Shown: positions 1 through 64,000 of the stretch, piece by piece
How the letters are laid out: the number at the start of each line of letters is the position of its first letter
Position numbering within the stretch: position 1 is the first letter of the stretch
IMG/VR virus record: IMGVR_UViG_3300032296_002019
Coordinates: 1-64,000 of that record
Strand: one strand, 5' to 3'
DNA from: a virus
Length of the DNA: 64,000 nucleotides
Made by a program: the position numbers and the translations under genes
Notes under the pieces: generated by a model
What the model saw: only the letters and a program-made list of their open reading frames with translations
What the model was told of the DNA's origin: nothing
Database searches by the model: none

Positions 1-80
1 CCTGTGCTACCTCTGGCTATGGCTGTAAAGGTCGTGCTAGTTGGAATGATGTTATTAGAAAAGCTAATCGCCCTTATTAA
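1..80 (+). CDS. 3' end of small Cys-containing (lipo)protein, partial
   Basis: Reads ...CATSGYGCKGRASWNDVIRKANRPY*; resembles the mature part of a small lipoprotein; N-terminus lies outside the window. Confidence 0.5.
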   Translation, partial: CATSGYGCKGRASWNDVIRKANRPY

Positions 81-99
81 AGCATCTTAACATTGTAGT

Positions 100-252
100 A
101 TGAAGAAGATCATCCTTTTCCTCCTAGTGACTGCTATGTTTAGTAGTTGCGTTACGACTATATATTCAGCAGGACCCGATAGAAAAGGTCGCTGTAATAT
201 ATATGGTCACAAACCTATTCCTAAGTCTAATGGGTTTATATTCAGATTTTAA
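100..252 (+). CDS. small lipoprotein (50 aa)
   Basis: MKKIILFLLVTAMFSSC: basic N-terminus, hydrophobic core, FSSC lipobox; below the ORF-track cutoff. Confidence 0.7.
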   Translation: MKKIILFLLVTAMFSSCVTTIYSAGPDRKGRCNIYGHKPIPKSNGFIFRF

Positions 253-277
253 ATGTTAATCTTTAAATCAATCTATC

Positions 278-616
278 ATGGATAAAGAAACCGTTATATC
301 TGTTCTTGAGGGCTATAAAAAAGAGTTCTTAGAACACTTGGAATATCATTGCAATGCGTATAAACTTGTAGGCAGTAGGCTTTCGGAATCACCTATGTGG
401 TTTCAGTATAGGGGCATGGAGAACTTACATCTTAAGTTTGTCAACTCTCAGATCTCAGGTATATGGTTCTCCCTACCATTGGTAGATGAGGATGCAGATA
501 TCACTACTTATTCTAATAGGGATTGGATCTATGATTACTTTAGAGATATAAAGTATGCCTACATAAAAGAAAATCATCTCACTATTTATTCTGAAATTGT
601 TCCTCAAATAAAATAG
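278..616 (+). CDS. hypothetical protein
   Basis: ORF track; in co-oriented gene run. Confidence 0.7.
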   Translation: MDKETVISVLEGYKKEFLEHLEYHCNAYKLVGSRLSESPMWFQYRGMENLHLKFVNSQISGIWFSLPLVDEDADITTYSNRDWIYDYFRDIKYAYIKENHLTIYSEIVPQIK

Positions 617-618
617 AT

Positions 619-798
619 ATGAAAAAGATAACTGGTGCTATTCTATTGGTCGCTTGGCTTATTTGTATGTTTATATTCTCTTTCATGTATGTATCCTTCC
701 CTGAGTGGGAGATTGTATTACTCTTGATAGTAATGAGTCTAGTCCCCCTCGTATCGTTTATGTTGATGACCCCAGATAAAAATCCTAATGATGAGTAA
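619..798 (+). CDS. small two-TM membrane protein (59 aa)
   Basis: MKKITGAILLVAWLICMFIFSF...; fills the gap between neighbours. Confidence 0.6.
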   Translation: MKKITGAILLVAWLICMFIFSFMYVSFPEWEIVLLLIVMSLVPLVSFMLMTPDKNPNDE

Positions 799-1240
799 GA
801 TTAAACTTCCAGAGTTCAAGATCTCTTATAAGAGAAAGCTTCCATCATCTCCTCTTAAATCTATACAGGGATCTGAAGATGCTTCTGTTGTATGCAGATC
901 TTTATATGATAAAGGAGTGTTAGATTGGAAAGAAGAGTTTCATGTCATAGCTTTGTCCAGAGGGAACAATGTGATAGGATCTTTCAAAGCAAGTCAAGGA
1001 GGTGTATCGGGTACAGTAGTAGACCCGAAGATCATACTTCAGTTTGCTTTGTTAGTCAATGCTTCTTATATTATAATGACTCACAATCATCCTTCAGGAA
1101 ATCTAAAACCTTCTGACAGAGATATAGAACTGACCAAGAAGATGAAGAGTGCTTGCGAGTCTATGGATATGTTATTGCTAGACCATATTATAATCACTTC
1201 CAAAGGCTACACTTCCCTTAGTGATGAAGGATTCTTATAA
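788..1240 (+). CDS. radC: RadC-like JAB/MPN domain protein
   Basis: EEFHVIAL..GGVSGTVVDPK..HNHPSGNLKPSDRD..LLDHIII: the JAB HxHPSG-x-S-xx-D motif. Confidence 0.92.
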   Translation: MMSKIKLPEFKISYKRKLPSSPLKSIQGSEDASVVCRSLYDKGVLDWKEEFHVIALSRGNNVIGSFKASQGGVSGTVVDPKIILQFALLVNASYIIMTHNHPSGNLKPSDRDIELTKKMKSACESMDMLLLDHIIITSKGYTSLSDEGFL

Positions 1241-1251
1241 AAAAATAGTAT

Positions 1252-1398
1252 ATGAAAAAAGTATTGTTGTTTATTTGTATCGTTACTATCTTTAGTAGCT
1301 GTTACACTGTTACTCAGGTAGGAAACTGTAAGTACTACAAACTGAAACCTCAGTATCGTAGTTCTTATTATAAAGAACACAAGCCAGTAGGCTTTTAA
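1252..1398 (+). CDS. small lipoprotein (48 aa)
   Basis: MKKVLLFICIVTIFSSC with FSSC lipobox; below the ORF-track cutoff. Confidence 0.7.
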   Translation: MKKVLLFICIVTIFSSCYTVTQVGNCKYYKLKPQYRSSYYKEHKPVGF

Positions 1399-1408
1399 AT
1401 TAATTAGT

Positions 1409-1612
1409 ATGCTGAAGTTTATACTGATACTGATTGGTCTGATAGTTCTAGGAACTTATTCTTTCTATAACCTAATAGCTGGGAGCGTGTATCTTACCGC
1501 TGCTATCTTTACACTATCCTTTACGGGAGTTGTAATAATGGTTATGTATTTGATAGGAGAAGTAGTATTTAAAATCATTTCTTTATGGGAAGAAGAAAAC
1601 GAAAACCAATAA
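1409..1612 (+). CDS. small membrane protein
   Basis: Two hydrophobic segments. Confidence 0.65.
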   Translation: MLKFILILIGLIVLGTYSFYNLIAGSVYLTAAIFTLSFTGVVIMVMYLIGEVVFKIISLWEEENENQ

Positions 1613-1977
1613 ACACTACTGTTGTCATTACAGTAGTAGGGTTTGTTGTATCCTGTCTATCTCTGATGTGGATTGCTAACAAGGTTATGGGATCTAGTAC
1701 TAGTGTAAACAAGTACTATCTAAAATCTAATTACGATAGTGATCAAGATCTTATGGCTACTCTGTTGGCTAGACCAAGCAAGCTATTTCTTTGGTGCTGT
1801 GATTGTATTCAGTTCTATGCAGTAAAGATGGGACTAACTTATGAACAGCTAAACATTCATCTGTTTGTTATACTTCAACCTGCTTTGATACTAATGTTTG
1901 CTACATTATTTGTTATACAAACTGTTAGACTTAGTCGATATTCCAATCAGCAGGTTCGTAATCGGTTACATACTTAG
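1585..1977 (+). CDS. membrane protein
   Basis: N- and C-terminal TM segments; 3' end overlaps the convergent gene by 47 nt. Confidence 0.65.
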   Translation: MGRRKRKPINTTVVITVVGFVVSCLSLMWIANKVMGSSTSVNKYYLKSNYDSDQDLMATLLARPSKLFLWCCDCIQFYAVKMGLTYEQLNIHLFVILQPALILMFATLFVIQTVRLSRYSNQQVRNRLHT

Positions 1978-3052
1978 CAGGAATGGTTAGATTAACCTTC
2001 TTTATATCTGCTCCAGGAACATCATCAGGAGATTCTAAGTAAGCCATATGTCTTATCGCTGGGTAAATACCTACGTTATTATCAGTCATTATCTTCTTAA
2101 GAGATTGTTGATAAGACAGACCTTCAATATCTTTCTTAGTAGTGTTTATAGTTTTCCATTTAGAAAAATCATACTTATCTGTTACAGTATATGATCCATC
2201 ATCATTCTTCTGATAAGAGAATTGTCCCAAGGTTAAAGCTACCATTACCTCTGGATCTTGCATCACTTGGTTTCCTAACTGCTTGACACTCATCATGTTA
2301 CCGTGCATGACATCGTCCTTTATGTCAGGTCTGTATTGATTATACGTTACTGCACCACTGTCTACGTTACTCTTACCTTCTTTATCTTTTATGGCTTGGT
2401 TTATCAAAGAGCCCATCATCTTTAGATCTTCTTGTCTGAAGTCTTTAGTACTTAAGTTTCTTGTAAAGAATAGCTGAGCTACATGAGGAGCTTGCTGTCT
2501 TACATATTGTTTGATGTTATCTTTAAATGGCATTAAAAGAGATCCTGCTATTGCTGTTCCGACAGCTGCCTTCTTTAGAAAATCTTTAACCTTAACGCCC
2601 GTGGCTTTGAGTTTATCTAATAAGGTCTTCTTATTCTCTTTAGGGATCTTTGGATCAGATAAGAACTTCAATACCTTCTTCTCATACTCTTTAGGAAGTT
2701 CAGCATCTTTCTTACCTAGAACATTCCAGTTAACAATCTTAGATTGGTTAAGATATTTCAGTACAGGTTTAGATCCATCCTTTGGTACTATGTACGTCAG
2801 CAAATAGTTATTGCCATTCTTCTTATCTATTCTTATGGGCTCAACAGAGTACCATCCTTTCTTAGACTTTTCATCTCCTTGATAATAAACACTAACTCTT
2901 TTTTTATCTGCTATGATTTTATCTGCTGTCTTATCATCCATTGGAGCCTCCAGTAACATACCAAGGAAGTTTGTATCTCCTTGATTATGAGACTCATATA
3001 GATTTGCGTTGTCTATTATAGACAAGAAAACATATTCTTTGTAAGAAAGCAT
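1931..3052 (-). CDS. WYL-like domain fusion protein
   Basis: Likely start is ATG at 3052 (MLSYKEY), just downstream of an ATATTTATA motif; the segment LLEAPMDD..VSVYYQGD..GW..KIVNWNVLGKK is clearly homologous to the N-terminal half of 41510..42310. Confidence 0.75.
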   Translation of the reverse strand: MLSYKEYVFLSIIDNANLYESHNQGDTNFLGMLLEAPMDDKTADKIIADKKRVSVYYQGDEKSKKGWYSVEPIRIDKKNGNNYLLTYIVPKDGSKPVLKYLNQSKIVNWNVLGKKDAELPKEYEKKVLKFLSDPKIPKENKKTLLDKLKATGVKVKDFLKKAAVGTAIAGSLLMPFKDNIKQYVRQQAPHVAQLFFTRNLSTKDFRQEDLKMMGSLINQAIKDKEGKSNVDSGAVTYNQYRPDIKDDVMHGNMMSVKQLGNQVMQDPEVMVALTLGQFSYQKNDDGSYTVTDKYDFSKWKTINTTKKDIEGLSYQQSLKKIMTDNNVGIYPAIRHMAYLESPDDVPGADIKKVNLTIPAKYVTDYEPADWNID

Positions 3053-3086
3053 AAAGTATTGTTTATCAAATATAAATATTGCATTT

Positions 3087-3332
3087 ATGGAAGAAATACT
3101 TAACCTTGAATATAATGTTGCTTGTGTAGTTATAAAAGCTATAAACCTAAAAGGAAGTGTGAAAGAAGCGTCTAAACTTTTAGGAATATCCGATACCACG
3201 GTCTACGAAATAATAAGAAGGAATCATATAAAGATTGTTAAGGGAACAAAAAATAGAATGTACGTTAGTATGAAAGAGAAAATCTTATATAGAGATGCAT
3301 TAGGAAAGTGCATATCTAATATTCCAGTTTAA
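3087..3332 (+). CDS. helix-turn-helix protein (Fis-like)
   Basis: GSVKEASKLLGISDTTVYEIIRR HTH pattern. Confidence 0.75.
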   Translation: MEEILNLEYNVACVVIKAINLKGSVKEASKLLGISDTTVYEIIRRNHIKIVKGTKNRMYVSMKEKILYRDALGKCISNIPV

Positions 3333-3347
3333 ATAAAAATAAAGTCT

Positions 3348-3611
3348 ATGACGGAACTTCAGTTGTTACACAGACAGAGAGCTTTCCTTATGGGAATTGT
3401 TCTGCATCTAATGTCTACAGATCATTCAGATTCTGACGTTGTTAAATTAAAACTCAGCGTAGCTACTGCCATGGTAGATGAGCTTGAGAAAGGTTACAGC
3501 TTGTCAGATGAAGTAGAACGTGTTGTAATGAAATCAATTAAATCTATGCTTGAGAAGGAGCAGGCATTACAAGAAATAAAAGATCAGCTTAGGGATACAG
3601 GTCCCTTCTAA
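3348..3611 (+). CDS. hypothetical protein
   Basis: ORF track; A-rich leader. Confidence 0.7.
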   Translation: MTELQLLHRQRAFLMGIVLHLMSTDHSDSDVVKLKLSVATAMVDELEKGYSLSDEVERVVMKSIKSMLEKEQALQEIKDQLRDTGPF

Positions 3612-3655
3612 GATAAAAACGTCAGGTTATAAGACGGTATAAAACCACCACAATT

Positions 3656-3880
3656 ATGATGCTAAAAGTCATAAGGTCTGACAGACCAACCGCCTACTAT
3701 TCTCCAGTGGAGAATGTTCAAGAAAGTATCGCCGAGCTGTACGAGGATCCTACAAGCTATGGCCTTACGGTAACAGTAGTGAATGAGGATAATGTATCTG
3801 TGGAGTTTGACTTCTCAAATCGTATCAGCAAAGCTGGTATCAGAAGCAAACTTCTAGAACTACAGAACCTCTTGTGGTAA
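3656..3880 (+). CDS. hypothetical protein
   Basis: ORF track; followed by a terminator. Confidence 0.7.
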   Translation: MMLKVIRSDRPTAYYSPVENVQESIAELYEDPTSYGLTVTVVNEDNVSVEFDFSNRISKAGIRSKLLELQNLLW

Positions 3881-3888
3881 TCGCAACA

Positions 3889-3919
3889 CCCCTCGGCTAT
3901 TCGGTCGGGGGGATTTTTT
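3889..3919 (+). terminator. intrinsic terminator
   Basis: CCCCTCGGCT-ATTC-GGTCGGGGGG hairpin followed by a T run. Confidence 0.75.
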
Positions 3920-3938
3920 AAACAGTAAATTAAAACAA

Positions 3939-4133
3939 ATGGAAAAAGAAGAAATGATTCTGTCCGTACCATCTAATGAGTACACAGAAATATCTTTTGA
4001 CGCCACAGACTTCAGAGACTTGGATGTATTAAACAGAAAGATCTTTGTTCAAAGATTTATAGATCTTATAATATACAATCCAGAAAGATTTCAAATTGCT
4101 ATGAGGCTTCTTAAAAGATGGGAGAAAAAATAA
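3939..4133 (+). CDS. hypothetical protein
   Basis: ORF track. Confidence 0.65.
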   Translation: MEKEEMILSVPSNEYTEISFDATDFRDLDVLNRKIFVQRFIDLIIYNPERFQIAMRLLKRWEKK

Positions 4134-4145
4134 AAAATAAATTGT

Positions 4146-4436
4146 ATGCTGATTAATTTAATTGTGTTCTTCGTATTGTTATCTGTTGGGATATCAATCA
4201 TATTGTACTATAAACAAAAAGGTAGTGATGTTAAAATACAATCATTCTATAAAGCTGTAGAAGAGATTAGAAATAGATCTCACACTATCAAAAGTAACGC
4301 TGAGGTTAGGGAACTTTTTGATGAAGTAATTTACCTTGAAGAAACTTTTAATGGTATGATAAGTGATGTGGTACTCAACAAAGAAATATCTCTTTTGAAA
4401 AATGTATTGAATAAAAAGTTCAAAAAATTAAAATAA
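4146..4436 (+). CDS. membrane-anchored hypothetical protein
   Basis: N-terminal TM helix. Confidence 0.7.
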   Translation: MLINLIVFFVLLSVGISIILYYKQKGSDVKIQSFYKAVEEIRNRSHTIKSNAEVRELFDEVIYLEETFNGMISDVVLNKEISLLKNVLNKKFKKLK

Positions 4437-4437
4437 T

Positions 4438-5085
4438 ATGAGACAACATGCAAAACCAGGAGACAAAGTTAAAATCTTAGATGATAATAAAGGAAACTGG
4501 GTTAAGGTAGGTCAGGTTTACTACGTACTTGAAGTTAGTGATCCTAATGGAGATGAAGAACAAAGACTATATGTTTTCGATGGAGTAGATGAGTCTTGGT
4601 TTGGAGAACCACAACACTTTGAGATAATCAATAAAAGATCTGCTAGAATGCATCAAAACTATAGAAAGTTTTCTGAAGGTGATGTGGTTATTAGATGGAG
4701 GGATATAGAAGATTGGGAGTGGGATGGTATTGGAGAAATAGATATTCCTGATATAGGAGAAGAGGTAAAGGTCGGTACTGTTGATATGGGAAGCAGTCAC
4801 AAAGAAGTTAGCTTTCATATAAAGGATATTGGATGGGTTCCAATGAAAGCATTCGTTCTAGCAACTTATTATAAAAAATCAACAACAACAATAACAAACC
4901 GGGGGACAGCGGATCTGAACACAGAAGGTTATGGCGAAATCAACACCAACCCAATTGAAGTACAAAGACCTCTTGCTTCAATCATCACAGGAAAGAGAAG
5001 CCCAGGAGGTGGAGTTCAAGGTAGAGGAAATGCAACAAGCATTAGAGTCGGACATCTTAGCCACAAAGAAATCTTTGGCTGGTGA
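4438..5085 (+). CDS. hypothetical protein with two SH3/KOW-like repeats and an overprinted C-terminus
   Basis: KPGDKVKI and FSEGDVVIR repeats; last ~50 codons overlap the next gene. Confidence 0.65.
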   Translation: MRQHAKPGDKVKILDDNKGNWVKVGQVYYVLEVSDPNGDEEQRLYVFDGVDESWFGEPQHFEIINKRSARMHQNYRKFSEGDVVIRWRDIEDWEWDGIGEIDIPDIGEEVKVGTVDMGSSHKEVSFHIKDIGWVPMKAFVLATYYKKSTTTITNRGTADLNTEGYGEINTNPIEVQRPLASIITGKRSPGGGVQGRGNATSIRVGHLSHKEIFGW

Positions 5086-5218
5086 AAGATCTGTATTGCT
5101 TAGGCTTAAGTCTAGCTTCCCTTTAGATTGTCAGAGCATTGTTAATGTTCAAGTGAGGATTGAAAGTTTGGAAGATGGTCTTAAGCGTCTTCATCTTTTG
5201 AAGGCTGAGTTGTTCTAA
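4931..5218 (+). CDS. coiled-coil hypothetical protein
   Basis: Helical heptad pattern; ends just before a terminator. Confidence 0.8.
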   Translation: MAKSTPTQLKYKDLLLQSSQEREAQEVEFKVEEMQQALESDILATKKSLAGERSVLLRLKSSFPLDCQSIVNVQVRIESLEDGLKRLHLLKAELF

Positions 5219-5227
5219 CAACAAAAT

Positions 5228-5253
5228 GGGGGATGCTATTATGCTCCCCCTTT
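5228..5253 (+). terminator. intrinsic terminator
   Basis: GGGGGATGC-TATTAT-GCTCCCCC hairpin followed by TTT. Confidence 0.65.
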
Positions 5254-5265
5254 AAATTTTATTCT

Positions 5266-5388
5266 ATGGTGAAAGAAAAGTTTATCAAGTGTAGAAACTG
5301 TAGAAGACTGTTCACCCAAACAATCTACAAGAAAAAGAAATCAAAACCAATCTGTCCTCATTGCGGGACATTAAATCAAAATTCATAA
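5266..5388 (+). CDS. small zinc-ribbon protein (40 aa)
   Basis: MVKEKFIKCRNC...ICPHCG: two CxxC pairs; missed by the ORF track. Confidence 0.65.
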   Translation: MVKEKFIKCRNCRRLFTQTIYKKKKSKPICPHCGTLNQNS

Positions 5389-5390
5389 AG

Positions 5391-5681
5391 ATGCAGCGTT
5401 TAAATTTTGAAGGCACAGAAGTAGATGTTAAAGTTATAACATCAATATCTCCAAACAGGATTCAGATTTTTGATTCGGAGAAAGAAACTTTACATGCCAT
5501 GGCTACGGTTAGTTTACAAGAACTATCTTTAGTAGAAGGGTATGTAGCAATTGATTATATGCATGAGAAAGACATGCTTAAGTTCTTGTTGGAAAACGAT
5601 ATCGTTGAACCTCCTGTAACATATTTGAAATCTTGGGAGGATGGAACAGCTTACCCAATCTGTAAAATAAAAACCTTATAA
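5391..5681 (+). CDS. hypothetical protein (DUF4313-like)
   Basis: ATVSL..YVAID..FLLENDI..YPICKI pattern; start moved to ATG 5391. Confidence 0.55.
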   Translation: MQRLNFEGTEVDVKVITSISPNRIQIFDSEKETLHAMATVSLQELSLVEGYVAIDYMHEKDMLKFLLENDIVEPPVTYLKSWEDGTAYPICKIKTL

Positions 5682-5699
5682 TCTGTAAAATCAAATTCT

Positions 5700-5996
5700 A
5701 TGGCAAAGAAAAAGAAAAAGCTACCCAGAGTAAATTGTGATGGTCATCCACTTTTAGATGCTAAACCTCCAAAAGATCAAAGACCTAAATGTCTTAACTG
5801 CGATCAAACAATATTACTAAGATCAAGTTTCTGGTATTGGGGAGAGCCAGTTAATATAGATGCAGATGGCAGAAAAAAGCCTAGATATTATTATGACGGA
5901 ATATCTTATTTCTGTTCTAGAAACTGTTCACATTCTTATGCACATAAAGCAGCAGAGAAAGCTCTTAAAGTAGAACCATTTAATAAAGTAAAATAA
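5700..5996 (+). CDS. zinc-finger protein
   Basis: CLNC...YFCSRNC. Confidence 0.7.
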   Translation: MAKKKKKLPRVNCDGHPLLDAKPPKDQRPKCLNCDQTILLRSSFWYWGEPVNIDADGRKKPRYYYDGISYFCSRNCSHSYAHKAAEKALKVEPFNKVK

Positions 5997-6001
5997 AAGT
6001 T

Positions 6002-6343
6002 ATGGCAAGAAAAGTAACAATAGATTCAGTAGAAGCATTTCGTACAAGAAAGAACAAGAGAACTCACAACACAGTTGTTTCGGTAGACAAAGACGGTAAC
6101 GCATCTATGTATCTGTTTGGAAATAGGATAGCTGTCCTCACAGCAGATAACAGGTTATTCATCACCACTGCTGGATGGAACACATCAACTACTAGGTCAA
6201 GGCTATCTTCTATAGGAAAGTTCAGAGTAAGAGTTTCAGGAGGAGGTTTAAAATTAGATGGAGTTGATTGGGATGGAAGATGGGTAGAAGTAGTAGAAGC
6301 TAACCCTGTATCTATCTACTTTAAAAATGAACCACCTGTATGA
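6002..6343 (+). CDS. conserved phage protein
   Basis: LFGNRIA..AGWNTSTTRSRL motif, common in phage early regions. Confidence 0.7.
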   Translation: MARKVTIDSVEAFRTRKNKRTHNTVVSVDKDGNASMYLFGNRIAVLTADNRLFITTAGWNTSTTRSRLSSIGKFRVRVSGGGLKLDGVDWDGRWVEVVEANPVSIYFKNEPPV

Positions 6344-6499
6344 ATATAATAATCCTTGGTATATTCATCATAGGACTCATAGTATTACTTGCAATAGTTC
6401 TTAGGATACTAGGTTGTTTAATTAGAGTACTCCTAGGTTTGTTTATACTGATTGTTATAGTTTGTTTATTTATATTCCTAATCTTTTAAATCCCCAAAC

Positions 6500-6757
6500 A
6501 TGAATCCTCCAAAAGGTTATTACAGAGAATTGCTAAAGAGTCATTTCCCAGAAATTAGAATTGCGTTTACCCACACTCCTATCTATGGGTGTAGTAAGGT
6601 AAACCCAGAGAACGTGCTTAAGGTATTAGATGCATCTACTGATCCATATGCAAAGTTCTATGCTGATGGTATTAGAAACGGACAGCTAGTTACCATCGTA
6701 GAGAATGGTCAGGAGTATGTCTACAAGAATAATGGTGAACTTTATTTCAGAAGCTAA
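6500..6757 (+). CDS. hypothetical protein
   Basis: ORF track. Confidence 0.65.
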   Translation: MNPPKGYYRELLKSHFPEIRIAFTHTPIYGCSKVNPENVLKVLDASTDPYAKFYADGIRNGQLVTIVENGQEYVYKNNGELYFRS

Positions 6758-6768
6758 AACAAATAGTA

Positions 6769-6864
6769 ATGGAAAAACAATTATTTGTTATAGATGGATA
6801 TCGCATATGGGCTTTCACTTATGAAGAGGCTTACGAAAGCTATTTAAGAATCCTCAAATTTTAA
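6769..6864 (+). CDS. tiny hypothetical protein (31 aa)
   Basis: MEKQLFVIDGYRIWAFTYEEAY..; fits exactly between neighbours. Confidence 0.5.
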   Translation: MEKQLFVIDGYRIWAFTYEEAYESYLRILKF

Positions 6865-6871
6865 ATGTAGT

Positions 6872-7417
6872 ATGACTAAAGTATCTTACAAAGAAGCTAA
6901 ACAAAAGAAAGCTGTCAGAGACTTTATATTCTCCCACTACAAAAATTCTAAGATAGTGGGACTGGCAGGCCCAGATATAAATGAATACATATCTTGGTGT
7001 AAGAAGAATGGGTTTGAAATAGAGGAGATATGGGAGAATGATTCTAGAGTTATGATGAGGCAGTTGTCTGATCTGAAAAGTAACGTGATGATGAAGTACA
7101 AGTTTGGAGATATAAACAGTACTATTCCTGACAAGGATAAGACTGTCTATGATCTAGACTACTGTGGATGTATCCATACATTGTACTCTTCGGTTATCAA
7201 GTTCAAGAAGAATGCAGTAATGACATTTGCATTGAGAGGAATCGGAGCAGAGAAGACTCTGAGTAGTTTCTTCAAACACAGAAAAGAAAAGATAGTTAGT
7301 AGAGTAACTAAGTCTAGTCCTATAAAACATATCAACATTAAAACTGATAAGGCTAGATATATAGTCGCACCTTATTTTGATACGACCCCTATGATTTCTA
7401 TTGCACAAATCTCTTAA
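6872..7417 (+). CDS. putative Rossmann-fold SAM-dependent methyltransferase-like protein
   Basis: IVGLAGP (motif I-like), IWEND, FGDI, YDLDYCG in class I MTase order. Confidence 0.55.
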   Translation: MTKVSYKEAKQKKAVRDFIFSHYKNSKIVGLAGPDINEYISWCKKNGFEIEEIWENDSRVMMRQLSDLKSNVMMKYKFGDINSTIPDKDKTVYDLDYCGCIHTLYSSVIKFKKNAVMTFALRGIGAEKTLSSFFKHRKEKIVSRVTKSSPIKHINIKTDKARYIVAPYFDTTPMISIAQIS

Positions 7418-7431
7418 CCAAAAACAAATCT

Positions 7432-7776
7432 ATGCGTAACAAAAAATCAAAACCAGGAAGGAAACCTGGAGCGACAGTTGTTTTCTACACTAAAGCAGAA
7501 GACGACATGATCAGGTCTGTTATTACAAATGGAAAGACTAACAAAGAAAATGCTGAGTTTCTTTCTAAGAAGTTGAAACGTCCTTTAATTTCTATGCAGC
7601 AAAGAATTGTAAAGTTCAGAAAAGAAATGGGACTGGCTAGGGTAACATCTAGAACTCCTAAGATGTCTAAGACAGATGAACTGCGTAGCGTAGTTCTTCC
7701 TAAGAACATTGCCTTAGAGTTCAAGGCTTCCCGTGCTGTTTTAAAGGAGAACCACATCATTATTTACTTTGCGTAA
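7432..7776 (+). CDS. putative DNA-binding protein (Myb/HTH-like)
   Basis: YTKAEDDMI..LSKKLKRPLISMQQR; basic N-terminus. Confidence 0.55.
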   Translation: MRNKKSKPGRKPGATVVFYTKAEDDMIRSVITNGKTNKENAEFLSKKLKRPLISMQQRIVKFRKEMGLARVTSRTPKMSKTDELRSVVLPKNIALEFKASRAVLKENHIIIYFA

Positions 7777-7779
7777 AAC

Positions 7780-7799
7780 CCTGTGTGTTTCCCAAAAAA
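7780..7799 (+). repeat. 20-bp intergenic motif, copy 1
   Basis: CCTGTGTGTTTCCCAAAAAA; 17/20 identical to copy 2. Confidence 0.6.
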
Positions 7800-7835
7800 T
7801 CGAATGCCTCGTAAAAAAATCTATAAAAAACAAAT

Positions 7836-9131
7836 ATGAAACATTTACTAATTGAGAACAAAGGTGAATTAGATATTGCATCTTTGATTTTGCTGGGGGC
7901 CTCTACCAAGAGAGGGGACTCTAGCAAGATAGGATTCTTTGGATCTGGTAACAAGTATGCTATTGCTACTCTGATCAAGTACGGTATCAATTTTGAAATA
8001 TATTCTGGAGACAGGAAGATTGATATCACTACTGAAGATGTTATCTTTAGGGATATGAAGTTCAAGAAGATTATCATAGATGGTAAAGAGACTTCTCTGA
8101 CTACAAGCATGGGACCACAATGGGAACCTTGGATGGCTATTAGAGAGTGGGTATCAAATAGTCTTGATGAAGGAGGTTACAACATGATAACCGATACAAG
8201 TATTATATCAGGTCGTGATGGATATACTAGGTTCTTTGTAGAACATCATCCCATGATATCAGATCTAATAGAGAACTGGGGATCTTACTTTGCATTTGAA
8301 AGAGAAGACTCTCTGTTTAAATATGAAGAGAGCAATGTCTATCCTCAAACAGATCCTGAGAATAATGTAGTTCTTTACAGAAAAGGAATAAGATGCTACT
8401 TTGATAAAGGAGTGCAATCTTTATACCAATATGATATAGATTCATTTGATATAAATGAAAGTAGATTAATTGATAGTTTGTATAGTGCTGAGCTAAAAGT
8501 CTCTAAGCTATTAAACAAATGTGATAATGTGGAAGTGCTTAAGAGTATACTAAAGAATGCCTTTATAGAAGACAAGTGGGAAGCCCGTTTGCCATGGAGA
8601 TGGGGAACAGGAGGACCATTGAACAAAGCATGGAGAGAAGCTATAGATGATAGATGCATCATTGTAGATACTGTATCAGGATACTACTTGGATATACAAA
8701 ATTCTAGAAAGTGTTATATAGTATCTCTTGAGATGGCGTTTGCAATAAGGTCTGCCTTCCCAGATGTTACCATATATGGTATAGATGATTCTGGTAATTC
8801 TATAGGATACAAGGCAACAGTGACAACTCCTAAGCAAGACTTCATACTTAAGGAAGTTATAAAATTCTGCGGAGAGTGTGGGTACTCTGTAGAATACCCA
8901 TTAGAAGTTGTAGACTTTGAAGACAGAGATGTGTTGGGACAGGCTCATAAAGGTACCATACTATTATCTTCTAAGATATTTGATATGGGAAGAAAGCAGG
9001 TTGCTTTGACTATCATAGAAGAGAATGAACATCTCAAGACAGGATATAAAGATTGTTCAAGAGCATTTCAAAATCACTTGTTCAATCTATTCCTCACAGA
9101 GAAGGAAGAAAGATTCGGATATTTTCTATAA
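7836..9131 (+). CDS. circularly permuted GHKL (HATPase) ATPase with C-terminal zincin-like domain
   Basis: IENKG, LGASTKR..IGFFGSGNK (G boxes) precede AIREWVSNSLDE (N box); C-terminal IIEENEHLKTG. Confidence 0.75.
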   Translation: MKHLLIENKGELDIASLILLGASTKRGDSSKIGFFGSGNKYAIATLIKYGINFEIYSGDRKIDITTEDVIFRDMKFKKIIIDGKETSLTTSMGPQWEPWMAIREWVSNSLDEGGYNMITDTSIISGRDGYTRFFVEHHPMISDLIENWGSYFAFEREDSLFKYEESNVYPQTDPENNVVLYRKGIRCYFDKGVQSLYQYDIDSFDINESRLIDSLYSAELKVSKLLNKCDNVEVLKSILKNAFIEDKWEARLPWRWGTGGPLNKAWREAIDDRCIIVDTVSGYYLDIQNSRKCYIVSLEMAFAIRSAFPDVTIYGIDDSGNSIGYKATVTTPKQDFILKEVIKFCGECGYSVEYPLEVVDFEDRDVLGQAHKGTILLSSKIFDMGRKQVALTIIEENEHLKTGYKDCSRAFQNHLFNLFLTEKEERFGYFL

Positions 9132-9149
9132 CAATAAAAAACAAAAGTT

Positions 9150-9380
9150 ATGTTAAAGGTAACAAACATTGAAGAGTACGCTGTAACAACTTATTATTCA
9201 GGAACATTAGAAGATGATGAAGGGAATGATTACAGATTTACTCTTAAAGAAATAGAAGACAACGACATCGGTTCATCTACCCACGAAATAATATGGCTTG
9301 ACGAAATACCTGATGGGCTCATTGACGATGATCTCTTAGTAGATTTGTGCTATAAAGTAATGCTGGAAGATAACAATTAA
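9150..9380 (+). CDS. acidic hypothetical protein
   Basis: ORF track. Confidence 0.65.
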   Translation: MLKVTNIEEYAVTTYYSGTLEDDEGNDYRFTLKEIEDNDIGSSTHEIIWLDEIPDGLIDDDLLVDLCYKVMLEDNN

Positions 9381-9385
9381 AACAA

Positions 9386-9676
9386 ATGACAATGAAAGAC
9401 ATTAAGTATCCGATAGGGTTTACTATCTACAAGTTAGAAGAAAACAAAGAACAGTATACTATTACAGGTTTTATATCTAAGGAGTATAGATTCAGAGATT
9501 TTGACGGTGCCTATGATTTTGAAGAGTATATCAAGAAACATATAGATTGTTCTGATATTGACTTTGATTCTGAGTACTCCCAGTTCTTTGCATACACTAA
9601 TACTGTTGAACGAGCAAAGAAATTTGTTGAAGACATAACTGCTTGGGTAATTAAAGTAAAAGAATTAATAGATTAA
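9386..9676 (+). CDS. hypothetical protein
   Basis: ORF track. Confidence 0.7.
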   Translation: MTMKDIKYPIGFTIYKLEENKEQYTITGFISKEYRFRDFDGAYDFEEYIKKHIDCSDIDFDSEYSQFFAYTNTVERAKKFVEDITAWVIKVKELID

Positions 9677-9678
9677 AA

Positions 9679-9861
9679 ATGAAAGTATCAACATGTTGTC
9701 AGGCTGAGGCCACTGATCCGTTAATGTTAGATTATGGGATATGTCCTGAGTGCCAAGATCATTGTGAGTTTGAAGATTACGACTCTGATGATGATTCGAT
9801 TTATAATAATTGGTGCCACGAAGGAGGTATAAAATTTACAAACACAGATAAAAAACCATAA
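9679..9861 (+). CDS. small zinc-binding protein
   Basis: STCC..ICPECQDHC motif. Confidence 0.7.
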   Translation: MKVSTCCQAEATDPLMLDYGICPECQDHCEFEDYDSDDDSIYNNWCHEGGIKFTNTDKKP

Positions 9862-9864
9862 TAA

Positions 9865-10287
9865 ATGGGAACTCCACTACTGCATGCCCGATCCTCAGTG
9901 AGGAAGTATGGCGGCGAAATCAAAGACTACATTGCTATTCACAGATGGTTTGACTCTACTAAAGGGAACATGCCTGTATTCAAGCATCGTGCAATCCTAC
10001 ACAATTCATTTGGTATGCTACTAGCAGAGCAAGTGTTTGGAGATTACATTACCAACTCAGAAGGTAAGATGGTAGAGGTACGACAGATTGCTTATGACCA
10101 TATCTTTGAAGACTGTGGGTTTGTTCCTACAATAGAAGATTGGCTAAAGCATTTACAAGTACAGCCTTGGATGATGAAAGCAGATGAAACAAGAAAGGTA
10201 AAAGCTGCATTAGATAAACCAGAATTAGAAACAAACAAAAACACTTTAGGGAATGAAACTGAAAGATTACTTGAAACAACTTTCTGA
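9865..10287 (+). CDS. DUF6915-like protein
   Basis: PLLHARSSVRKYGG..DYIAIHRWFDSTK..HRAILHNSFG..EQVFG..HIFED..PTIEDWL. Confidence 0.8.
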   Translation: MGTPLLHARSSVRKYGGEIKDYIAIHRWFDSTKGNMPVFKHRAILHNSFGMLLAEQVFGDYITNSEGKMVEVRQIAYDHIFEDCGFVPTIEDWLKHLQVQPWMMKADETRKVKAALDKPELETNKNTLGNETERLLETTF

Positions 10288-10942
10288 TGAAGGTAAAGAC
10301 ATAAGAATAACATGGGACGGAGGTAATGATAGTGGGTCCTACTATGCCTATATAGGAGGGAAAGAATTATCATATGGAACTCATCTAGAGGAGATCCTTA
10401 CTCGCATAGCAGATGATCATTTAGATTATGGCAGTTGGGCAGGAGATTTCTATGCTAGTGGGGAAGTTTGTTACAATCCACGTTCCGGGGAGTTTGAAGG
10501 AGATAGCAGGACTTCTGTATCAGAATCTGCAACTACAGTTTCTGACATAGAAATAGTAGTTCCAGAAGCTATTAATTTTGATTCAATATCTATAGACCTA
10601 GAAGGAAATAGTGAAGATGGAGTATCATGTTCCTTCAAACTTAATGTAATGAATGGTCCTGTATTTGAAGAGCATCGTGATATAGAAAGAGAGGTTGAAG
10701 ATCAAGTAAAAGAAAGAGTATGCACTATATTAGATAAAGTTTGTTTTGACAAAGAGAGGTATAGTGTTTATGATAGTGACTCTATATCTAGAGATGAAAT
10801 GGAACTAGTAGTAAAAAATGGAGTTAGGAGTCTGGTGCACAAAATAGAAAGTATCTCTTTCTATTACGATATTAGAGAAGAAGATATGATCACTTTCGAA
10901 ATATCAGACGATCTAGAAATAGACCATGAGAATTTATACTAA
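10253..10942 (+). CDS. acidic DUF6878-like protein, paralog A
   Basis: ITWDGGNDSG; SWAGDF; NGPVFEEH. Confidence 0.65.
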   Translation: MKLKDYLKQLSDEGKDIRITWDGGNDSGSYYAYIGGKELSYGTHLEEILTRIADDHLDYGSWAGDFYASGEVCYNPRSGEFEGDSRTSVSESATTVSDIEIVVPEAINFDSISIDLEGNSEDGVSCSFKLNVMNGPVFEEHRDIEREVEDQVKERVCTILDKVCFDKERYSVYDSDSISRDEMELVVKNGVRSLVHKIESISFYYDIREEDMITFEISDDLEIDHENLY

Positions 10943-10956
10943 ATAAATTTAATCAA

Positions 10957-11622
10957 ATGAATCACACTTTTCAAGAATGCTTAGATAAAACTATAGAGTT
11001 TTATTCTAGCCCAGACATAAGAATAGAATGGGAAGGGGGAAACGATGATGGATGTTATGAGCTATTTGTTGATGGTAATCGTATAGCAGATGCTTATAAG
11101 AATGATTTTACTAGTGATCTTATAAGTAACTTTGCTCAATCAATAGGACACTTTTCTTTTGCTGGAGACTTTATTTGTTCTGGGCAAGCTGAGTATGATA
11201 AATCAGAAAATGCTTTTGTAGGAAATGATTCGTATGAAGAGAACAAAGAGTTCTGTTATCCTATTGATCTTACTTATAAAATATCTCCGGACTTATGGTT
11301 TGATAGTATAAAGATTTCAGTAGATGGATATGGTGAAGGTGTAAATGCGGAAGTATTCTTAGTAATAAAAAACGGTCCTGTAAGCGAAGACCATATTAAT
11401 TTTGAAAAAAGTTTAAAAGTGTCTATAGAAAATGACATTCAAGATTCATTATCTAGGAGAGTAGACGAACTATCCGAAATCAATAGTCTATATATAGATT
11501 TTGAGACAAGCATGGAAAACCTGAATAAAGATGAGAATGGAAACTATATTATATTTTTAGACCACGTCTACTGTTATATGTATGACGGAGAAGAAAGACG
11601 AGTTTTAATTCCTATTTCATAA
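10957..11622 (+). CDS. acidic DUF6878-like protein, paralog B
   Basis: IEWEGGNDDG; SFAGDF; NGPVSEDH; collinear with paralog A. Confidence 0.65.
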   Translation: MNHTFQECLDKTIEFYSSPDIRIEWEGGNDDGCYELFVDGNRIADAYKNDFTSDLISNFAQSIGHFSFAGDFICSGQAEYDKSENAFVGNDSYEENKEFCYPIDLTYKISPDLWFDSIKISVDGYGEGVNAEVFLVIKNGPVSEDHINFEKSLKVSIENDIQDSLSRRVDELSEINSLYIDFETSMENLNKDENGNYIIFLDHVYCYMYDGEERRVLIPIS

Positions 11623-11638
11623 TCACAAAAAAAAGAAC

Positions 11639-12388
11639 ATGAAACAGTTCGATTTCACAAAAGCAAGTTACACAGTTTCTGGGGTATCAGGGATGACCCT
11701 AGACCAAGCTATGAGGCTTTGGAAAACAAAGTATCCCACTTATGAACACTTTAGAAAGGCTGTAGTAAAGTCAGAGTCTTTGAAAGAGTTCGGTAGTTTT
11801 GTAGAAGAGATGTGGGATTCTGTCAATCCCATCACTCCTAAGGAAGCATTTGAACAAAAGAATGCAGAGATGAGAAGGATCTACTTTGATTGTATCGGTG
11901 TTGTAGAATTGTTCAAAGCTGCTAATCCAAAGCTACTTGACAAGAAAGTTATCAAGAAACTTCGTAAGCGTTGGGATGAGAAGAATGATCCTTATGACTA
12001 TGAGTTTGAAGACGTCTATGAACTTTATTCTGTAGATCCTAATGAGTTGTACAAAGGAACAGAAACAGACAATTCAAGATGGAGAGCTAGGAGTAAGTAT
12101 ATAGCTGTAAGGTGCTGGTGTACTACAACCAACAGAGAGTATTGGATATATGTGCCAGAAGAAGCAGCATTGGTTGAAGGTATGAGAACATGGGAAGATG
12201 ATGAGAAGAAGAAGTATGATGCTGTAAAAGCTATTGCCTGGACTATTAGGATAGACGTTACTAATCCTAGAAGGATCTATAGGCAAGGAGATATTATCAT
12301 AGCCCAAGAGAGTAATGATTCAACTAAAGTTACTCCTTATCATCTAACCAAGGATCAGTACTTATCTCTTATGTATTCTGAAACCTAA
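11639..12388 (+). CDS. DUF6745-like protein
   Basis: NAEMRR..IG; VRCWCTTTNREYWIYVP; AVKAIAWT; C-terminal RQGDII. Confidence 0.7.
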   Translation: MKQFDFTKASYTVSGVSGMTLDQAMRLWKTKYPTYEHFRKAVVKSESLKEFGSFVEEMWDSVNPITPKEAFEQKNAEMRRIYFDCIGVVELFKAANPKLLDKKVIKKLRKRWDEKNDPYDYEFEDVYELYSVDPNELYKGTETDNSRWRARSKYIAVRCWCTTTNREYWIYVPEEAALVEGMRTWEDDEKKKYDAVKAIAWTIRIDVTNPRRIYRQGDIIIAQESNDSTKVTPYHLTKDQYLSLMYSET

Positions 12389-12393
12389 AAACT

Positions 12394-12867
12394 ATGAGGC
12401 GTAAAAAAAGTATTCCTCGTCATTACTATCATATATTCCGCATAGAGTATTCATATAATTCAGATAGTCTCTATGCCAGACCAGATGCAGTTCTTATAAT
12501 TCTATCAGAAGATGAACTATCTCATATACGTCAATTAGGAGAGATGGTAGAAAATAATAAGCTATTTATTACAGGAGAGTTTGATTATAGAATTTCAATA
12601 AACTTTCCAGTAGAAGTAGAAAAAGTATGGTATGAAGACGGATCTTTAGAGGATGAAAGCGATTCCTATAAGAGTTTGTATATACCTGCTGGGGGTAGGA
12701 TAGAGATACGGGGACATGATCCCTGGGTAAACTTCAGTATGTATGAACATGATAACTGTTCAGACATTTGTGAGGCGGAGATGTCTCTAGACAAATTTAA
12801 ACTTATGGAGTTAGAAGACTGGGACTTCATAGATAAAATAAGTTTTCCAAAAGAAGAAGAGTTTTAA
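12394..12867 (+). CDS. hypothetical protein
   Basis: ORF track. Confidence 0.7.
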   Translation: MRRKKSIPRHYYHIFRIEYSYNSDSLYARPDAVLIILSEDELSHIRQLGEMVENNKLFITGEFDYRISINFPVEVEKVWYEDGSLEDESDSYKSLYIPAGGRIEIRGHDPWVNFSMYEHDNCSDICEAEMSLDKFKLMELEDWDFIDKISFPKEEEF

Positions 12868-12879
12868 AAAATTATTTAT

Positions 12880-12887
12880 TAACTTTG
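12880..12887 (+). promoter_or_regulatory. Bacteroidota-type -7 promoter element
   Basis: TAACTTTG (TAnnTTTG) 26 nt upstream of 12914. Confidence 0.55.
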
Positions 12888-12913
12888 TTTTTAACAATCA
12901 AAAACCAATAAAA

Positions 12914-13210
12914 ATGGCAAACAAAAAGTCCACAAAGAAAGAAGCATCAAAGAAAGCTAAGCGTCTGTGTCTCGGAGAAGGAGAACACGTTTCAGCAGAG
13001 ACAGGTCAAATGATCAAGCACATCCTCAGTTCTAAGTCAGACATTGAGTATGAAACGACTAATGACAGCATTACCTTCATGCTTAAAGACATGGGTGTTC
13101 TCACTCACGATGAGCATGATAGGATGGTGTTCGAATCAGGAAAGTACTCTTCCTACAATCAGGTAGAGTTCAATCCTTTGGATGAAACCATCTCTAGGGT
13201 GTTTGATTAG
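12914..13210 (+). CDS. small His-containing beta protein (usual DUF6745 partner type)
   Basis: LGEGE..H..LTHDEH..GKY..NQVEFNP..RVFD. Confidence 0.7.
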   Translation: MANKKSTKKEASKKAKRLCLGEGEHVSAETGQMIKHILSSKSDIEYETTNDSITFMLKDMGVLTHDEHDRMVFESGKYSSYNQVEFNPLDETISRVFD

Positions 13211-13233
13211 TTTTGGTTGATTGTTTATGTTTG

Positions 13234-13263
13234 AAGGGGGCTGGGTAACACTAGCCCCTTTTT
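13234..13263 (+). terminator. intrinsic terminator
   Basis: AAGGGGGCTGG-GTAACA-CTAGCCCCTT followed by Ts. Confidence 0.75.
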
Positions 13264-13271
13264 ACATTAAT

Positions 13272-13291
13272 CCCATGTGTTTCCTAAAAAA
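13272..13291 (+). repeat. 20-bp intergenic motif, copy 2
   Basis: CCCATGTGTTTCCTAAAAAA. Confidence 0.6.
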
Positions 13292-13307
13292 ACAAAAACG
13301 TTACAAA

Positions 13308-13898
13308 ATGCAAGAAGTTTTAGAAGAAAGAATCGGAAACTACAAAGTAGTAGTTTCTGTAGACGAAAACGCAGAATCTCCAAGGGAGTGGGACAATCTA
13401 GGTACAATGGTATGTTTCCATAGAAGGTATGACTTAGGTGATAACCATGAGTATGATCACAATGATTATTGTGATTGGTATGAGATGAAGCAGGCTATTA
13501 TTAAGAAAGAGAAGGTTCATACAATACTCCCTTTATATCTGTATGATCATGGAGGCATCTCAATATCTACAAGTCCTTTTAGCTGTAAGTGGGATAGCGG
13601 ACAAGTAGGTTGGATATTCACTTCAAATGAAGACGTAAAAAATTATGGAGTAGAGGAGTCAAAAGTTGAAGAGATACTAGTATCAGAAGTAGAGACCTAT
13701 GATAATTTTTTGAAAGGGGAAGTGTACAGGTATCACATTTATAATATATCAAAATGTGATCTAGGACATGAACATGAAACTCTTGTAGATTCTTGTTCCG
13801 GATTTTACTCTTATGAAGAATGCTTCGCGGAAGCTAATACTATGGCTAAACACTTTATCAAATATGACGAAGAACTTGAATATAAAAGCAATCCCTAA
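13308..13898 (+). CDS. conserved phage/MGE protein
   Basis: SPREWDNLGTMVCFHRRYDLGD..LPLYLYDHGG..WDSGQVG; start moved to ATG 13308, after the terminator. Confidence 0.8.
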   Translation: MQEVLEERIGNYKVVVSVDENAESPREWDNLGTMVCFHRRYDLGDNHEYDHNDYCDWYEMKQAIIKKEKVHTILPLYLYDHGGISISTSPFSCKWDSGQVGWIFTSNEDVKNYGVEESKVEEILVSEVETYDNFLKGEVYRYHIYNISKCDLGHEHETLVDSCSGFYSYEECFAEANTMAKHFIKYDEELEYKSNP

Positions 13899-14139
13899 TC
13901 TGGAGTTTCATTTTGAAACGCAAGACGAATATCTAAAAGCAAGGGCTAGCGGATATATAGAAGACTATAAAATGGCCAGGATAAAAAGAGTCTACGAAGA
14001 TGGAAATAGTATAGACTGTCCATACCATAGTAAAGAAGAGTTCGTCAAGTCCATATCTCTTTACCTTACGAGAACTGACATTGTAGAATTGGAAGCGTAT
14101 CAATCTGAACACTTCTTTGATATAATGGATTATGATTAA
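13864..14139 (+). CDS. hypothetical protein
   Basis: ORF track; start uncertain. Confidence 0.55.
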   Translation: MTKNLNIKAIPNLEFHFETQDEYLKARASGYIEDYKMARIKRVYEDGNSIDCPYHSKEEFVKSISLYLTRTDIVELEAYQSEHFFDIMDYD

Positions 14140-14153
14140 TTAAAAATATATAG

Positions 14154-14372
14154 ATGGGAAGGTCGTACAAAATCGAAGGTCTTAACAACATAGAAACTTT
14201 AAACTGGTTTATTGATCAGCCATACCAATGGCAGGAAGAAGTTTGGAAGTTATCTAAAGCTAAGACCTTAGAACAATTAGTAAAATTTGTAAAACAAAAC
14301 ATTAATTTAATTAAACAATTAGAACATGAAAAAGAAAGAAGTATTAGAAAGTCTGAAGAATGTAATGGCTAG
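14154..14372 (+). CDS. hypothetical protein
   Basis: ORF track. Confidence 0.6.
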   Translation: MGRSYKIEGLNNIETLNWFIDQPYQWQEEVWKLSKAKTLEQLVKFVKQNINLIKQLEHEKERSIRKSEECNG

Positions 14373-14670
14373 TTCCAGGAATTGGCAAATGTCTGTGGTA
14401 GATATTATAGATTTGGTTGAGAGTATAGATGATGGGGATTTTACCATGTCGAAAGATTCTATAGACATGATAACAGAAGAGATAGTGGAGAGCATCTCAT
14501 CCAATATGTTTGCTGTTGTAGAGGGGTATGAAATAGATGCAAGCTGTAGCGGATCTACTATAGAGGTAGAGGTAACAGATTTTGAAGTAGACAGAGATTA
14601 TCTTGAAGATCTTATCAAGAAAGAATTGAAGGACTACGTGGCAAACAATTATGCATCAGAAGAAAGATAA
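14326..14670 (+). CDS. acidic hypothetical protein
   Basis: ORF track. Confidence 0.7.
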   Translation: MKKKEVLESLKNVMASSRNWQMSVVDIIDLVESIDDGDFTMSKDSIDMITEEIVESISSNMFAVVEGYEIDASCSGSTIEVEVTDFEVDRDYLEDLIKKELKDYVANNYASEER

Positions 14671-14680
14671 AAAATACTAT

Positions 14681-15214
14681 ATGGGACAATATTATATCGG
14701 AGTATCTTTAGACGCTAAAGAGTACGTATCCCCTTTTGGGGCTAAGCTTATGGAACACTCCTGGATAAATAACGGCTACTTAAAACTAGTAGAACAACTC
14801 CTATCTCCAGGGAACAAATGGCACAAGACAAGGATAGTATGGGCAGGGGATTATATGGATGACGATGTGTTTCTAGAAGGGGAACATGAAGATACCACTT
14901 TATATGGCGTAGCCCATAATGAGTGGCAATTGGCTGATACATCTAGGTTAGACGGACCAGAGGTAAAATATGTTGTTAATCACACAAAAAATATGTATTT
15001 TGCACTTGAGGACGTACCGCCTGTTGAAGACAATCCGGATTGGAAAATACACCCTTTGTCCATTCTTTGCTCTTCTGGTAATGGAAGAGGAGGGGGAGAC
15101 TACAGAGATGATGAAGACAAGAACGTAGGGAGTTGGGCAGGAGATGTAATATCCACTGAGTATGTAGAACCAGATAATATGGAAAAGTTTGTAAACTTTT
15201 TTACTGATGATTAA
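14681..15214 (+). CDS. conserved phage protein
   Basis: MGQYY..KLMEHSW..WAGDY..HPL..GNGRGGGDY..GSWAGD. Confidence 0.8.
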   Translation: MGQYYIGVSLDAKEYVSPFGAKLMEHSWINNGYLKLVEQLLSPGNKWHKTRIVWAGDYMDDDVFLEGEHEDTTLYGVAHNEWQLADTSRLDGPEVKYVVNHTKNMYFALEDVPPVEDNPDWKIHPLSILCSSGNGRGGGDYRDDEDKNVGSWAGDVISTEYVEPDNMEKFVNFFTDD

Positions 15215-15217
15215 TAT

Positions 15218-15853
15218 ATGAAACATAGTAAATTTTATATTAAAGATACCAGATCCTTCAAAGAAAAGTTAGATGACTTTCTGAAGAGTATGTTGTTCTG
15301 GAAAGGTAGGAAGAAGGGAATGATCCACACTATGAATATTAAATGGGATCATATCAGGGCTGTATTCTTTCCCAGAAATTTTCATGAAAAGTATAGATAT
15401 CTTGGATCGGTACCTTGGAGTAAGATGGATGAAATATTTCAAGCTATGGAACCTCTTGTTATCTTCATGGACTATAAGGCTAAGCCTTGGTGGTGTCCAA
15501 GATGGTTCTTGAGGTTCCTTCACTTATTCGGATCTGATAACTCTATAGTCAGAGTAAGAAACAGAACACTTAGTAATCTTGAAAGAAGGATAACTAAAGG
15601 GTATATGATATGGGACTACAAGACTAAGTGGCATTGGTATGACTTAAGAATATCAGTAGCTGGTACAGATCAAATGCACAGATTGTCAGATGCAATAGAG
15701 GCTGCATTCTATACTAGTGGGAGAAGAGAAGACCTGGCACAGAGAATAAAAGATATCGATCCTGATACGAAGTTCGATAAGGGATATCTTACATCTGATT
15801 TAGAAAAAGAATACGAAAGACTTTTGGGCGATGCTGAAGGAATTTATAGATGA
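15218..15853 (+). CDS. hypothetical protein
   Basis: ORF track, 211 aa. Confidence 0.75.
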   Translation: MKHSKFYIKDTRSFKEKLDDFLKSMLFWKGRKKGMIHTMNIKWDHIRAVFFPRNFHEKYRYLGSVPWSKMDEIFQAMEPLVIFMDYKAKPWWCPRWFLRFLHLFGSDNSIVRVRNRTLSNLERRITKGYMIWDYKTKWHWYDLRISVAGTDQMHRLSDAIEAAFYTSGRREDLAQRIKDIDPDTKFDKGYLTSDLEKEYERLLGDAEGIYR

Positions 15854-16100
15854 TTGGAAAAAACTGTCTGCAATAGAGAAAGTATTAGTATCCCTAATAC
15901 TTCCTTTCTCTTTAGCTATTGCTTTAGCATATGGACTGTTGTTGTTATTGTGGAACAGATACGGAGTAGTTTTCATATGTTTTTTAATACTGACAGAGAT
16001 CAATAAGGATTCTAGTAATGAGGAAAACATACAGGCAGCTCAAGGAATAGCCACTCTCATTTGGCTGGTAGCAATTATCAGAAGATCTATTAAAAAATAA
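15831..16100 (+). CDS. membrane protein
   Basis: Three hydrophobic segments. Confidence 0.65.
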   Translation: MLKEFIDDWKKLSAIEKVLVSLILPFSLAIALAYGLLLLLWNRYGVVFICFLILTEINKDSSNEENIQAAQGIATLIWLVAIIRRSIKK

Positions 16101-16103
16101 AAT

Positions 16104-16352
16104 ATGAACAAAGGAGAACAAAAGAAAATTCTTACTGAAATTATGGACGCAGATGCACAGGACGGGTTGTATGAAACAAAAACTGCTGTTGGGTTCTTAG
16201 CAGAATGGATGAGAGATAATGTAGCAGAGAACACAGGGGATATGCAGGAGGCAATAGACAAGGCTCTTGAAATTGAAAGCTATCAGATTAATAGTGCTTT
16301 TTTTAAAGGTGTTAAATCAAAGATACTAAATAAATCACCATATAAAAAATAA
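16104..16352 (+). CDS. hypothetical protein (xTAVxW/F family)
   Basis: KTAVGFL..KALEIESYQI. Confidence 0.65.
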   Translation: MNKGEQKKILTEIMDADAQDGLYETKTAVGFLAEWMRDNVAENTGDMQEAIDKALEIESYQINSAFFKGVKSKILNKSPYKK

Positions 16353-16355
16353 ACT

Positions 16356-16388
16356 ATGGCACAACAAACAGCAGTAATGCTATCATAA
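16356..16388 (+). pseudogene. truncated QTAV-family gene remnant
   Basis: ATGGCACAACAAACAGCAGTA (MAQQTAV) then a stop; mirrors the start of 16420 (MKQTAVEW). Confidence 0.45.
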
Positions 16389-16419
16389 AAATGCACAATA
16401 ACAAAAAAAATGTTAGTAT

Positions 16420-16677
16420 ATGAAACAAACAGCAGTTGAATGGTTAGTAAATGAACTTAACTTAAATGAAATAATTGAAAAAAACAACCTAATAATTGTT
16501 TTAGATATTATTAACCAAGCCAAAGCAATGGAGAAAGAGCAGATCACCAAAGCAATGATGTATGCATTAGATGAGGACGGACATACAGGAGATTGGAAGA
16601 TTAAATTTGTTAACGAGTATTACGACAGGACATTCAACTTTAAAAATTCTAAAGATGACACCACAAGAAAAAGCTAA
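16420..16677 (+). CDS. hypothetical protein (QTAVEW family)
   Basis: MKQTAVEWL..QAKAMEKEQI. Confidence 0.7.
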   Translation: MKQTAVEWLVNELNLNEIIEKNNLIIVLDIINQAKAMEKEQITKAMMYALDEDGHTGDWKIKFVNEYYDRTFNFKNSKDDTTRKS

Positions 16678-16825
16678 TTACCTACTAGGTAAAATGACTA
16701 AGGACCAGGCTATAGTAGTAGTAGACGAAATTGTAGACGAGTTAGTAAAAACTCGTAACAGGTATTTTCAATTATACATAATACCTTTTTGGGAACTTGT
16801 CAAGCAAGAATTAAATAACGCATAG
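16655..16825 (+). CDS. hypothetical protein (MTPxEKA family)
   Basis: MTPQEKA..AIVVVDEI..FWELVKQEL. Confidence 0.65.
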   Translation: MTPQEKANYLLGKMTKDQAIVVVDEIVDELVKTRNRYFQLYIIPFWELVKQELNNA

Positions 16826-16845
16826 ACCTTTTAAAATTAAAACTT

Positions 16846-17046
16846 ATGAACGAAAGATCAAGTCAACTATTCAGTCAGTTAGTAGACATTAACTGGGAAC
16901 TCAGAAACGTAGGATACCCAAAAACTGTTAAACTAGCTTTAACTGAACAGTACTGGAAGATCAAAAACGAATTGATCGATGAAATGGGTATTGATGCATT
17001 TAATAATTTAGTAGAACAGGGCAGACGTATGTTTAGCGGAGAGTAG
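16846..17046 (+). CDS. hypothetical protein
   Basis: ORF track. Confidence 0.65.
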   Translation: MNERSSQLFSQLVDINWELRNVGYPKTVKLALTEQYWKIKNELIDEMGIDAFNNLVEQGRRMFSGE

Positions 17047-17074
17047 TATTATTAACAATAATTAAAAATTAAAA

Positions 17075-17374
17075 ATGACAAAAGAACAATTAAAAAAGGT
17101 ATTGAAAATTATCTCAGAGTCTTTTGGAATATCTGAAAAAGATCTACTGTCTTATAAAAGAACTGGTAGAGTTTCTATGGCTAGACATACTTTGTACAGG
17201 TCCATTACTCATATGGGATATAACTTATCAGAGACAGGAGAGATACTAGGTAGGGATCACACCACTATACTACATGGGTTAAAAGTGTATAGAAACCTGT
17301 ATAGTACAGATGATATCTTCAAAGCTAAAGCAGTTAGTATTAGAGAAAAAATAAAAGAATTAGCCTGTGAGTAA
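17075..17374 (+). CDS. DnaA C-terminal-like HTH protein
   Basis: FGISEKDLLS.KR..ARH..LSETGEILGRDHTTILHG matches DnaA domain IV. Confidence 0.8.
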   Translation: MTKEQLKKVLKIISESFGISEKDLLSYKRTGRVSMARHTLYRSITHMGYNLSETGEILGRDHTTILHGLKVYRNLYSTDDIFKAKAVSIREKIKELACE

Positions 17375-18083
17375 TAACAAATTAAAATTCGGAAAGGGTA
17401 ACGCTAAATTATCCAAGAACATCTACACCTTCTCTCTCCCGGCAGGACATAGCTGTCCTTTTGCATTTGAATGTAAGGCTTCCGCGGATCGATCTACAGG
17501 AAAGATCAAAGACGGTAAAGACCAAGTGTTCAGATGTTTTGCAGCCTCTCAAGAAGCGTTGTACACAAATACCAGAAACGCTAGGTGGTACAACTATGAT
17601 ATGCTGAGGAAGGCTAAGACGGTAAGTAAGATGACTGATCTTATTGTAGATAGCCTGCCCCCCAAAGCAGAGATAGTAAGGGTACACGTATCAGGAGATT
17701 TCTTTTCTCAGGAATACTTTGATGCTTGGATGGCTGTAGCTAGAGTCTTTTCTCAAAAGAAGTTCTATGCCTACACTAAGAGTATTCCTTACTGGCTAGA
17801 GAGAAGAGACACTATTCCTAAGAACTTCAACCTTACTAGTTCTAAAGGAGGGAAGACAGATGTACTGATTGATCTTAACAAACTTAAATATGCTGAGGTT
17901 GTCTTCACTGAGGAGGACGCTAAGGAACTTAAGCTGGAACTAGATCATGATGATAGCCATGCTTACAACGGTAAGAAGAGCTTTGGTTTATTGCTTCACG
18001 GATCTCAGAGGAAAGGATCAAATGCGTCTGTAGCTCTAAGCAATCTTAAAAAGAAAGGTATCAAAGGCTATTCTAAAAAATAA
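17367..18083 (+). CDS. Gp88-like protein (radical-SAM-related fold)
   Basis: GNAKL..FSLPAGHSCP..C..CFA..RVHVSGDFF..FYAYTK. Confidence 0.75.
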   Translation: MSNNKLKFGKGNAKLSKNIYTFSLPAGHSCPFAFECKASADRSTGKIKDGKDQVFRCFAASQEALYTNTRNARWYNYDMLRKAKTVSKMTDLIVDSLPPKAEIVRVHVSGDFFSQEYFDAWMAVARVFSQKKFYAYTKSIPYWLERRDTIPKNFNLTSSKGGKTDVLIDLNKLKYAEVVFTEEDAKELKLELDHDDSHAYNGKKSFGLLLHGSQRKGSNASVALSNLKKKGIKGYSKK

Positions 18084-18088
18084 AAGTT

Positions 18089-18388
18089 ATGGAAAAAGCA
18101 CAACCAAAATTTTTAAAAGTAGATCAAAACGAAACTCGTCTAGACTACAAAGGTTATAAGTTTTTATTAATTGAACAGGACAGAGGAGTATATAGTGCAG
18201 GCAAAGCCATTCAGCTTTATCAGCTAGACGGAGTAATTAAAAAACATGTTAAGGAAATAGGATGGACTAAAGACGATAATCATAGAGGATTAAAAAAAGA
18301 TTTTGAACAGTCTTACCTGAGAGAGATATCTACGTGGGAACAATGTAAGACCGCTGCTGTTAAGTACATAGATAGCATTATAGATTAA
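18089..18388 (+). CDS. hypothetical protein
   Basis: ORF track. Confidence 0.7.
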   Translation: MEKAQPKFLKVDQNETRLDYKGYKFLLIEQDRGVYSAGKAIQLYQLDGVIKKHVKEIGWTKDDNHRGLKKDFEQSYLREISTWEQCKTAAVKYIDSIID

Positions 18389-18405
18389 TTAATAAAAAAA
18401 CAATT

Positions 18406-18636
18406 ATGGTACAAGACCTTTATTTTAAATACGACAGCACAGCTCGTATAAAATTTAAAAAGAAGAATGTATTCCACAATGATGAACTACCGGGAATATA
18501 TAGGATAATTACTAGTAAGCTTGACTTCCTTATTCCTTCTGCTTTAGTTATGGTAGAGGGGGATTACGTATTCATTCCCAATTGTTACTATCAAAAGGTC
18601 TTAGAAAAATTATACTTCGGTAGAGCCGGAATTTAA
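18406..18636 (+). CDS. hypothetical protein
   Basis: ORF track. Confidence 0.6.
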   Translation: MVQDLYFKYDSTARIKFKKKNVFHNDELPGIYRIITSKLDFLIPSALVMVEGDYVFIPNCYYQKVLEKLYFGRAGI

Positions 18637-18665
18637 AAATATTTTGTGGTTAGTAGTAATAACAC

Positions 18666-18697
18666 CCCCGCTACGTTTCTACGTTGGCGGGTCTTTT
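18666..18697 (+). terminator. intrinsic terminator
   Basis: CCCGCTACGT-TTCT-ACGTTGGCGGG followed by TCTTTT. Confidence 0.65.
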
Positions 18698-18709
18698 AAA
18701 AAATTTATT

Positions 18710-19087
18710 ATGAAAAGTATAAGAGTTAGATTCAATTTATCCAGAGGTAAAAACTACATGAAGTGGAAAGTAGAGTATCCTGATAAGACTGTAGCGTATC
18801 ATTGTCCAACAGAGGTACAGCTTGTTATGCGTAACTGTAAACTTAAAAACTATAGAAAAGTAGCTGAGAAGATTTACAATGGAGCTAACAAGTCAGTATG
18901 TGCTTGGGTATTGTGTGAAGATCTTTTTATAAAGAGTGGAGACTTTTTAAAAGATGAGGGATATGATAAAGTTAAGTACAATCCTAAAGTTCAACCTAAC
19001 TGGGTTTATAAAGATGCGGTTGCTGATGGCATATCTTTTAAGACTATTGTCAGTATTGATTACGCATTATATTGTATGATTAAATAA
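18710..19087 (+). CDS. conserved phage protein
   Basis: VRFNL..KW..KSVCAWV..YNP; start moved to ATG 18710. Confidence 0.7.
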   Translation: MKSIRVRFNLSRGKNYMKWKVEYPDKTVAYHCPTEVQLVMRNCKLKNYRKVAEKIYNGANKSVCAWVLCEDLFIKSGDFLKDEGYDKVKYNPKVQPNWVYKDAVADGISFKTIVSIDYALYCMIK

Positions 19088-19099
19088 AAATAAAATATC

Positions 19100-19327
19100 A
19101 TGAATACTTTTGAAAAGACAGATTATAATTTCTATTTATTCCACATGCTCTATATGAAGTATCTGGAAAGTAAAAGGATACTTTTGACTTATGACGATTG
19201 GTTTAAGAGAACGTGTGATCTATACGATGTATTTACCAACTCTCCTTATGATGATCCTAAAAGGAATCTTTATGAGTGTATAGAAGACTTTATCAAAGAT
19301 CATGAAAATATAATAATTACTGTATGA
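19100..19327 (+). CDS. hypothetical protein
   Basis: ORF track. Confidence 0.65.
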   Translation: MNTFEKTDYNFYLFHMLYMKYLESKRILLTYDDWFKRTCDLYDVFTNSPYDDPKRNLYECIEDFIKDHENIIITV

Positions 19328-19469
19328 GTAAACCAAAAATAGACAAAGAAGATAAAAAAGAAACTACTAGAGACAGAAAAATCCACAATGATTTAATCAA
19401 TAGACTTAAAGCAAAAGGTCTCGTTCTAGTAAAAGGAGTATGGCAAAAAACAAATAAAAAATAAAAGTT

Positions 19470-19805
19470 ATGGCAATTTACAACAACGACAAAGATCCCA
19501 ATGATAAAATGTGGGATGATGAAAACTCAAAGAAACTCAAAGTATTATTAATTAACAAAGGAAGTTTTCTGGACTGGTATTTTGATCAAGACATAATAGA
19601 AGACTTCTTTGATCACCACTCTGTCTTTAGGTGTTTAGAAGAAGATGGAGTATTTACTATAACTGCAAAAGGTCTGCTAGACGAAGTAGGTTATCTCCCT
19701 GATCACGTTGTGGAAGATGGGCAGGAGATAATATACAACCACTTAGATGAAGTAGACATGGGAGCTTACGATGCAATAATATTTTCTGATCAATTAAACA
19801 AATAA
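19470..19805 (+). CDS. acidic hypothetical protein
   Basis: ORF track. Confidence 0.7.
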   Translation: MAIYNNDKDPNDKMWDDENSKKLKVLLINKGSFLDWYFDQDIIEDFFDHHSVFRCLEEDGVFTITAKGLLDEVGYLPDHVVEDGQEIIYNHLDEVDMGAYDAIIFSDQLNK

Positions 19806-19807
19806 AA

Positions 19808-20137
19808 ATGAAAAAAGCAACAGTAATCGCGGCTGCTATCTTGATGGTAGGATGCAGCTTGTTCAAGAAAAGCACAGTAAAGAGTGCCCCTAAATCTGAA
19901 TTCAGTGTATCCAATGATGTGGTATTGCACAAAGGCAAGCCTTATGCAAAGCTACAGGCAATGACATGGTCTCTAGACGGTGGGGAGTTAGTAAAGGAGA
20001 TGAACTTTAAATTGTTAGACAAAGAAGATCTATCTGTAATTGGAGGCATGATAGACTTTTTATCTGACAGGCACATGGGAGATGAGATAGAAGTAGAGTT
20101 TGAAGTGGCTAATGGAAGTGCTGAGTTTAAACTTTGA
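19808..20137 (+). CDS. lipoprotein
   Basis: MKKATVIAAAILMVGC lipobox. Confidence 0.7.
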   Translation: MKKATVIAAAILMVGCSLFKKSTVKSAPKSEFSVSNDVVLHKGKPYAKLQAMTWSLDGGELVKEMNFKLLDKEDLSVIGGMIDFLSDRHMGDEIEVEFEVANGSAEFKL

Positions 20138-20176
20138 TAAACACAATTAACATAAACAAAAACAAAACAAACAGTT

Positions 20177-21157
20177 ATGGCACACAACTTGAATTTTAAC
20201 AATGGAAAATGGTCATTCGCAGCTCGTGGAGAGAAAGCTTGGCACGGACTAGGGCAGTATGTATCTGAAGCTATGACATCGGAGCAGGCTATTAAACTAG
20301 GAGGACTAGACTACACAGTAGAGAAGAGACCTTTGTATGCACCAGGATGGGCTGGTACAATGGTAGAAGCAGAGGGGCACTATGGTAACGTAAGGGTAGA
20401 CACAAATGATATCCTTGGTATTGTAAAGGGAAGGTACCGCATCGTTCAGAACAAAGATGCATTCAGCTTCTTTGATTCTATTATAGACAAAGGAGAAGCT
20501 ATCTTTGAGACAGCGGGTGCTTTGGGTAAAGGTGAAAGGATATTTGTAACTGCAAAGCTCCCAGAAGATATGCTAGTACGTGGTGAGAAGGTAGAGAAGT
20601 ACATCATGTTGACTAACTCTCATGACGGATCTACTACTATCATTGCAGGATTTACTCCTATCCGTGTAGTATGTAACAATACTCTTACTGCAGCTCTGAG
20701 AGGAGGTTTGGATAACAAGGTTAGTATATCCCACACTGCATCTGCAGAGAGTAGACTTAAAGAAGCTTCTAGAGTAATGGGTATAGCTTCTAAGTATATG
20801 GATGAGGTTAACATGGCATTTGAGAGTATGACTACTCGCAGATTGTCTGATCTGGAACTGAAGCATTACATAGAAACCATTATGAAGTCTACTACTAAGG
20901 AAGATACTTCAGATAAGGAAGCTTCTACTAGAATGAAGAATCTAGTAGATCAGGTATATTCCTTCACTATCACCCATCCTACACAAACAACAGAGGCTGC
21001 GTATCGTACTCTCTGGGGAGCTTACAATGGTATCTCTGGGTTCTATAACTTCATAAAGGATTACAAATCAGCTGATCAGAAGATGAGGGATATGAACTAT
21101 GGATACGCTAATGATAAGATCTCTAAGGCATTCGACCTTGCGGCTAAGATGGTCTGA
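20177..21157 (+). CDS. DUF932/DUF945 family phage/plasmid protein
   Basis: AWHGLG..VQNKDAF..ETAGAL..NSHDGS..TPIRVVCNNTL..TLWGAYN. Confidence 0.9.
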   Translation: MAHNLNFNNGKWSFAARGEKAWHGLGQYVSEAMTSEQAIKLGGLDYTVEKRPLYAPGWAGTMVEAEGHYGNVRVDTNDILGIVKGRYRIVQNKDAFSFFDSIIDKGEAIFETAGALGKGERIFVTAKLPEDMLVRGEKVEKYIMLTNSHDGSTTIIAGFTPIRVVCNNTLTAALRGGLDNKVSISHTASAESRLKEASRVMGIASKYMDEVNMAFESMTTRRLSDLELKHYIETIMKSTTKEDTSDKEASTRMKNLVDQVYSFTITHPTQTTEAAYRTLWGAYNGISGFYNFIKDYKSADQKMRDMNYGYANDKISKAFDLAAKMV

Positions 21158-21168
21158 TATTTATATGG

Positions 21169-21912
21169 GTGAAAGGAAAAGCGCATAAGAGAAAAAATGG
21201 TTGGGTAGTAACTCCTATTGATGATTGGTACTGGTCTCCGTCTGGATACAGGAAAAGAAAACAAGATATTCCTATCCACGAAGATTATGTTAATAGTTCA
21301 TTGTATAACGGGTTAGAGGTAGAGTTTGATACTTTTATAGATAAGGTACAGGGGACTGAATGTGCTAAGGTAGAGATTCCGGAAGAAGTTGTGATTGAAG
21401 AAGAGAAGGGGGATATTCCTCCGGAATCTTCCCCCGAACCTATAATTATAGAAGAGGTTATTACTCCTGTTATTATAGAAGAACCTAAACAAATAGAGAC
21501 AGTTAAAAATAAAATCAATATGGAAATGGAAACAAATGAATCATTTTTTACTAAAAACAGATTAATTAGGATAACTATAATCTGTGCGTTACTTACTCAG
21601 ATAAATCATGCAGCAAGTCTGTTTTATTTATTAAGTGATCAATCTACTTTTTCTTATGTAATGAGTTGGGTATTTGCTGTATCTTTAGAGTCCAGCATTT
21701 ATATCTTTACTATGTTTGGAAAGAGAAATACAGCACTATTTTTTGGATTAGTTTCCTGGGCTGTTAATATATTGCACTATTGGTTTGAGGTAGGATTCAC
21801 TCAAAAGTTCGTAGCTATGAACATAATCAGTCCTATCATACCTATAACAATATACTTCTATTCAGAACTCATTCAACAAGAGAGACCAGCAGAACAAATA
21901 GAATCAGAATAA
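21169..21912 (+). CDS. membrane protein with acidic Pro-rich linker
   Basis: Soluble N-domain, EEP-rich linker, four C-terminal TM segments; preceded by ATATTTATA. Confidence 0.7.
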   Translation: MKGKAHKRKNGWVVTPIDDWYWSPSGYRKRKQDIPIHEDYVNSSLYNGLEVEFDTFIDKVQGTECAKVEIPEEVVIEEEKGDIPPESSPEPIIIEEVITPVIIEEPKQIETVKNKINMEMETNESFFTKNRLIRITIICALLTQINHAASLFYLLSDQSTFSYVMSWVFAVSLESSIYIFTMFGKRNTALFFGLVSWAVNILHYWFEVGFTQKFVAMNIISPIIPITIYFYSELIQQERPAEQIESE

Positions 21913-21929
21913 TAAAGTAAAAAAAGGTT

Positions 21930-22223
21930 ATGTATAAAAAATTCGAAGACCTAGAATTTAATCAGCACCCTTTAGGAGGTGTCGTAGCAAGGACTATATT
22001 TGAAAATGGTTTTGGTATAAGTGTAGTACAATCATCCCATACATACGGAGGTAATGAAGGTCTGTACGAAATAGCTGTACTTGATAATAATGGCCACATT
22101 ACATACTCTACCCCAGTAGCAGATGACGTAATAGGATATCTTAATGAAGAAGAAGTCTCTGATATTATGATTCAGATTCAAGACCTAGTTCTTATAACTG
22201 ATAATTCATTCGCAAACAAATAA
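21930..22223 (+). CDS. conserved phage protein
   Basis: FENGFGISVV..YGG..GLYEIAVL..DVIGYL. Confidence 0.75.
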   Translation: MYKKFEDLEFNQHPLGGVVARTIFENGFGISVVQSSHTYGGNEGLYEIAVLDNNGHITYSTPVADDVIGYLNEEEVSDIMIQIQDLVLITDNSFANK

Positions 22224-22245
22224 CAACTAAATAAAAACAACAACC

Positions 22246-22515
22246 ATGGAATTTGTAAACGCAAGAGAGATGGCTGCAAACCATCCAAAGACTTTTTGTG
22301 TCCCTACCGAAAAAGAAATGGAAGATCTTAAGCCAGGAGACTTTGTTAAGGTGTGTTTAAATGAAGAAAGGTTTTGGTGTGAGGTAGTACATTTTAATAA
22401 AGAAACTGAGGCTGTTACTGGCTTCGTATCCAACGAACTATTATTTTCTGACTTGTCTCATGGAGATGAAATAGTTTTTAAATTTGAAAATGTATACGAC
22501 ATACTTAAACCATAA
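22246..22515 (+). CDS. DUF2314-like protein
   Basis: PGDFVKV..ERFWCEV..GFVSNE. Confidence 0.5.
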   Translation: MEFVNAREMAANHPKTFCVPTEKEMEDLKPGDFVKVCLNEERFWCEVVHFNKETEAVTGFVSNELLFSDLSHGDEIVFKFENVYDILKP

Positions 22516-22533
22516 GTCGTATAATCCCTAATC

Positions 22534-22911
22534 ATGAATCAAAGAAAGTTTAGTCAGCATCTGTATAATCAGTATGTAACACAAGGAGGATGTTGTTATT
22601 ACTGTAAGAAAAAGTTTCCATATGAAGAAATAACTAGGGATCATTTCTTACCTGTATCCGAAGGCAATACTCTAGTAAACAATAAAGTGTTTGCCTGTAG
22701 GAAGTGCAACAGTCTTAAAGGAGACAAGTCTATAGACGAGTTTAGAAATTACGTACTTTTCAGAATAGCAGATATATTAAAAACCGTAATAAAAAATGAC
22801 TGGAAGATGTCTAAGAAACAATTAGAAGACTTTCGATGGTACACACTAATTCTAAAAACTACTGGAGAGATAATAGAAAATGATTACAAACCGTTAGTAC
22901 TATTCACATAA
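22534..22911 (+). CDS. HNH endonuclease
   Basis: CYYC..TRDHFLP..N..ACRKCNSLKG. Confidence 0.85.
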   Translation: MNQRKFSQHLYNQYVTQGGCCYYCKKKFPYEEITRDHFLPVSEGNTLVNNKVFACRKCNSLKGDKSIDEFRNYVLFRIADILKTVIKNDWKMSKKQLEDFRWYTLILKTTGEIIENDYKPLVLFT

Positions 22912-22921
22912 ATCCTAAAAC

Positions 22922-23242
22922 ATGAACATCCTTAACTTCGACCGAACAGAATTTAACGCTATTCTTGATCAAACTGACATTCACGGTTTCAACATCGGAG
23001 AAGAAATAAAAGCCTCTTTCGACTCCTTACTATTCCTAGGTAAAAATGCTTTATCACAAAATGATGAAAATCTAAGAGATTGTGCTATCTTTAACATTCG
23101 ATTATGCTACACTTATTACGAGAAAGTAGAAGACTACAGGAAACTTTCTGAGTTGGTTGCTTTGGTAAAAAGTTGCGACCAAACTAGTACATTTGTAGTG
23201 GATAACGAAGTTATAGACAAGATAGCAGTAAATCTAAACTAA
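22922..23242 (+). CDS. hypothetical protein with UVR-like helix
   Basis: YYEKVEDYRKLSEL. Confidence 0.6.
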   Translation: MNILNFDRTEFNAILDQTDIHGFNIGEEIKASFDSLLFLGKNALSQNDENLRDCAIFNIRLCYTYYEKVEDYRKLSELVALVKSCDQTSTFVVDNEVIDKIAVNLN

Positions 23243-23877
23243 TGGAAGACTTCATCATTGATGATTTTTTTAAGAGTGATAAATACGAAGTATCAATTAA
23301 TGAGCTATTGTTTACTAGGCTTCATAAGAAAAGTGTTGATTCTATATGTAAGCTTTTGGATAACAATGGATACTTTGGAAGATATAAAATAGAGTCGTTC
23401 TCTGATAAGAAGTTTGGTACAGACGTTTTGATAAAGGTACATATATACATGCCTAACAGTGCGCACAGTTATATTTGGCCATTCAATACTTTCTTTAACA
23501 TAACTAGAAATCTTTTCGGCAGCAACAGAAGAATTCCTAGAGGAGTCCTATCTGATCAGACCATGCTTAGATATTCTTTTCTGGTATTGTCAGTTATGTT
23601 TTCTGACAATGAAGAGGAGGATCTGAGTATACATGATCTAAATTGTAAGAAGGCTATGGACATTATAAAAGAAGGAAACTATAATGTAGAACATTGGGCT
23701 TATATAATATGTAAGCAAAGAAAATGTATAGAAGAACTAAACTACTTTGATAAGTTCATAGCTTTTATTTCCAGGATAGGATTGATAAAGAATAATAGAT
23801 TCTTGATACGAGATAAAGAAGACGCTAGAGAGATATCAAGTAACTTGTTTGACATCAATTATTGGTACAACATTTAA
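23242..23877 (+). CDS. hypothetical protein
   Basis: ORF track. Confidence 0.7.
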   Translation: MEDFIIDDFFKSDKYEVSINELLFTRLHKKSVDSICKLLDNNGYFGRYKIESFSDKKFGTDVLIKVHIYMPNSAHSYIWPFNTFFNITRNLFGSNRRIPRGVLSDQTMLRYSFLVLSVMFSDNEEEDLSIHDLNCKKAMDIIKEGNYNVEHWAYIICKQRKCIEELNYFDKFIAFISRIGLIKNNRFLIRDKEDAREISSNLFDINYWYNI

Positions 23878-23887
23878 AAATTAATTT

Positions 23888-24046
23888 ATGGTATTTTTAA
23901 TTTTCCTTGTAGTGTCTTTTTTATTTTTTGGATTCATCTTTTATTTTGAAGATAACCACGTACAAAAGATGGATGACAATTCTAAGTTTAAAAAGTGGTG
24001 GAGGAATAACATTATAGCACACTACACTGGGAACGAGGATCTATAA
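23888..24046 (+). CDS. small membrane protein (52 aa)
   Basis: N-terminal TM, SKFKKWWRNNII; last gene of the + block. Confidence 0.6.
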   Translation: MVFLIFLVVSFLFFGFIFYFEDNHVQKMDDNSKFKKWWRNNIIAHYTGNEDL

Positions 24047-24421
24047 CTCTGGATCTATTATAGACATTATGTTTTGAATCTGGTGTATGTAAAGCACTGA
24101 TACTCCATGAAATGTCCACAGGCTTCTGTCTTCGTATAGATATCCCTTAGCGTTATAAAACTTACCTCTTATTAAGGAGGTCATGGATAGTTCTGTGTGG
24201 AACGTATTTACCCTTTCACCCACTACGTCAAACCCAATTGACATCATACTATTCTTTGTAATAGGGCATGGAGATAGGTCATGCCATTCCAAAAATAGTA
24301 CATTCCCGTTATTGTATCTTACAGATAAGCCATCCCTTTTTACTTCTTCTACTATTAAATCTTCCCCTGTCCAATCCTGAACTAAGTTTCCTACCTGGTA
24401 TCGCTTATGTATTACTTTCAT
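24041..24421 (-). CDS. conserved Bacteroidota-phage-type protein
   Basis: VGNLV..PCPIT..GF..YIHQIQN. Confidence 0.7.
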   Translation of the reverse strand: MKVIHKRYQVGNLVQDWTGEDLIVEEVKRDGLSVRYNNGNVLFLEWHDLSPCPITKNSMMSIGFDVVGERVNTFHTELSMTSLIRGKFYNAKGYLYEDRSLWTFHGVSVLYIHQIQNIMSIIDPEL

Positions 24422-24428
24422 AGAAAAT

Positions 24429-24448
24429 CCCAAGAGTTTCCTAAAAAA
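24429..24448 (+). repeat. 20-bp intergenic motif, copy 3
   Basis: CCCAAGAGTTTCCTAAAAAA; 18/20 identical to copy 2. Confidence 0.6.
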
Positions 24449-24526
24449 TCAAACTTTATAAAAAAAATAAGGGTGAAAATAAATTTAAGCTTTTTGCATT
24501 TAAAGGGCAAAAAGTTCTAAACTATT

Positions 24527-24802
24527 TCAAAAAAATTTAGACCCCTCCTCATAATAAAGATTATCGTCTGCCCATATAGGAGTTTTTTCTCCTACATAAG
24601 CTCCTTCCACATTGTAGTAAAAATAATCTAGTGCGTCCTCCTGACTCATTCCCTCTGCAATTAAAATGTCAATACACTTTTTAATAGAGTATATAAGTCT
24701 CTCAGATCTTTGATGATACCCTATAACTGCATCATCGAAACCATCAGCTATCAAAAACTCTGTCTCAGGATATGCCTCCTTTAAAGCCTCCAGTAAGTTC
24801 AT
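24527..24802 (-). CDS. conserved phage protein
   Basis: ADGFDDAVIG..YNVEGAYVGEKTP. Confidence 0.8.
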   Translation of the reverse strand: MNLLEALKEAYPETEFLIADGFDDAVIGYHQRSERLIYSIKKCIDILIAEGMSQEDALDYFYYNVEGAYVGEKTPIWADDNLYYEEGSKFF

Positions 24803-24807
24803 CTTGT

Positions 24808-25491
24808 TTATTTTTTTATAAAGCAGCCCCAGAAATAAAATAAAAATTTATCGTAGTAAAACTTTTCCAAACCGTTTCTTTGAACAGCTTCTTTAACTGA
24901 TTCATAAGAACACTCAAATAAATGGGGCCACTGCCAGTACTCTCTAGCTTCCATAAACAGGGCTTCTTGGGACTCATCTTTATAATCATGAAGTATTATA
25001 ACATCTCCAGATTTTAAATAATCTGAGAACACATTAAACTCTCTTGTCTTATCTCCTCCATCACAAATCATTAGTGTTGTTCCTTCTTTTTGAATTAGAC
25101 CTTTAATCTCTTCATGTGTCTTTTCATCAAAACAATCCGCTACTCTAAAATCCATATAAGGCCTTTTTTGAGCTGCAGTGTTTATACTTGGGTTTATATC
25201 ATATGAAACAAAAGAAGCACTTTCTTTTTTGCTGTCATAGACATAACTAGATAGTCCTCCGTTGTAAGATCCTATTTCTACTATATTGTCAAACCTTTCT
25301 AGCCAATCTTTAGACAGAGCTAGATACACTCCCATTACTTGAGATACTTGTATCTGATCATAAAAATTAAGCCTTTGATAAGGATGAGAAGCATGCCATC
25401 TAACTGGTTGACTGAATTGTATTTTTGGGCTACAGTGGATGTTTAAAAGATGGTTAAACATCTGGGCATTGAAATTGAATAACTCTTCCAT
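24808..25491 (-). CDS. class I SAM-dependent methyltransferase (CmcI/Methyltransf_24-like)
   Basis: IVEIGSYNGG, SYDI, CDGGDK, LKSGDVIILHD. Confidence 0.8.
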   Translation of the reverse strand: MEELFNFNAQMFNHLLNIHCSPKIQFSQPVRWHASHPYQRLNFYDQIQVSQVMGVYLALSKDWLERFDNIVEIGSYNGGLSSYVYDSKKESASFVSYDINPSINTAAQKRPYMDFRVADCFDEKTHEEIKGLIQKEGTTLMICDGGDKTREFNVFSDYLKSGDVIILHDYKDESQEALFMEAREYWQWPHLFECSYESVKEAVQRNGLEKFYYDKFLFYFWGCFIKK

Positions 25492-25503
25492 TTTTTATTT
25501 TTT

Positions 25504-26712
25504 TTAGTCGCAAAATATTGGGGCTTTTATTGTCATTCCTCTTCTGGAATCTAACAATTGAAAAGATTGCATTGGGGGTTCGTACGTACATCCTATACTC
25601 ATTGCATATGGATCATACCCTACTATAGATCCGTTTACTGTAGTTCTTACAGTTGGATAGCTGAGATTATGGTAGTGGTGAACAAAATTGTAAAAAGCTT
25701 TGCTTATTTGATCCATCCTCATCACATACTTATTCAGAGGCACTGTAAGCCCTCCTACACCACCTTGGAATTTAATTTGATGTCCATGAACTACCCTAAG
25801 CATGTTTCCATAAACATCTACTTCTGCGACTTCTGAATCAGGTATAGCCCATTGTATATTTTCTTTTTTGAAGTCATCTTTAAGTACGCTATACAATATG
25901 GTCTCATAGTTCATCCTGTAATCTACAGACGCTACCATCCTGTGTGTTATCCTGGCATGATTTCCTCTAGTACAAGCTATGACTATATCTTTAAAGTTTC
26001 CATACTCACATACAGTCTTAATGTATTTATTCAGGACTTCTCTTGCAAACAAGGTCTCTTCCATAGGAGACATGCTAGTTGTCATCTCACTATGATGATG
26101 CAGTTGACTATTCTCTAAAAAATCTCCCCCAAGAATTAAAACTAGATTTTCTATCTTTACGTCTCCCCTCTCTTTTTTTATCAGCTTTATTGTGTTTGCA
26201 GCACATGTCTCCATTCTCTTTTTTGCAATATCAGGATTGTACTCATTCAATCCATTTACAGTGGAGGGTACTATAAGTTTTCCAAAATGTCCGTCGCTTA
26301 TTTGAATTATAGCTGTTGCTTCATTTGGAGATTTAGACTTTAGATCTATCTTGGGAACTACTGTATTTACATTTGTAGTCTTAAGATTTAGAGCTATGTC
26401 ATATGCCTCAGATAATTTTTGATACTCTTTTACTACGCTGTCCAGTTGTTTTTTTAAACTGGTGATCTCAGCCTGCTCTCTCCTCATTAGAACGAGATCG
26501 TTTATCTCTAAAGTCTGCTCTTTTGTATCTGGGCTTTTTATACTAGATCTGAGGTGTCTACAGATGTGTCTAATTACTTCAGCAGTTACATTAAACAGAT
26601 TAGCAGTTTCGTTGTAATCGGAGTTTAACTTTTCTGGATTTTGTATTAGATACTTCTTTATTTCCTCGTTACGTTCTTTAACGTCGACTTTACCTTTATT
26701 TTTTTTAGTCAT
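25504..26712 (-). CDS. calcineurin-like metallophosphoesterase/nuclease with N-terminal HTH and coiled coil
   Basis: ISDGHFG, LGGD, GNHAR, HGH, HHYH. Confidence 0.8.
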   Translation of the reverse strand: MTKKNKGKVDVKERNEEIKKYLIQNPEKLNSDYNETANLFNVTAEVIRHICRHLRSSIKSPDTKEQTLEINDLVLMRREQAEITSLKKQLDSVVKEYQKLSEAYDIALNLKTTNVNTVVPKIDLKSKSPNEATAIIQISDGHFGKLIVPSTVNGLNEYNPDIAKKRMETCAANTIKLIKKERGDVKIENLVLILGGDFLENSQLHHHSEMTTSMSPMEETLFAREVLNKYIKTVCEYGNFKDIVIACTRGNHARITHRMVASVDYRMNYETILYSVLKDDFKKENIQWAIPDSEVAEVDVYGNMLRVVHGHQIKFQGGVGGLTVPLNKYVMRMDQISKAFYNFVHHYHNLSYPTVRTTVNGSIVGYDPYAMSIGCTYEPPMQSFQLLDSRRGMTIKAPIFCD

Positions 26713-26729
26713 AAACTGTTTTTAAATAA

Positions 26730-26930
26730 CTAGTCCCAAATTTTGTTTTCTAATTCAGAGCGTTTTTTTTCAGATAATTGTTTTACTTTTTCTATGCAGA
26801 GTTCAACAATAGAATTGTATAAATCTTTATTATTAGAATAAGGAAATATATTCTTTACTTGTTCAAGCTCCATTTCTACTTCTTTGAAGATTTCAAAGCC
26901 GAAAAGAGGTATGTTGTTTAATCTTGACAT
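26730..26930 (-). CDS. hypothetical protein
   Basis: ORF track; preceded by TATTTAT. Confidence 0.6.
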   Translation of the reverse strand: MSRLNNIPLFGFEIFKEVEMELEQVKNIFPYSNNKDLYNSIVELCIEKVKQLSEKKRSELENKIWD

Positions 26931-26956
26931 ATATAATAAATATAGAGTGGAAGCAT

Positions 26957-27175
26957 TTATTCACCACCATACTCCAGCTCAATCAGCAGGTCAATATAGT
27001 GCTTAGCTTTTTTTAAATCCTCTAGGCCATTCTTTTCCTTATGCCTCATTACGTACTTTATAACGTTTGCCTCTATAAAGGGGATGTCATTTTTATGGAT
27101 AAATTCTATAGGTTGTATAGAATATTTCTTGTAATGTGTACCGCCTTCCTGACGATCTGTTGGCTTCATATTCAA
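26957..27175 (-). CDS. DUF3310 (SaV-like) protein
   Basis: QEGGTHY..IQPIEFI..NVIKYV.R..KNGLEDLKKA.HY. Confidence 0.9.
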   Translation of the reverse strand: MNMKPTDRQEGGTHYKKYSIQPIEFIHKNDIPFIEANVIKYVMRHKEKNGLEDLKKAKHYIDLLIELEYGGE

Positions 27176-27185
27176 TCATTTAGAT

Positions 27186-27214
27186 AAAAAACCGGAGAGA
27201 TTTCTCCCTCCGGT
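27186..27214 (-). terminator. intrinsic terminator
   Basis: ACCGGAGGGAGAAATCTCTCCGGT followed by a T run. Confidence 0.75.
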
Positions 27215-27221
27215 ATTTAGT

Positions 27222-27437
27222 TTAAAGAGCAGACTTTACCACGTAAGTTACTGTACGAGGATTCTTCGGGTTGCGTACTGATTCGATCTCCCAACCTTGC
27301 TCACGCAAATTGGTAATTCTAGCACGAAGATTCTTAGTTCCAAACATGCTTTCTGCTTGTTTTGCTGTGATCCTCTTTCTGTTACGAAGGAAGGTGAACA
27401 GCTTTTGTTGTTGGCTTTTTGTTTTTTTTGTTGCCAT
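27222..27437 (-). CDS. winged-helix DNA-binding protein
   Basis: ITAKQA..FG..NLRARITNLREQGWEI. Confidence 0.75.
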   Translation of the reverse strand: MATKKTKSQQQKLFTFLRNRKRITAKQAESMFGTKNLRARITNLREQGWEIESVRNPKNPRTVTYVVKSAL

Positions 27438-27467
27438 AACCTGGGTTTAATTGTTAATAAAAAAATC

Positions 27468-28622
27468 TTAACTGTGGAAGCCTATCTTCGGCCTTTCTTC
27501 TTGAATAACAGAAACTTCTTCTTCTATATTGTAGATTTCTGTTAATGTGAGAGGCTTGGACGTTCTTTGGGGTTTACCTATGTTTTCTAATAATTTATTT
27601 GAAGCTTCTGCACTAAGAGGGTCAAATTTCCATTCTGCAATAAGCCTTCCCTTTCTCAATAGTGCTTTGTCTATTCTATCTCTGCTTGTATTAAATGTGG
27701 CTATTACTTGTATTGACAGACAATCGCTGAGGATCCCGTCTGTCATATTTAAAAGATTAGCTACACTTTGTCTGCTAGAAGCGTCTCCTTCCCTATCTAA
27801 TACCACTTTTTCCGCATCTTCTATCACTAGGATAGAGTTAGTATGTTCCAACAGGAATGTCACAAAATCAGGACTAGATATACTTTCTGCCATAAATGGA
27901 GGCAGGAATATTATTTCTTTATTTACCAGACCGCATAAATGTCTTATGTAGTTTGTTTTACCTGTTCCTGGAACTCCGTGAAGTAGTACCAATCCTTTTC
28001 CTTTTTCTTCATTTAGTTTATCTAAGATTTTATTGTGAACCTTTACAAACTCTTCTCCATAGTGCAAAGGAATGTCTATATCAACAGGCTTTATAGATTG
28101 TTCCACAGTACCTAAACCAGCTCTTGTAGAAGTAACTAGGGATATTCTAGATTTGCCTACCGCAGCCATAATATACTTTGAAACCCCTTTTAATACGTCA
28201 GAAAGAAGATCATCGTTATTATAATATATCTGGAAGGTTGCGTAATCTATTTGAGTTTCTGATTCTTCGCTATCATAAAAACCAAATTCTAGATTTTTAG
28301 TGTACTTAGGAGATCCTTTGTATTTTATTGACACCAATATACCATCTTTCTCATACAGCTCCCCTGTTGGCTCCAATACATTTTTACCCACTCTTTTTGC
28401 TACCCATATCAACTCAAAGCCTTTTTTTGTAAAAAATGTATTTAAATTGATATTGTATTTGTTCTTAGAACTGTCACAGTAGGATGGCAGACATTTATAC
28501 TTATCAACATAATAGTTACCTATAGGAAATTCATGTGGGTACTCAGTATCATAATAATTATGGGGATCTGACATCTCTACCTTTTTCACTCTATTCTTAT
28601 TTACTTTAAATCTCATAGTCAT
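27468..28622 (-). CDS. AAA+ ATPase
   Basis: Walker A GVPGTGKT, Walker B ILVIEDAE, LLNMTDG, DKALLRKGR. Confidence 0.9.
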   Translation of the reverse strand: MTMRFKVNKNRVKKVEMSDPHNYYDTEYPHEFPIGNYYVDKYKCLPSYCDSSKNKYNINLNTFFTKKGFELIWVAKRVGKNVLEPTGELYEKDGILVSIKYKGSPKYTKNLEFGFYDSEESETQIDYATFQIYYNNDDLLSDVLKGVSKYIMAAVGKSRISLVTSTRAGLGTVEQSIKPVDIDIPLHYGEEFVKVHNKILDKLNEEKGKGLVLLHGVPGTGKTNYIRHLCGLVNKEIIFLPPFMAESISSPDFVTFLLEHTNSILVIEDAEKVVLDREGDASSRQSVANLLNMTDGILSDCLSIQVIATFNTSRDRIDKALLRKGRLIAEWKFDPLSAEASNKLLENIGKPQRTSKPLTLTEIYNIEEEVSVIQEERPKIGFHS

Positions 28623-28636
28623 AAACCTTATTTTAT

Positions 28637-29491
28637 TTATTCAGCACTCACAGCTCTTCCTACTTGAGTTAGCCAGTCTAGATTAGTTCTTACCAAGCTA
28701 TTCTTTTCTATAGCAGCAGTTAGCATGGTAGTGTCAGCTCCCAATGATTTTGCTAGAAATTCTAAAGCCTTTATGTCCTTAGGGAAGCAATGTCCACCAT
28801 ATCCATAGTCCCCATCAGGTCCTGGTACATCCCAGTGAGAATGTCCCAATCTATCATCATATCTAGCATATTCAATTACCTTGTCGTAATCTATATCTAG
28901 ATTTTTACATAAATAAAACATCTCATTTGCAAAAGCTACTTTGGTAGCTAGAAAAGTATTAGTCACATACTTTATCATTTCGGCAGTAGTGGAATCTGTT
29001 TTAATTATATTAACTTTAGGAAATGCTTTAGCGAATATATGCTTTACTTCTGAGGATACTTTTCTATCTCCTCCTATTATTATTCTTGATTGATTTTTAT
29101 AATCTTCTACTGCGTTAGCTTCTGTTAAGAATTCCGGATTAAAAACTATAGACAGATTCTTATATTCTTTATTTAAACTCTTGGTTGTTCCTGGGGGTAT
29201 AGTGGATTTTAATATTACTACTATATCCTTGTTGTTAAGTTTAACTGCTTCGCTAAGTTCAGATAACACACTTCTAACTATTGACAAATCGCACTCTCCA
29301 TTCTTTTTCATAGGAGTTGGTACACATAGAAAAATATGTTTAGTAAGAACAGTTAATTTTTCAATAGAGTCTACGTTTACATTTTTAGATTTGTCTTTGT
29401 CGTAAGTGTAGATATTGAAATAATTCTTCATACCCTCTCTAACAGCAGATCCTACAAAACCCTGTCCGATAATTCCTATTGTCTCTTTCAC
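28637..29491 (-). CDS. ugd: UDP-glucose/GDP-mannose dehydrogenase family (short form)
   Basis: GQGFVG, CVPTP, KSTIPPG, NPEFL, GYGGHCFPKD; no C-terminal UDP-binding domain. Confidence 0.85.
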   Translation of the reverse strand: MKETIGIIGQGFVGSAVREGMKNYFNIYTYDKDKSKNVNVDSIEKLTVLTKHIFLCVPTPMKKNGECDLSIVRSVLSELSEAVKLNNKDIVVILKSTIPPGTTKSLNKEYKNLSIVFNPEFLTEANAVEDYKNQSRIIIGGDRKVSSEVKHIFAKAFPKVNIIKTDSTTAEMIKYVTNTFLATKVAFANEMFYLCKNLDIDYDKVIEYARYDDRLGHSHWDVPGPDGDYGYGGHCFPKDIKALEFLAKSLGADTTMLTAAIEKNSLVRTNLDWLTQVGRAVSAE

Positions 29492-29503
29492 TATATTATT
29501 TTT

Positions 29504-30568
29504 TTAATTACTTAATGGTGCTTTAATTGCTGGGTGGCACTGGTAGTTTTCAATAATGAAATCATCAATTTGAAATCCTTGTAGATTAGTCTTTAAAGGC
29601 CCTACCCCACACTCACCGGACTCTGTCTGCCAGAACTCAGTATTGATGTTTAGCTTAGGTAACTCATAAGGGACTCTGCTAATCTGTTCTTTAGCTTGCT
29701 CAATATGGTTGTTATACAAATGAACATCTCCCAAATTTCCAATCAACTCTTCAGGAACCATATTTACTTCCTTAGCAATTATCTCAAGCAACAATGCATA
29801 TGATGCTATATTAAATGGTAAACCAAGGAATGTATCTACCGAACGTTGATTCCACATTAAAGAAATTGCTCTTGTTGGTATAGATGATGCAATTTTACTA
29901 AGTTCATCCTCAGAAGTAATTGGTGTGATGTATTTTCTAACGTATGATAATTTTTCTCCTTCACTTAACTCTCTAGTATAAACTTGAAATCCATAATGAC
30001 AGGGTGGTAAAACCATTTGATCTAATTCACCTACATTCCAAGCACTAACTATTAATCTTCTTGAATCTGGGTTTGTTTTTAGTTCTGAGATTAGGTTTGC
30101 GATTTGGTCTATACATCCATATGAATGTGTTTCTGATGGTTCCCAATCTCTCCACTGCTTGCCATAAATCGGACCTAACTCACCCCACCTCTCTACAAAA
30201 TCTCTTTTTGCAAATCCCTTATCTCCTTTAATTTTATTGATGAATTCTTCTTTAGATTCCAGTCCATCAACGCATTCAGAATGCGCTCTTAAATAATTCT
30301 TATAAGCATCACCATCCCAAATATGGCAATCATTATCAACAAGATATTTGATATTAGTATCACCTCTCAAGAACCACAACAACTCTGTTACTATTGACTT
30401 CCACGCCATCTTTTTTGTAGTTAATAACGGAAACCCTTCCTTCATGTTGTGTCTAATTTGCCAACCGAAGATTGACTTCGTTCCTGTACCTGTACGGTCT
30501 TTCTTGTCTACACCGAAATGTAGAATATGATCTAATAGTTCTTTATACTGGCGATCAATTGAGTTCAT
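29504..30568 (-). CDS. thyA: thymidylate synthase
   Basis: DRTGTGT, ELLWFL, LPPCH, QRSVD.FLGLPFN, HLYNNH. Confidence 0.97.
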   Translation of the reverse strand: MNSIDRQYKELLDHILHFGVDKKDRTGTGTKSIFGWQIRHNMKEGFPLLTTKKMAWKSIVTELLWFLRGDTNIKYLVDNDCHIWDGDAYKNYLRAHSECVDGLESKEEFINKIKGDKGFAKRDFVERWGELGPIYGKQWRDWEPSETHSYGCIDQIANLISELKTNPDSRRLIVSAWNVGELDQMVLPPCHYGFQVYTRELSEGEKLSYVRKYITPITSEDELSKIASSIPTRAISLMWNQRSVDTFLGLPFNIASYALLLEIIAKEVNMVPEELIGNLGDVHLYNNHIEQAKEQISRVPYELPKLNINTEFWQTESGECGVGPLKTNLQGFQIDDFIIENYQCHPAIKAPLSN

Positions 30569-30944
30569 TTATGTAAAGTTTATAACAGCTGTTCTCGGTT
30601 GTAAAGCTAATAAAATTTTCTTTCTGCTCCAAAATTTCTTTTATGGTAGTTGTCAACCATGTGTAATTGTATTTATTCCCATCCACAATAAGGCTTCTAC
30701 CTACAGCAGGTTCTTCATATTTATTCTTAAAAGTTCTATCTTCGTTCCATTCAATCCAAAACACAGTATCGCCTTTTTTTGTTAAGCCGTCACTTTCTCT
30801 AACTAACTTATATTTCCAAGGCCTACCTCCATGCTCTTCACAGTACAAATCTTCTGTTAATCCCTCCCTTATTATGACACGACACTCATGGCACAATGTT
30901 GCCCCTCTACCTCCGTTAAATTTATGTATAGGCTCTAGGCTCAT
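30555..30944 (-). CDS. hypothetical protein with Zn knuckle
   Basis: KFNGGRGATLCHEC..C. Confidence 0.7.
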   Translation of the reverse strand: MSLEPIHKFNGGRGATLCHECRVIIREGLTEDLYCEEHGGRPWKYKLVRESDGLTKKGDTVFWIEWNEDRTFKNKYEEPAVGRSLIVDGNKYNYTWLTTTIKEILEQKENFISFTTENSCYKLYINELN

Positions 30945-31210
30945 ACGTTTGCTTTTCTAAGTGTTCCTTTGTATTGATTTACACTGAGGGGTGTGCTAGG
31001 TTGAATAAGTTCCATTTTATCTGCATCTGTTTTCTTTACAACAAGCGGATGATATAGTTCTCCTTCATGCATAACAGTAATGGTACTAGGTACAAGCACT
31101 TCTTCTTTTGGTTCTTCTTTCTTTGGTACATAAGATGCTACTTTAGCTCCTACTACTCCGGCTGCAAATGCTGCTAGCCCTTTGAAAAATGATCTACGAT
31201 TGTTTTCCAT
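30941..31210 (-). CDS. small protein with twin-arginine (Tat)-like signal
   Basis: NRRSFFKGLAAFAAGVVGA. Confidence 0.65.
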   Translation of the reverse strand: MENNRRSFFKGLAAFAAGVVGAKVASYVPKKEEPKEEVLVPSTITVMHEGELYHPLVVKKTDADKMELIQPSTPLSVNQYKGTLRKANV

Positions 31211-31262
31211 ACATTATAAAAATTAAAGTTAAGAAAGTTTTATTAATGCTCCAAAATTTATT

Positions 31263-31793
31263 TTACAATAAATGGCTATACTTGTCTTTTAATAGTTCTA
31301 TATCCCCAGAACACAAGGTAGGAGATATCTCATTTATCTCAGATCTGTCCATATTCCACCATTTCAACTTTAATAGAAACTCTATATCAGCATCACTAAA
31401 TCTTTTTCTTATTAGCTTAGCTGGGTTTCCTCCTATCAAAGAATAAGGTTCTACATCTTTAGTAACAACGCTATATGCAGCTAACACAGATCCATCCCCT
31501 ATTGTCACTCCGCTCATTATAACTACTCCTGTAGCTATCCAAACATCGTTTCCTATTGTCACATTTCCTTTAGTAGTTGGATGTCCCCACCCATTAAAAG
31601 CAGGAAACTTTTCTTTATTTATATGCCCAAAAGGATATGTTGAGATCCAATCAGTTCTATGATACGCTCCTACAAAAATAGTAACATCGTTTGCTATAGA
31701 ACAAAATTGACCGATGTTTATATCTTTACCGCTATCACCCCCTACAACTTTTATGTTGTTTGTTCCATATGTAAATTCCCCAGCGTTAATCAT
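31263..31793 (-). CDS. CatB/Vat-like hexapeptide-repeat O-acetyltransferase
   Basis: IGQFCSIA..STYPF..IGNDVWI..GGNPAKLIRKRF..KWW. Confidence 0.88.
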   Translation of the reverse strand: MINAGEFTYGTNNIKVVGGDSGKDINIGQFCSIANDVTIFVGAYHRTDWISTYPFGHINKEKFPAFNGWGHPTTKGNVTIGNDVWIATGVVIMSGVTIGDGSVLAAYSVVTKDVEPYSLIGGNPAKLIRKRFSDADIEFLLKLKWWNMDRSEINEISPTLCSGDIELLKDKYSHLL

Positions 31794-31802
31794 CTTATTG
31801 CT

Positions 31803-32933
31803 TTAATGAGATTCTCCTACGTTATTTGTTTCTGAGTATATTAAATAGTCTGGATTAATAACTTTGGCTACTTTGTGTCTATCTCCGGACTGATCTTTTA
31901 CAACCACACCTTCTTCCGGTATTTTTGTCTTAGGTATGAAGTTATTGAAAACATACTTATCTTGGACAGCTTTACTCCACGGACCATAATAAAGTATTTT
32001 TACGTACTCCAATCCTAGAGAGTGCGTTATCACACTGAAAGAATTGAACACTTCCAGATATTCCCCATTTACATTAACATCGAATCCACAAAAGCTAATC
32101 TCTGGGATACCGTAATCATAGTTTTTTTGGATACCCGGCCCATATATCTCTCCATATAAAATAACACCCGTTCCTATTACATCTTCTGGTTTTCTTTCTT
32201 CTACTATGTTTTTTACGTATGCCCATAGATGATACTTTATATTGTACTTCCTCTCTATGTTATACCATACATTAGAATCGTAATATCCTTGTGAGTCAGA
32301 TCCTTTCTCAACATTATGAGATCCAACTACAAACTCATAGTATGCAAACTTGTTGCCAAACAATTTTTTTATCTTATCTAAGATAGATGGCTTCTCTTTT
32401 CTTACTATTCCGTATCTAGCATTAGTACCATGAATTTTTCTAGTAATCTCTACTATTTGCCCTTCAGTAAAAATATCTGGGACATTCTTTATATTAGGGA
32501 ACTTATAGTACTTATGGAAGTTAGAGTTTTCTTTGTATTTTATTTGCTTACCTGATGATAGAGAAATAGTTTTTATGGGAGGTTCGTACTTATATATTTT
32601 AAGTTTATCCATGAAATCATCTCCATCTTTACCTATCTTTCCTGCATATATCATAGGTATGATAAGACATTCAGAATAAACTCCTCTTAGTTTAATAGTC
32701 CTTACTCTATTACCTTTTCTTAGATAATCTTTTACTTTTAAAGACACTGCCATCTCTTCTGGTATGATGGCATCTGTAGTGGCTACTACAATTAGATTTC
32801 CTTTAGAGTGCATTCCTTTCTTCACTATACAATTCCAACCCTTTACCACAGCAAGTTCTATATGGTCGGAACCAGGAATAGGATTTATTTCATCTATTTT
32901 TGAGACGAAACATACTGAATTAGGATTTTCCAT
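31803..32933 (-). CDS. RNA ligase (DRB0094/Rnl2-like family)
   Basis: N-terminal OB-like module (PIPGSDHIELA, RTIKLRGVYS), motif I KIHGTN, YGEIYG, FDV, EGVVVK; start ATG 32933. Confidence 0.88.
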   Translation of the reverse strand: MENPNSVCFVSKIDEINPIPGSDHIELAVVKGWNCIVKKGMHSKGNLIVVATTDAIIPEEMAVSLKVKDYLRKGNRVRTIKLRGVYSECLIIPMIYAGKIGKDGDDFMDKLKIYKYEPPIKTISLSSGKQIKYKENSNFHKYYKFPNIKNVPDIFTEGQIVEITRKIHGTNARYGIVRKEKPSILDKIKKLFGNKFAYYEFVVGSHNVEKGSDSQGYYDSNVWYNIERKYNIKYHLWAYVKNIVEERKPEDVIGTGVILYGEIYGPGIQKNYDYGIPEISFCGFDVNVNGEYLEVFNSFSVITHSLGLEYVKILYYGPWSKAVQDKYVFNNFIPKTKIPEEGVVVKDQSGDRHKVAKVINPDYLIYSETNNVGESH

Positions 32934-32960
32934 ATCTGGTATAAATGTTGTTTTAAGAGT

Positions 32961-33037
32961 TGGTGGACTCACCTGGGCTTGAACCAGGGACCCTCTGATT
33001 ATGAGTCAGATGCTCTAACCAACTGAGCTATGAGTCC
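32961..33037 (-). tRNA. tRNA with CAU anticodon (Ile2 or elongator Met)
   Basis: GGACTCA..TCTGA-CTCATAA-TCAGA..CCTGG-TTCAAGC-CCAGG-TGAGTCC-ACCA; full cloverleaf, CCA encoded. Confidence 0.93.
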
Positions 33038-33070
33038 GGTGCTGTTGTTCTATTGACTAATTTTTATTTT

Positions 33071-33313
33071 TTATTTTTTAGTAATTAATTTATTTTCTAA
33101 TTTATCACAACGTGAGTCTAACGATCGAATAATTTCATCATCACGATGATTAGTGTGTCTATACACTTCTTCTATGTTTTGACACATATCTCTTCGTGTT
33201 TCATCTAACTCTTTTCCAATTTGTTTTACCTTAACAAAAGCATAAACAGAAACCATTGCTACAGCAATGACCACCACAAATGCAATTCCTAAACTAAATG
33301 ATAATAGTTCCAT
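33071..33313 (-). CDS. membrane-anchored coiled-coil protein
   Basis: N-terminal TM; LDSRCDKLE. Confidence 0.65.
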   Translation of the reverse strand: MELLSFSLGIAFVVVIAVAMVSVYAFVKVKQIGKELDETRRDMCQNIEEVYRHTNHRDDEIIRSLDSRCDKLENKLITKK

Positions 33314-33350
33314 AATTTGTTTCTCCTTATATGTCAAAGAACAACAGCAG

Positions 33351-33437
33351 TGCCCCCAGCGGGAATCGAACCCGCACTCGCTTTTTCGGCGAACAGGATT
33401 TTAAGTCCTGCGTGTCTACCTATTCCACCACAAGGGC
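33351..33437 (-). tRNA. tRNA-Leu(UAA)
   Basis: GCCCTTG..CAGGA-CTTAAAA-TCCTG, long variable arm, GCGGG-TTCGATT-CCCGC. Confidence 0.93.
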
Positions 33438-33558
33438 TGGTCGGGACTCTCCCCGTCTGTCACTTGCTGAGATCGTTACCGGCGGTCGCACTCGTTATAA
33501 CTAAGAATAGTTTACGAGATTCTCCATTTAGGGCTCTCTTTAAGTTACTCTCCCCACG
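33438..33558 (-). ncRNA. unidentified structured spacer RNA A
   Basis: GC-rich; hairpin CTCGT..AACTA-TTCT-TAGTT..ACGAG; 3' TGACAGACGGG-GAGAGT-CCCGAC abutting tRNA-Leu. Confidence 0.5.
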
Positions 33559-33635
33559 CAGTCAGGGCCGGACTCGAACCGGATAAGCAACCATTTCTGG
33601 ATTCGGCAACCATGCCTCATTACGCCCACCTGACT
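33559..33635 (-). ncRNA. tRNA-like RNA (acceptor and T arm intact, non-canonical D/anticodon region)
   Basis: AGTCAGG/CCTGACT 7-bp acceptor, CCGG-TTCGAGT-CCGG T arm; no 5-bp stem/7-nt anticodon loop. Confidence 0.7.
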
Positions 33636-33639
33636 ATAG

Positions 33640-33763
33640 AGCCGACCTTTCCCGGCAGTCAACAGAGCTTATAGCGTACCTACGCACTGTGAGGTACTCT
33701 GTGTGATAGTCTCGCATTGCCTAAGCAGTGACATGTATGCCTTCGGTTGCCGTGCGTGTCATG
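33640..33763 (-). ncRNA. unidentified structured leader RNA B
   Basis: TGACA/TGTCA, ACAGAG/CTCTGT and GTACCT/AGGTAC helices; 3' TGACTGCCGG-GAAAGG-TCGGC. Confidence 0.5.
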
Positions 33764-33765
33764 AG

Positions 33766-33773
33766 CAAATATA
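33766..33773 (-). promoter_or_regulatory. Bacteroidota-type -7 promoter for the RNA cluster
   Basis: TATATTTG immediately upstream of RNA B. Confidence 0.65.
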
Positions 33774-33801
33774 CTATTAAAAATTTTTTTTAAAGGATTA
33801 T

Positions 33802-34539
33802 TTAACTGAAATCTATACACATTTTATCCCTATTCACTTTAAACACCATAGGATCTCCTTGTGGTTCATAGGAATTATCTAATACGGAAGCATTGACATA
33901 TAAAGTTTTTTCTGTTAGATATACCCCTCTTCCTGAGTGTATGTGTCCGGAAATAAACATCATTGGGTTTATTTGTTCTATTTTATGTTTAAGATCCACA
34001 CATCCTACATATTCAGAACTCTCAGGAACATAGTCAAGCTTTCCTCTTACAGGCCCATGAGTAACTACTATGTTTGTATCAGATGGTATATTATCCCAAT
34101 ATGATTTGATCTCATCATTCCTGTCAGCATTAAAAGCCCAGTACTGCTTATAGAAACTTGGGGTTATAGGACTTCCCCATATCTTAATACCTTCTAGTAT
34201 CACACTACTGTTCTCTAAATAATGTATACCATGCGCTACTTTATGCATCTCTAGCATATCTAATAGCCACCCTGGCTTACCCTTAGAGAAGTTATCCTTA
34301 AATAGATCTTGATCTTCGTAGTTGTAGAAGAACTTAGAGTCAAAGGATTTGTCATGATTACCTGCTATGAATACCTTATGCTTACACTGAGTTTGTTTAG
34401 CATACCATCTAAGGAAAGAATCTACCTCATGTTTATAACCTAATGAAGATAAATCTCCTGCAAATATGGATATATCACATTCGGGAAGTTCTATTTTTTT
34501 ATGTTTGTTGTGAGTATCACTGAAAGCTGCTATTTTCAT
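33802..34539 (-). CDS. metallophosphoesterase
   Basis: SDTH, AGD, AGNHD, THGP, GHIH. Confidence 0.9.
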   Translation of the reverse strand: MKIAAFSDTHNKHKKIELPECDISIFAGDLSSLGYKHEVDSFLRWYAKQTQCKHKVFIAGNHDKSFDSKFFYNYEDQDLFKDNFSKGKPGWLLDMLEMHKVAHGIHYLENSSVILEGIKIWGSPITPSFYKQYWAFNADRNDEIKSYWDNIPSDTNIVVTHGPVRGKLDYVPESSEYVGCVDLKHKIEQINPMMFISGHIHSGRGVYLTEKTLYVNASVLDNSYEPQGDPMVFKVNRDKMCIDFS

Positions 34540-34795
34540 TGAACTGCTTTTTTATTATCGATACTACATTTTGATAGGGTTGCCACAAATAGTCACCGTT
34601 ATTCTTTTGAAATCCCAACCAAATTCTACCGAACTGGTCTTTATATATTTTATCAAAGCCTATCCCCTCACATGACTTTGATTTATAGCTATGACTCCTC
34701 ATGTCATTAGCAACAATTTCTATGTCAAAATCTGAAGGGGTTTCACTATTAGATAGATCACACCACTGTTTAGAATAACATCCCATATATGACAC
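34517..34795 (-). CDS. hypothetical protein
   Basis: ORF track. Confidence 0.6.
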   Translation of the reverse strand: MSYMGCYSKQWCDLSNSETPSDFDIEIVANDMRSHSYKSKSCEGIGFDKIYKDQFGRIWLGFQKNNGDYLWQPYQNVVSIIKKQFNENSSFQ

Positions 34796-34796
34796 A

Positions 34797-34967
34797 TTAA
34801 CTAAATAACCTTCGTACTACCACACCTAAATCATAGTTATTAGGAATAGTTAGTAATAATTCTCTCATTGTTTGGTATAATAAATCCTGGTCTTTTATGT
34901 TAGAAAGATCATACTCTATCTTGTCTAACTTCAATTCTTGTTCTGGGGTAAGCATTGTGTTATTCAT
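34797..34967 (-). CDS. small hypothetical protein (56 aa)
   Basis: PNNYDLGVVVR motif; TAAATTTG at 34975-34982 upstream. Confidence 0.6.
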   Translation of the reverse strand: MNNTMLTPEQELKLDKIEYDLSNIKDQDLLYQTMRELLLTIPNNYDLGVVVRRLFS

Positions 34968-35002
34968 TTTGTAACAAATTTATAACTTTTATAATTTTTT
35001 TC

Positions 35003-35203
35003 CTAATTTATTTTTGAGTGTTCGTAGGGGAAAGATTCTAATTCTTTTTGGTAATAAAGTTTCTCTAGGTCTTCAACTTTATTTTCAAGAAACTTAATTT
35101 TTTTTTCAATATCATAACACATATAAATATATGTGTAAGACGTTGACAAGCATGATACTATAAGAAAAATCGTAATAATTTGCACTAAAGTATTTATTTT
35201 CAT
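35003..35203 (-). CDS. small membrane-anchored protein
   Basis: N-terminal TM plus coiled coil; TATATTTG at 35229-35236 upstream. Confidence 0.55.
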   Translation of the reverse strand: MKINTLVQIITIFLIVSCLSTSYTYIYMCYDIEKKIKFLENKVEDLEKLYYQKELESFPYEHSKIN

Positions 35204-35270
35204 TTTATTAAATTTTGTTTATGTAATACAAATATATAGAATTATATCTAAAAAATTCTATTTATATTAT

Positions 35271-35450
35271 ATGAAACACCTAAAGTACTTAGTAAAATTA
35301 AAAATTTTTTTAATATTTCTTTTTATTTCCTACATAGGAATTGTAGCAATAGCAGACGTGCTATTAGTTATAGGAGATATATTTAATAGCCCTGCTCTGG
35401 TAAAAAAGTCTACTAATCTATTAAAAATTCTAGATTTTTATTCTATCTAG
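35271..35450 (+). CDS. small membrane protein (59 aa), antisense to its neighbours
   Basis: MKHLKYLVKLKIFLIFLFISYIGIVAIADVLL..; TATTTATA 4 nt upstream. Confidence 0.45.
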   Translation: MKHLKYLVKLKIFLIFLFISYIGIVAIADVLLVIGDIFNSPALVKKSTNLLKILDFYSI

Positions 35451-35872
35451 AGTGCAGCAAAAAATATAGTAGCAAACATTAATACTACAGATAGAGTCAT
35501 GTAGTGCTGCCTGTCTCTATTCCACCACTCTTCGTGTCTTTTATATATCAGCTTATTTTGTTTGTACATGTACTTAAAGCTGTCTAATTCTGCTTTATAC
35601 TTTAACGAAGATACAGTTAATTGGTTGTATTTATTTTCATTGTCAACTATGTACTTATTAAAATCAAATTTAGAAACTTCTAAAGATTTGTTTAATGTTT
35701 TAATACTATCATTCAACAAAGTAAATTGTTTGTTAATATCATTACCCTGCTTTAAAGTAATTAATACTATAGAATCATTACCAATTTTCTTTACCTGAGG
35801 ATACTGGGAGTAAGTCGAATTTGATATCAACACTACCATTAGAAACAGAATCAAGTTTCTTATTAGCTTCAT
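35447..35872 (-). CDS. exported coiled-coil protein with C-terminal TM (spanin-like?)
   Basis: Signal peptide, coiled coil, C-terminal hydrophobic tail; overlaps the upstream gene by 95 nt. Confidence 0.6.
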   Translation of the reverse strand: MKLIRNLILFLMVVLISNSTYSQYPQVKKIGNDSIVLITLKQGNDINKQFTLLNDSIKTLNKSLEVSKFDFNKYIVDNENKYNQLTVSSLKYKAELDSFKYMYKQNKLIYKRHEEWWNRDRQHYMTLSVVLMFATIFFAAL

Positions 35873-36119
35873 TTAATTCGGATTTTAATTGTTTAACTTC
35901 TTTTTTGAGAGAAACTATTTGTTTTGCTGTCTTAGTGATTATCTCACCAGTTTTTTTATCAGCCTGTTGAATAGCTACTTTATTGACTTCCTGCGTCTGC
36001 TTTATCTTTTTCATTAGTTCTACAAACTCATTATCTTTCTTAGCCTCTTCACTTGGAGTTTGACCTATGATCAAACAGGCTGAAAAGAACATAATCAGTA
36101 TAACTATAAAAACTTTCAT
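35778..36119 (-). CDS. exported coiled-coil protein (spanin-like?)
   Basis: Hydrophobic N-terminus (FFSAC, possible lipobox), long coiled coil. Confidence 0.6.
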   Translation of the reverse strand: MKVFIVILIMFFSACLIIGQTPSEEAKKDNEFVELMKKIKQTQEVNKVAIQQADKKTGEIITKTAKQIVSLKKEVKQLKSELNEANKKLDSVSNGSVDIKFDLLPVSSGKENW

Positions 36120-36427
36120 TACTGTGGGATTTTATTTAATTTATTAACTACTTCGTTTTTAGCTTCTGCTGCTGCGGCTTGGCCTATGAATATTCTTAAT
36201 TGATCTTCTAAAGTATCTATTTTAGTTTCTAACTTCTCTATCTTAGCATCTTGCTTGGCAATGATATCTTTGTTAGTCATTTTACCGTCTACATAAAGAT
36301 ATCCTATAGCTATTAGTACTATAAATAATAAACCTTTAACTGGGTCTTTAGAAAATTCTTTAAAGGATATAGGAGGCTTTATTGCGCCTGCTACTGAATC
36401 TACTGCTGATGTTTTTTTTGGTGCCAT
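36119..36427 (-). CDS. single-TM coiled-coil protein
   Basis: GLLFIVLIAIGYLY followed by a coiled coil. Confidence 0.7.
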   Translation of the reverse strand: MAPKKTSAVDSVAGAIKPPISFKEFSKDPVKGLLFIVLIAIGYLYVDGKMTNKDIIAKQDAKIEKLETKIDTLEDQLRIFIGQAAAAEAKNEVVNKLNKIPQ

Positions 36428-36430
36428 TTT

Positions 36431-36703
36431 TTATTTACTATTTTTTCCGTCTTCGAAAGATTTCCACTCTTCCAGATCATCTATACGCTGTTCTTGTTCC
36501 TCTAGCCAGTCAGCCTTTCTTTCTCTCTCGTCTATAATCTGTTGTATTTTTAATTCTAACTGCTTTTTATCTTCTTGATGTTCAGCTCTCATTAAACGAA
36601 ACTCACTGAAGATACCTCCCGCAGCAAAAGCTACGGTGAGGATACCTCCAATGATACTCCAGTTTTGAGATATAAACTGGGATGTTTTAGATTCGTTTTG
36701 CAT
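36431..36703 (-). CDS. single-TM coiled-coil protein
   Basis: WSIIGGILTVAFAAGG followed by a coiled coil. Confidence 0.7.
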   Translation of the reverse strand: MQNESKTSQFISQNWSIIGGILTVAFAAGGIFSEFRLMRAEHQEDKKQLELKIQQIIDERERKADWLEEQEQRIDDLEEWKSFEDGKNSK

Positions 36704-36936
36704 TATTTTACGCTGTCAACTATATCAACTACTACACTGTCAACTACTGGAACTTGTTTTGTTTCAAATAAATCACTTACGTGACTTACTATCAACTTAA
36801 TGTTCACTAACTCTTCTGGAATGTATCCATACTTAACTCCAGCTAAAGCGAGAGCTATTACTACTATAGAAATAACTACTACATGCTTAGCTTTTCCTTT
36901 CAATGCGTCTAATAATACTTTTAATTTTTCTAACAT
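36703..36936 (-). CDS. single-TM protein
   Basis: VVVISIVVIALALAGV. Confidence 0.65.
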   Translation of the reverse strand: MLEKLKVLLDALKGKAKHVVVISIVVIALALAGVKYGYIPEELVNIKLIVSHVSDLFETKQVPVVDSVVVDIVDSVK

Positions 36937-36962
36937 TTAATTTAATTTTGGTTATGTAATGT

Positions 36963-37223
36963 TTATACAACAGAATCTTCGCTATCCTTATCTGCCTTCT
37001 TGTTAATGAATTTGTCTACTGAGGATATACCAAAGCAGCCTAGAGTCAACCAAAGAAAGGAATTGAAGATAAATTCTTGAATAACCAATTCTTTTCCTAA
37101 ACTACCTGTTATAATGTCAGCTACAGCGAACACTACCATCATAGTAAAAGCTAAAAAACCTATAAAAGATTTTTCATTAATGTCATTACTGTCTTTAAAT
37201 AGGGAACTAAAAAATTTTTTCAT
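36963..37223 (-). CDS. two-TM protein (holin-like)
   Basis: DSNDINEKSFIGF..two TMs..GISSVDKF, charged tail; start ATG 37223. Confidence 0.6.
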   Translation of the reverse strand: MKKFFSSLFKDSNDINEKSFIGFLAFTMMVVFAVADIITGSLGKELVIQEFIFNSFLWLTLGCFGISSVDKFINKKADKDSEDSVV

Positions 37224-37298
37224 AATATTAAATAATTGTTTTATAATACAGAACCTAATATTATGCAACCAGAAAACCTATGTGTTATAATAAATATA

Positions 37299-38210
37299 CT
37301 ACTTCAACCCTAATTTAGATGTCAATATGGCATTGTCATCTTGAATAGTAGTGCAGCTTGTTGGTGTTGGTCCTACCCACCATAAAGGTAAGCAGCTACC
37401 TCCAATAGACCCCATAATAGGCCCTGAATTTGTTGAGTAATCGCAAGGCTTATAAGTGTACACAATATTGCAATTTGCATCCCATTGTGCCTGGTGGAAT
37501 AGTCCAACCGTATGTCCTGATTCATGAGACACTGCTACTCTTATTCGGAGAGTATTAAATGACATAGTATTTGAAAACACGAAGCATTCAGGCGTTCCTC
37601 CGAACATAGAGCCAACATAAGCAATACCAGCCACACCAGGATATATTTCACTTGAAGTAGTAACAACTACTCTCATTCTTTTAGCTACGCTTGCTGCTAA
37701 ATAAACATTTTCATCTGTTGTAACAGTAATGTTATACTTAGCAAAATCTTTCTTAACACTATCGAGAATAGTTTGTATTTGTTCGGGTAATAATCCACTT
37801 GGTTGGCAATAGGTAGCAACACCATTATTCCAAGCACTACCAGCTGGTAGGTTATATCCATCAAAGTCAAGTAATAATACAGATGATACAGAAGGTTCAT
37901 TACCATATGGATATGGATCGCAAGCATCTCCTATACCATCTTTATCTGTATCCTTCTGATCAGAATTTCTAGTTCTAGGACAGTTGTCGTTTATATCCGG
38001 TACTCCGTCTTTATCGGAGTCTCTAAGCTTAGTAGATCCTCCTCCTGATCTAGCCATCTCGAATTCCTCAGCAGTTCTGAATGAATTATTGCTTAATGGG
38101 CCAAAGTCACAAACTTCTGGTTTAGACGGTTTAGAAGGGGATATTTCTTTTGTGCAAGTTGCTACGAGTAAAGATGCAAATGCTAGGATGAAAAGGATTT
38201 GTTTTTTCAT
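37299..38210 (-). CDS. lipoprotein metzincin protease with thrombospondin type-3 Ca-binding repeats
   Basis: Lipobox LVATC; DSDKDGVPDINDNCP..DTDKDGIGDACD; HESGHTVGLFH; Met-turn PIMG. Confidence 0.85.
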   Translation of the reverse strand: MKKQILFILAFASLLVATCTKEISPSKPSKPEVCDFGPLSNNSFRTAEEFEMARSGGGSTKLRDSDKDGVPDINDNCPRTRNSDQKDTDKDGIGDACDPYPYGNEPSVSSVLLLDFDGYNLPAGSAWNNGVATYCQPSGLLPEQIQTILDSVKKDFAKYNITVTTDENVYLAASVAKRMRVVVTTSSEIYPGVAGIAYVGSMFGGTPECFVFSNTMSFNTLRIRVAVSHESGHTVGLFHQAQWDANCNIVYTYKPCDYSTNSGPIMGSIGGSCLPLWWVGPTPTSCTTIQDDNAILTSKLGLK

Positions 38211-38274
38211 GTTCTGTAATTATTATATAAATTATACATAACACAAAACAAAATTCTGCCTACTATAAATAGAG

Positions 38275-38296
38275 AAAGGGAGTAGAAACTCCCCTT
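38275..38296 (-). terminator. hairpin terminator after tmRNA
   Basis: GAAGGGGAGT-TTCT-ACTCCCTTTC. Confidence 0.6.
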
Positions 38297-38327
38297 CGTT
38301 TTTCCTAACCTTAACCTACCTTTTGAG

Positions 38328-38837
38328 TGGAGATGGTGGGATTCGAACCCACGTCTCCGAAAGAGACAATAATACTAACGTCTCACATGCTTAGTACTAA
38401 TTAGTGTTCGTCTTACGTTAGCTCAACGAGTCATTTCGTAAGCTGGTACGATACTAATCTGCACCGTAAGAGGCCAACCGTATAGATCGGGGTCCACCAC
38501 CTTGTTTTATGACTACAAGGAAAACTTTTGTTAGTGTTTCGCCCCCTATATCACTAACTAAGACGCTCAAAGTCGGCTTTGACCATTAAGGGAGCCCTCA
38601 ATCCACAGTCCTTATTTAACGAGTCGATCGTGAATACTCAGAGTAGTTCTGTTCCTAGGTTACTCACCCGACGCGGACTAGGCTGCTACAGCGTAGTCGG
38701 CACCAACGAAGTCCATAAGATCTTCGAAGGTCATTGTTGACATTTCGTCATTTACTGTTTGGTATCTTCTAAGGCAGTATACCCAAATGCCTGCATGTAG
38801 TATTACCTCTGCATCCGGATCGATACCGGTCATCCCC
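38328..38837 (-). ncRNA. ssrA: tmRNA
   Basis: 5' GGGGATGACCGGTATCGA; 3' GACGTGGGTTCGAATCCCACCATCTCCA (G3-U acceptor pair); tag ORF 38749-38678 DEMSTMTFEDLMDFVGADYAVAA*. Confidence 0.92.
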
Positions 38838-38840
38838 ATA

Positions 38841-39023
38841 TTACTTCAAACTAGAACTGTCCGGTGTGTTCTTACTGTCAGGATCCTCAGCAATTATAGA
38901 GGAACCTATAGTAGGCGTACCAGGTTCTTTTTTAGACTTCTTACCGCTAAAAGCGATATAAAGAACAGCAGCCCCTATAAGACAGAGACCAACTACTAAC
39001 AATACAAGATCTAATTTTTCCAT
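38841..39023 (-). CDS. small single-TM protein
   Basis: TM followed by a basic/Pro-rich tail; stop 3 nt before the tmRNA 5' end. Confidence 0.6.
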   Translation of the reverse strand: MEKLDLVLLVVGLCLIGAAVLYIAFSGKKSKKEPGTPTIGSSIIAEDPDSKNTPDSSSLK

Positions 39024-39048
39024 TTTTTATAATTTTAAATAAAAAAAT

Positions 39049-39345
39049 CTGGCGGGAATACTGATTACCCGCAACCCCTGGACGGACCCCTTTTCACCCA
39101 TAGTCCACAAAGATGATCAGTCCTTGTGTTGAGACTAGCTGGATTGACTACCAGCAACGCCTGCGGAGATCAGTTGCAATTTCTTCGGCGTATCCAGAGC
39201 ACTGTTGGGTTGCGCATTCTACCCTTAGTGATGGTGGTTTTAACTCATCCGTCTGTGATACCCAACTCAACAGCTTTTCAGCTATCTCGCCAGTGCTTTA
39301 GCAGCTCTCAACCGCTTATTCAGCCACAGTTTTTCTTAAAAGAAC
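39049..39345 (-). ncRNA. unidentified ~300-nt highly structured ncRNA
   Basis: GC-rich island with no credible ORF; nested helices (see findings); promoters at 39351-39369; terminator hairpin 39051-39072 followed by a T run. Confidence 0.7.
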
Positions 39346-39350
39346 TTCTA

Positions 39351-39369
39351 CAAATGTATATATAAATAT
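39351..39369 (-). promoter_or_regulatory. tandem ATATTTATA motif and TACATTTG (-7) promoter
   Basis: ATATTTATATATACATTTG, then AAGTTCTTT leader. Confidence 0.6.
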
Positions 39370-39387
39370 CTATAATTTATATTTTTT

Positions 39388-39699
39388 TTAAATATTTTTT
39401 TTGTTGTAGTTATCTAAATGTTTTTGAGCCCTAGCACATAGTTCGTAATTTTCGTATTTAATTAGGTTTTCCATGTTTGTATCTAGAGTTTCATAGAAAT
39501 TGTAATAAGAAGCATGTAATGTTATTGTATGTATCTTAGTTATTATCTGGGCTATGGTTACTCTCTTTAAGTCATTCTCTATAGCATAGCATATCTTTTC
39601 TACAATAGCAGTAGACAATCCTTCTTCATGTTCTGCCATTATATTTGCAAAAGTCATATCATTATCTAGAACTTCTATTAAATACAAATCAGAATCCAT
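39388..39699 (-). CDS. protein with C-terminal UVR-like motif
   Basis: LIKYENYELCARAQK. Confidence 0.65.
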   Translation of the reverse strand: MDSDLYLIEVLDNDMTFANIMAEHEEGLSTAIVEKICYAIENDLKRVTIAQIITKIHTITLHASYYNFYETLDTNMENLIKYENYELCARAQKHLDNYNKKNI

Positions 39700-40054
39700 A
39701 TTTCTCCCAAATTTTATAGTACCAATCTAATATAAATTTAAGATCTTCAATACTAGTTTGACCTTTTAATGAGTCAATATATTGATCGCATTTATTTATT
39801 TCATTATTTAGATTTCTAATATTGTCGCTTTTTATTGTCTTTCTATCAAAGAAGTCCTTCTTTTCTTTTAACTTTTCTTTTAGTATAGGGATTTTTTTAT
39901 CAGCCTCATTCTTTAAAATCTCCTCTTTAGATTTATTAACCATAAAAGCAGTGAGACCAGAAGCTCTTCCAGAAAATCTAAGCAGAGAATCAGCTTTATC
40001 TTTTACTTTTAAAAGATCATCAGCCATTTTATCTATGCCTACTTTCCTTTTCAT
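39689..40054 (-). CDS. hypothetical protein
   Basis: ORF track. Confidence 0.65.
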   Translation of the reverse strand: MKRKVGIDKMADDLLKVKDKADSLLRFSGRASGLTAFMVNKSKEEILKNEADKKIPILKEKLKEKKDFFDRKTIKSDNIRNLNNEINKCDQYIDSLKGQTSIEDLKFILDWYYKIWEKYGF

Positions 40055-40749
40055 TTTTTATAGCGGACTATTAGATCATCTCCAAAATCATCTTTCTTAT
40101 CACTCTGATCATAAATATAGTTATTTTCTAGGTCAATAGATTTTTTTATGTCCTCCTCATGCTTTACAGGAAGATCAAGATCTATTTTTACAGGTCTAAC
40201 GTCCGTATAGTCTTCCATAACTGACAGTTGCTTTTGGGTGAATACTTCCCCTACGCAAAGGAAATAACAGTTATAGCATAGAAACTCTACGTTCTCTAAT
40301 CTCCAGTTTTTCTTATTGCCATCTTTAAAATTCAAGATCAGCGGAACTTTATAATCTATTAATCTTTTTTCTTTAAACCCACATCTAGAACATTGTTCTG
40401 GTAGTATGCAATGCTCTATCATTTGGGTTTTTAATATCTTTATAGACACAAAGGTTTTGGGAACCCTCTCTTCCATTATATCGATTATAGAAGCTTTATC
40501 GTGTCTTCTCTTTCCAAATTTAGGAATACCTTTAGCTGCTTGATTTTTATGTACCTCAAAGAGAGTCTTTCCCTCTTCATTTCGATACATGTTAGCATAT
40601 TTTTTATAGGTCTTAAAAGACACTCCCAGGAACTTTGCAGCTGCTTTATTTGAAAGAGTCTCTCTCATGGCCCTTTCTATTGTCTGTCTTTCTATATTTA
40701 AGTCCTGGCCTCTATTTGACTTCTGCTTTCTAAAAGACTTTATCTGCAT
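40051..40749 (-). CDS. HTH plus degenerate HNH zinc-finger protein
   Basis: SNKAAAKFLGVSFKTYKKY; CSRCG..LNFKDGNKKNWRLENVEFLCYNCY. Confidence 0.7.
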   Translation of the reverse strand: MQIKSFRKQKSNRGQDLNIERQTIERAMRETLSNKAAAKFLGVSFKTYKKYANMYRNEEGKTLFEVHKNQAAKGIPKFGKRRHDKASIIDIMEERVPKTFVSIKILKTQMIEHCILPEQCSRCGFKEKRLIDYKVPLILNFKDGNKKNWRLENVEFLCYNCYFLCVGEVFTQKQLSVMEDYTDVRPVKIDLDLPVKHEEDIKKSIDLENNYIYDQSDKKDDFGDDLIVRYKK

Positions 40750-40751
40750 AA

Positions 40752-41165
40752 CTAGAAGTTTTTATTTATCAGATACCACAAATCGTTTCCGTTATTTAGA
40801 GGTATGACATTCTTCTCATCGTCTACTAGATCCAATACAGATCCATCTGCACAATACCTATCATACAAATAAAAATTTATTAGATTAAGCTGTTGCTTAT
40901 TAAAGTTGAAAGTTAAAAAATCTGTTATTATATTTAGAAAAAGCTCGTTGTACTTATTCATGTCTATCTGATAGGCCTCCTCTATCATAACGGCCCTTTC
41001 TTCCGCTACTACTATAGATTCTATTATTCGATTGAATAGTATTCTTTTCTGATCTTCTAAAGTTTTTTTTGTCTTCCTTAAAGAAGTTTCTTGCCCTAGT
41101 ATTTTATCTATGGCTATTTTAACATTTTGATCATGACTGTTTCTAGGATCGAATTCTTTCTTCAT
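40752..41165 (-). CDS. hypothetical protein
   Basis: ORF track. Confidence 0.7.
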   Translation of the reverse strand: MKKEFDPRNSHDQNVKIAIDKILGQETSLRKTKKTLEDQKRILFNRIIESIVVAEERAVMIEEAYQIDMNKYNELFLNIITDFLTFNFNKQQLNLINFYLYDRYCADGSVLDLVDDEKNVIPLNNGNDLWYLINKNF

Positions 41166-41505
41166 AACAAAGTTTTTCTATAATATCTGTACATTGTTTG
41201 CATTTCTCATAATCTTCCATCTCAGGACGGGAATAATATTCTATTGCTTTTTTTAAAGCTGGTTCCCATTTGTCTTTAGATAAAGATACGTAAACATCTT
41301 CATTTAATTTGAAGATCTCAGCATTTGATTTATTCTTTTGCAAACTAAATTTTATGGCTTCTATTAGATTATCAAACACTATTTTTTGAGTTTCAGGCAT
41401 ATCCGATATCTCACTGTAATCTGAGAAGTCTCGTACTGTATAATTCAAGAAGGGCACCACTCTTTTTTTTGCCACTTTTCTATCTTTCTTCTTGTTCATA
41501 TGCAT
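41143..41505 (-). CDS. protein with C-terminal UVR-like motif
   Basis: ALKKAIEYY..EDYEKC. Confidence 0.65.
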   Translation of the reverse strand: MHMNKKKDRKVAKKRVVPFLNYTVRDFSDYSEISDMPETQKIVFDNLIEAIKFSLQKNKSNAEIFKLNEDVYVSLSKDKWEPALKKAIEYYSRPEMEDYEKCKQCTDIIEKLCYEERIRS

Positions 41506-41509
41506 GATT

Positions 41510-42310
41510 TTAAAAGATTTTAATTGCGTCTTTTATCACTGACAGTATGCTACTCTCTTGTAGAAGAGAGCTTTTAGGAGAATCATCTTGTGAAAAGTCA
41601 GATATACAGAATATTGAATCCATTAATTTATCTCCCTTAGGATTAAAATCAGCCCTAGGTGGAGTTTTAAAAGTTTTTGTGGCATCAACATCCCAAGTCT
41701 TTATCCTGTCTTCCCTAAAGAACCTCCAACCTGGGAGGGCTTTTTTCTGAGGATTTTTATCTGCACTGACTGATTTACCTGATCCAACCCAGGCACGTAC
41801 ATACTTTATACCCTTTTTAGATCCATATGCTACAGGCTGTACGTCTGTACGCCATCCTGGAGCCTCTTCTTCGTCCCCTTGATAGTAAAGCTTTACGAAT
41901 CTCTTATTTGTTATTGCATCGCATATATCGTCTCCTTTGCCTCCTAGATTTCTTTTCTTAACTGTAGGGGGAGTAGTTGGAGGTTCTTTTTTAGTTTTAC
42001 TCTTGGCAGTTTTAGGACCTACGTCAATAGTTCTAGATTTCTTTCCTAGTATATTCCAGTTAACTATTTTATCTTGTTGATATCTTTTTATTTCAGCTTT
42101 CTTACCTGCCTCTTTAGGAATCTCATAGGCTACTAAATATTTCTTTCCTTTTGTGTCTTCTACCTTGATAGCTTCTATGGTTTTCCAGCCTCTAGGAGAA
42201 TCACTGTCGCCTTGATAATATACGGATACTTGAGAGCCAGAATCCAGCATTTTCTTAGCTGTGGCGTCATCAAGAGGGGCTTCTAATAGTAGTCTTAATA
42301 AATTTCTCAC
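41510..42310 (-). CDS. tandem WYL-domain protein
   Basis: C-half DAITNKRFVKLYYQG..R..VQPVAYG..YVRAW..GWRFFREDRI; N-half is a diverged repeat (VSVYYQGD..GW). Confidence 0.85.
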   Translation of the reverse strand: MRNLLRLLLEAPLDDATAKKMLDSGSQVSVYYQGDSDSPRGWKTIEAIKVEDTKGKKYLVAYEIPKEAGKKAEIKRYQQDKIVNWNILGKKSRTIDVGPKTAKSKTKKEPPTTPPTVKKRNLGGKGDDICDAITNKRFVKLYYQGDEEEAPGWRTDVQPVAYGSKKGIKYVRAWVGSGKSVSADKNPQKKALPGWRFFREDRIKTWDVDATKTFKTPPRADFNPKGDKLMDSIFCISDFSQDDSPKSSLLQESSILSVIKDAIKIF

Positions 42311-42313
42311 GTA

Positions 42314-42337
42314 TATAAATATCTTAGTACAAAGATA
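42314..42337 (-). promoter_or_regulatory. TATCTTTG (-7) plus ATATTTATA tandem promoter
   Basis: TATCTTTGTACTAAGATATTTATA directly before the GTG start. Confidence 0.55.
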
Positions 42338-42341
42338 ATCA

Positions 42342-43172
42342 TTATACGTTATATATCAAATCTTTATAAAAATGGTAATGGCATACCCCTATCTTTTCAA
42401 AATATATATTCTTATGAGATGGGTCTCCTATCTTATGCATTTCTACCATATAGAGAAGATCTTCGAATTGGTCTTTTATTAAACAGTATTTTTTTAGATC
42501 TTTAGTAGTTCTTCCTAGGTGGGTTTCGCAATCAAACTTAATATCAAAAGGCAGTTCCCAAGGCTTTATATTTTGATTCCGTGCCTTTTCTTGGTGATAA
42601 ACAGAAGTTTTATACTCGATATCAGAACCGTAAATGCTATCAATATTAGTGATGTCAAGAATAAAAAAAGTAGTTTGAGGAGTGTAAAAGCCTGAATCAA
42701 ACACTTCATAAGTTTTATGTAAATTCTTTTTTCCACCTGCTTTTAATATTGATTCATAACTAAATCCTGGTATATAATAAAACTCTGCCTCTTCTACTTC
42801 GGAATCTAGTATATCATCCGTAGATATAACATCATCCATGCTCTTCCATAAATATCTAACATCCGGTATATTATTCTTTACATAATTCAATATAGATTCC
42901 TCTAAGTCTATTGTACCGAACATATGTCCTTTATTTACATCTGACTCTAATATAATAGAGCTAGGGAATGATTTTAACCAGGTATTTTTAAAAGCATTTA
43001 ATGCATGGTTAGATAGATCTGGGATTTTATTTACAGATAAAACTATATAGGGAAAATTTTTTATGAAGGATTCGTTGTATTGTAAAAAGAATTTAAGTTG
43101 TTCCCAACTATCTTCTTTTACTGTAGCTATTGTAGAAAAACAAGAAACGTTAACTAACGACCTCAGTTTCAT
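42342..43172 (-). CDS. putative glycosyltransferase (GT-A-like)
   Basis: NKGHMFG..YLWKSMDDV pattern; cluster context. Confidence 0.5.
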   Translation of the reverse strand: MKLRSLVNVSCFSTIATVKEDSWEQLKFFLQYNESFIKNFPYIVLSVNKIPDLSNHALNAFKNTWLKSFPSSIILESDVNKGHMFGTIDLEESILNYVKNNIPDVRYLWKSMDDVISTDDILDSEVEEAEFYYIPGFSYESILKAGGKKNLHKTYEVFDSGFYTPQTTFFILDITNIDSIYGSDIEYKTSVYHQEKARNQNIKPWELPFDIKFDCETHLGRTTKDLKKYCLIKDQFEDLLYMVEMHKIGDPSHKNIYFEKIGVCHYHFYKDLIYNV

Positions 43173-43998
43173 TTTTTAAAAATTGTGGGTATTGAACCAT
43201 AAGAGATTTTATTACTTCTGGATACCTATCTATGGAAACTGTCTTATAGTTTATACCTAATCTTTTCAACACATCTTTTCCCTCTTTTAAAGATGTATTT
43301 ATGTTATCCATAGAAGTTATATCTGGTCTATTAAACTCTGTATGGGCGAATGATTCTATCTTAGTTTTTACTTTCTCGGAGCCTCCTAAATAAGAGAAGT
43401 GCCACCCAGCATTTGGTATTCTCATGAAGGTGTTCCTATTATCTCTTAGGTATTGAGGACCATTGCTTTTAAAGAAATCTCCTGTGCACATTACAGTTCC
43501 GTTCCAATCCCTATCAAATCCCTCCATTTGGCAATTCATGTAGTAATAATGAAAAAGGAGAGTTAGAGAGATAGCTTTACTTTTATGTTTTAAAAAAACA
43601 TTACCATTCCTAACATAAGTAATAACTTCTGGATTAGGTATTTCATCTAGGTCTCCTACTAAAATTACATCAGAATCTTCCATCAGATCTTGTGCATAAG
43701 TTATCCCTAATCTCTGTTGATTTTCTAATGTCCAAGATCCATCAGTTGGGGTATACCCATTTACCTTCTCAAACTTTAAATCCTCTATAGATTGTTCTAT
43801 AGGAAGGTATACTATCTTATCAATCCACTTTTGATATCTTTCTTTGTTTTGTTCAAAGAAGTACGGTTTAGGCTTCCCACTATGAGTGTAGTTTGATTCA
43901 CATATAACAAACTTATCAACTACATCATATAACAACTTTAATCTAAACTCTAATAAATCTAATTCATTAAAAAAAGTAAAACAATCAAAGATTTTCAT
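43150..43998 (-). CDS. glycosyltransferase family 17-like (MGAT3-like GlcNAc transferase)
   Basis: DCFTFFNELDLL..ESNYTHSGKPK..ENQQR..DLDEIP..GWHFSY. Confidence 0.85.
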   Translation of the reverse strand: MKIFDCFTFFNELDLLEFRLKLLYDVVDKFVICESNYTHSGKPKPYFFEQNKERYQKWIDKIVYLPIEQSIEDLKFEKVNGYTPTDGSWTLENQQRLGITYAQDLMEDSDVILVGDLDEIPNPEVITYVRNGNVFLKHKSKAISLTLLFHYYYMNCQMEGFDRDWNGTVMCTGDFFKSNGPQYLRDNRNTFMRIPNAGWHFSYLGGSEKVKTKIESFAHTEFNRPDITSMDNINTSLKEGKDVLKRLGINYKTVSIDRYPEVIKSLMVQYPQFLKNETEVVS

Positions 43999-44002
43999 AA
44001 CG

Positions 44003-44635
44003 TCACTTAAATTTAAAACCTGTATTTTTTTCTATAAAGGATTTATTTACTTCATGAGATTTCAATCCTGTTCTATCTATTTTTGAATTATAAAAATGAA
44101 AGGCCATCCATTCTTTAGATTTTACTATGTAAATCACTTTCCAACAATCCGTAGGTACTGTCACTCCCCCTATTTTCTGTTTAGATCCCCATGAACCAGC
44201 CCACACTTTTACAGAATCATACTTCATAGACATTTCTCTAGTAAACTCTTCTAGATCCTTCCAATCTCCTCTATTCAAAGTAGGATGCTGTGGGGTCATG
44301 TTTGAAAAGAAAAAAGACTCCCTCATAGCTGTAGAATCACATCCTCCATCTGCTGCTGGAAAATTATGCCCTCTATCATACCCTGAGTTCAGGTAGTCCT
44401 TTTCCAAATTTGTATGTCGATACAATGTAGGATCTGGGACGAATTTATTGGTTCTAGGATACTTCTTTACGCAAGTTATATCTTTTTTTGTTACTACCCA
44501 ATAAACTTTTTTAGGGTACTTTAAAACGGTATCAAAATCAGCTTGATACCTTTTATGTTTTATTAAAACAGTGTGTTGAGATGCTGCCTGTAATACTAAA
44601 AATACTGCTAGAAAAAATAAAGTAAAGCGTTTCAT
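44003..44635 (-). CDS. secreted DNA/RNA non-specific endonuclease
   Basis: Signal peptide; GYDRGH..SNMTPQ..LNRGDWKDLE. Confidence 0.9.
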   Translation of the reverse strand: MKRFTLFFLAVFLVLQAASQHTVLIKHKRYQADFDTVLKYPKKVYWVVTKKDITCVKKYPRTNKFVPDPTLYRHTNLEKDYLNSGYDRGHNFPAADGGCDSTAMRESFFFSNMTPQHPTLNRGDWKDLEEFTREMSMKYDSVKVWAGSWGSKQKIGGVTVPTDCWKVIYIVKSKEWMAFHFYNSKIDRTGLKSHEVNKSFIEKNTGFKFK

Positions 44636-45369
44636 TATCTGTCTATTCTATAGTGGGTGAACAATCCTTCTCCGTGAGACACTACAAAGTTTTGTTCTTG
44701 CCACCATCCATCTATCTTTCCTTCCAAATCAACACCTTCCCCAGAGAAAGGGGATATCTTTTCTATGTAAAAATCCTTTTTATACATACAAGGGTTGTTA
44801 GTTTGGTTGGCGTATCTAGAGTTGCAGTAAAACAATCCAGTGTAATCATCCTTAAATATATATTCAGGAAAATCTTTTTCTGGGGTTTCTCTCCAATGTA
44901 CGCACTCAAATAAATGTTTGGGGCTGTCGAATTCGCGGTTCGCGAACTGCAAAGTGTATAGCGGCTCTCCTGGAACTCTTCTGCTTCTGTATTTTACTAC
45001 ATCCGCTTTATTAGATTCTATCATGTGCAGACCTCTAGTCAATTCGTCCAATACAGTAGGAAAGAAATCATCTATAATAATCCAATCATTTTCTAGTAAA
45101 AGTATATTATCTGTTTTAGAGTTAGTAGCTAAGGTAGTCAAGGCTCTTCCTATACCAATATTAGTAGCGGAGAGTATATAGTCAACCCCATAATTTTCAG
45201 CTATCTCCCTATCAACATTACTACCCTCCTGTGCAAAAAGACATACGTCGTTAACTAAGTCAAGCAGTCCCGATCTCTTGTACGTATTTAAAGTGTTATT
45301 AAGTGTATTGTATGACTTCCAAGTCAGTATTCCTACTGACAGATTAAGCTTGTTCATTTTTATAATCAT
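44635..45369 (-). CDS. glycosyltransferase (GT2-like)
   Basis: LSVGILTW, NIGIG, LLLENDW, TNNP; start may be 45357. Confidence 0.65.
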   Translation of the reverse strand: MIIKMNKLNLSVGILTWKSYNTLNNTLNTYKRSGLLDLVNDVCLFAQEGSNVDREIAENYGVDYILSATNIGIGRALTTLATNSKTDNILLLENDWIIIDDFFPTVLDELTRGLHMIESNKADVVKYRSRRVPGEPLYTLQFANREFDSPKHLFECVHWRETPEKDFPEYIFKDDYTGLFYCNSRYANQTNNPCMYKKDFYIEKISPFSGEGVDLEGKIDGWWQEQNFVVSHGEGLFTHYRIDR

Positions 45370-45943
45370 TTATAAAGTCTTCAAAGGAAATTACCCCCAA
45401 CATGCCATTCCTATGAGAAACATATGTATTCCAATCTAAGCTATCGATATCTTTAAACTCTGTTAGAGTCTGGGCACCTTTCTTTACTATTCCGCATCCC
45501 CAATCATGATCTACTACTTTTATGTCTAGATCCTCTCTTGTTCCTTTTAGTACAGCAATAGATTTCCATACATCACCAGTCCATGCTCCCCCATGATTAT
45601 CTCTGACTTGATCTTTCTCTATTGTAGGTAAACAATCATGTACTACTATAACCCCTCCCTCATTTAGATGATTTAAGGAATTTTCTATATCTTTTAACAC
45701 TTGTTCACTATGATGTAATCCATCTATAAAGATTATGTCAAACATTGTAGTATCATCTATAGACGCAAAATAAGAATCTGATGTGCCTATATAATCACAG
45801 TATCCAGTTGGAGCTGGGTCCACAGCGTATTTATACTCAGCGTTAATTTTTGCACAGTTACTATTGTACTCCTGAACTCCTACTTCTAAATATCTTTTGT
45901 AATTATTTTGATCTACTAGATAATTTATTATATCCCATCTCAT
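45344..45943 (-). CDS. class I SAM methyltransferase (Methyltransf_24)
   Basis: YLEVGV, VDP, FDIIFIDGLH, GGVIVVHD, WTGDVWK. Confidence 0.88.
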   Translation of the reverse strand: MRWDIINYLVDQNNYKRYLEVGVQEYNSNCAKINAEYKYAVDPAPTGYCDYIGTSDSYFASIDDTTMFDIIFIDGLHHSEQVLKDIENSLNHLNEGGVIVVHDCLPTIEKDQVRDNHGGAWTGDVWKSIAVLKGTREDLDIKVVDHDWGCGIVKKGAQTLTEFKDIDSLDWNTYVSHRNGMLGVISFEDFINDYKNEQA

Positions 45944-45946
45944 AAA

Positions 45947-46609
45947 TTATATTTTATATTTTTGATTGTAAAATTGCACGTCTCTAATTTTTATAGAATC
46001 AAATATTGAATCATCGGATGTTGCACTCATTTTAGTTTGTATAGAACATCCTAATCCGTAATTAACTCTACCTTTACTTACAGTTTGATGAAATATATAA
46101 TCATCTCCACACCATACCAACATATCCTCTGGTATTGGAATATAATTATTTTTATTCATTACCATTAAAATTCCAAACCCCCATGTTCTTTGATTTAAAA
46201 TAAAAAGAGCTAGTTCATCTATAACGAACTTTTCTGGTTTTTCTACTTGAGATATATAAGGCTGGAAGGCTCCTACTATTCCCATATTATCTAAATCAAG
46301 TTGTGCCAGTCCCCAGAACAAATTACTCGGTATAGTTATGTCATCATTTAGAATAGCTATATAATCTTGAGTAGCCATGCTAACTCCAAGATTCCATGAT
46401 GGATTCACATATAGATTTTTATTTTCTTTGTGTACCCTAAGCTTTGGATTGTCTACAACAAAATCAGAATAAGTTTTACTTTTATCAGTGTTATCTATAA
46501 GAATAACTTCATGTATATGAATATCTTGATATAATATATCTAGAAGTGTATTTAGAATGTCGGGTCTTCTAAATAGAGTTGGGATAATTATAGAGAATTT
46601 TCTTTCCAT
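45947..46609 (-). CDS. glycosyltransferase family 2
   Basis: SIIIPT, ILIDN, YVNPSWNLG, ILNDD, WCGDD. Confidence 0.85.
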   Translation of the reverse strand: MERKFSIIIPTLFRRPDILNTLLDILYQDIHIHEVILIDNTDKSKTYSDFVVDNPKLRVHKENKNLYVNPSWNLGVSMATQDYIAILNDDITIPSNLFWGLAQLDLDNMGIVGAFQPYISQVEKPEKFVIDELALFILNQRTWGFGILMVMNKNNYIPIPEDMLVWCGDDYIFHQTVSKGRVNYGLGCSIQTKMSATSDDSIFDSIKIRDVQFYNQKYKI

Positions 46610-47538
46610 TCAATATATTTTTCTAATATTCTCCCTACTCTTTTAATTTGAGTGTGATGCTCCATAGTTTTGTTATAACCATTTAAAGCTATCCGTTCTC
46701 TTTCTTCAGAACCTTCAGGACTTAGGTAATAGTTTATCTTAGATATGCACTCCCCCAAATTATCATAATAAACTATATCTTCTCCTTCAATAAACAAATC
46801 ATTTATTTTAGTATGTTCTGGTAACCTATCCGTAATCACTAATCTTCCGCAAGCCATTCCTTCAAACACTCTTCTAGTTATCTCCTTCCATCTACTGTTT
46901 TGAATAACTACTAATCCGCTATTTAAAAAATCTGAGTATTCGCTACCTACAAGTCCATTCTTGTTTATAAACTTGTGAGGCATTATGTTGCTTAGGTAGT
47001 CCATTAAATGAGACCCGCCATGTCCTCTAGTAGACCTGGCTTTAGGAAGATCATCAAATGGAGTAAACCCATCATAAGGCTTGTGTATTTTAGTATCAGC
47101 AAAATGAGTCCACCATAATACGTTACACCCTTTCTCTTTGTACTTAAGATAAGAATCATGAGCTGGAGTCAATATCAAATCAAACTTATGCGCTTTTACA
47201 GAGTTTCTTTCAAAGTTCTGAGGATCATCTCCGGACTCCATAACCCAAAAAGCATTTGGTATACTTTTTTTATCTAGAATTGGAGAATCAAATCTACCCC
47301 AGTCCATATAAATAACCATCTCTGGACAGAAAGTTCCTGATTTATTTTCTTCTATTAAGAGATGTATTCCTGAGTCTGTGTAGTTGTCATACATGTCAAA
47401 TAGAGAATATATCTTAACCTCACAACCTATTTCTTTAAATTGTTCTACTATTGACAATGGAGTATTCCACACATCAGTAGGTCTGTGAGCAAATATAAAA
47501 GCTACTCTGTTTAATATATTAGTACTCCCCATTTGCAC
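46588..47538 (-). CDS. CgeB/Glyco_trans_1_2-like glycosyltransferase
   Basis: GDDPQ..RRVFEGMACG..INYYL..ERERIA.NGY. Confidence 0.8.
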   Translation of the reverse strand: MQMGSTNILNRVAFIFAHRPTDVWNTPLSIVEQFKEIGCEVKIYSLFDMYDNYTDSGIHLLIEENKSGTFCPEMVIYMDWGRFDSPILDKKSIPNAFWVMESGDDPQNFERNSVKAHKFDLILTPAHDSYLKYKEKGCNVLWWTHFADTKIHKPYDGFTPFDDLPKARSTRGHGGSHLMDYLSNIMPHKFINKNGLVGSEYSDFLNSGLVVIQNSRWKEITRRVFEGMACGRLVITDRLPEHTKINDLFIEGEDIVYYDNLGECISKINYYLSPEGSEERERIALNGYNKTMEHHTQIKRVGRILEKYIEWKENSL

Positions 47539-48452
47539 TAAAGATTTAAAAAATAATTAAACTTCTGCATTACTGTCTCCGGTTTAAACTTTTCTACCAA
47601 TGGTTTTACATTGTAGTCCTTTTTTTCTATAGACAGTAATATATTGTACAATTCGTTTGGATTTTCATAATAAAACCCTTTATCTTTTAGAATGTACATT
47701 TGATTTTTATCTCTGCACTGTAAGTTAGTAACTACAGGTTTATTCTGATGCAGGAACTCAGACACAGCTAAACCAAAAGATTCTCCTTCTGATCTGCCAT
47801 GAATCATGGCATCACATGTATTTATGAAAGCTGTCTTAGTGTGCAAATCAGTTGTAGGCTCTATATAGACAATTCTAGGATGTTGGCATCTTAACATGTT
47901 AGTATTTAACAATAAGAACCAATATCCCTGTTCTGCCAACTTACAAAGTACATCTGCAAGATACGGTATATCAAATTGTGCGTTTCCTCCATGCCTTCCA
48001 AAAACTATAGCTTCTTTAGGGATTCCTATGTAATCTCTAAAATCTTCTTTTACATCAGGTAGAGTAACTATGTAAGGTAGAAAATCTATATTATGTCTAT
48101 TACCTAGCCACTCACTGATAGCTATGTATACGTCTCCATGTTTGTCAGATCCCTCAAACACAGCATGTACTATATTTTTTGAACGTGGAAATAATATGCC
48201 ATCATAATGTCCGGCTTTTTCTAGAAATGCAACATCTATTTTATAGTTTCCTACTTCACTAAAAGAATTGTATAGTATAACTCTATCTTGAAATCTATTC
48301 CTAAATTTATCTAAAGCAGCTAGATCTGAATTGGCAGGAGCAAATACATAAGATGTGTTTCCTAGTATAGCTTCATTATAATGTGCATAATCATACAAAG
48401 ATACTTCTGTCCCTCTTATTCCAAGTTGATTGGAATGAAATCCTACGTTCAT
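47538..48452 (-). CDS. GT-B glycosyltransferase
   Basis: RGTEVSLYDYA..FGRHGG..CDAMIHGRSEGESFGL. Confidence 0.8.
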   Translation of the reverse strand: MNVGFHSNQLGIRGTEVSLYDYAHYNEAILGNTSYVFAPANSDLAALDKFRNRFQDRVILYNSFSEVGNYKIDVAFLEKAGHYDGILFPRSKNIVHAVFEGSDKHGDVYIAISEWLGNRHNIDFLPYIVTLPDVKEDFRDYIGIPKEAIVFGRHGGNAQFDIPYLADVLCKLAEQGYWFLLLNTNMLRCQHPRIVYIEPTTDLHTKTAFINTCDAMIHGRSEGESFGLAVSEFLHQNKPVVTNLQCRDKNQMYILKDKGFYYENPNELYNILLSIEKKDYNVKPLVEKFKPETVMQKFNYFLNL

Positions 48453-49072
48453 ATAGTTTCGTATAAATTATTTTGAGCCTCCTGTCTTTTTATATCTTTA
48501 ATATGCAACAAACAATAATCTTCAGTTTCAAAAGGTAATAAACTATATACGTTGTGCCCTACTAATATTTCATGCACTTTATTTTGCCAGTATATCTCTG
48601 GTTTGTTTATTACTATTCTAGTTTGCGGATCTGGGTAGTTAACATATCCTTTATCATTTACACTCCATCCCCACCTATCTATATGTTGTTGAGTTAATCC
48701 TTGAACAACATTTATTCTTGGGACCGCAAACATCTCCACATCTTGATTATTATATAAGATTTCTTTTATAGTAAGAAGAAGATTCTCATGAACATTTTCA
48801 TCTGCATCTATAAAGAATATGTACTCTTTTGTACATTTAGACTTAGCGAAGTTTTTGTGTTTAGAAAAATCTCCTTCTAAATGATTGTAGTGTAATGACA
48901 CTCTATCTTTATACTCCTCAAGTATTTTTATTGTTGAAGGCTCATCAGAATAATCATCTACTATTACTATTTCATCTTCAGGTTGAATATGCTTTAACAA
49001 CCTTTCTAGTAAAGGTTTTATATATACTGCTCCTTCATTGTGAGTAGTTATACAATAAGATATGCTAACCAT
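48449..49072 (-). CDS. glycosyltransferase family 2
   Basis: ISYCITTHNE, VDDYS, FIDADE, VHE. Confidence 0.88.
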   Translation of the reverse strand: MVSISYCITTHNEGAVYIKPLLERLLKHIQPEDEIVIVDDYSDEPSTIKILEEYKDRVSLHYNHLEGDFSKHKNFAKSKCTKEYIFFIDADENVHENLLLTIKEILYNNQDVEMFAVPRINVVQGLTQQHIDRWGWSVNDKGYVNYPDPQTRIVINKPEIYWQNKVHEILVGHNVYSLLPFETEDYCLLHIKDIKRQEAQNNLYETI

Positions 49073-49073
49073 T

Positions 49074-49841
49074 TTATACTAATTTATAGAATTGTTTTAA
49101 TTGTTCGTTTGTATCAAAGGTATTAATTAAAGAAACATGTTTTTCATTATCTTTATTAAAACATATGCAATCTTCTTTTGGAAGAGGATTATCGTCCGAT
49201 GGTCTGTATACAATATAATTAAGAGATTTTAAAAGCTCTATTACTTTTTGGTCTTTCTCGATTTCCCTGTAGTTCTCAAGCATCATCCAGGGCTTACACC
49301 TATTCAAAGTGTCTAACATCCCAGTTAGAGCTTCTAGTTCATAATTTTGAACATCCATCTTTATGACGTCAATATCAAGACCTAAAGAGTCAAAAGGTAC
49401 TACTTTTATTTCCTCGTTACCTTCTTCTCCTTCTACAGCTATGCCTCTACCTCCATAGTTATCGGTACCATCTTTCTCTCTGTACTTGTCTAAGGAACAC
49501 ATTTTAACAGTAGAATTAGAATTGCCTAGTCCCAATCTGAACTGTTCTACCTTTCTTGTAGAATCGTTGTAAAGAATGTTAGTAGTTAGAATATTATATA
49601 TAAGTGCCTGGGGCTCAAACGCATACACTTTTTTAGAAAACTTAGCCAGTCCAATAGTATGAAATCCTATGTTAGCTCCTGCATCTAAAACTACATCTGT
49701 TTCTTTTAATAGTTTTGAATAGAGTTGATACATGTGTATCTCCCAAAACCCTAAAGTATTTATGTATCTGCCAATTAAGTCTTCTAAAATTACTACAAAA
49801 GATCCGTAACCTTTATCTGGAGTCTGCGCTAATGTTATCAT
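49074..49841 (-). CDS. FkbM family methyltransferase
   Basis: LDAGANIG, AFEPQ, IKMDVQNYE. Confidence 0.88.
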   Translation of the reverse strand: MITLAQTPDKGYGSFVVILEDLIGRYINTLGFWEIHMYQLYSKLLKETDVVLDAGANIGFHTIGLAKFSKKVYAFEPQALIYNILTTNILYNDSTRKVEQFRLGLGNSNSTVKMCSLDKYREKDGTDNYGGRGIAVEGEEGNEEIKVVPFDSLGLDIDVIKMDVQNYELEALTGMLDTLNRCKPWMMLENYREIEKDQKVIELLKSLNYIVYRPSDDNPLPKEDCICFNKDNEKHVSLINTFDTNEQLKQFYKLV

Positions 49842-50281
49842 ATTAGTTGTGCTGCTTCTAATGCTCTTGAGAAGTATTCTTTATCAAAATGAAGAACGTT
49901 TTTCATATCAGTTTTGTATTTGTGATATGTACCGTCTGGTTTCCTAAACCTTTCTTTTTCTTCTTCTTTTACTGGTACCTGGGGTGCAAACGCCCATTTC
50001 CAATCATCTTTTGATGTTCCGTCTGGAAATATCATCCCTATGCCTTCTTTAGTTATGGTGGTAGGATACCAAGTGAACCCATCAGAATCTACATACTTTA
50101 TATCTCTAAATAAATTAGGAATCATAGATTCATAAGAAGCCACAGCCTCTGTGTTGGCTAATAAGAGAGTATTGGTAGTGAATCCACATTGAAGACAATC
50201 CCAACTTATAATACCATCAGAATGTCTCTCATAACATAACGGGCTATTGCATTTTCTGCAACTTACTAATTGATCTTGCAT
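49838..50281 (-). CDS. zinc-ribbon protein
   Basis: CRKC..CLQCGF. Confidence 0.7.
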   Translation of the reverse strand: MQDQLVSCRKCNSPLCYERHSDGIISWDCLQCGFTTNTLLLANTEAVASYESMIPNLFRDIKYVDSDGFTWYPTTITKEGIGMIFPDGTSKDDWKWAFAPQVPVKEEEKERFRKPDGTYHKYKTDMKNVLHFDKEYFSRALEAAQLI

Positions 50282-50282
50282 T

Positions 50283-50693
50283 TTAATCTAATAATTGTTT
50301 TTTTGTATTTTCTGGAGTTGTCTGAGTTAATGTGCTATTTGTAAAGTAATATCCAAATCCTTCTGGGTAGTTCGTATAGTGCCAACATCCCATTTTATCA
50401 TTCCATACAGTGGCATTTATATGCGTAGTATTAGATCCACTAGTAATAGTAATAATAGGATTGTTTGTTACAGTTATAGATCCTGATAAAGGGAATTGAT
50501 CCTTAGCATTTTGTTGATACCAATCATCACAGTCATCTGGATCTTCTTCAAAATCAAGATCAAGATTAAGATCAGGGTCTTCCACTTCTTCCAGCACTTC
50601 CTTAAGTCTATCCCACTGTTTTGGAGTCGGATGAAATTCAGGACACGCTTCTGTAAAACCTTTTAACCATATTACAAAATCTCTTGGGCTCAT
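50283..50693 (-). CDS. hypothetical protein
   Basis: FVIWLKGF..PTPKQW motif. Confidence 0.7.
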   Translation of the reverse strand: MSPRDFVIWLKGFTEACPEFHPTPKQWDRLKEVLEEVEDPDLNLDLDFEEDPDDCDDWYQQNAKDQFPLSGSITVTNNPIITITSGSNTTHINATVWNDKMGCWHYTNYPEGFGYYFTNSTLTQTTPENTKKQLLD

Positions 50694-51964
50694 CCAGTTA
50701 TAGTTTTAAGTTTTGGGAGATTGAGAGTTTTAGGTAAGCTTATCTTTGGAACATTCTTTTCTAATATCTCAGACAACCTTTCTACCATTTTATCAAAACT
50801 ATATTGAGATCTTGATACATGTCCTTGTCTCTTTGCGTTATCTATGAACTTATTGTAGTTCTCATAAACATTCTTCAAAGTGTTTTCCACTGACTTACCG
50901 TCTGCCTTAAACCAACTTGCTTCTTTTAAAAGAAACTGATTGCTTGCAGATTGATGCAGCTTATCTACTTTACCTTCTACAAATACGTTAAACTCTTCTC
51001 TTAAGAAGTCCGTATGTCCACTAAATGGAGAGGTTATTATAGGCTTACTAGAAGCTGCTGAAAACTCCAGGTAAGGTCTTCCAAATCCTTCATTACCTAC
51101 TAAAGCAAATGCTTTTACTTTAGGATGGTTGTATAGCTCATTCATCTCTTCATCTGTAAGCTCTCCATATACTAAGTAAATGTTAGGAAGATCTCCATCA
51201 ACAGTCCTTCTAATATTATCTATTGCATCTAGTATGTACTCTTCTTCTATTATACTAAAGCCAGCCAAACTTGTTTTTAACAACAAAGCAGGTCTCTTAC
51301 TCTTATCTTTAAAAGCAGATAAGAAAGATTTTATAAGAGTAGTTAATTGTTTTCTATCTTCTCCTAACTCTCCGGTCAACCAATGACCGACTGATAAGAA
51401 ACAGAACTCTTCTTTAACTTCTGATAGATCAAACTTTGAGGTCTCTAACCTTTTGTATTTGTTTGTATCAACTCCTTCGAACAAAACTTCTATAGGTTTC
51501 TCTAATTTTAGAAGACCTAAACTTTGTTTTGTTTGATTATCGGTTTTCTCAAAAGAAGTTTGCTCAGCTACTTTCTTTACGAAATCAGAAGATACAATAT
51601 TGAAAGTCATTTTGTTCAAACCTTCCAAACACTCTGCTGGTAGAATGGTAGTTTCAACTAAAGCAGACACTCCTATATTGACTTTGCCTACTGGTTGAAA
51701 TTCATTAGATACAGTTACTTGTATCCATACATCAGGCTGTCTATTCAACCCTTCTGCTAAAATCCTATCTAATAGATCTAAATCTTCTGGGATTTCTCTA
51801 TCTAAGGCTCCGAAAGGACATTCTCCCCATTTCTGCGATAGGATTTTGATATCCCACTCTTCCCCTTTTAATTTAATTAAAGCTTTTACAAAATCTCTGG
51901 ACCTTGCTCCGTATCCGCTTACTGTGTCTATAGGACAAGAAACTACTGCTAATAATTTATTCAT
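50690..51964 (-). CDS. GT4-like glycosyltransferase
   Basis: SGYGARSRD..EGFGRPYLE..SGHTDF. Confidence 0.85.
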   Translation of the reverse strand: MNKLLAVVSCPIDTVSGYGARSRDFVKALIKLKGEEWDIKILSQKWGECPFGALDREIPEDLDLLDRILAEGLNRQPDVWIQVTVSNEFQPVGKVNIGVSALVETTILPAECLEGLNKMTFNIVSSDFVKKVAEQTSFEKTDNQTKQSLGLLKLEKPIEVLFEGVDTNKYKRLETSKFDLSEVKEEFCFLSVGHWLTGELGEDRKQLTTLIKSFLSAFKDKSKRPALLLKTSLAGFSIIEEEYILDAIDNIRRTVDGDLPNIYLVYGELTDEEMNELYNHPKVKAFALVGNEGFGRPYLEFSAASSKPIITSPFSGHTDFLREEFNVFVEGKVDKLHQSASNQFLLKEASWFKADGKSVENTLKNVYENYNKFIDNAKRQGHVSRSQYSFDKMVERLSEILEKNVPKISLPKTLNLPKLKTITG

Positions 51965-51973
51965 AACGTATTA

Positions 51974-53404
51974 TTACAAAGATATATAATGTTTTAATGT
52001 TTTTAAAGGCCTTTCTTCTATTTTTCTAATCTTGTATTTTTTCTTAGGTTTAAAAACTTCCAGAGTTTCATTTACTGTATCTATAAAAGTATTTGACATA
52101 GCTTCAGCTGTCATCATAGATTCTTTAGATGTAACCCACTCTCTTCCTAACCCACCTCTTCTATCTCTCTCATCTTGTCCTAAATTATACACATCTAAGA
52201 TAGCTTTAGCGACATCTCTAAAATCAGCTCTGTCATCTGATATATAAGGGGTGGGAGGAGATCCTTGAATGCTTATACCAGATGGGAATACAGGAATGGC
52301 CCAATCTCCACATTTCTTATGTCTTCCTAAATGGTTAGTGCAGAAAGACTCATCAAATTTAATCCACTCTCCATTCTCATCCTCAAATCTCATTTGATCT
52401 TGCATACCCCCTGTTACAGTAGCTATGATCATTTTTCCACACATCATAGATTCTGTTAATGATAATCCCCATCCTTCGTTAGAAGATACCAGAATTGTAG
52501 CATCAATAGAATTGTACAGCAGGTTCATCTTTTCCGCACTAAGACCTAAATTAGAAAATATAACCTGATTTTTTCTTTCTCCTAAGAACAATTCTATTAC
52601 TACTGGTAGATCTGTTCCGTTATCATCTACTTTATGAGTATGCAATACTAAACAGCATTTATCTGCTTTTTCTTTAGGGAGCTTATCTAAGAAGAACCTA
52701 AAAGCTAAAATAGTATCCGGTATAGATTTTCTTCTTATGTTCCTACTATTGAAAAATAAAACAAAATCATAATCTTTCTTTCCAAGAAGTTCAGATCTAA
52801 ATTCTTTTACTCTATCGTCATTTTTATCTATAGGGAAAAAGATATTATGATTTATACCATGAGGAAAATACTTAATAATTTTCTCATCAGCATAATCTCC
52901 CAAAACTACCTTGTTAAGTATTTCTGTTTGTTTTGAGATAGCTAAAAGAGTATCACAAGATCTATAGAAATTTTTATTGTATAAAGGAGCTGGTTCACAA
53001 TCCCAGATGTTTATATAAATCATTGGAATTTTTTGCCTTATCTCATGCTCTATTCTAAACAACCAATCATAATATCTTGGATCTGTTATAAAAACTATAG
53101 CATCTGGATTCTCTAACTGTAGTAGGTACCTTATCATAGCTGGATTGCCATATCCGTTAGTTGGATACAATACTACGGAGGAATCAGGAATACCTGCTAT
53201 TTCATTTGTCGATTGGGACAAATCCATCCTTGTATTCTTTTCTGGATGTTCTATAGCCCCTCCTATACAAACGTAGTTAAATACATGTGAAGTTCCTAAT
53301 ACTATCTCCCTAGATACTGTAGCAATCCCTGAAAAAAACCTGATGTCATCTCCTATGAAAAGGATCTTTTTTCTGTCTTCTCTTTTTATATAACCTGGCT
53401 TCAT
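51974..53404 (-). CDS. GT4-like glycosyltransferase
   Basis: RNIRRK..NEGWGLSLTESM..TGGMQDQ. Confidence 0.88.
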   Translation of the reverse strand: MKPGYIKREDRKKILFIGDDIRFFSGIATVSREIVLGTSHVFNYVCIGGAIEHPEKNTRMDLSQSTNEIAGIPDSSVVLYPTNGYGNPAMIRYLLQLENPDAIVFITDPRYYDWLFRIEHEIRQKIPMIYINIWDCEPAPLYNKNFYRSCDTLLAISKQTEILNKVVLGDYADEKIIKYFPHGINHNIFFPIDKNDDRVKEFRSELLGKKDYDFVLFFNSRNIRRKSIPDTILAFRFFLDKLPKEKADKCCLVLHTHKVDDNGTDLPVVIELFLGERKNQVIFSNLGLSAEKMNLLYNSIDATILVSSNEGWGLSLTESMMCGKMIIATVTGGMQDQMRFEDENGEWIKFDESFCTNHLGRHKKCGDWAIPVFPSGISIQGSPPTPYISDDRADFRDVAKAILDVYNLGQDERDRRGGLGREWVTSKESMMTAEAMSNTFIDTVNETLEVFKPKKKYKIRKIEERPLKTLKHYISL

Positions 53405-53427
53405 TGTAACGATTTGTTTTTTATTTT

Positions 53428-53622
53428 TTAAAGACTTCCGCTTGTTGCTAGTTTATTGTAAGTCAACATTTTAACTTGAAATTCCGGATCCGTAAGATAT
53501 AAGTGGATGGTTCTGTTTACAAATTTCTGTAATGATAACCCTGTCCTAGCACTTTCTACCTTGAAATTTTCAGATAGATCTTTGTGTATTTTAACACTTG
53601 TCAATTTTAATTTATCTTTCAT
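53428..53622 (-). CDS. ribbon-helix-helix-like protein
   Basis: LTSVKIH..FK..SLQKFVNRTI; start ATG 53622, after TATTTATA. Confidence 0.65.
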   Translation of the reverse strand: MKDKLKLTSVKIHKDLSENFKVESARTGLSLQKFVNRTIHLYLTDPEFQVKMLTYNKLATSGSL

Positions 53623-53680
53623 ACTATAAATAATATATAATTTGTATATATAAATATACAGTATTTGGGAAAAAATAAGA

Positions 53681-54625
53681 TTAAATAGTATTTTTTTTAT
53701 CACAAAGATCGGGTCTATCTTTAAAAGGACAGAACCTACAGTTATTATTTGAAAATACTTTTGTATGGATCTTTTCTTTGGCAGTACCGTCTACATTAAA
53801 ACATTCTTTTATAAAGTTAATTAGACGTTGTTCTGCTTGATGCACCTTACTTTTTCCATTAGCAGGCTCATGAACTTGGATTCTAGACTGAGGGAAGTCC
53901 GCATTTTCATACAGCTTTCTCTTCAATATCCTAAATCTAGGAACAATCTTGGACTCATCCACTCCAAACTGTTTAGAAAAAAACTTTTTATATAAGAGAA
54001 TCTGAGATTGTTTAATCTCATCTTTCTTCTCGTAATCCTTCCAGCCTTTAGTAGATGTCTTAAAATCTTCTATAAAAATAGTCCCTTCAGTTTTATCTTT
54101 TAAAACTAAGTCCACATATCCCTGGAATAAAAATACATCTTCTGTATCTCTTATTTCTGTTAAAATAGGGATTTCCATGCCCAATAACTCAAGATCTCTG
54201 GTAGAGAAGTATGCTACTCTTTTCTTCTTAAAATGATCTAGGATTTGAATTCCGTCTTCATAGAACTCTGCCATCTCTTCTTTAGTAGAAAAATGGTTTC
54301 CTCCATTATTAGAAACTTCTTTAACGTACTCATCTCTGAATACCTTCTCAAAATGTTTCTCCATATCAAAAGCATCTGAAGCTTTTACAGATTCTTTGAA
54401 TAGGATTTCCAGGTACTTCTGTAGGGTCTCATGTATGGCGGTTCCAAAAACAGTATTTATACTTGCTGTAAATAAGTAATTACCCTTAGCATAAGTCATA
54501 TACCATCTATGAGGACAAGACTCATAAACAGAGTATTGAGAGAAGGATATTTGTTTTTGCCCTTCTCTCTTTTCTTTTCTTATCTTAGGAGATATACTTT
54601 CTGATAAAGCGATTGCTTCTTTCAT
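53681..54625 (-). CDS. PD-(D/E)XK nuclease (RecB/Cas4-like)
   Basis: SFSQ..CP..GTAIHE..E..GYVDL..DFKT..Q..LY..CRFCPF..C. Confidence 0.88.
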   Translation of the reverse strand: MKEAIALSESISPKIRKEKREGQKQISFSQYSVYESCPHRWYMTYAKGNYLFTASINTVFGTAIHETLQKYLEILFKESVKASDAFDMEKHFEKVFRDEYVKEVSNNGGNHFSTKEEMAEFYEDGIQILDHFKKKRVAYFSTRDLELLGMEIPILTEIRDTEDVFLFQGYVDLVLKDKTEGTIFIEDFKTSTKGWKDYEKKDEIKQSQILLYKKFFSKQFGVDESKIVPRFRILKRKLYENADFPQSRIQVHEPANGKSKVHQAEQRLINFIKECFNVDGTAKEKIHTKVFSNNNCRFCPFKDRPDLCDKKNTI

Positions 54626-54819
54626 TTTATTTTAGATACTAGTACTTCTATTTCATCAATAGTTTCCGAGATTTTACGTAACAGGTAATCAAATTGAGAT
54701 TGAGAGTTTTCATTTTCCAAATCCCCCTGAATTGTGAGAGCCTCCATTTGAAGTTGGTAATCTTCTAATCTTTTTTGACACCTTTCAATTTCTTCATTCA
54801 ATTCTTTTTCTGAGCTCAT
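54622..54819 (-). CDS. hypothetical coiled-coil protein
   Basis: ORF track. Confidence 0.6.
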   Translation of the reverse strand: MSSEKELNEEIERCQKRLEDYQLQMEALTIQGDLENENSQSQFDYLLRKISETIDEIEVLVSKIK

Positions 54820-55067
54820 TCTGTATCAGTTTTTTCATCTGCTATTCCAAATGGAAGAAAATCTTTATTTACATGTTGACACTTTACACAATAGAAAGTG
54901 GGGACCGGAATAACTTGATCTTTATCGCTAGAAGAAGCTACTAAAAACTTGGACACCCTCCTAAGGAGCAATCCTTCAGTAAAGATGTTACTTCCACAAT
55001 TTTCACAGATAATACCTGTTGTCTGATCAAATCTTACGTTTGCTAATGGATTTTGTTGCTGTTGCAT
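54816..55067 (-). CDS. zinc-finger protein
   Basis: CENCG..FYCVKCQH. Confidence 0.75.
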   Translation of the reverse strand: MQQQQNPLANVRFDQTTGIICENCGSNIFTEGLLLRRVSKFLVASSSDKDQVIPVPTFYCVKCQHVNKDFLPFGIADEKTDTE

Positions 55068-55080
55068 ATTTTATTTTTTA

Positions 55081-56733
55081 TTACATGAATTGACTATAAT
55101 CTATATCTTCTTTTTTATCTTCTCCTACAAAGTAAACTGTAGATTCAGTAGTTAGGATAGTTCCTGCTACGCTTGCAGCATTCTCTATGGCTGTCCTAGT
55201 AATTTTTGTAGGATCCAGAATACCGCTAACCAAGAAGTCTTCTACTTCACCATTCTTAGCATTATAACCAACCCACTCAGAATTTTCTTCTTCACTAGCT
55301 CTTTTATCTACCTTACCGAGAATCTCATAAACATTCTCTATACCAGCATTAGATAAAATCTTTTTGAATGGTGCAGACAATGCCTTCTCTACTATCTTAA
55401 CTCCCAACTCTTGATCATCGTTATCACATTCAAGATATGCGTCTTTAACAAAATCCTTACAGTTAATTAAAGCCATACCACCACCAGGTACAATACCTTG
55501 ATCTAAGGCTGCTTTAGTAGCGTGTAAAGCGTCATCAACTCTATCCTTCTTCTCCTTCATCTCTACTTCACTAAGGCCTCCTACATTGATTATAGCCACC
55601 CCTCCTGTGAGTTTAGATAATCTCTCTTGTAATTTCTCTACTTCGAAGTTAGATTTAGCTATCTCAATCTGAGCTTTTAGATCAGACAATCTTTGTTCTA
55701 TCTTTTCTATATCTCCTTTTCCGTCAATGATAGTAGTGTCTTTACTTGTGATATTGGTAACACGGGCTTTTCCAAATGCAGCCTTAAACTCATCAGCTTT
55801 CATTTTATCTACCTTGTGACCTTTAGTAGGAGATATGACAGTACCGCCAGTCAAGATAGCAATATCTTCTAGAATAGCTGTTCTTCTATCTCCAAAGTCT
55901 GGTGCTTTTACCGCACATACTTTTATAGTATTGTTAGCTTTATTAACTACCAACAGTGCCAACGCTTCGTTCTCAATATCCTCTGCAATGATCAATAGAG
56001 GCAAGTTTTCAGAATGTGCAGCTTGAAGCAGCGGAAGAACGTGTGCTGTAGTGCTGAGCCTTCCATCATATAAAAAGATAAGAGGCTTTTCAAAAACAGT
56101 TTGCATTGCTGTGTTGTCTGTTACAAAGTATGGGGACTTATACCCACGCTCAAACATCATACCCTCAACAACTTCTAAAGTAGTTTCCCCAGTCTTAGAT
56201 TCTTCTATTGCCACTACACCGTCTGTTCCTACTTTATCTAAAGCAGTAGCAATCAAAGTACCAATCTCAGAATCATTGTTGGCTGATATTGTTGCTACTT
56301 GTTTTATTTGATCTTCTGATGATATATCTTTTGATATTGACTTAAGACCTTCTACAACTTTAGCAACTCCTCTATCTATTCCCTTCTTTACTTCAACTGC
56401 ATTGGAGCCTTGAGTAATTGCTTTCATTCCATCATTGATCATTACAGTTGCCAACAATGTAGAAGTGGTAGTACCGTCACCAGCTTTATCGGCTGACTTT
56501 ATAGATACCTGTTTTACCATTTGTGCGCCAATATCTTCTACAGGATCTTCTAATTTAGAGAAAGCCTTAGCCACTGTTACACCATCTTTAGTAACCTTAA
56601 TTGAACCGTCAGCATCTCTGATTATAACATTTCTACCAGCAGGTCCAAGTGTGGATGATACACTATCATTAATCTTATTGATTCCGCCTAATAACTTTTT
56701 CTTTAACTCTGTTCCGAACTCTGTCTTTATCAT
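55081..56733 (-). CDS. groEL: chaperonin GroEL
   Basis: TLGPAGRNV, TKDGVTVA, GDGTTT, KLQERL, GIVPGGG. Confidence 0.97.
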   Translation of the reverse strand: MIKTEFGTELKKKLLGGINKINDSVSSTLGPAGRNVIIRDADGSIKVTKDGVTVAKAFSKLEDPVEDIGAQMVKQVSIKSADKAGDGTTTSTLLATVMINDGMKAITQGSNAVEVKKGIDRGVAKVVEGLKSISKDISSEDQIKQVATISANNDSEIGTLIATALDKVGTDGVVAIEESKTGETTLEVVEGMMFERGYKSPYFVTDNTAMQTVFEKPLIFLYDGRLSTTAHVLPLLQAAHSENLPLLIIAEDIENEALALLVVNKANNTIKVCAVKAPDFGDRRTAILEDIAILTGGTVISPTKGHKVDKMKADEFKAAFGKARVTNITSKDTTIIDGKGDIEKIEQRLSDLKAQIEIAKSNFEVEKLQERLSKLTGGVAIINVGGLSEVEMKEKKDRVDDALHATKAALDQGIVPGGGMALINCKDFVKDAYLECDNDDQELGVKIVEKALSAPFKKILSNAGIENVYEILGKVDKRASEEENSEWVGYNAKNGEVEDFLVSGILDPTKITRTAIENAASVAGTILTTESTVYFVGEDKKEDIDYSQFM

Positions 56734-56736
56734 ATA

Positions 56737-57033
56737 TTAACCTTTTACAATTGAAAGAATCTCTACTTCTCTACAAACATAATACTCTTCCTCATCAACG
56801 ATGATTTGAGTTACTACGGCTTTAGGTACAATTACCACATCTCCTACTTCTACTTTCATAGGATAGTAATTTCCCATGTGTGGATTGAACATACCTTCTC
56901 CACGATCTACTACTTCAAAATAATTTGATTTTTCTCTACCAGTGTCAGGGACTATAATCCCCCCTACCATTTTGTCTTCTGCGTCTATCTTTTTTAAGAT
57001 GACTTTGTCATGTAATGCAACTAATGTACTCAT
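56737..57033 (-). CDS. groES: co-chaperonin GroES
   Basis: LHDKVIL..GGIIVPDT..VEVGDVV; adjacent to groEL. Confidence 0.9.
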   Translation of the reverse strand: MSTLVALHDKVILKKIDAEDKMVGGIIVPDTGREKSNYFEVVDRGEGMFNPHMGNYYPMKVEVGDVVIVPKAVVTQIIVDEEEYYVCREVEILSIVKG

Positions 57034-57683
57034 AATTTATTTTTGTTATTTTTACAGTTATTAAAATGGTACTTTATCATACCAGATGCTCCCCCTATTA
57101 ATAAACAGTGCGGGCATTGTATTTTTCTTTGAGGCGAATGTACTCTATTTTTATGAGACTCTTTCATTTTTTTTATGGATTCCTCAGAATGTTTTTTTCC
57201 GTACAAAGGATGCTTTTCTCCAGCTTGAACACCTTTAGTAGCTTTGGAAGCTTTTATTTTACTATCTGGTTTTTTCCAATATTCTTTTAGGCTATTAGAC
57301 AATTTTTTTAAAACCTCAGGATTACCCATCGCTTTTCTAGTTTTTTCACTTATCTCTTTTATTTTCTCCTTTGTGTGTTTATAACCACTTTCAACCCCTC
57401 TAGTACCAGATAACCTTTCATTTACTAGATTCCCAGTTCCATGTTTTATGGTTCCGTATTTCTTTATATACACTTCTTCTAGTCGCAGTGATTCTTCTCT
57501 TGTCAAATTTTGTGCCAAAATATCCACTTCAAAACCTCCACACTTTTTTACTATGTCTAACCAATTGGTATTTCTCCTATTATTAATACTTTCATAGGCT
57601 CTTTTTAGAGTACCTTGTCCCACATAAAATACTTCGTTAGTATCTTTTCTTCTATGTTGATACACCACATAATCGTTATTCAT
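57030..57683 (-). CDS. free-standing GIY-YIG-like homing endonuclease with NUMOD3 repeats
   Basis: YVVYQH..VFYVGQG..R..E..LVN; HTKEKIKEIS, HPLYGKKHSEESIKKM; start ATG 57683. Confidence 0.8.
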   Translation of the reverse strand: MNNDYVVYQHRRKDTNEVFYVGQGTLKRAYESINNRRNTNWLDIVKKCGGFEVDILAQNLTREESLRLEEVYIKKYGTIKHGTGNLVNERLSGTRGVESGYKHTKEKIKEISEKTRKAMGNPEVLKKLSNSLKEYWKKPDSKIKASKATKGVQAGEKHPLYGKKHSEESIKKMKESHKNRVHSPQRKIQCPHCLLIGGASGMIKYHFNNCKNNKNKL

Positions 57684-57743
57684 AATATTTTTATTATAAA
57701 TAGTGAAAATTTGTGCATGCCCTTCTATCAAATATTGTGTTTT

Positions 57744-60050
57744 CTAATGGCCGTCCCTTAGGTTATGTGCCAAAGCAGGAGGAGCTACTAAATCTAATGA
57801 CAACTTGGTAGTATTTTCCATTTTGTCTTGAACAATCTTAGAAGCTTCTTCCACTATACCCTCTTCCACTTCTATAACCAATTGGTCATGAATCTGCGCC
57901 ACCACCTGTCCTTTCATTCCTCTTTTTTTAAATTCCCTGTTTATTTCAATAGCGGCACGATTTACTATAGAAGCTGCTAAACTCTGGATTTGATAGTTCA
58001 TTCCGTTGTTTAATCCATTCTTGTAATCTCTCACCATATTTAACACAGTATCTTTATCTAGCTGATCTTCTAGTTTCTTCTGAAACTTCCACTCTAATAG
58101 CTTGTCTCCAAACTTTTCATAAAGATATGAAACTTTTGGCAAATGGCGAATTCTTCCTACTTGTGTTTTTATATATCCATTTTTTTTAACAAATTCTTTA
58201 GATGTTTCCATCCACTTTTTAAGATTAGGGAATCCATCTAAGTATCCATCTATAAGCTTCTCTGCATCTTCTGTAGACACGTCTATGCTCTTTCCTAGTG
58301 CGTAAGCTCCCATCCCATATGGAATACCTAAAGAATATGCTTTAGCCTTCTGTCTAACGTTATTAGCCATCTTCTTTAGATAATTGGGGGCTTTTTTATC
58401 TGGAGAATACTGGTCTAGCTTTTCTGTTTTTATTGCAATGGTAGAATAGAAATCCCATCCATTTCTAAAAATATCTTTCAATCCCTCATCATCTGCCACA
58501 TGAGAAAATACTTTTGGCTCTAGAGACTCATAATCACAATCTATAAAAATATTACCTGGTTTAGATATAAAGAATCCTCTAATCATGTTGGTATACTTTA
58601 TGACTATAGGATCATCTTCGCCATCTTCTTTAGGCCTCGGTAACTGTTGTGCATCTGACCCATACCTGCCTGATACGGTAGCATGTTGCTTATAATAGAA
58701 ATAATATAACCCATCCTCTACTTTATCTAAAAATCTATCCATATAGGTAGATTTTATCTTAAGAAGTTTATTGTAGATTCTTAGATTCTTAGCCCACTCG
58801 TGTTTGTCAGATATAGATTGAATAAACTCATCATCAAACTTATCTTTCCCCTTATCTGTGGTAGATATCGGCTTCATCCCTAGTACTTCAAAAGCAATAC
58901 TACCCATGTGATCTTTTGACTGTATATTGAAGTATTCTGATTCCTGACTCTCTTTCCACAATCCCATGCTAATTTTTATAGCCGCTTTCTCATCTAGTTG
59001 ATCTATATTTCCAGTTGTCAAGTATTCCTTGACAGTTGAATCCGGTAACTCACTTATATTTTTAGCAGTTATAGAGTATTTACCAGATTTCTCAGAAACA
59101 GGTAGCGGTAAATTATAATACTCTACTAATCTTTGAGCATAGGTACCTTTATTGCTAGGCGGGAACTTCTCTAAAGACTTATCAACAATCCACTCTTTTA
59201 CTGCTGGATTTTTTAATAGTTCTGATATAACTAGCTTTTTATATGATTCTAGATCAGCTATTATCTCTTCTCTGGCCTTATTCATTAAATCTACGTCTAC
59301 CATAACTCCATTACTCTCCATTGGGATAGTAACTTCTTTATATAGAGGCATTACTTCGTCTTCGAAGAAGAATTTTTCCAGTCCCTCCCTTACAAGCTTT
59401 TCATAGTAATAGTTGTATACTCTAAGAGTTAAATCAGTATCCGCACAAGCATACTTAGATAGTATTGGGAGATCGGCTTTCCATATCTCATAGTTCTCTT
59501 TTGTAGTAGTGCCTCCATTAGATTTTATAGATTCTTTTAGGAGAACCTGTTCTTCGTTAGCCTCCTTCTCCATATCCAAACCTAATTCAGCTTGAATAGC
59601 TATCGCTATGTCCTTCAATCCAAATGATCCTCCGAATCCTTCCCCAGCGCCTTCTTCAGATACAGTGTGAACAAGCAATATAGTATCTGCATGTATGTGT
59701 GGAGTTATGTCTATTCCGTAAAAACACTTAACGAATCTAGAATCAAACGATAAGTTGTGGCCTATTATCTTTTTACTACAGAGAAGAGATATAACTTTCT
59801 TAGCCAATTCATGACAGCTTTCTCCGTATATATTACTTTCAACAAGCTCTCCGTCTTTGTATATCATTGTGGGCATGTAGTACCCTACCCCTACTTCTCC
59901 TGAAACTGATAGCCCTATTACACTTCCCTTTCTAGGATTTAAAGATGTGGTTTCAGTATCAAAAGCAATTATATCGTTTGCTTTTATATGCCTAACCATC
60001 TCCCTCAAAGTATCCGGAGTGTCTACCGTTATGTACTTTTTGTCTTGCAT
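57744..60050 (-). CDS. polA: family A DNA polymerase with 3'-5' exonuclease
   Basis: DTETT exonuclease; TVSGR; motif A DYESLE; motif B RQKAKAYSLGIPYG; motif C IHDQL. Confidence 0.95.
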   Translation of the reverse strand: MQDKKYITVDTPDTLREMVRHIKANDIIAFDTETTSLNPRKGSVIGLSVSGEVGVGYYMPTMIYKDGELVESNIYGESCHELAKKVISLLCSKKIIGHNLSFDSRFVKCFYGIDITPHIHADTILLVHTVSEEGAGEGFGGSFGLKDIAIAIQAELGLDMEKEANEEQVLLKESIKSNGGTTTKENYEIWKADLPILSKYACADTDLTLRVYNYYYEKLVREGLEKFFFEDEVMPLYKEVTIPMESNGVMVDVDLMNKAREEIIADLESYKKLVISELLKNPAVKEWIVDKSLEKFPPSNKGTYAQRLVEYYNLPLPVSEKSGKYSITAKNISELPDSTVKEYLTTGNIDQLDEKAAIKISMGLWKESQESEYFNIQSKDHMGSIAFEVLGMKPISTTDKGKDKFDDEFIQSISDKHEWAKNLRIYNKLLKIKSTYMDRFLDKVEDGLYYFYYKQHATVSGRYGSDAQQLPRPKEDGEDDPIVIKYTNMIRGFFISKPGNIFIDCDYESLEPKVFSHVADDEGLKDIFRNGWDFYSTIAIKTEKLDQYSPDKKAPNYLKKMANNVRQKAKAYSLGIPYGMGAYALGKSIDVSTEDAEKLIDGYLDGFPNLKKWMETSKEFVKKNGYIKTQVGRIRHLPKVSYLYEKFGDKLLEWKFQKKLEDQLDKDTVLNMVRDYKNGLNNGMNYQIQSLAASIVNRAAIEINREFKKRGMKGQVVAQIHDQLVIEVEEGIVEEASKIVQDKMENTTKLSLDLVAPPALAHNLRDGH

Positions 60051-60071
60051 TTCATAACCTTTATTTTAATT

Positions 60072-60518
60072 TTACAATCCAGTACTACCGAAACCGCCCA
60101 GACCTCTATCAGTTTCGGACAGCTCTTGCGTCTCATAGAATATAGGCCTTTGAGGCAGTTTCATTAGTACTCCTTGGGCTATCCTCTGCCCTGTTGTATA
60201 AGTAAAAACATAATTTCCATGATTAATAAGTACAACTTTTATCTCTCCTCTATAATCTGAATCTACTGTACCTGGAGAATTTAAAACTGTTATACCGTTT
60301 TTTAAAGCTAGTCCACTTCTAGGCCTTATCTGTAACTCATATCCTTCCGGGATTTCCATAGCCAACCCAGTACTAATACATTGTATTTGTCCTGGCTGAA
60401 CAGATCCACCATGACAAGATCTCAAATCAAATCCAGCAGATCCTGATGTTTCATAAGAAGGAACTGTTGCGTTTTCATTTAATCTCTTTATGCGGACTGT
60501 TGTAATCTTTGTATCCAT
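60072..60518 (-). CDS. dut: dUTPase
   Basis: [36 protein letters not shown]. Confidence 0.97.
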
Positions 60519-60521
60519 AAA

Positions 60522-60749
60522 TTAGTTTTGAATTTCACAATCACACAACAGCTCTAGCATCAAATCTTCAAATACATCAGGTTCTTGTACTTCACGAAAT
60601 CTTTCTTTCATAAAAGATGTATAAGGATGGGGAGGTTCCACTTCATATAAGAATATTCCATTTTTAATATCCCTAATTGTGTAATACTGTCCTTGTTCTA
60701 TAACCCCAGGATGTCCTACTATGCACTCAACAATAGATCCTATTTTCAT
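60522..60749 (-). CDS. hypothetical protein
   Basis: ORF track. Confidence 0.65.
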   Translation of the reverse strand: MKIGSIVECIVGHPGVIEQGQYYTIRDIKNGIFLYEVEPPHPYTSFMKERFREVQEPDVFEDLMLELLCDCEIQN

Positions 60750-60970
60750 ACTTTCTCAATTTTTTCTTTTAATTCTTTTAGTTCTTCTTTTAACTTACCA
60801 GATAAAATAGTCAACTCTTCAATCTCCTGTCTCTGAACTTCAACAACTGCATTTATAATTACAGCATTTTTAAGAAACTCTGTGTTGACTTGCATCTGTT
60901 TTTCTCTGGAATAAAATAAGTACCCCATCCCTAATAGATTCAGTACCAGAAAGATTATGTATACGGTCAT
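60746..60970 (-). CDS. TM plus coiled-coil protein
   Basis: ORF track; TATATTTG at 60985-60992 upstream. Confidence 0.65.
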   Translation of the reverse strand: MTVYIIFLVLNLLGMGYLFYSREKQMQVNTEFLKNAVIINAVVEVQRQEIEELTILSGKLKEELKELKEKIEKV

Positions 60971-60996
60971 TTTTGTTATTTGAACAAATATACAAA

Positions 60997-61170
60997 TTAT
61001 TGTTTTACTTCCAAATTTTTATTTCCTTTTACCCATTTTGGAATATAAGGACATTCTTTGCATTTAGCACCGCAACAAACCATTCTTCGAGAAAGGTAGA
61101 GAGCGGTGAATACTATGTACCCAGTCCGCTCATCTATGTAGTAATCTTTACCTTCCTCTAAGTTCTTCAT
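60997..61170 (-). CDS. DUF5522-like Cys-rich protein
   Basis: DYYID..GYIVFT..RRMVCCGAKCKECPY; start ATG 61170. Confidence 0.7.
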   Translation of the reverse strand: MKNLEEGKDYYIDERTGYIVFTALYLSRRMVCCGAKCKECPYIPKWVKGNKNLEVKQ

Positions 61171-63020
61171 TATTCCACAGCACAGGCACCTCCAGCACAA
61201 GCTGCTATGGCACCAAAATTAACAGTGTCATCTTCTTCTACAACATTAGTCAAATCAATAGAAGTAAGATGTTTTACTTTCTCTTCGTATTGTTCTTTTG
61301 TAATGTCTTCAAAAGGAGCTTGAACATATGTGCCTCCCCAATAAGGAAGTACTGATAGTCCGTTATAGTGAGCCCTGTTTTCCCACATCCACTTTCCTAC
61401 TTCTTCCCATTCATCTTGTTTTATAGATACGGTGGCAGAAACATTGTGAGTATTATACCCGTTTCTATGACCATTTTTTATCCAATTAACAGAGAAGTGC
61501 TTAACTCTTTCTAAAAGTTCAATAGGAGTTTCTGATCTCAGGATTGAGTTTTCTGGGGATTTGATAGGAATCCTAACACACAAAGTATCATGAGATCTCA
61601 ATTGATCATCTTCACAAATCTCTGGATGGTTCTGCATAAGATACTTTGCAACATCTTCTGATTTGTTGAATCTAACAGTTCTAAGATAGTAGTCATTATG
61701 CCAAGCATGGATGCCTGAAGAGGTTCCTAATACGCAAGAAGTTGTTCCTGAAGGCTTAATACAAGTTACACGAGCTGCCTTATTCACACCAATCTCTTCA
61801 GCATAGAACGCATTTACCTCTTTAGCTAAATCTGCTGCCTTTTTAAGATCATACTTCAAGATCTCACCACTTCCTATTCCAGTCATTCCAATTCCTAACA
61901 AAGCATCTTTTTCTGTAGTTTTCTGCCAGATAGAACGGAGATAGTGAAAATCAGTGAATGAAGCCTGTAGAGTTCCGAAGAATGAAGCCACTCTTACACG
62001 CTCCATAAGATCATCTTCATCTACTACATCGGACACATTTACCTCACAAAGATTACAGAATTGGTAAGGCTTAAGGGCGATTTCACAGCAAGGGTTAGTT
62101 CCCCACTCAGCATTCTTAGTCCAATAGAAACCAGGTTCTCCAGAATTACTAAGTTCTACTTTCTTCCACAAAGCTTTAAACTCTTCTTCACTTATTTGAC
62201 CTCTTTCCAATACTGCAGAGTTATTAGCCCTTCCCCTTTGTTCATTAAGTTCCCACCAATTACCAAACTTACAAGTAAGCATGTCTTCATCATCATGGCT
62301 AAACAAAGCAATCATAGCAGCTCTTCTGATACCACCTGATAGTACGCTATTAGCAATGTGACACATAATATCGTGTACTTCTAGGGTTGAAAGCTTTTCT
62401 CCGTTGTGTTTACGTTCAAGAATAGATTCTATATGAAATAAACAAACCTTAAGTGGTTCGGGACCAGGCGCTTTACCTCCAGCTGTAATAAGTCTAGCTC
62501 CCTTAGGACGAATATCTCTAAAATCAAAAATAGGTTTAGGACCTTTTCCAAAATAGGATTTCATTAAAACTTTTACTGCATCAGCCCATCCTATAATGCT
62601 ATCTTGGATAAGAAATCTTTTTTGCTTTGTTGGTTTGATTATCTCAGGTAGCTTCTCAACATGTTGAAACTGAACGGAATATCCAACTCCTGTTCCTCCT
62701 AACAAAAGAAACATAGATTCAGAAAAACAATGAATGCTATCCATTGGAAGGTAGCAACAGTTGTATATCCTGGCATTGTTTACTTCTGCAGCTGCACCTG
62801 CAAACTGCAAGGCTCTCATAGAAGGAAGAACCTTTTTTTGCCTTATAAATTCGGCATTTTCAATTATTTCCTTTCTCAGTTTAGGAAATTTCTGCATCAT
62901 CATTACTTCGTATCTAGTAACAATTTCATCCCACGTTTCCCTTCTTTTTACTTCTGGTAAATACTTTGAATACTTAGAGAAAATGGTAATCTGACTTAAG
63001 ATTTCTGATCCTAATTCCAT
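61170..63020 (-). CDS. nrdJ: class II (B12-dependent) ribonucleotide reductase
   Basis: PSMR, YNC, GTGVG, TNPCCEI..CNL, KPSGT, C-terminal CAGGAC. Confidence 0.93.
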   Translation of the reverse strand: MELGSEILSQITIFSKYSKYLPEVKRRETWDEIVTRYEVMMMQKFPKLRKEIIENAEFIRQKKVLPSMRALQFAGAAAEVNNARIYNCCYLPMDSIHCFSESMFLLLGGTGVGYSVQFQHVEKLPEIIKPTKQKRFLIQDSIIGWADAVKVLMKSYFGKGPKPIFDFRDIRPKGARLITAGGKAPGPEPLKVCLFHIESILERKHNGEKLSTLEVHDIMCHIANSVLSGGIRRAAMIALFSHDDEDMLTCKFGNWWELNEQRGRANNSAVLERGQISEEEFKALWKKVELSNSGEPGFYWTKNAEWGTNPCCEIALKPYQFCNLCEVNVSDVVDEDDLMERVRVASFFGTLQASFTDFHYLRSIWQKTTEKDALLGIGMTGIGSGEILKYDLKKAADLAKEVNAFYAEEIGVNKAARVTCIKPSGTTSCVLGTSSGIHAWHNDYYLRTVRFNKSEDVAKYLMQNHPEICEDDQLRSHDTLCVRIPIKSPENSILRSETPIELLERVKHFSVNWIKNGHRNGYNTHNVSATVSIKQDEWEEVGKWMWENRAHYNGLSVLPYWGGTYVQAPFEDITKEQYEEKVKHLTSIDLTNVVEEDDTVNFGAIAACAGGACAVE

Positions 63021-63129
63021 GGCTTTTTTAATTAAATTTTTAAGAAGACAAAAATAAATACTGTATATATAACCAAAAAAAAGTTTAATTGCTCTGCTTT
63101 TTTTTAGTTAGGACTCTATGCTTATAAAA

Positions 63130-64000
63130 TTAATTCCTGCTGAACTTTTTCTTAAGCATTGATATATCATCCGAACTAAAATCTCCCTTCCCTCCATCTT
63201 CTTGACTTTCAGATTCTTCGTCATAAAGATCTTCTGATACATCGATAAAGCCTTTGTTTAGGTCTATTTTTGCAGAATATGTCATGCCGTCTGGGCCTAG
63301 CCTAGATTTCATTATATGGAAACGACCTGTACCGTTTATTTTATCTTTACGTCTCCTAGATAAGGAAACGCTAAAGTCTGCTATCATCATTTTTTGAAAG
63401 CTTCCGGCTACCTTGTCTCCCTCAATAATCTCATCCTTGGCTCCCATCCTGTTAATCTGGGAAGGACAAACAAAAGGAATCTTTAGATCCTTCGCCATAC
63501 CTTTCAGATCTGTATAGATGTCATCGAGTTCCTCCTTAGCCTCTTTTCTTATCTTTCTAGGCTTTAAAAGATCCGGGTAATCTATTATTATCAAATCTGG
63601 GATGAAGTCGCTATTGGCTTCTAATTGCTTTATATGCGATTCTATAGTATCCAAAGAAGCCCTACCTGGGGAGTATTCCTTGATTATTATTCTGCCTTTT
63701 AGGTTTTTTACTGCCGTTTCCACTTCTTTCCTGTGAAACTTCAGCATCTTAACCTCTACTCCGGTAAGTATAGAATCTATTTTTTTACCTACATACTTCT
63801 CATCCAACTCTAAAGTATAGTATACAACATTGTATCCATTCTTAATACAATGGGAAGCTATGTTACAAACAACAGTAGATTTACCGATACCAGGAGGTGC
63901 AAACAATAGCATAAGATTACTTCCACCAATTCCACCATCTGTTATATCATTAAAGACTTTCCAAGGAAAAGGAATCTTCCTATCCTCTTCTTCCCTAAAC
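63130..64000 (-). CDS. replicative DnaB/gp41-like helicase (5' part outside window)
   Basis: APPGIGKS, YTLE, IIDYPD, SQINR, KSRLG; frame is open to the window edge. Confidence 0.9.
   Translation of the reverse strand, partial: FREEEDRKIPFPWKVFNDITDGGIGGSNLMLLFAPPGIGKSTVVCNIASHCIKNGYNVVYYTLELDEKYVGKKIDSILTGVEVKMLKFHRKEVETAVKNLKGRIIIKEYSPGRASLDTIESHIKQLEANSDFIPDLIIIDYPDLLKPRKIRKEAKEELDDIYTDLKGMAKDLKIPFVCPSQINRMGAKDEIIEGDKVAGSFQKMMIADFSVSLSRRRKDKINGTGRFHIMKSRLGPDGMTYSAKIDLNKGFIDVSEDLYDEESESQEDGGKGDFSSDDISMLKKKFSRN

Follow-up and report, generated by a model that had tools for sequence, protein, structure and literature searches.

A phage gene cassette probably assembled from two uncharacterised gene pairs, with a hairpin that has moved between neighbouring genes

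A run of small genes at 9865-13263 on the (+) strand of a viral sequence raises the question of whether two uncharacterised gene pairs have been joined into one module, and whether a segment of one protein has been handed to its neighbour. The sequence is the IMG/VR record IMGVR_UViG_3300032296_002019; the window, the whole stretch of DNA analysed, comprises 64,000 nucleotides (positions 1 to 64,000 of that record).

Gene content of the locus

Six ORFs, A to F, were found at the coordinates given in a preliminary description of this DNA, together with all of the motifs quoted there, and neighbouring ORFs are spaced by -35 to +46 nt. The tight packing was as described; however, the run starts far upstream of A, with gaps of 2-18 nt back to approximately 7836. 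It ends at the strong terminator proposed, a GC-rich, intrinsic-terminator-like hairpin at 13233-13262 followed by a U run (13233-13263, +, for the whole element), with a fold energy of -24.1 kcal/mol (z = -4.68) that none of 200 shuffled sequences attained. The cassette sits in an early or replication-side region of a large phage, the host of which probably belongs to Flavobacteriia or other Bacteroidota.

Gene A (9865-10287, +; 140 aa) encodes the His-rich DUF6915 protein that had been anticipated. It matched Pfam PF21866 over profile positions 3-102 of 102 (E 2.5e-41; 140.4 bits against a cut-off of 27) and phrog_8143 (E 9e-42), and PF21866 was also matched by 12 of 12 aligned homologs. In the homolog alignment, H7, D21, H26, D30, H41, R42, H46, H79, E82, and D83 are invariant. 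Because the His, Asp, and Glu residues are invariant, we propose that they probably form a metal site. HD and HEPN domains were rejected as candidates; the 12 homologs gave no weak Pfam match to either, and the R-x3-H spacing differs from the Rx4-6H of HEPN.

Gene A lies directly before gene B in nearly all related loci, and the two overlap here by 35 nt. B (10253-10942, +; 229 aa; pI 4.27) and C (10957-11622, +; 221 aa; pI 4.15) are acidic tandem paralogs (BLASTP: 30% identity, E 7e-18) with the motifs WDGGNDSG, YGSWAGDF, and NGPxxEH in B and WEGGNDDG in C. Their description as DUF6878-like paralogs held with regard to the tandem arrangement, the acidity, and, for B, the fold and remote profile matches. 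However, Pfam calls neither protein: at E<=10, neither full-length B and C nor the N-terminal halves of the two had any Pfam match, the same was true of 13 homologs, and the B-like proteins of Cytophagales were likewise unmatched. The AlphaFold model of B (pLDDT 90.4) is built from two beta-beta-alpha-beta-beta units. Its sole Foldseek match in BFVD at E<=0.001 was the phage DUF6878 domain protein A0A6J5LAB0 (E 1.2e-5, prob 1.0), although the TM was only 0.43. An hhalign comparison of 71 B N-terminal halves with five plasmid DUF6878 proteins gave 75.7% (E 2.4e-5) over approximately 95 co-linear columns, whereas a 15-sequence profile gave only 23%. B also has the co-oriented DUF6915 neighbour that characterises the DUF6878 type. 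We regard B as DUF6878-like, a remote relative recognised from the fold match and the weak profile match. Against the PDB (Foldseek, VIA-wide), the model had no clear match, the top one being an MHC-I-like platform in the noise range (Z 5.5). The family of the partner of DUF6915 in isolate phages (phrog_9564, W.QYTPYFNDGE.C.F) was considered for B and rejected (hhalign 0.2%). Among phage loci, the second copy, C, is confined to the closest relatives.

Gene D (11639-12388, +; 249 aa) had been called DUF6745-like. The Pfam model (PF20530) reached 14.1 bits over 41 residues (E 0.029), below its cut-off of 27; however, hhalign against six genuine DUF6745 proteins (Pfam E 1e-11 to 4e-30) gave 94.7% (E 5.8e-8) over 103 columns, corresponding to D residues 68-207. 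The label thus stands by profile comparison, for a divergent member, and not by Pfam. The D family comprises 742 protein clusters, and PF20530 was present on 0 of the 120 homologs listed. Pfam DUF6745 was found in only two of 401 sampled Bacteroidota genomes; therefore, the Pfam model hardly detects the D proteins of this cassette.

Gene F (12914-13210, +; 98 aa) encodes a His-rich protein with the motifs GEGE, KH, THDEH, NQVEFNP, and VFD. Its family is that of the RQGDV small proteins (phrog_27831), of which it represents an N-terminally truncated form. Compared with ordinary small proteins, hhalign gave 99.9% (E 8e-32), and the match starts at column 29 of the ordinary form, the first 28 columns being absent from F. 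The family core motifs GE..GH.H, H.EH, G.Y, Q.E..P, and the C-terminal V.D are present in the alignments of F, and phrog_27831 was matched at E 0.0099 by F and at 3e-13 by ordinary forms. An HMM search with the F family returned 1292 matches, long and short forms alike. F is probably a small beta-rich protein, the conserved GE..GH.H / H.EH cluster of which would bind metal. Its resemblance to cupins, shared by the ordinary small protein, is at the motif level only (G.x4.H.H; GDV...P.G); the profiles of both had no PDB sequence match, and a fold search with a fused D-F model returned no cupin, its lists being dominated by D 82-236. A separate promoter driving F (TAACTTTG at 12880) was rejected since this motif occurs at chance frequency in the AT-rich DNA here.

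Between D and F lies gene E (12394-12867, +; 157 aa), which has no family match and the homologs of which are limited to the closest relatives (L002, L003, L027, and duplicates). Elsewhere, D and F are separated either by -1 to 18 nt or by different inserts, some of which are GIY-YIG homing endonuclease genes. The site is an insertion hot spot, and E, a passenger in it, does not belong to the core. The interval 9865-13263 also takes in this variable insert. We also observed that the D-F junction has been repeatedly invaded by homing endonuclease genes.

Distribution of the cassette and its two halves

Two pairings had been named in the preliminary description, DUF6915 with DUF6878 on mobile elements and DUF6745 with a small protein of the RQGDV type, and both were recovered. 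DUF6878 lies directly upstream of DUF6915 in five of six plasmid loci, where the neighbours are ssb, DUF736, and strawberry-notch helicase genes. The alphaproteobacterial plasmid pairs (Dinoroseobacter shibae pDSHI01, Sphingobium pTB1) have DUF6915 proteins that are 40-52% identical and share the same invariant His, Asp, and Glu residues. They further resemble A-B in having an acidic small partner whose first and second loops read D-G-G-G-D-S-G and [PY]G-W-x-[NG]-[ND], in tight gene coupling, and in their location on mobile DNA. However, the gene order is DUF6878-DUF6915 on the plasmids, whereas DUF6915 comes first in the phage cassette. Phage B also exceeds the plasmid protein by approximately 100 residues, contains a further beta-beta-alpha-beta-beta unit, has a tandem copy, and is not matched by the Pfam DUF6878 model, and the phage cassette adds D-F, which is absent from the plasmids.

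The second pairing, an RQGDV small gene followed by a genuine DUF6745 gene, occurs in six of eight viral loci, and the two genes are also neighbours in Microcystis phage MaMV-CH01. In these pairs (MaMV-CH01 ORFs 200L and 198L; viral loci L117-L125), the small protein belongs to phrog_27831 and the DUF6745 protein to PF20530 and phrog_31813. F shares GE.(T)GH.H, (T)H.EH, G.Y, Q.E(F/Y).P, and the C-terminal V.D with the small proteins, and D shares the N.E.RR ... TT.REY..YVP ... A(I/V)AWT core with the DUF6745 proteins. In contrast to the phage cassette, the small gene comes first in these pairs and has its own hairpin, and the DUF6745 protein is longer (257-501 aa); in the cassette, D comes first, is Pfam-negative, and bears the hairpin, while F is without it.

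The joining of the two pairs into one widely co-occurring cassette was borne out by neighbourhood comparison in phages and Cytophagales. Loci of the form A-B-(C)-D-(E)-F were found via B (21) and via D (80), with identities down to 30-50% and unrelated flanks. Of the approximately 100 viral loci retrieved, which belong to uncultured large phages, nearly all have the order A-B-D-F; the confirmed D matches numbered 129. Seven Cytophagales/Bacteroidota chromosomal loci have A, one to three copies of B, a short D, and a full-length small protein in the same order. They adjoin leuS, murA-like, and uvrD-like genes, their flanks differ from those of the phages, and they are not prophages. The cassette of this group (Thermoflexibacter ruber DSM 9560, Xanthocytophaga flavus; L106-L115) shares the four families, their order, and tandem B with the phage form. 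It differs in its chromosomal setting, in a longer A (198-227 aa), in a D of 193-197 aa without the insert described below, and in a small protein of 109-112 aa with a YRHGDV hairpin.

Alternatively, A-B and D-F may be independent units that lie side by side through lineage synteny and transfer as a block, without forming a single module. DUF6915 occurs with phrog_9564 in 127 isolate phages that have no D, none of 225 plasmids with DUF6878 and DUF6915 had a D match, and the small protein-DUF6745 pair is found without A or B. Moreover, among otherwise syntenic phages, L012 and L019 retain A-B only and L050 D-F only. Since the pairs were lost independently in these loci, a four-part machine is not required. 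The conserved order also derives in part from descent because most of the phage loci probably represent one broad lineage. However, the order A-B-D-small protein is common to phages and Cytophagales chromosomes despite unrelated flanks, and all four genes occur together in more than 95% of loci with intact flanks. We consider side-by-side independent units to be possible, but the less probable account. We favour, with some reservation, a conserved cassette assembled from the two uncharacterised pairs in which a segment of the small protein has moved to D.

Position of the RQGD hairpin

RQGDII had been noted in D and not in F, at what was taken to be the C-terminus of D. The motif is in D (RQGD, residues 215-218), and R[HQ]GD is missing from F. 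However, it is not at the extreme C-terminus, but in an internal insert of approximately 26 residues (N209-Y234; 12263-12340, +) carrying RRIYRQGDIIIAQ. According to the alignment, this insert is present in phage D, absent from Cytophagales D, and located between AIAWTxRI and HLTKxQYL; downstream of it, the C-terminal tail HLTKxQYLxLMYSET is conserved.

Ordinary small proteins start with YR[HQ]GDV, within the approximately 25 N-terminal residues missing from F, and the string ERIYR[HQ]GD[VI] of the phage D insert also opens these proteins. The distribution is complementary: the hairpin was found only in D in 64 of 64 phage pairs and only in the small protein in seven of seven bacterial pairs, and the 64 phage F proteins were all without R[HQN]G[DE]. 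This complementarity agrees with the earlier proposal that the segment was handed from the small protein to D. In the phage form, the (I)YR[HQ]GDV hairpin has thus been lost from F and placed in a loop just before the conserved C-terminal tail of D. This permutation may have arisen if the tail-hairpin junction was first duplicated in tandem and two deletions then occurred.

Since a segment of the small protein has moved into the product of its neighbour, we propose that D and F probably act as a complex, for which the relocation is strong indirect evidence. The ancestral D and small protein may already have been complexed, with the C-terminal region of D beside the N-terminus of the small protein, and phage D may provide in trans the hairpin that F lacks. 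We consider it quite likely that such an ancestral complex existed, that D gives F the hairpin in trans, and that the two form an obligate heterocomplex surrounding the His/Glu site.

It is also conceivable that the insert does not complement F at all. F would then function as a truncated barrel, by itself or as a homo-oligomer, and the insert would have another purpose, for example, as a decoy or a regulatory mimic of the N-terminus of the small protein. The abundance of short forms of 81-92 aa (487 clusters in one search and many more in the HMM search) is in keeping with this view. However, the presence of exactly one hairpin per cassette and the near identity of ERIYR[HQ]GD[IV]I between D and cassette-type small proteins argue against it. 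Furthermore, a short F is always downstream of an insert-bearing D in every fetched locus in which both were called, and we regard an insert that does not complement F as improbable.

A still less probable explanation is that read-through or frameshifting joins D and F into one polypeptide, such that nothing is truly split. In many loci, the two genes touch or overlap, and in 15 of these they share a reading frame; the spacing of -1 to 18 nt in approximately half of the loci is consistent with translational coupling. However, loci differ in the distance between D and F (-1, 1, 3, 5, 9-13, 18 nt, and more) and in the frame of one relative to the other, the two are parted by one or two stop codons of differing kinds, and approximately half of the loci hold whole genes of up to 2.1 kb between D and F, among them homing endonuclease genes and, here, E. 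A fusion is, accordingly, very hard to credit. The D-stop-F read-through from 10 same-frame loci, translated with codes 4 or 6, was modelled as a compact fold (pLDDT 75.6, pTM 0.75), which counts neither for nor against binding of the hairpin to F. The hairpin was predicted as two strands, and the F part had a pLDDT of only 58-83.

Some genes of T4-like phages are split by homing endonuclease insertion, as in T4 genes 39/60 and in Aeh1 nrdA, which is split by mobE. The present cassette may be likened to these in that one unit would be spread over two adjacent genes, the products of which must reassemble, and in that GIY-YIG homing endonuclease genes lie at the junction in related phages. However, the T4-like genes are only cut, whereas a segment has moved here into the other protein, and many junctions are without an endonuclease.

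Possible function and significance

The preliminary description had also suggested a metal-dependent module for anti-defence or nucleotide-signal processing. These attributes were not supported; their basis is the conserved His, Asp, and Glu residues and the genomic context, and none of the six proteins A to F matched a PADLOC model at E<=0.1. NCBIfam likewise gave nothing, and when the profiles of A, B, D, and F and that of the ordinary small protein were run against PDB sequences, no meaningful match emerged. The D-F model had no clear match in the PDB (Foldseek, VIA-wide), the best for D being WGR/beta-propeller pieces in the noise range (Z 4.1-4.6), and the clusters retrieved from the ESM Atlas were all unnamed viral or archaeal ones. 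Among solved structures, none was similar enough to A, B, D, or F to point to a chemistry. The literature searched contained no paper dealing with DUF6915, DUF6878, DUF6745, or the RQGD motif.

Because the DUF6878-DUF6915 pair adjoins ssb and DUF736 genes on conjugative plasmids, we tentatively suggest that the cassette may be an early metal-dependent module that aids the establishment of mobile elements, for example, by counter-defence or by nucleic acid or nucleotide processing. A leading-region paper (PMC11541004) includes DUF736 families among the gene families tabulated in its supplementary file 3. The fuller proposal, a new four-component metal-dependent system present in phages and Bacteroidota and as halves on plasmids, with an early role after DNA entry in counter-immunity or in the processing of a nucleic-acid or nucleotide signal and with D and F as an obligate heterocomplex, is more doubtful.

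The cassette may instead be a cellular-type enzyme or cofactor-handling module that serves phages in auxiliary metabolism or repair and plays no part in counter-defence. With chromosomal copies in Cytophagales beside housekeeping genes (leuS, murA-like, uvrD-like) and outside prophages, a cellular enzymatic role fits at least equally well as counter-defence. The conserved His/Asp/Glu and Gly-rich motifs, as found in catalytic or ligand sites, and the lack of a PADLOC match point in the same direction. However, no likeness to a known enzyme family or fold was found, and the component pairs are strongly tied to phages and conjugative plasmids. A cellular module is also only a tentative reading.

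All four families are widespread: DUF6915 is present in 127 isolate phages and 225 plasmids, D in 742 clusters, and F in 1292 matches. The ssb and DUF736 neighbourhoods of the A-B half on plasmids suggest a role in establishing incoming DNA. The cassette provides a clean example of a structural element moving between the products of adjacent genes. The relocation serves as natural evidence that a DUF6745-type protein and a small His-rich protein bind each other, it indicates which of their surfaces should meet, and it gives the biochemistry of D and F a concrete starting point.

Gene layout and family assignments

The genes of the cassette are all encoded on the + strand of the window, at 9865-10287 (A, a DUF6915 protein), 10253-10942 (B) and 10957-11622 (C, a paralog of B), 11639-12388 (D, DUF6745-like), 12394-12867 (E, a variable insert), and 12914-13210 (F, a small His-rich protein). 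These open reading frames lie where the preliminary description had placed them (9865-13263). The strong terminator that it proposed is supported by a hairpin with a U run at 13233-13263 on the + strand (-24.1 kcal/mol, z -4.7). The packing of the run and its terminal hairpin were also as described; however, the run starts farther upstream, near 7836. The overlap between A and B is 35 nt in the window; in relatives, it is approximately 14 nt or the two genes abut, which suggests that they may be translationally coupled. The 431-aa protein encoded at 7836-9131 (phrog_8203) has a weak sacsin/GHKL-like ATP-binding N-terminus. In close relatives, its gene precedes the cassette, and in one fetched locus (L019:8573-9895) it is directly downstream of A-B. 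The sequence TAACTTTG at 12880-12887, 26 nt ahead of the F start codon, where the run has its one spacer of appreciable length, resembles the Bacteroidota -7 promoter element, and is not rarer than chance in the AT-rich DNA of the window.

A is unambiguously a DUF6915 protein (Pfam, 140 bits), as initially named. Pfam gave no match for B, C, or F, and NCBIfam and PADLOC added nothing for the cassette proteins. The DUF6745 label of D is sub-threshold in Pfam (14 bits); however, the D family aligned with DUF6745 proteins that pass the Pfam cut-off (94.7%, E 5.8e-8). B and C are acidic (pI 4.2-4.3) and are paralogs of each other (E 7e-18). They had been labeled DUF6878-like, and a test against Pfam did not place them in DUF6878. 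However, the N-terminal half of B is co-linear with plasmid DUF6878 (helix, DGGGDSG loop, helix, [PY]GW.. loop), and the alignment reached 75.7% when the profile comprised 71 sequences but only 23% when it comprised 15. Furthermore, the confident model of B (pLDDT 90.4) had a single significant match in BFVD, a protein of 231 aa named 'DUF6878 domain-containing protein' (E 1.2e-5, prob 1.0, TM 0.43). Because of the profile alignment and this match, we consider B and C to be relatives of DUF6878 that are divergent and enlarged. In contrast to catalogued DUF6878 and DUF6745 proteins, B and D of the window are too divergent for detection by Pfam.

The window makes up the initial 64 kb of its 99.5-kb parent record in IMG/VR (CheckV completeness 57%), and its GC content is approximately 35%. 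The family-A DNA polymerase (57744-60050, - strand) resembles that of the Flavobacterium myophage vB_FspM_immuto (56% identity). The source is therefore a large uncultured phage, probably with a Bacteroidota host. A tblastn search of vB_FspM_immuto isolates gave no match to A, D, or F.

Conservation of the cassette and its two gene pairs

Among viral contigs, the B family as query yielded 21 loci and the D family yielded 129, 80 of which were fetched; gene order was scored by tblastn of all window genes against the fetched loci. The co-occurrence of these genes, on which the earlier proposal of a module depended, extends beyond the window: the order A-B-(C)-D-(E)-F recurs in essentially every viral locus with sufficient flanking sequence. 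ABDF (n=43) and ACDF (n=14) were the most frequent patterns, and these counts do not represent independent events since most phage loci may share one broad lineage. Identity to the window proteins decreases to approximately 45% (A), 30% (B), 40-50% (D), and 35-60% (F), and beyond the five or six closest relatives the flanking genes of the window are no longer detectable. C, an additional copy, is restricted to close relatives, and homologs of E are confined to a few of these (L002, L003, L027, and duplicates). The halves of the cassette are separable because, in otherwise similar surroundings, two loci (L012 and L019) retain A-B without D-F and another (L050) retains D-F without A-B.

A genome search with the ordinary small protein, the F relative carrying its own N-terminal hairpin, identified ten Cytophagales/Bacteroidota loci, with the whole cassette in seven. 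Each of the seven combines DUF6915 (E ~1e-31) with between one and three B-like genes that carry WDAGGD motifs, and in addition has D in a short version (193-197 aa) and the small protein at full length (109-112 aa).

The closest systems on record are a DUF6878/DUF6915 pair and a small His-rich/DUF6745 pair, both catalogued and uncharacterized; the window locus joins both. Each pairing had been put forward in the preliminary description, and each was found. On plasmids, an annotated DUF6878 gene was 1-10 nt upstream of DUF6915 in five of the six loci inspected, near genes for ssb, DUF736, and the strawberry-notch helicase. DUF6915 was present on 225 plasmids, 123 of which are typed as conjugative. 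The gene following the ordinary small gene passed the Pfam DUF6745 cut-off in six of eight viral loci (E 1e-11 to 4e-30), and ORFs 200L and 198L of the Microcystis phage MaMV-CH01 are a named example. Genuine DUF6745 genes beside ordinary small genes (L118:4320-5825, L119:4314-5615, L120, and L121) have N-terminal halves that include long simple repeats, which read in other frames as SPDRSPDR or ALGAAL-type ORFs.

DUF6915 is followed by another family, phrog_9564, in isolate phages (Streptomyces, Bacillus, Gordonia, phiM12, and RsoM2USA). Among phiM12, MrDarsey, Bmoc, RsoM2USA, and Kudefre (L101-L105), four of the five encode a 165-210-aa acidic protein after DUF6915, with the motif W.QYTPYFNDGE.C.F; its assignment to phrog_9564 was confirmed for phiM12 and Bmoc. 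A relationship between phrog_9564 and B was not detectable by hhalign, and phrog_9564 is a third kind of partner for DUF6915. Within the literature library searched, no paper mentions any of the cassette families.

The hairpin and the junction between D and F

Unlike small His-rich/DUF6745 pairs, the window locus has a relocated hairpin. The F profile, used in an exhaustive HMM search, identified 1292 relatives. Alignment of the short relatives (81-92 aa) begins at their first residues, whereas longer relatives (100-130 aa) have approximately 25 additional N-terminal residues. All fetched longer forms start with (I)YR[HQ]GDV, except for an RNGD form, the motif-less small protein P0341, and a form interrupted in frame by an HNH-like insertion. 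F aligned with the ordinary forms by hhalign (99.9%, E 8e-32), starting at their column 29. In comparison with short D, phage D carries an insert of approximately 26 residues (209-234 in D of the window; NPRRIYRQGDIIIAQESNDSTKVTPY). The insert follows the conserved AIAWTxRI and precedes HLTKxQYLxLMYSET, which is likewise conserved, at the C-terminus. The RQGD segment, which had been assigned to the C-terminus of D, is thus near the end of the protein, but as an internal insertion just ahead of the tail. Its reported absence from F is general: the motif was in D and not in F in 64 of 64 phage pairs, whereas the small protein had it and D lacked it in 7 of 7 bacterial pairs (distinct gene pairs). 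The string ERIYRQGDII of the D insert is nearly identical to ERIYRHGDVI at the start of cassette-type small proteins.

The simplest reading of these sequences is that the hairpin is required once per cassette, with either subunit able to supply it. The C-terminal region of D and the N-terminus of the small protein would therefore be neighbors in a complex, and we consider it likely that D and F form an obligate complex. The permutation may have arisen when the tail-hairpin junction was duplicated in tandem and two deletions followed.

The D-F spacing is -1 to 18 nt, and the frames vary, in approximately half of the loci; the other loci have spacers of 250-2100 nt that include whole genes. We rejected the possibility that D and F are a single read-through protein because the frames vary and whole genes intervene. 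The inserts belong to two GIY-YIG/NUMOD homing endonuclease families, a DUF4241-like family, and an unknown 111-aa family (22 loci). Examples are found at L037:3075-3653, L006:5287-6003, and L035:2843-3328, among others. Across related phages, the D-F junction serves as a hot spot for insertions, and E is one variable passenger. The boundary between the hairpin and barrel also seems prone to invasion because P0313, an ordinary small protein of 281 aa, has an in-frame HNH-endonuclease-like segment between its RQGDV hairpin and the GE.T.H.H strand, exactly where the phage cassette splits.

Predicted structures and possible function

No solved structure resembled any component in sequence searches, or in fold searches with the models of B and of a D-F read-through. 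B is predicted to consist of two beta-beta-alpha-beta-beta units forming one sheet covered by two helices. In the D-F read-through model (pLDDT 75.6, pTM 0.75), the D insert is predicted to be a beta-hairpin and F all-beta. Conserved residues in A (H7, D21, H26, D30, H41, H46, H79, E82, and D83) and F (G23, H36, H65, E67, and H68) and the conserved Gly/Asp loops of B point to candidate metal or ligand sites.

The functional hints oppose each other. A leading-region paper (PMC11541004) includes DUF736 families in its supplementary table of gene families (file 3), and, based on that table, the location of the plasmid A-B half near ssb and DUF736 points to establishment or counter-defense. In contrast, the whole cassette is chromosomal in Cytophagales, with flanking housekeeping genes, and this points to a cellular enzymatic role. 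A role for the cassette in establishment or counter-defense is our best guess, held with low confidence. Our favored, tentative reading is that the cassette is an early-acting metal-dependent module in which D and F probably form an obligate complex.

Follow-up and report, generated by a model that had tools for sequence, protein, structure and literature searches.

A TGAC-flanked 3' hairpin shared by two conserved RNA families of uncultured phages and found in many bacteria

The window, which means here the whole stretch of 64,000 nucleotides that was analysed, is the first 64 kb of a 99.5-kb phage record in IMG/VR, and the record is estimated to be 57% complete. The genes of interest lie on the minus strand in the order phosphoesterase, 38-nt spacer, RNA B, tRNA look-alike T, RNA A, tRNA-Leu(UAA), an ORF for an 88-aa membrane protein, tRNA-Met and RNA ligase. 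The gene upstream of the RNA block (33802..34539) encodes a calcineurin-like metallophosphoesterase (Pfam PF00149, E 2e-9). Its stop codon is followed by the spacer (33764..33801), in which a TAnnTTTG-type box read off the sequence at 33773-33766 is a candidate promoter for RNA B. We take TAnnTTTG to be a promoter motif of Bacteroidota, and the box ahead of RNA B may be such a promoter. Homologs of RNA B elsewhere begin directly after a tRNA look-alike, not after a promoter-type spacer. RNA B with its 5-nt tail occupies 33636..33763 (17 aligned homologs), T occupies 33559..33635 and RNA A occupies 33438..33558 (24 aligned homologs). The tRNA-Leu(UAA) gene (33350..33437) was found with ARAGORN and the Rfam tRNA model (56.5 bits), and its 5' end sets the 3' end of RNA A. 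The RNA ligase gene, located downstream on the same strand (31803..32972), encodes an N-terminal OB domain (Pfam PF21189) followed by an RNA_ligase (nucleotidyltransferase) domain (PF09414). A true tmRNA, matched by Rfam in the window, is 5 kb from the RNA block.

T is a 77-nt element composed of a 7-bp acceptor stem, a T arm and a discriminator G, and it has no anticodon loop. Neither ARAGORN nor the Rfam tRNA model called T a tRNA. T is a conserved family, of which about 10 homologs with 77-91% identity were aligned, and the 7-bp acceptor stem is perfect.

Relatives of the block were collected in two ways. Through the adjacent phosphoesterase, two phage contigs were reached in which this protein is 74-76% identical, and one of them carries B, T, A and tRNA-Leu in identical order. 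Exact-word scans with conserved stretches of RNA A led to further viral and metagenome contigs. BLAST against all the fetched loci gave about 30 loci with A, about 20 with B and about 12 with T. Between phages in which the adjacent protein has just 74-76% identity, the identity of RNA A is about 94%, and the detected relatives of the A and B families are about 73-94% identical to the window copies. RNA A is framed by tRNA-shaped genes at each of the 24 distinct loci: its 5' end is a few bases at most from the 3' end of one such gene, and its 3' end abuts the 5' end of another. The gene on the 3' side of A is tRNA-Leu(UAA), tRNA-Leu(UAG), a Trp or Met tRNA, T, or a look-alike on a tRNA-Leu frame. 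A tRNA look-alike is located 4-6 nt 3' of RNA B in 14 of 17 loci. The alternating layout of leaders and tRNAs noticed in the first-pass annotation thus recurs in every relative as alternation with tRNA-shaped genes.

Long RNA arrays are present in the relatives as well, with as many as nine units in 5 kb. The units have one tRNA-Leu-like frame in common, in which the acceptor stem, the class-II D arm and the T arm are constant and unrelated inserts replace the anticodon arm. Phosphoesterase homologs adjoin such arrays in 8 further fetched loci, and a ligase with the same OB and RNA_ligase architecture adjoins them in 8 other fetched loci, two of which are from one contig. The RNA ligase and the phosphoesterase thus recur beside the arrays, yet not in all of them.

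RNA A begins with a helix P1 (33555-33552 with 33533-33530) of 4 bp, which closes a conserved 18-nt loop. P2 (33518-33514 with 33495-33491) and P3 (33511-33508 with 33503-33500) form a stem-loop inside the junction. They are followed by an unpaired 16-mer (33491-33476) that is invariant in the alignment of the 24 homologs. RNAalifold on the 24 distinct homologs gave 19 pairs, 11 of them compensatory. When the closing helix is included, the 24 homologs have 22 pairs with 98.5% of cells paired, and 12 of the pairs are compensatory. Slid partners pair in 25-50% of cells, and no shuffle attains the observed covariation score. One loop of RNA A contains a triplet, UUA, CUC or CUA, each of which is a Leu codon and is followed by A. 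A T-box-like reading in which this triplet is a specifier was rejected, as the triplet is independent of the anticodon of the neighbouring tRNA: the UUA loop adjoins tRNA-Leu(UAG) in locus L129, and no Leu tRNA is near the CUC and CUA variants. A small ORF was rejected as well. Although an ATG frame in A is open in some homologs, the window copy meets a stop after 8 codons, and the substitutions compensate one another in RNA pairing.

RNA B has a conserved 5' segment that opens with TGAC (33761-33758) and is followed by a 5' helix. A long helix (33701-33697 with 33667-33663) encloses a hairpin at 33695-33678, and the shared 3' hairpin described below comes after it. RNAalifold on 17 homologs gave 22 pairs, 14 of them compensatory, and 96.5% of cells are paired compared with 17-39% for slid partners. 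The 5' end and the hairpin loop of RNA B are both invariant and may form a candidate pseudoknot; neither site varies in the alignment.

The single-sequence folding energies of A and B were no better than those of shuffled sequences (z +0.49 and +0.55), and the same was true of T and of the isolated hairpins. Thermodynamic stability was therefore dropped as evidence of structure, and the description of A and B as structured rests on covariation, not on energy. Covariation bore out the first-pass claim that each body has its own helices, and it indicates that A and B are two distinct conserved multi-helix RNA families, not junk spacers, which on the evidence of the alignments occur in many uncultured phages. 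No conserved ORF is present in RNA A or in RNA B. No family in Rfam 15 matches A, B or the hairpin, and the only matches in the window are to tRNA and tmRNA. With E values up to 10 on 32800-34000, nothing was found on A, B or T, and the A and B homologs in four loci (L002, L003, L006 and L007) gave no Rfam match. A suspected likeness of A or B to RNase P RNA or to the 530 loop of 16S rRNA was discarded, as no RNase P or rRNA model matched.

What A and B share is a short hairpin at the 3' end, hereafter called the handle. It had been noticed from the sequence alone as a TGAC followed by a hairpin with a GARAG loop, placed before a tRNA or tRNA-like gene in both cases, and the sequence is as described. 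In its general form the handle consists of TGAC, a spacer of 1-3 nt, a 5-bp hairpin with a GARAG-type loop and a tail of 4-5 nt. The handle of RNA B (33641..33661) has TGAC at 33661-33658, a spacer T at 33657, a stem formed by 33656-33652 and 33645-33641, and a GAAAGG loop at 33651-33646. The 5-nt tail of RNA B (33636..33640) follows, and T starts at 33635. The handle of RNA A (33438..33462, tail included) has TGAC at 33462-33459, a 3-nt spacer, a stem formed by 33455-33451 and 33446-33442 with an innermost G-U pair, and an AGAG loop. Its tail is ACCA (33441-33438), and tRNA-Leu(UAA) starts at 33437. The stem of A had been read as 6 bp ending 2 nt before the tRNA. However, the 5' base of the outer G-C pair is variable in the 24 homologs whereas its 3' C is invariant, so this pair is unsupported; the stem of A is 4-5 bp and its tail is 4 nt, like those of the rest of the family.

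A covariance model of the common form of the handle (R1) found the B copy at 36.8 bits (E 1e-7) as the sole match in the window. It missed the A copy, a variant in which the spacer is longer and the loop is GAGAGA or AGAG. The A handle is nearly invariant in the 17 closer homologs, and a C-G pair is replaced by U-A in two homologs. Distant A homologs have the canonical GAAAGA or GAAAGT loop and a spacer of 1-2 nt, which indicates that the hairpins of A and B are the same kind of element. Among B homologs the handle stem varies on both sides. In general the stems vary freely, TGAC and the loop are constant, and the flanks upstream of TGAC are not conserved. For a CRISPR repeat or a solitary-repeat RNA anti-CRISPR, near-identical copies within a genome that match a CRISPR repeat of the host would be expected; the handle stems vary freely within and between genomes, unlike CRISPR repeats. 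A sigma-70 promoter over the B handle (a -35-like box, an 18-nt spacer and a -10-like box) was considered and rejected, as this spacer is the covarying hairpin and the base before TGAC is unconserved. The promoter reading also fails since the A copy has no -10 box and transcription would begin inside the look-alike.

A hairpin of the same kind closes A, B and many other spacer RNAs with unrelated bodies. This agrees with the part of the earlier proposal of a modular small-RNA family that concerned a common handle; the other part, a variable guide body, does not hold, as A and B are conserved families and A contains an invariant 16-mer. A strict motif pattern had 89 matches in the 2.3 Mb of fetched loci and 16-27 matches in shuffled sequences. 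The match is located at most 10 nt upstream of the 5' end of a tRNA or look-alike in 44 of the 89 cases, and all 44 are at 4-6 nt (42 at 4-5 nt). This places the end of the hairpin 4-5 nt upstream of the predicted RNase P cut, in line with the release by RNase P cleavage proposed in the first-pass annotation. Since the seed alignment for handle covariation had been pre-selected for pairing, the evidence for the stem rests on a pairing-blind test, in which sites were chosen by TGAC, spacing and loop letters only. All five pairs were formed at 22 of 45 such sites compared with 1 of 223 in shuffles. Literature searches found no description of the hairpin or of tRNA-framed arrays of phage RNAs.

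The wider search found the motif in many other phages and in bacteria. The commonest 21-nt form is present in at least 120 contigs of species-representative bacterial genomes, where about 17 chance matches are expected in the whole collection. Among the matches listed, the handle is located just before tRNAs in Bacteroidota, Clostridia and others, and in Riemerella, Kordia and other Bacteroidota it precedes U-runs that stand in front of genes. The matches listed also include tandem sets of two to four units and a multi-copy element at contig ends of a Methylococcaceae MAG. Several Acidimicrobiia tmRNAs among them carry three tandem handle units downstream of the tag reading frame. In a Bacteroidales contig (L353), the only such case, a hammerhead-like match stands beside the handle with 38.2 bits, compared with the gathering score of 56.3. 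No Rfam family covers the handle at the bacterial loci, and the ORFs that neighbour the motif in Riemerella have no Pfam match. The hairpin is therefore private neither to phages nor to the leaders of tRNAs.

Does the handle belong to the RNA in front of it or to the gene behind it? The A handle tracks the upstream body, being nearly invariant in the 17 closer homologs before tRNA-Leu, Trp, Met, T or a tRNA-Leu-framed look-alike. Homologs of B that have a common handle stem precede differing genes. Where B is the last RNA in the array (L176, L230 and L268), an intrinsic terminator takes the place of the handle. In other phage and bacterial loci a U-run follows directly 3' of the handle, and the handle would thus end the transcript there too. 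From the constancy of the A handle, the sharing of B stems, the terminator swap and the U-runs, the handle appears to belong to the 3' end of the upstream RNA, not to the front of the downstream gene.

These observations bear on the idea that the handle acts in cis as a leader for the tRNA-shaped gene behind it. Such a leader would establish RNase P cleavage, its timing or its order, or keep the 5' acceptor strand from mispairing. The fixed spacing of 4-5 nt to the tRNA 5' end would fit this role, and TGAC matches part of the 3' acceptor strand of the look-alikes and could pair with their 5' strand. However, the A handle persists where the next tRNA has a 5' strand unable to pair with TGAC. 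Copies of the handle are also found in front of U-runs, in front of RNA B itself (L145) and in tandem. The handle is missing from about 90% of the tRNA and look-alike genes of the fetched loci, which indicates that their processing does not require it. We therefore regard a leader function as unlikely.

The handle might also be a nut-like site, at which a phage or host factor loads on RNA polymerase so that the hairpin-rich array escapes Rho-dependent or intrinsic termination. The boxB element of phage lambda has a short 5-bp stem and a purine-rich GNRA-like pentaloop, is repeated in phage transcripts, and both its sequence and its shape matter. The handle resembles boxB in its 5-bp stem and its purine-rich, GNRA-like loop, the arrays are long and untranslated, and some bacteria carry the motif in 5' leaders before genes. 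The handle differs from boxB, however, in having a loop of 6 nt instead of 5 (GAAAGA, GAAAGG, GAGAGA), or of 4 nt when G-U closes it, and no conserved boxA-like element is located upstream. Whereas a nut site would be expected once near the start of an operon, the handle recurs where units end, either at a constant 4-5 nt from the cut site at a tRNA 5' end or before U-runs, where the hairpin itself looks like a terminator. It occurs in many phyla, and its position inside tmRNA does not fit. An antitermination role thus seems improbable.

The reading that we favour, and hold to be reasonably probable from the arrangement of the sequence elements, is that the block forms a non-coding operon punctuated by tRNA-shaped genes. 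RNase P and a tRNA 3' enzyme would cut it and so release stable small RNAs with a common 3' module. B, T, A and tRNA-Leu would be one transcript, which either starts at a promoter immediately before B or extends from the phosphoesterase gene by read-through. Host RNase P would generate the 5' ends of T and tRNA-Leu, and RNase Z, the most probable tRNA 3' enzyme here, would cut after the discriminator base of T. The products would include two separate RNAs, B of about 128 nt and A of about 121 nt, each with the handle at its extreme 3' end and a tail of 4-5 nt. A tail of this length is too short for RNase R, RNase II and PNPase to engage. We infer that the handle caps the 3' end and stabilises it against 3'-to-5' exonucleases, and that it may also fold compactly or serve as a docking site for some widely shared factor, as the TGAC flank and the loop are conserved across phyla and protection alone is not sufficient to account for this. 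Our best guess is that the RNA bodies are protein-binding RNAs tied to tRNA processing or repair.

Three observations run counter to a simple cap. Any hairpin could protect a 3' end, and protection by itself does not explain the conserved TGAC and loop. In L353, the predicted cleavage site of the hammerhead-like match, parsed by hand, would leave the handle on a tiny 3' fragment. The handle units of the Acidimicrobiia tmRNAs are internal, not 3'-terminal.

It is also conceivable that A and/or B are self-cleaving ribozymes of an undescribed class that trim the ends of the adjacent tRNA-shaped RNAs, and that the phosphoesterase and the ligase handle the resulting ends. At every locus RNA A directly follows a tRNA look-alike, and both RNAs contain long invariant unpaired stretches. 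The window ligase has an OB domain followed by the RNA_ligase domain, an order which we take to be that of the DRB0094 family, so it is a candidate member only. Theta ribozymes, which are minimal HDV-like ribozymes, abut phage tRNA ends, and in the phages that carry them, which mostly infect Bacteroidota, the DRB0094-family RNA ligase is 140-fold enriched (Kienbeck et al., PMC10879173). RNA A is like theta ribozymes in being a non-tRNA RNA element that abuts the end of a phage tRNA-shaped RNA, and by analogy a link between odd tRNA-end processing and this type of ligase is plausible. RNA A differs in that it has no nested double-pseudoknot features and no HDV-type Rfam match. An HDV-like fold for A was tried and rejected: the 5' part has a P1 of 4 bp that starts 2-3 nt past the end of the look-alike and an 18-nt loop without P3, whereas in an HDV-like fold the cleavage-site G1 would open a P1 of 6-7 bp, P3 and L3 would lie between the P1 strands, and J4/2 would contain the catalytic C. 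No ribozyme family matches the block with E values up to 10, and this includes the hammerhead, twister, pistol and hatchet models on 32800-34000. As the observed boundaries can be explained by RNase P and RNase Z, self-cleavage is quite unlikely.

Conserved single-stranded stretches in each RNA could also serve in antisense or guide RNAs that pair with phage or host transcripts. A guide or antisense role of the bodies had been put forward from the sequence. However, the longest complementary matches to the 99-kb phage record were 11-12 nt, compared with 11-14 nt for shuffled queries, so targets in the phage's own genome were not above the level of shuffles. The bodies are conserved families, not variable guides, and an antisense role is highly improbable.

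The layout itself, a stable RNA between tRNA-shaped genes, has precedents, and the production of additional stable RNAs by phage tRNA clusters was recognised about 50 years ago. In phage T4, tRNA-Arg is followed by rnaD (species 2), which is 119 nt long and ends in CACCA, and by the tRNA-like rnaC (species 1). RNA A is 121 nt long, ends in ACCA and is likewise located directly before a tRNA-shaped gene. Phage T5 has the same layout with the tRNA-like RNA1, RNAI, RNAIII and tRNA-His, and has RNAIV and RNA2 as well. The RNAs of both phages are annotated as stable RNAs. A and B, like them, are about 100-140 nt long and lie directly between tRNA or tRNA-like genes in a tRNA cluster. Homology was not detected between A and T4 rnaD or the T5 RNAs: the handle and RNA A models (R1 and R2) gave only chance-level scores on the T4 and T5 regions, and T4 and T5 lack the TGAC hairpin that A and B have. 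In the tRNA-miRNA encoding RNAs of Murid herpesvirus 68 and in engineered tRNA-guide RNA arrays, tRNA units serve as punctuation and host tRNA enzymes release the small RNAs. Those systems are eukaryotic or synthetic and release miRNA hairpins or guides, whereas here the products would be 120-nt multi-helix RNAs.

The stem-loop at the 3' end of eukaryotic histone mRNA is bound by SLBP. Its 5' flank and small loop are conserved, its stem is short, and endonucleolytic cleavage leaves a tail of 4-5 nt; in combination these features define and protect the 3' end. The resemblance of the handle is one of design only, as the sequence is unrelated and the stem-loop belongs to another domain of life. 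A bolder proposal, which is tentative and has only a minor chance of being right, is that the TGAC hairpin is a cross-phylum 3'-end module read by a conserved factor and a counterpart in design of the histone stem-loop. Phages would mass-produce A- and B-like RNAs with tRNA-shaped punctuation, and these RNAs would act with the adjacent RNA-repair enzymes in a conflict over tRNA integrity. A conserved neighbour protein was considered as the partner of the handle and rejected: when 1,242 ORFs from 112 array loci were clustered, no family was present in more than 10 loci and no candidate partner emerged. The most frequent annotated neighbour families in the 112 loci were terminase, RNA ligase, phosphoesterase, DUF932 and thymidylate synthase.

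The locus shows that such stable RNAs are not oddities of T4 and T5. A subset of their families is unified by one short 3' hairpin that is also present in many bacterial phyla and in some tmRNAs. The 21-nt motif may be used as bait for a binding factor, and the compact size of A and B makes them suitable for structure determination, knock-outs and end mapping. Confirmation of the tRNA-punctuated design would also supply a natural precedent for engineered tRNA-spaced RNA arrays. The window holds two such RNAs beside T; in relatives a further conserved RNA of about 260 nt, absent from the window, is located upstream of B.

The P1 loop of RNA A (window 33555-33530; conserved 18-nt loop) contains a single variable triplet. 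RNA A is one of the two minus-strand small RNAs of the window that end in the TGAC-hairpin, which consists of TGAC, a short spacer, a 5-bp stem and a GARAG-type loop. Depending on the homolog, the triplet is UUA, CUC or CUA, each of which is a leucine codon, and it is followed by A. Since the triplet does not track the neighbouring tRNA across homologs, a specifier role for it is unsupported. The TGAC-hairpin of RNA B, the second of the small RNAs, and the first bases of the adjacent tRNA look-alike are covered by a sequence (window 33633-33662) that agrees with a sigma-70 promoter at 10 of 12 positions; this match was judged coincidental.

In related loci, a conserved non-coding RNA of ~260 nt directly adjoins RNA B or a tRNA look-alike, either of which is its 3' neighbour. 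It is located at L003:5050-5312, L002:5042-5287 and, on the minus strand, L007:6285-6508, and further copies are present in L053, L115, L138, L145 and L148. The window's phage record lacks this RNA, and no Rfam family matches it. Dense RNA arrays, with up to nine tRNA-Leu-framed RNAs per 5 kb, were found at L017:285-4673, L025:2223-5802 and L084:12357-13880. Their members are built on the same acceptor stem, with a D arm of the tRNA-Leu type and a T arm, but the anticodon arm is replaced by unrelated inserts of 40-150 nt, some of which are conserved from phage to phage.

The longest ORF of the RNA ligase gene that flanks the window's RNA block (31803-32972, minus strand; GTG start at 32972) overlaps tRNA-Met (32961-33037) by 12 nt, and the true start is probably further downstream. 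In the related phage contig L002, an Rfam match of 96 bits places a group I intron at L002:1920-2143, ~2 kb upstream of the phosphoesterase homolog. The window also encodes a phage tmRNA of ~513 nt (38325-38837), which has the G3-U70 pair and a long, acidic tag that, read by eye from the sequence, ends in ...YAVAA. A homologous tmRNA in L003 has an acidic tag of 23 residues (ARAGORN call).

The TGAC-hairpin was also found in bacterial loci. In the Bacteroidales contig L353 (1516-1643, minus strand), weak matches to two hammerhead models lie immediately 5' of the TGAC-hairpin and a U-run. RAGATH-1-hammerhead scores 38.2 bits (E 0.008), which falls short of its gathering score, and the type II hammerhead also matches weakly. 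Cellular tmRNAs of Acidimicrobiia, with tags such as ANGDFAPAA, contain three TGAC-hairpin units in tandem 3' of the tag reading frame (L281:2000-2075, minus strand; likewise L302, L327 and L348). In a Methylococcaceae MAG, a multi-copy, hairpin-rich leader of ~400 nt bears the TGAC-hairpin followed by a U-run. The copy at L331:450-890 is located 5' of a 1067-aa ORF. The leader lies at dozens of contig ends of this one MAG (e.g. L283, L295 and L314), many of which reflect an assembly broken by the multi-copy leader.

What the first reader, a model, noticed from the sequence alone, without database searches (positions are those of the whole stretch)
39049..39369. Unidentified ~300-nt multi-helix ncRNA with dual promoter and terminator upstream of tmRNA
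Seen: a GC-rich island in an AT-rich genome with nested pairings (+ coordinates): 39128-34/39306-12 closing a multiloop; 39138-42/39151-55; 39157-61/39187-91; 39198-204/39291-97; 39204-10/39260-66; AGCT-GAAA-AGCT GNRA hairpin at 39272-83; hairpins 39106-28 and 39079-107; terminator 39051-72 followed by Ts. It is preceded by ATATTTATA, TACATTTG and an AAGTTCTTT leader. It lacks the hallmarks of RNase P, SRP or intron RNAs that I can recognise. Inference: a stand-alone structured phage RNA, possibly a new class, expressed early and late; the nearby tandem-WYL or degenerate-HNH proteins are candidate partners.
Basis: partly seen in the sequence, partly recalled or inferred. Interest (0 to 1): 0.85.

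Follow-up and report, generated by a model that had tools for sequence, protein, structure and literature searches.

The report
Enlarged manA-like phage RNA gene
The flagged stretch is a real, intricately folded non-coding RNA gene of about 290 bases. It is an enlarged, uncatalogued relative of the known manA RNA, found in uncultured phage and aquatic metagenome DNA, usually among tRNA and tmRNA genes, and two of its loops suggest that copies bind one another.

Summary
On the minus strand, 39334 to 39043, lies a structured RNA with a leader and a promoter-like motif up to 39369. I collected 76 distinct homologues from viral and aquatic metagenome contigs. On 52 representatives, 95.7% of cells pair and 45 of 75 pairs show compensatory changes, against 14-17 in slid controls. 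No reading frame is conserved.

It is not a new class. Rfam's manA model matches it end to end but below threshold (29.4 bits; cut-off 55.2). A model built from this family hits canonical manA RNAs end to end. The shared parts are the closing stem, the CUGAAUAA/UAA hairpin, a GNRA hairpin, the 3' hairpin with an 11-nt loop, and a loop-loop pairing. The differences are a lost four-way junction and a new 173-nt five-way-junction domain.

It behaves as a gene of its own: 34 of 105 copies sit 2-8 nt between two tRNA genes and 22 follow a tmRNA. Three of the proposed helices are wrong, and the WYL and HNH partners are unsupported.

Two apical loops stay self-complementary while their sequence changes (UGCGCA/UGGCCA/UGUACA; UGAUCA/UAGCUA). 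This suggests self-assembly, as a 2026 preprint reports for manA, but it is untested.

This scan had already reported the same RNA type on other phage DNA.

The parts
39351..39369 (-). Promoter-like region: ATATTTATATATAC (the phage-group motif) overlapping TACATTTG (39358-39351), which fits the Bacteroidota -7 box TAnnTTTG.
   Evidence: Sequence. The motif ATATATTTATATAC lies about 10-15 nt before the RNA in many homologues that have no tRNA directly upstream. Exact ATATTTATATA occurs 3 times in the window, always on the coding strand just ahead of a gene or RNA. TAnnTTTG is seen only here and in L191. Function is not tested.
39334..39345 (-). 5' leader with a possible small hairpin (UUCUU..AAGAA). 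Rfam aligns it to manA's optional 5' hairpin. The start of transcription is not known.
   Evidence: cmscan alignment. The same leader is present in L191, the closest homologue. Other members carry different leaders.
39327..39333 (-). Closing stem P1, 5' strand (AAAACUG). It pairs with 39045-39051.
   Evidence: 6 of 7 pairs show changes on both sides across 52 sequences. The stem is A/U-rich and imperfect (74.7% of cells paired) and is perfect in the tRNA-flanked members.
39295..39324 (-). P2: hairpin with the manA hallmark internal loop (GCU-GAAUA-AGCGG-UUGAGAG-CUGCU-AA-AGC).
   Evidence: 100% paired with 7 of 8 pairs compensatory. It matches the manA consensus aCUGAAUAA...UAAgGu. Most hits of this motif as a search pattern in viral contigs look like manA-type RNAs; 4 of 18 loci tested reach Rfam's manA cut-off.
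39262..39293 (-). P3: two-part hairpin capped by the GNRA tetraloop GAAA (39276-39279).
   Evidence: The loop is GAAA in 49 of 52 sequences and GCAA in 3, so it is always GNRA. It stands where manA has a four-way junction that includes a GAAA hairpin.
39081..39253 (-). Inserted domain, absent from canonical manA. Stem GACGGAU/GUCCGUC, then ACC/GGU, closes a five-way junction of four hairpins.
   Evidence: Helices 7-15 are 86-100% paired with many compensatory pairs. Coordinates.
39211..39220 (-). Loop A, AGAAUGCGCA, holding the self-complementary UGCGCA.
   Evidence: 49 of 52 sequences have a strict 6-nt palindrome here (UGCGCA 38, UGGCCA 8, UGUACA 2, AUGCAU 1) and 2 more have G-U wobble forms. 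Three other loops examined hold almost no 6-nt palindrome. A parsimony count gave about 10 changes of type on a tree.
39113..39121 (-). Loop B, ACUGAUCAU, holding the self-complementary UGAUCA.
   Evidence: 51 of 52 sequences have a palindrome of 6 nt or more. It is UGAUCA in one clade and UAGCUA in the other: four substitutions with symmetry kept.
39162..39186 (-). Loop C: a large, partly variable loop. Its CUGAU (39169-39173) is complementary to the loop of the last hairpin.
   Evidence: Columns 189/301 are U-A 46 and C-G 6 with no exception. Columns 188/302 are C-G 22, A-U 9, G-C 1 and unpaired 20. The other three pairs are always standard pairs (two never vary; one is U-G or U-A).
39052..39072 (-). 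Last hairpin: GCGGG, an 11-nt loop UAAUCAGUAUU, CCCGC. AUCAG (39061-39065) pairs with loop C.
   Evidence: 100% paired with compensatory pairs. It matches the manA consensus GugGG-UAuacAguAAU-CCcaC. It is not called a terminator.
39045..39051 (-). Closing stem P1, 3' strand (CAGAUUU), running into a U-run that ends at 39042.
39129..39132 (-). UCAA, a candidate pseudoknot partner of the first four bases, UUGA (39308-39311), of the P2 loop.
   Evidence: 98% paired. One pair runs G-C 5, G-U 37, A-U 9. No pair changes on both sides, so support is weak.
38841..39023 (-). Neighbour, not part of the RNA: a 60-aa ORF with one hydrophobic helix, lying between the RNA and the tmRNA.
   Evidence: no Pfam match. 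L015 has a small ORF at the same place without the RNA.
38325..38837 (-). Neighbour: tmRNA gene, followed by a terminator at 38297-38274.
   Evidence: Rfam RF00023, 59.6 bits. Terminator scan.

Best explanation
Window 39334->39043, minus strand, encodes a stand-alone, stable, structured RNA of about 290 nt. It is an enlarged variant of the manA fold.

Shown here:
- Architecture: a terminal closing stem holds a five-way junction made of the CUGAAUAA/UAA hairpin, a GNRA-capped hairpin, a 173-nt inserted domain that is itself a five-way junction, and a last hairpin with an 11-nt loop.
- Family: 76 distinct homologues with strong covariation, and no conserved reading frame.
- Placement: usually inside tRNA/tmRNA gene clusters.

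Inferred:
- It is transcribed from the conserved ATATTTATATA-type motif. In this phage it probably runs on into the small ORF and the tmRNA.
- In the tRNA-flanked members its ends are set by the enzymes that trim the neighbouring tRNAs.
- It acts in trans, not as a switch for the next gene.

Most likely mechanism, inferred at about 50%: copies bind one another through two self-complementary kissing loops (A: UGCGCA; B: UGAUCA), helped by the GNRA loop and by the loop C-last hairpin pairing. This would give a defined RNA-only oligomer, as reported in vitro for canonical manA RNAs. What the particle does in the infected cell is unknown.
For: Real RNA:
- 14 sequences: RNAalifold gives 71 pairs, 33 of them compensatory. 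The curated fold is 97.8% paired with 36 of 76 pairs compensatory, and 0 of 500 shuffles reach this.
- 52 sequences: 95.7% paired, 45 of 75 pairs compensatory against 14-17 when slid, covariation score 0.447 against 0.11 or less.
- Not coding.

manA kinship:
- Rfam manA matches end to end at 29.4 bits, E = 1.2e-5, in the window, and at 19-33 bits in 15 of 20 relatives. It is the only family other than tRNA or tmRNA to hit these RNAs.
- The family model R1 hits canonical manA RNAs end to end at 30-45 bits. Rfam scores those same RNAs at 58-90 bits.
- The loop C-last hairpin pairing stands where the manA consensus has complementary loops (aCUgu / acAgu). The preprint 10.64898/2026.07.01.735769 reports an intermolecular L8-L9' kissing loop in manA.

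Stand-alone gene:
- Of 105 copies, 42 have a tRNA and 22 a tmRNA within 150 nt upstream. 34 lie between two tRNAs, in the cases examined with 2-8 nt spacers.
- The closest homologue, L191 (90% identical), is followed by a tRNA, not by an ORF.
- L015 has the same gene order without the RNA.

Self-assembly:
- Loops A and B keep self-complementarity through sequence changes in 49 and 51 of 52 sequences; three other loops do not. Loop A type changes about 10 times on a tree.
- The tetraloop is always GNRA.
- manA RNAs form decamers and a 60-mer through kissing loops and a GNRA contact (preprint).
Against: - The transcript, its ends and its abundance are inferred.
- No manA score reaches Rfam's cut-off of 55.2 bits.
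- The canonical loci used for the reciprocal test were found with a pattern taken from the P2 hairpin. Part of that match is therefore by construction.
- Oligomerisation was not tested. 6-nt palindromes are common by chance (about 4.5 expected in 290 nt). Loop B shows only two types, possibly from a single event.
- The manA assemblies were made in vitro and are reported in a preprint. They use heterotypic loop pairs, not palindromes.
- In this window the RNA ends about 20 nt before a small ORF, so a local cis effect cannot be excluded.
- P1 here has an A-A mismatch and is A/U-rich.
Confidence: 0.72

Rival explanations
1. It is an independent RNA family that reuses a few common modules (an internal-loop hairpin, a GNRA hairpin, a terminal hairpin) and is not truly related to manA.
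For: All manA scores are below Rfam's cut-off. More than half of the molecule, the 173-nt domain, has no manA counterpart, and manA's four-way junction is missing. The reciprocal hits are on loci chosen by the P2 motif.
Against: The matches run end to end in both directions. They keep the order P1, UG, P2, GNRA hairpin, domain, last hairpin, P1, and the same loop lengths and loop sequences. The loop-loop pairing sits at the equivalent place. The pattern hits include manA-like RNAs of intermediate size, such as L098, L107, L117 and L128. Canonical manA is also found between tRNAs (L123).
Confidence: 0.13
2. It is a cis-acting leader or riboswitch. The last hairpin plus the U-run would act as a conditional terminator controlling the 60-aa ORF and the tmRNA downstream.
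For: manA was first proposed as a riboswitch candidate in 5' UTRs (PMC2864571). Here the RNA ends about 20 nt before an ORF, and no separate terminator follows it.
Against: Across the family, the next feature is a tRNA gene within 150 nt in 44 of 105 copies; some other members carry a dedicated GC-rich terminator. 34 copies sit between two tRNAs. The closest homologue is followed by a tRNA. The hairpin loop is conserved and pairs with loop C. The stem is only 5 bp with an 11-nt loop, and 4 nt separate it from the U-run.
Confidence: 0.06
3. It is a real manA-type RNA that works as a monomer or as a simple dimer and binds a protein, the ribosome or a small molecule. The palindromic loops would then be binding sites or dimer contacts, not parts of a larger assembly.
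For: No oligomer data exist for this family. Two 2-fold contacts need not close into a cage. Other large RNAs, such as OLE, form only dimers (PMC12286853). The function of manA in vivo is unknown.
Against: Two separate self-complementary loops, a GNRA loop and two further loop pairings give more contact points than a dimer needs. Relatives assemble into 8-, 10- and 60-mers in vitro (preprint). No protein gene travels with the RNA.
Confidence: 0.3

Closest known systems
manA RNA motif (Rfam RF01745; Weinberg et al. 2010, PMC2864571; assemblies in bioRxiv 10.64898/2026.07.01.735769)
   Same: - Terminal closing stem around a multi-stem junction.
- Hairpin with the CUGAAUAA...UAA internal loop.
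- GNRA (GAAA) hairpin.
- 3' hairpin with a 5-bp stem and an 11-nt UA..A.UA.U loop next to the closing stem.
- Complementarity between that loop and a loop of the preceding domain.
- Occurrence in aquatic phages. At least one canonical member (L123) also lies between tRNA genes.
   Different: - About 290 nt against about 190.
- Scores of 19-33 bits against a cut-off of 55.2.
- manA's four-way junction with its complementary loop pair (GUGGUG / ACCA) is reduced to one hairpin.
- manA's simple penultimate hairpin is replaced by a 173-nt five-way-junction domain carrying two self-complementary loops.
- It is typically not in 5' UTRs of protein genes; it behaves as a gene in tRNA/tmRNA clusters.
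- The likely host group is Bacteroidota, not cyanobacteria or gamma-proteobacteria (host is inferred).
ROOL and GOLLD RNAs (Rfam; Kretsch et al. 2025, PMC12286853)
   Same: They are phage- or prophage-encoded ornate RNAs of unknown function, often beside tRNA islands. No protein partner is known. They assemble into RNA-only cages through kissing loops and A-minor contacts.
   Different: They are much larger (about 580 and over 800 nt). There is no sequence or fold similarity: Rfam gives no hit to them here. Their assemblies are solved; this one is only predicted.
HIV-1 DIS and other palindromic kissing-loop dimerisation sites (from general knowledge)
   Same: A 6-nt self-complementary sequence in an apical loop. 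Different isolates carry different palindromes (GCGCGC / GUGCAC in HIV-1), so symmetry is conserved rather than sequence.
   Different: The biology is unrelated. Here there are two such loops per molecule, inside a large folded RNA.

Membership tests
manA RNA (RF01745) | Reaches Rfam's gathering score (55.2 bits) | tested here: not met
   Window 29.4 bits; L141 23.6 bits; 15 of 20 relatives 19-33 bits and the other 5 without a hit at E <= 1.
manA RNA (RF01745) | Closing stem followed by UG and a hairpin with the CUGAAUAA / UAA internal loop | tested here: met
   39295-39333. The consensus alignment and covariation (helices 1-3) agree.
manA RNA (RF01745) | 3' hairpin with a 5-bp stem and a conserved 11-nt loop directly before the 3' strand of the closing stem | tested here: met
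   39052-39072, GCGGG-UAAUCAGUAUU-CCCGC against the consensus GugGG-UAuacAguAAU-CCcaC.
manA RNA (RF01745) | Four-way-junction sub-domain with three hairpins, including the complementary loop pair and a GAAA hairpin | tested here: not met
   Replaced by a single two-part hairpin capped by GAAA (39262-39293). cmscan marks these model pairs as unmatched.
manA RNA (RF01745) | Short penultimate hairpin whose loop is complementary to the loop of the last hairpin | tested here: inconclusive
   The hairpin is replaced by a 173-nt domain. A loop in that domain (CUGAU, 39169-39173) pairs with the last loop (AUCAG, 39061-39065), with covariation.
manA RNA (RF01745) | Lies in the 5' UTR of a protein gene (proposed cis-regulator) | tested here: not met
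   Family context is tRNA, tmRNA or a terminator. In the window a small ORF happens to follow.
manA RNA (RF01745) | Forms pentamer-based closed oligomers in vitro | not testable with these tools
   Reported for five canonical manA RNAs in the preprint. No RNA 3D or assembly tool was available here.
RNase P, SRP, 6S, group I/II intron, ROOL, GOLLD, Y RNA-like | Any match of the Rfam model at E <= 10 on the 701-base region | tested here: not met
   Only manA, plus a chance sRNA hit in the A/T-rich spacer.
Intrinsic terminator (for 39051-39072) | G+C-rich stem, loop of 3-8 nt, U-run starting 0-2 nt after the stem | tested here: not met
   The loop is 11 nt, the stem 5 bp, and the U-run starts 4 nt after the stem. 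The scan does not call it.

The most novel reading that the evidence does not exclude
The enlarged manA-like RNA builds a kind of RNA-only assembly not yet seen. Two different 2-fold (palindromic) kissing contacts, together with manA-type contacts, would produce a ring, lattice or cage. Large phages would make it together with their tRNAs and tmRNA to enclose, concentrate or shield RNAs or host factors during infection.
Probability: 0.3. Interest if true: 0.8.

Novelty: new variant of a known kind. Interest (0 to 1): 0.6.

Why it matters
manA RNAs have had no known function since 2010. In 2026 they were reported to form RNA-only cages in vitro.

This family shows that the manA fold exists in a much larger form that Rfam does not recognise. 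It is widespread in aquatic metagenomes (76 distinct sequences found here) and usually behaves as a gene inside tRNA/tmRNA clusters, as ROOL and GOLLD do. That weakens the riboswitch reading of manA and strengthens the idea that phages make self-assembling RNA particles alongside their translation RNAs.

The two loops that keep self-complementarity give a direct, cheap test: mutate and compensate them, then measure the assembly state. The RNA is also a ready cryo-EM target. The alignment could seed a new Rfam family or an extension of RF01745.

Tried and rejected
- blastn against GenBank phages: no match.
- nhmmer with the single sequence against the first loci: nothing.
- The first two 16-17-mer scans gave almost only chance hits in coding DNA. 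One real canonical manA (L005) came out of them.
- Looking for the RNA at the same gene position in 80 related phage loci found none. L015, the closest relative by its neighbouring protein, has a 23-nt spacer there instead.
- Rfam manA over 50 related phage records was too insensitive: 14.7 bits even on the window itself.
- A scan of one genome for each of 185,579 bacterial and archaeal species (an exact pattern, so only a rough test of absence) gave one hit, L257. It is 42% identical and is not found by model R1, so I treat it as chance.
- An all-against-all column covariation scan was swamped by the two-clade phylogeny. Only the loop C-last loop pairing was taken from it, and I re-tested that separately.
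- Loop C also holds palindromes of 6 nt or more in 16 of 52 sequences. This is too inconsistent to claim.
- RNase P was considered because of GGGUGAAA...GCGGGUAA. I rejected it: no Rfam hit and the order of elements is wrong.
- Coding was considered and rejected.

Full report
**What is there**

The stretch is a G+C island of 0.43-0.48 in a genome of about 0.3. It lies in an IMG/VR virus record of 99.5 kb that CheckV rates 57% complete. All genes around it are on the minus strand.

In transcript order the region reads:
- a 103-aa ORF ending at 39388;
- the motif ATATTTATATATACATTTG (39369-39351);
- the RNA;
- a 60-aa ORF with one hydrophobic helix (39023-38841);
- a 513-nt tmRNA (38837-38325);
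- a terminator at 38297-38274.

Rfam at curated thresholds finds only the tmRNA and two tRNAs in the window. A permissive scan of 701 bases gives one meaningful hit: manA (RF01745), 29.4 bits, E = 1.2e-5. It runs end to end over 39344-39042 with about 200 nt of insertions and lies below the 55.2-bit cut-off.

**Finding relatives**

Sequence searches with the single RNA failed. The closest phage by neighbouring protein, L015 (75% identity), has the same gene order but only a 23-nt spacer in place of the RNA. BLAST over 80 related phage records found one homologue, L141, at 83% identity, about 24 kb from the shared protein and in a different context.

Words that were invariant between the two then opened the family:
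- 24 viral contigs;
- with a two-part pattern, 79 aquatic metagenome contigs;
- in one genome for each of 185,579 bacterial and archaeal species, only one hit, which is a chance match.

In all there are 76 distinct full-length sequences, down to about 60% identity.

**Structure**

On 14 sequences RNAalifold predicts 71 pairs, 33 of them with compensatory changes. My curated fold on 52 representatives, each less than 94% identical to the others, gives:
- 95.7% of cells paired;
- 45 of 75 pairs with changes on both sides, against 14-17 when the partners are slid;
- covariation score 0.447, against 0.11 or less;
- 0 of 500 shuffles as good.

The fold is a terminal stem P1 (39327-33 / 39045-51) closing a five-way junction that contains:
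- P2 (39295-39324);
- a GNRA hairpin (39262-39293);
- a 173-nt domain (39081-39253), itself a five-way junction of four hairpins;
- a last hairpin (39052-39072).

Single-sequence energy is unremarkable (z = -0.57), so the case rests on comparison.

The overlapping ORFs are not conserved. The frame has stops in 44 of 52 sequences and frame-breaking indels in 37 of 52. Variability is 0.25 / 0.26 / 0.22 by codon position.

**Relation to manA**

A canonical manA (L123, 90 bits) shows the Rfam consensus. In order it has an optional 5' hairpin, a closing stem, UG, a hairpin with the CUGAAUAA/UAA internal loop, a four-way junction with three hairpins (one capped by GAAA), a hairpin, and a last hairpin with an 11-nt loop.

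The window RNA keeps the closing stem, UG, the internal-loop hairpin, a GAAA hairpin and the last hairpin, in the same order. It loses the four-way junction. In place of the penultimate hairpin it has the 173-nt domain.

manA is the only non-tRNA, non-tmRNA family to hit this RNA. It does so in 15 of 20 diverse members at 19-33 bits, mostly end to end. Conversely, the model R1 built from the 52 sequences hits canonical manA RNAs end to end at 30-45 bits, E 1e-9 to 1e-13. One caveat applies: those loci were found with a P2-derived pattern.

I therefore file it as an enlarged variant that Rfam does not catalogue, not as a member by Rfam's rule and not as a new class.

**A gene of its own**

Of 105 copies, 42 have a tRNA and 22 a tmRNA within 150 nt upstream on the same strand. 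44 have a tRNA downstream. 34 lie between two tRNA genes, in the cases examined with spacers of 2-8 nt, so there P1 takes the place of an acceptor stem in a tRNA array. ARAGORN misses some tmRNAs, so these counts are lower bounds.

Many members with no tRNA directly upstream carry ATATATTTATATAC about 10-15 nt before P1. Exact ATATTTATATA occurs three times in the window, always on the coding strand just ahead of a gene or RNA.

Some members end with a separate G+C-rich terminator; the window lacks one. Here the RNA is therefore probably co-transcribed with the small ORF and the tmRNA. L191, the closest homologue at 90% identity and with the same leader, is followed by a tRNA. A cis-regulatory role is thus unlikely for the family as a whole.

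The RNA is accessory. Only 1 of 80 records sharing the HNH-like neighbour has it, and none of 4 complete ones.

**Proposed partners**

The WYL protein was not found in three complete RNA-bearing genomes. The HNH-like protein is present in them but equally in genomes without the RNA. Neither is supported as a partner.

The nearest cultured phages by that protein are the Flavobacterium phages vB_FspM_immuto, at 41% identity. Together with the TAnnTTTG box, this points to a Bacteroidota host. That is an inference.

**How it may work**

Two apical loops keep self-complementarity while their sequence changes.
- Loop A (39211-39220) is UGCGCA in 38 of 52, UGGCCA in 8, UGUACA in 2 and AUGCAU in 1. 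UGGUCA and UGGCUA occur as G-U intermediates.
- Loop B (39113-39121) is UGAUCA in one clade and UAGCUA in the other.
- Three other loops of similar size hold almost no 6-nt palindrome.
- On a tree built without these loops, loop A changes type about 10 times.

A 6-nt palindrome cannot pair within its own loop. The simplest reading is a symmetric kissing contact between two copies.

Three further features fit this reading:
- The tetraloop is always GNRA.
- CUGAU in loop C pairs with AUCAG in the last loop: U-A 46 and C-G 6 at one position, and C-G, A-U and G-C at the next.
- The P2 loop can pair with UCAA at 39129-39132, but this is weakly supported.

I numbered the Rfam helices in order so that the GAAA loop becomes L6, as in the preprint. 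On that numbering, which is my own mapping, these three contacts correspond to the L6 GNRA-receptor, L8-L9' and L3-L8' contacts that Ren et al. report between manA subunits.

I therefore put about 50% on a defined homo-oligomer. Its biological role is open. ROOL and GOLLD are the nearest functional parallels: phage-encoded RNAs near tRNA islands that form cages (PMC12286853).

**Earlier notes of this scan**

After my own Rfam hit, the look-up by sequence showed that follow-up agents had reached the same reading ('enlarged manA-like RNA beside phage tmRNA') on at least four other genomes. It also gave me the preprint. I re-derived the family, the fold, the context and the palindromic loops independently here. 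The finding is therefore a further instance of something this scan already found on other DNA.

**Limits**

- There are no expression data, no 3D modelling and no formal R-scape test.
- The promoter and the transcript ends are inferred.
- The assembly precedent is an in-vitro preprint.

Noticed in passing
L242:361-656 and L242:4337-4632: One 6.8-kb metagenome contig carries two copies of the enlarged manA-like RNA about 4 kb apart (R1 290 and 293 bits).
   Followed up: no
L154, L161, L202, L209, L226, directly upstream of the RNA: A conserved ~45-nt hairpin element (GUACUUAGCACAGUUCUCCUGGUUCACUGUCCCAGGCUAAGUC) lies between the tmRNA, or the ATATATTTATATA motif, and the manA-like RNA. Rfam reports no family on it in the two loci that were scanned, L154 and L161.
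   Followed up: no
L181:904-965 (-): A freshwater-1 RNA (RF02979, 79.9 bits) lies about 110 nt from the manA-like RNA inside a tRNA array.
   Followed up: no
window 38325-38837 (-): The tmRNA is 513 nt, with about 160 nt of insertions relative to the Rfam model. ARAGORN misses it. The relative L015 has a 358-nt tmRNA at the same place.
   Followed up: no
window 39369-39359, 42322-42312, 53657-53647 (-): Exact ATATTTATATA occurs three times, always on the coding strand just ahead of a gene or RNA. It is likely a phage-specific promoter motif, and it also precedes the RNA in many unrelated contigs.
   Followed up: partly
L016:8253-8468: A related phage carries a group I intron (82.8 bits) about 1.6 kb downstream of the HNH-like gene.
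   Followed up: no
L123:1288-1808: A canonical manA RNA (Rfam 90 bits) also sits between tRNA genes, 8 nt after one and 1 nt before the next. This fits poorly with the riboswitch reading of manA itself.
   Followed up: partly
L098, L107/L111, L117, L128: Other viral contigs carry manA-type 5' and 3' modules around different large inserts (about 320-400 nt in all). This suggests several independent enlargements of the manA fold. L107 lies next to a tmRNA.
   Followed up: no
window 37299-38210 (-): A lipoprotein-like ORF matches thrombospondin type 3 repeats above the Pfam cut-off and reprolysin-type metalloprotease models below it. It lies just after the tmRNA terminator.
   Followed up: no
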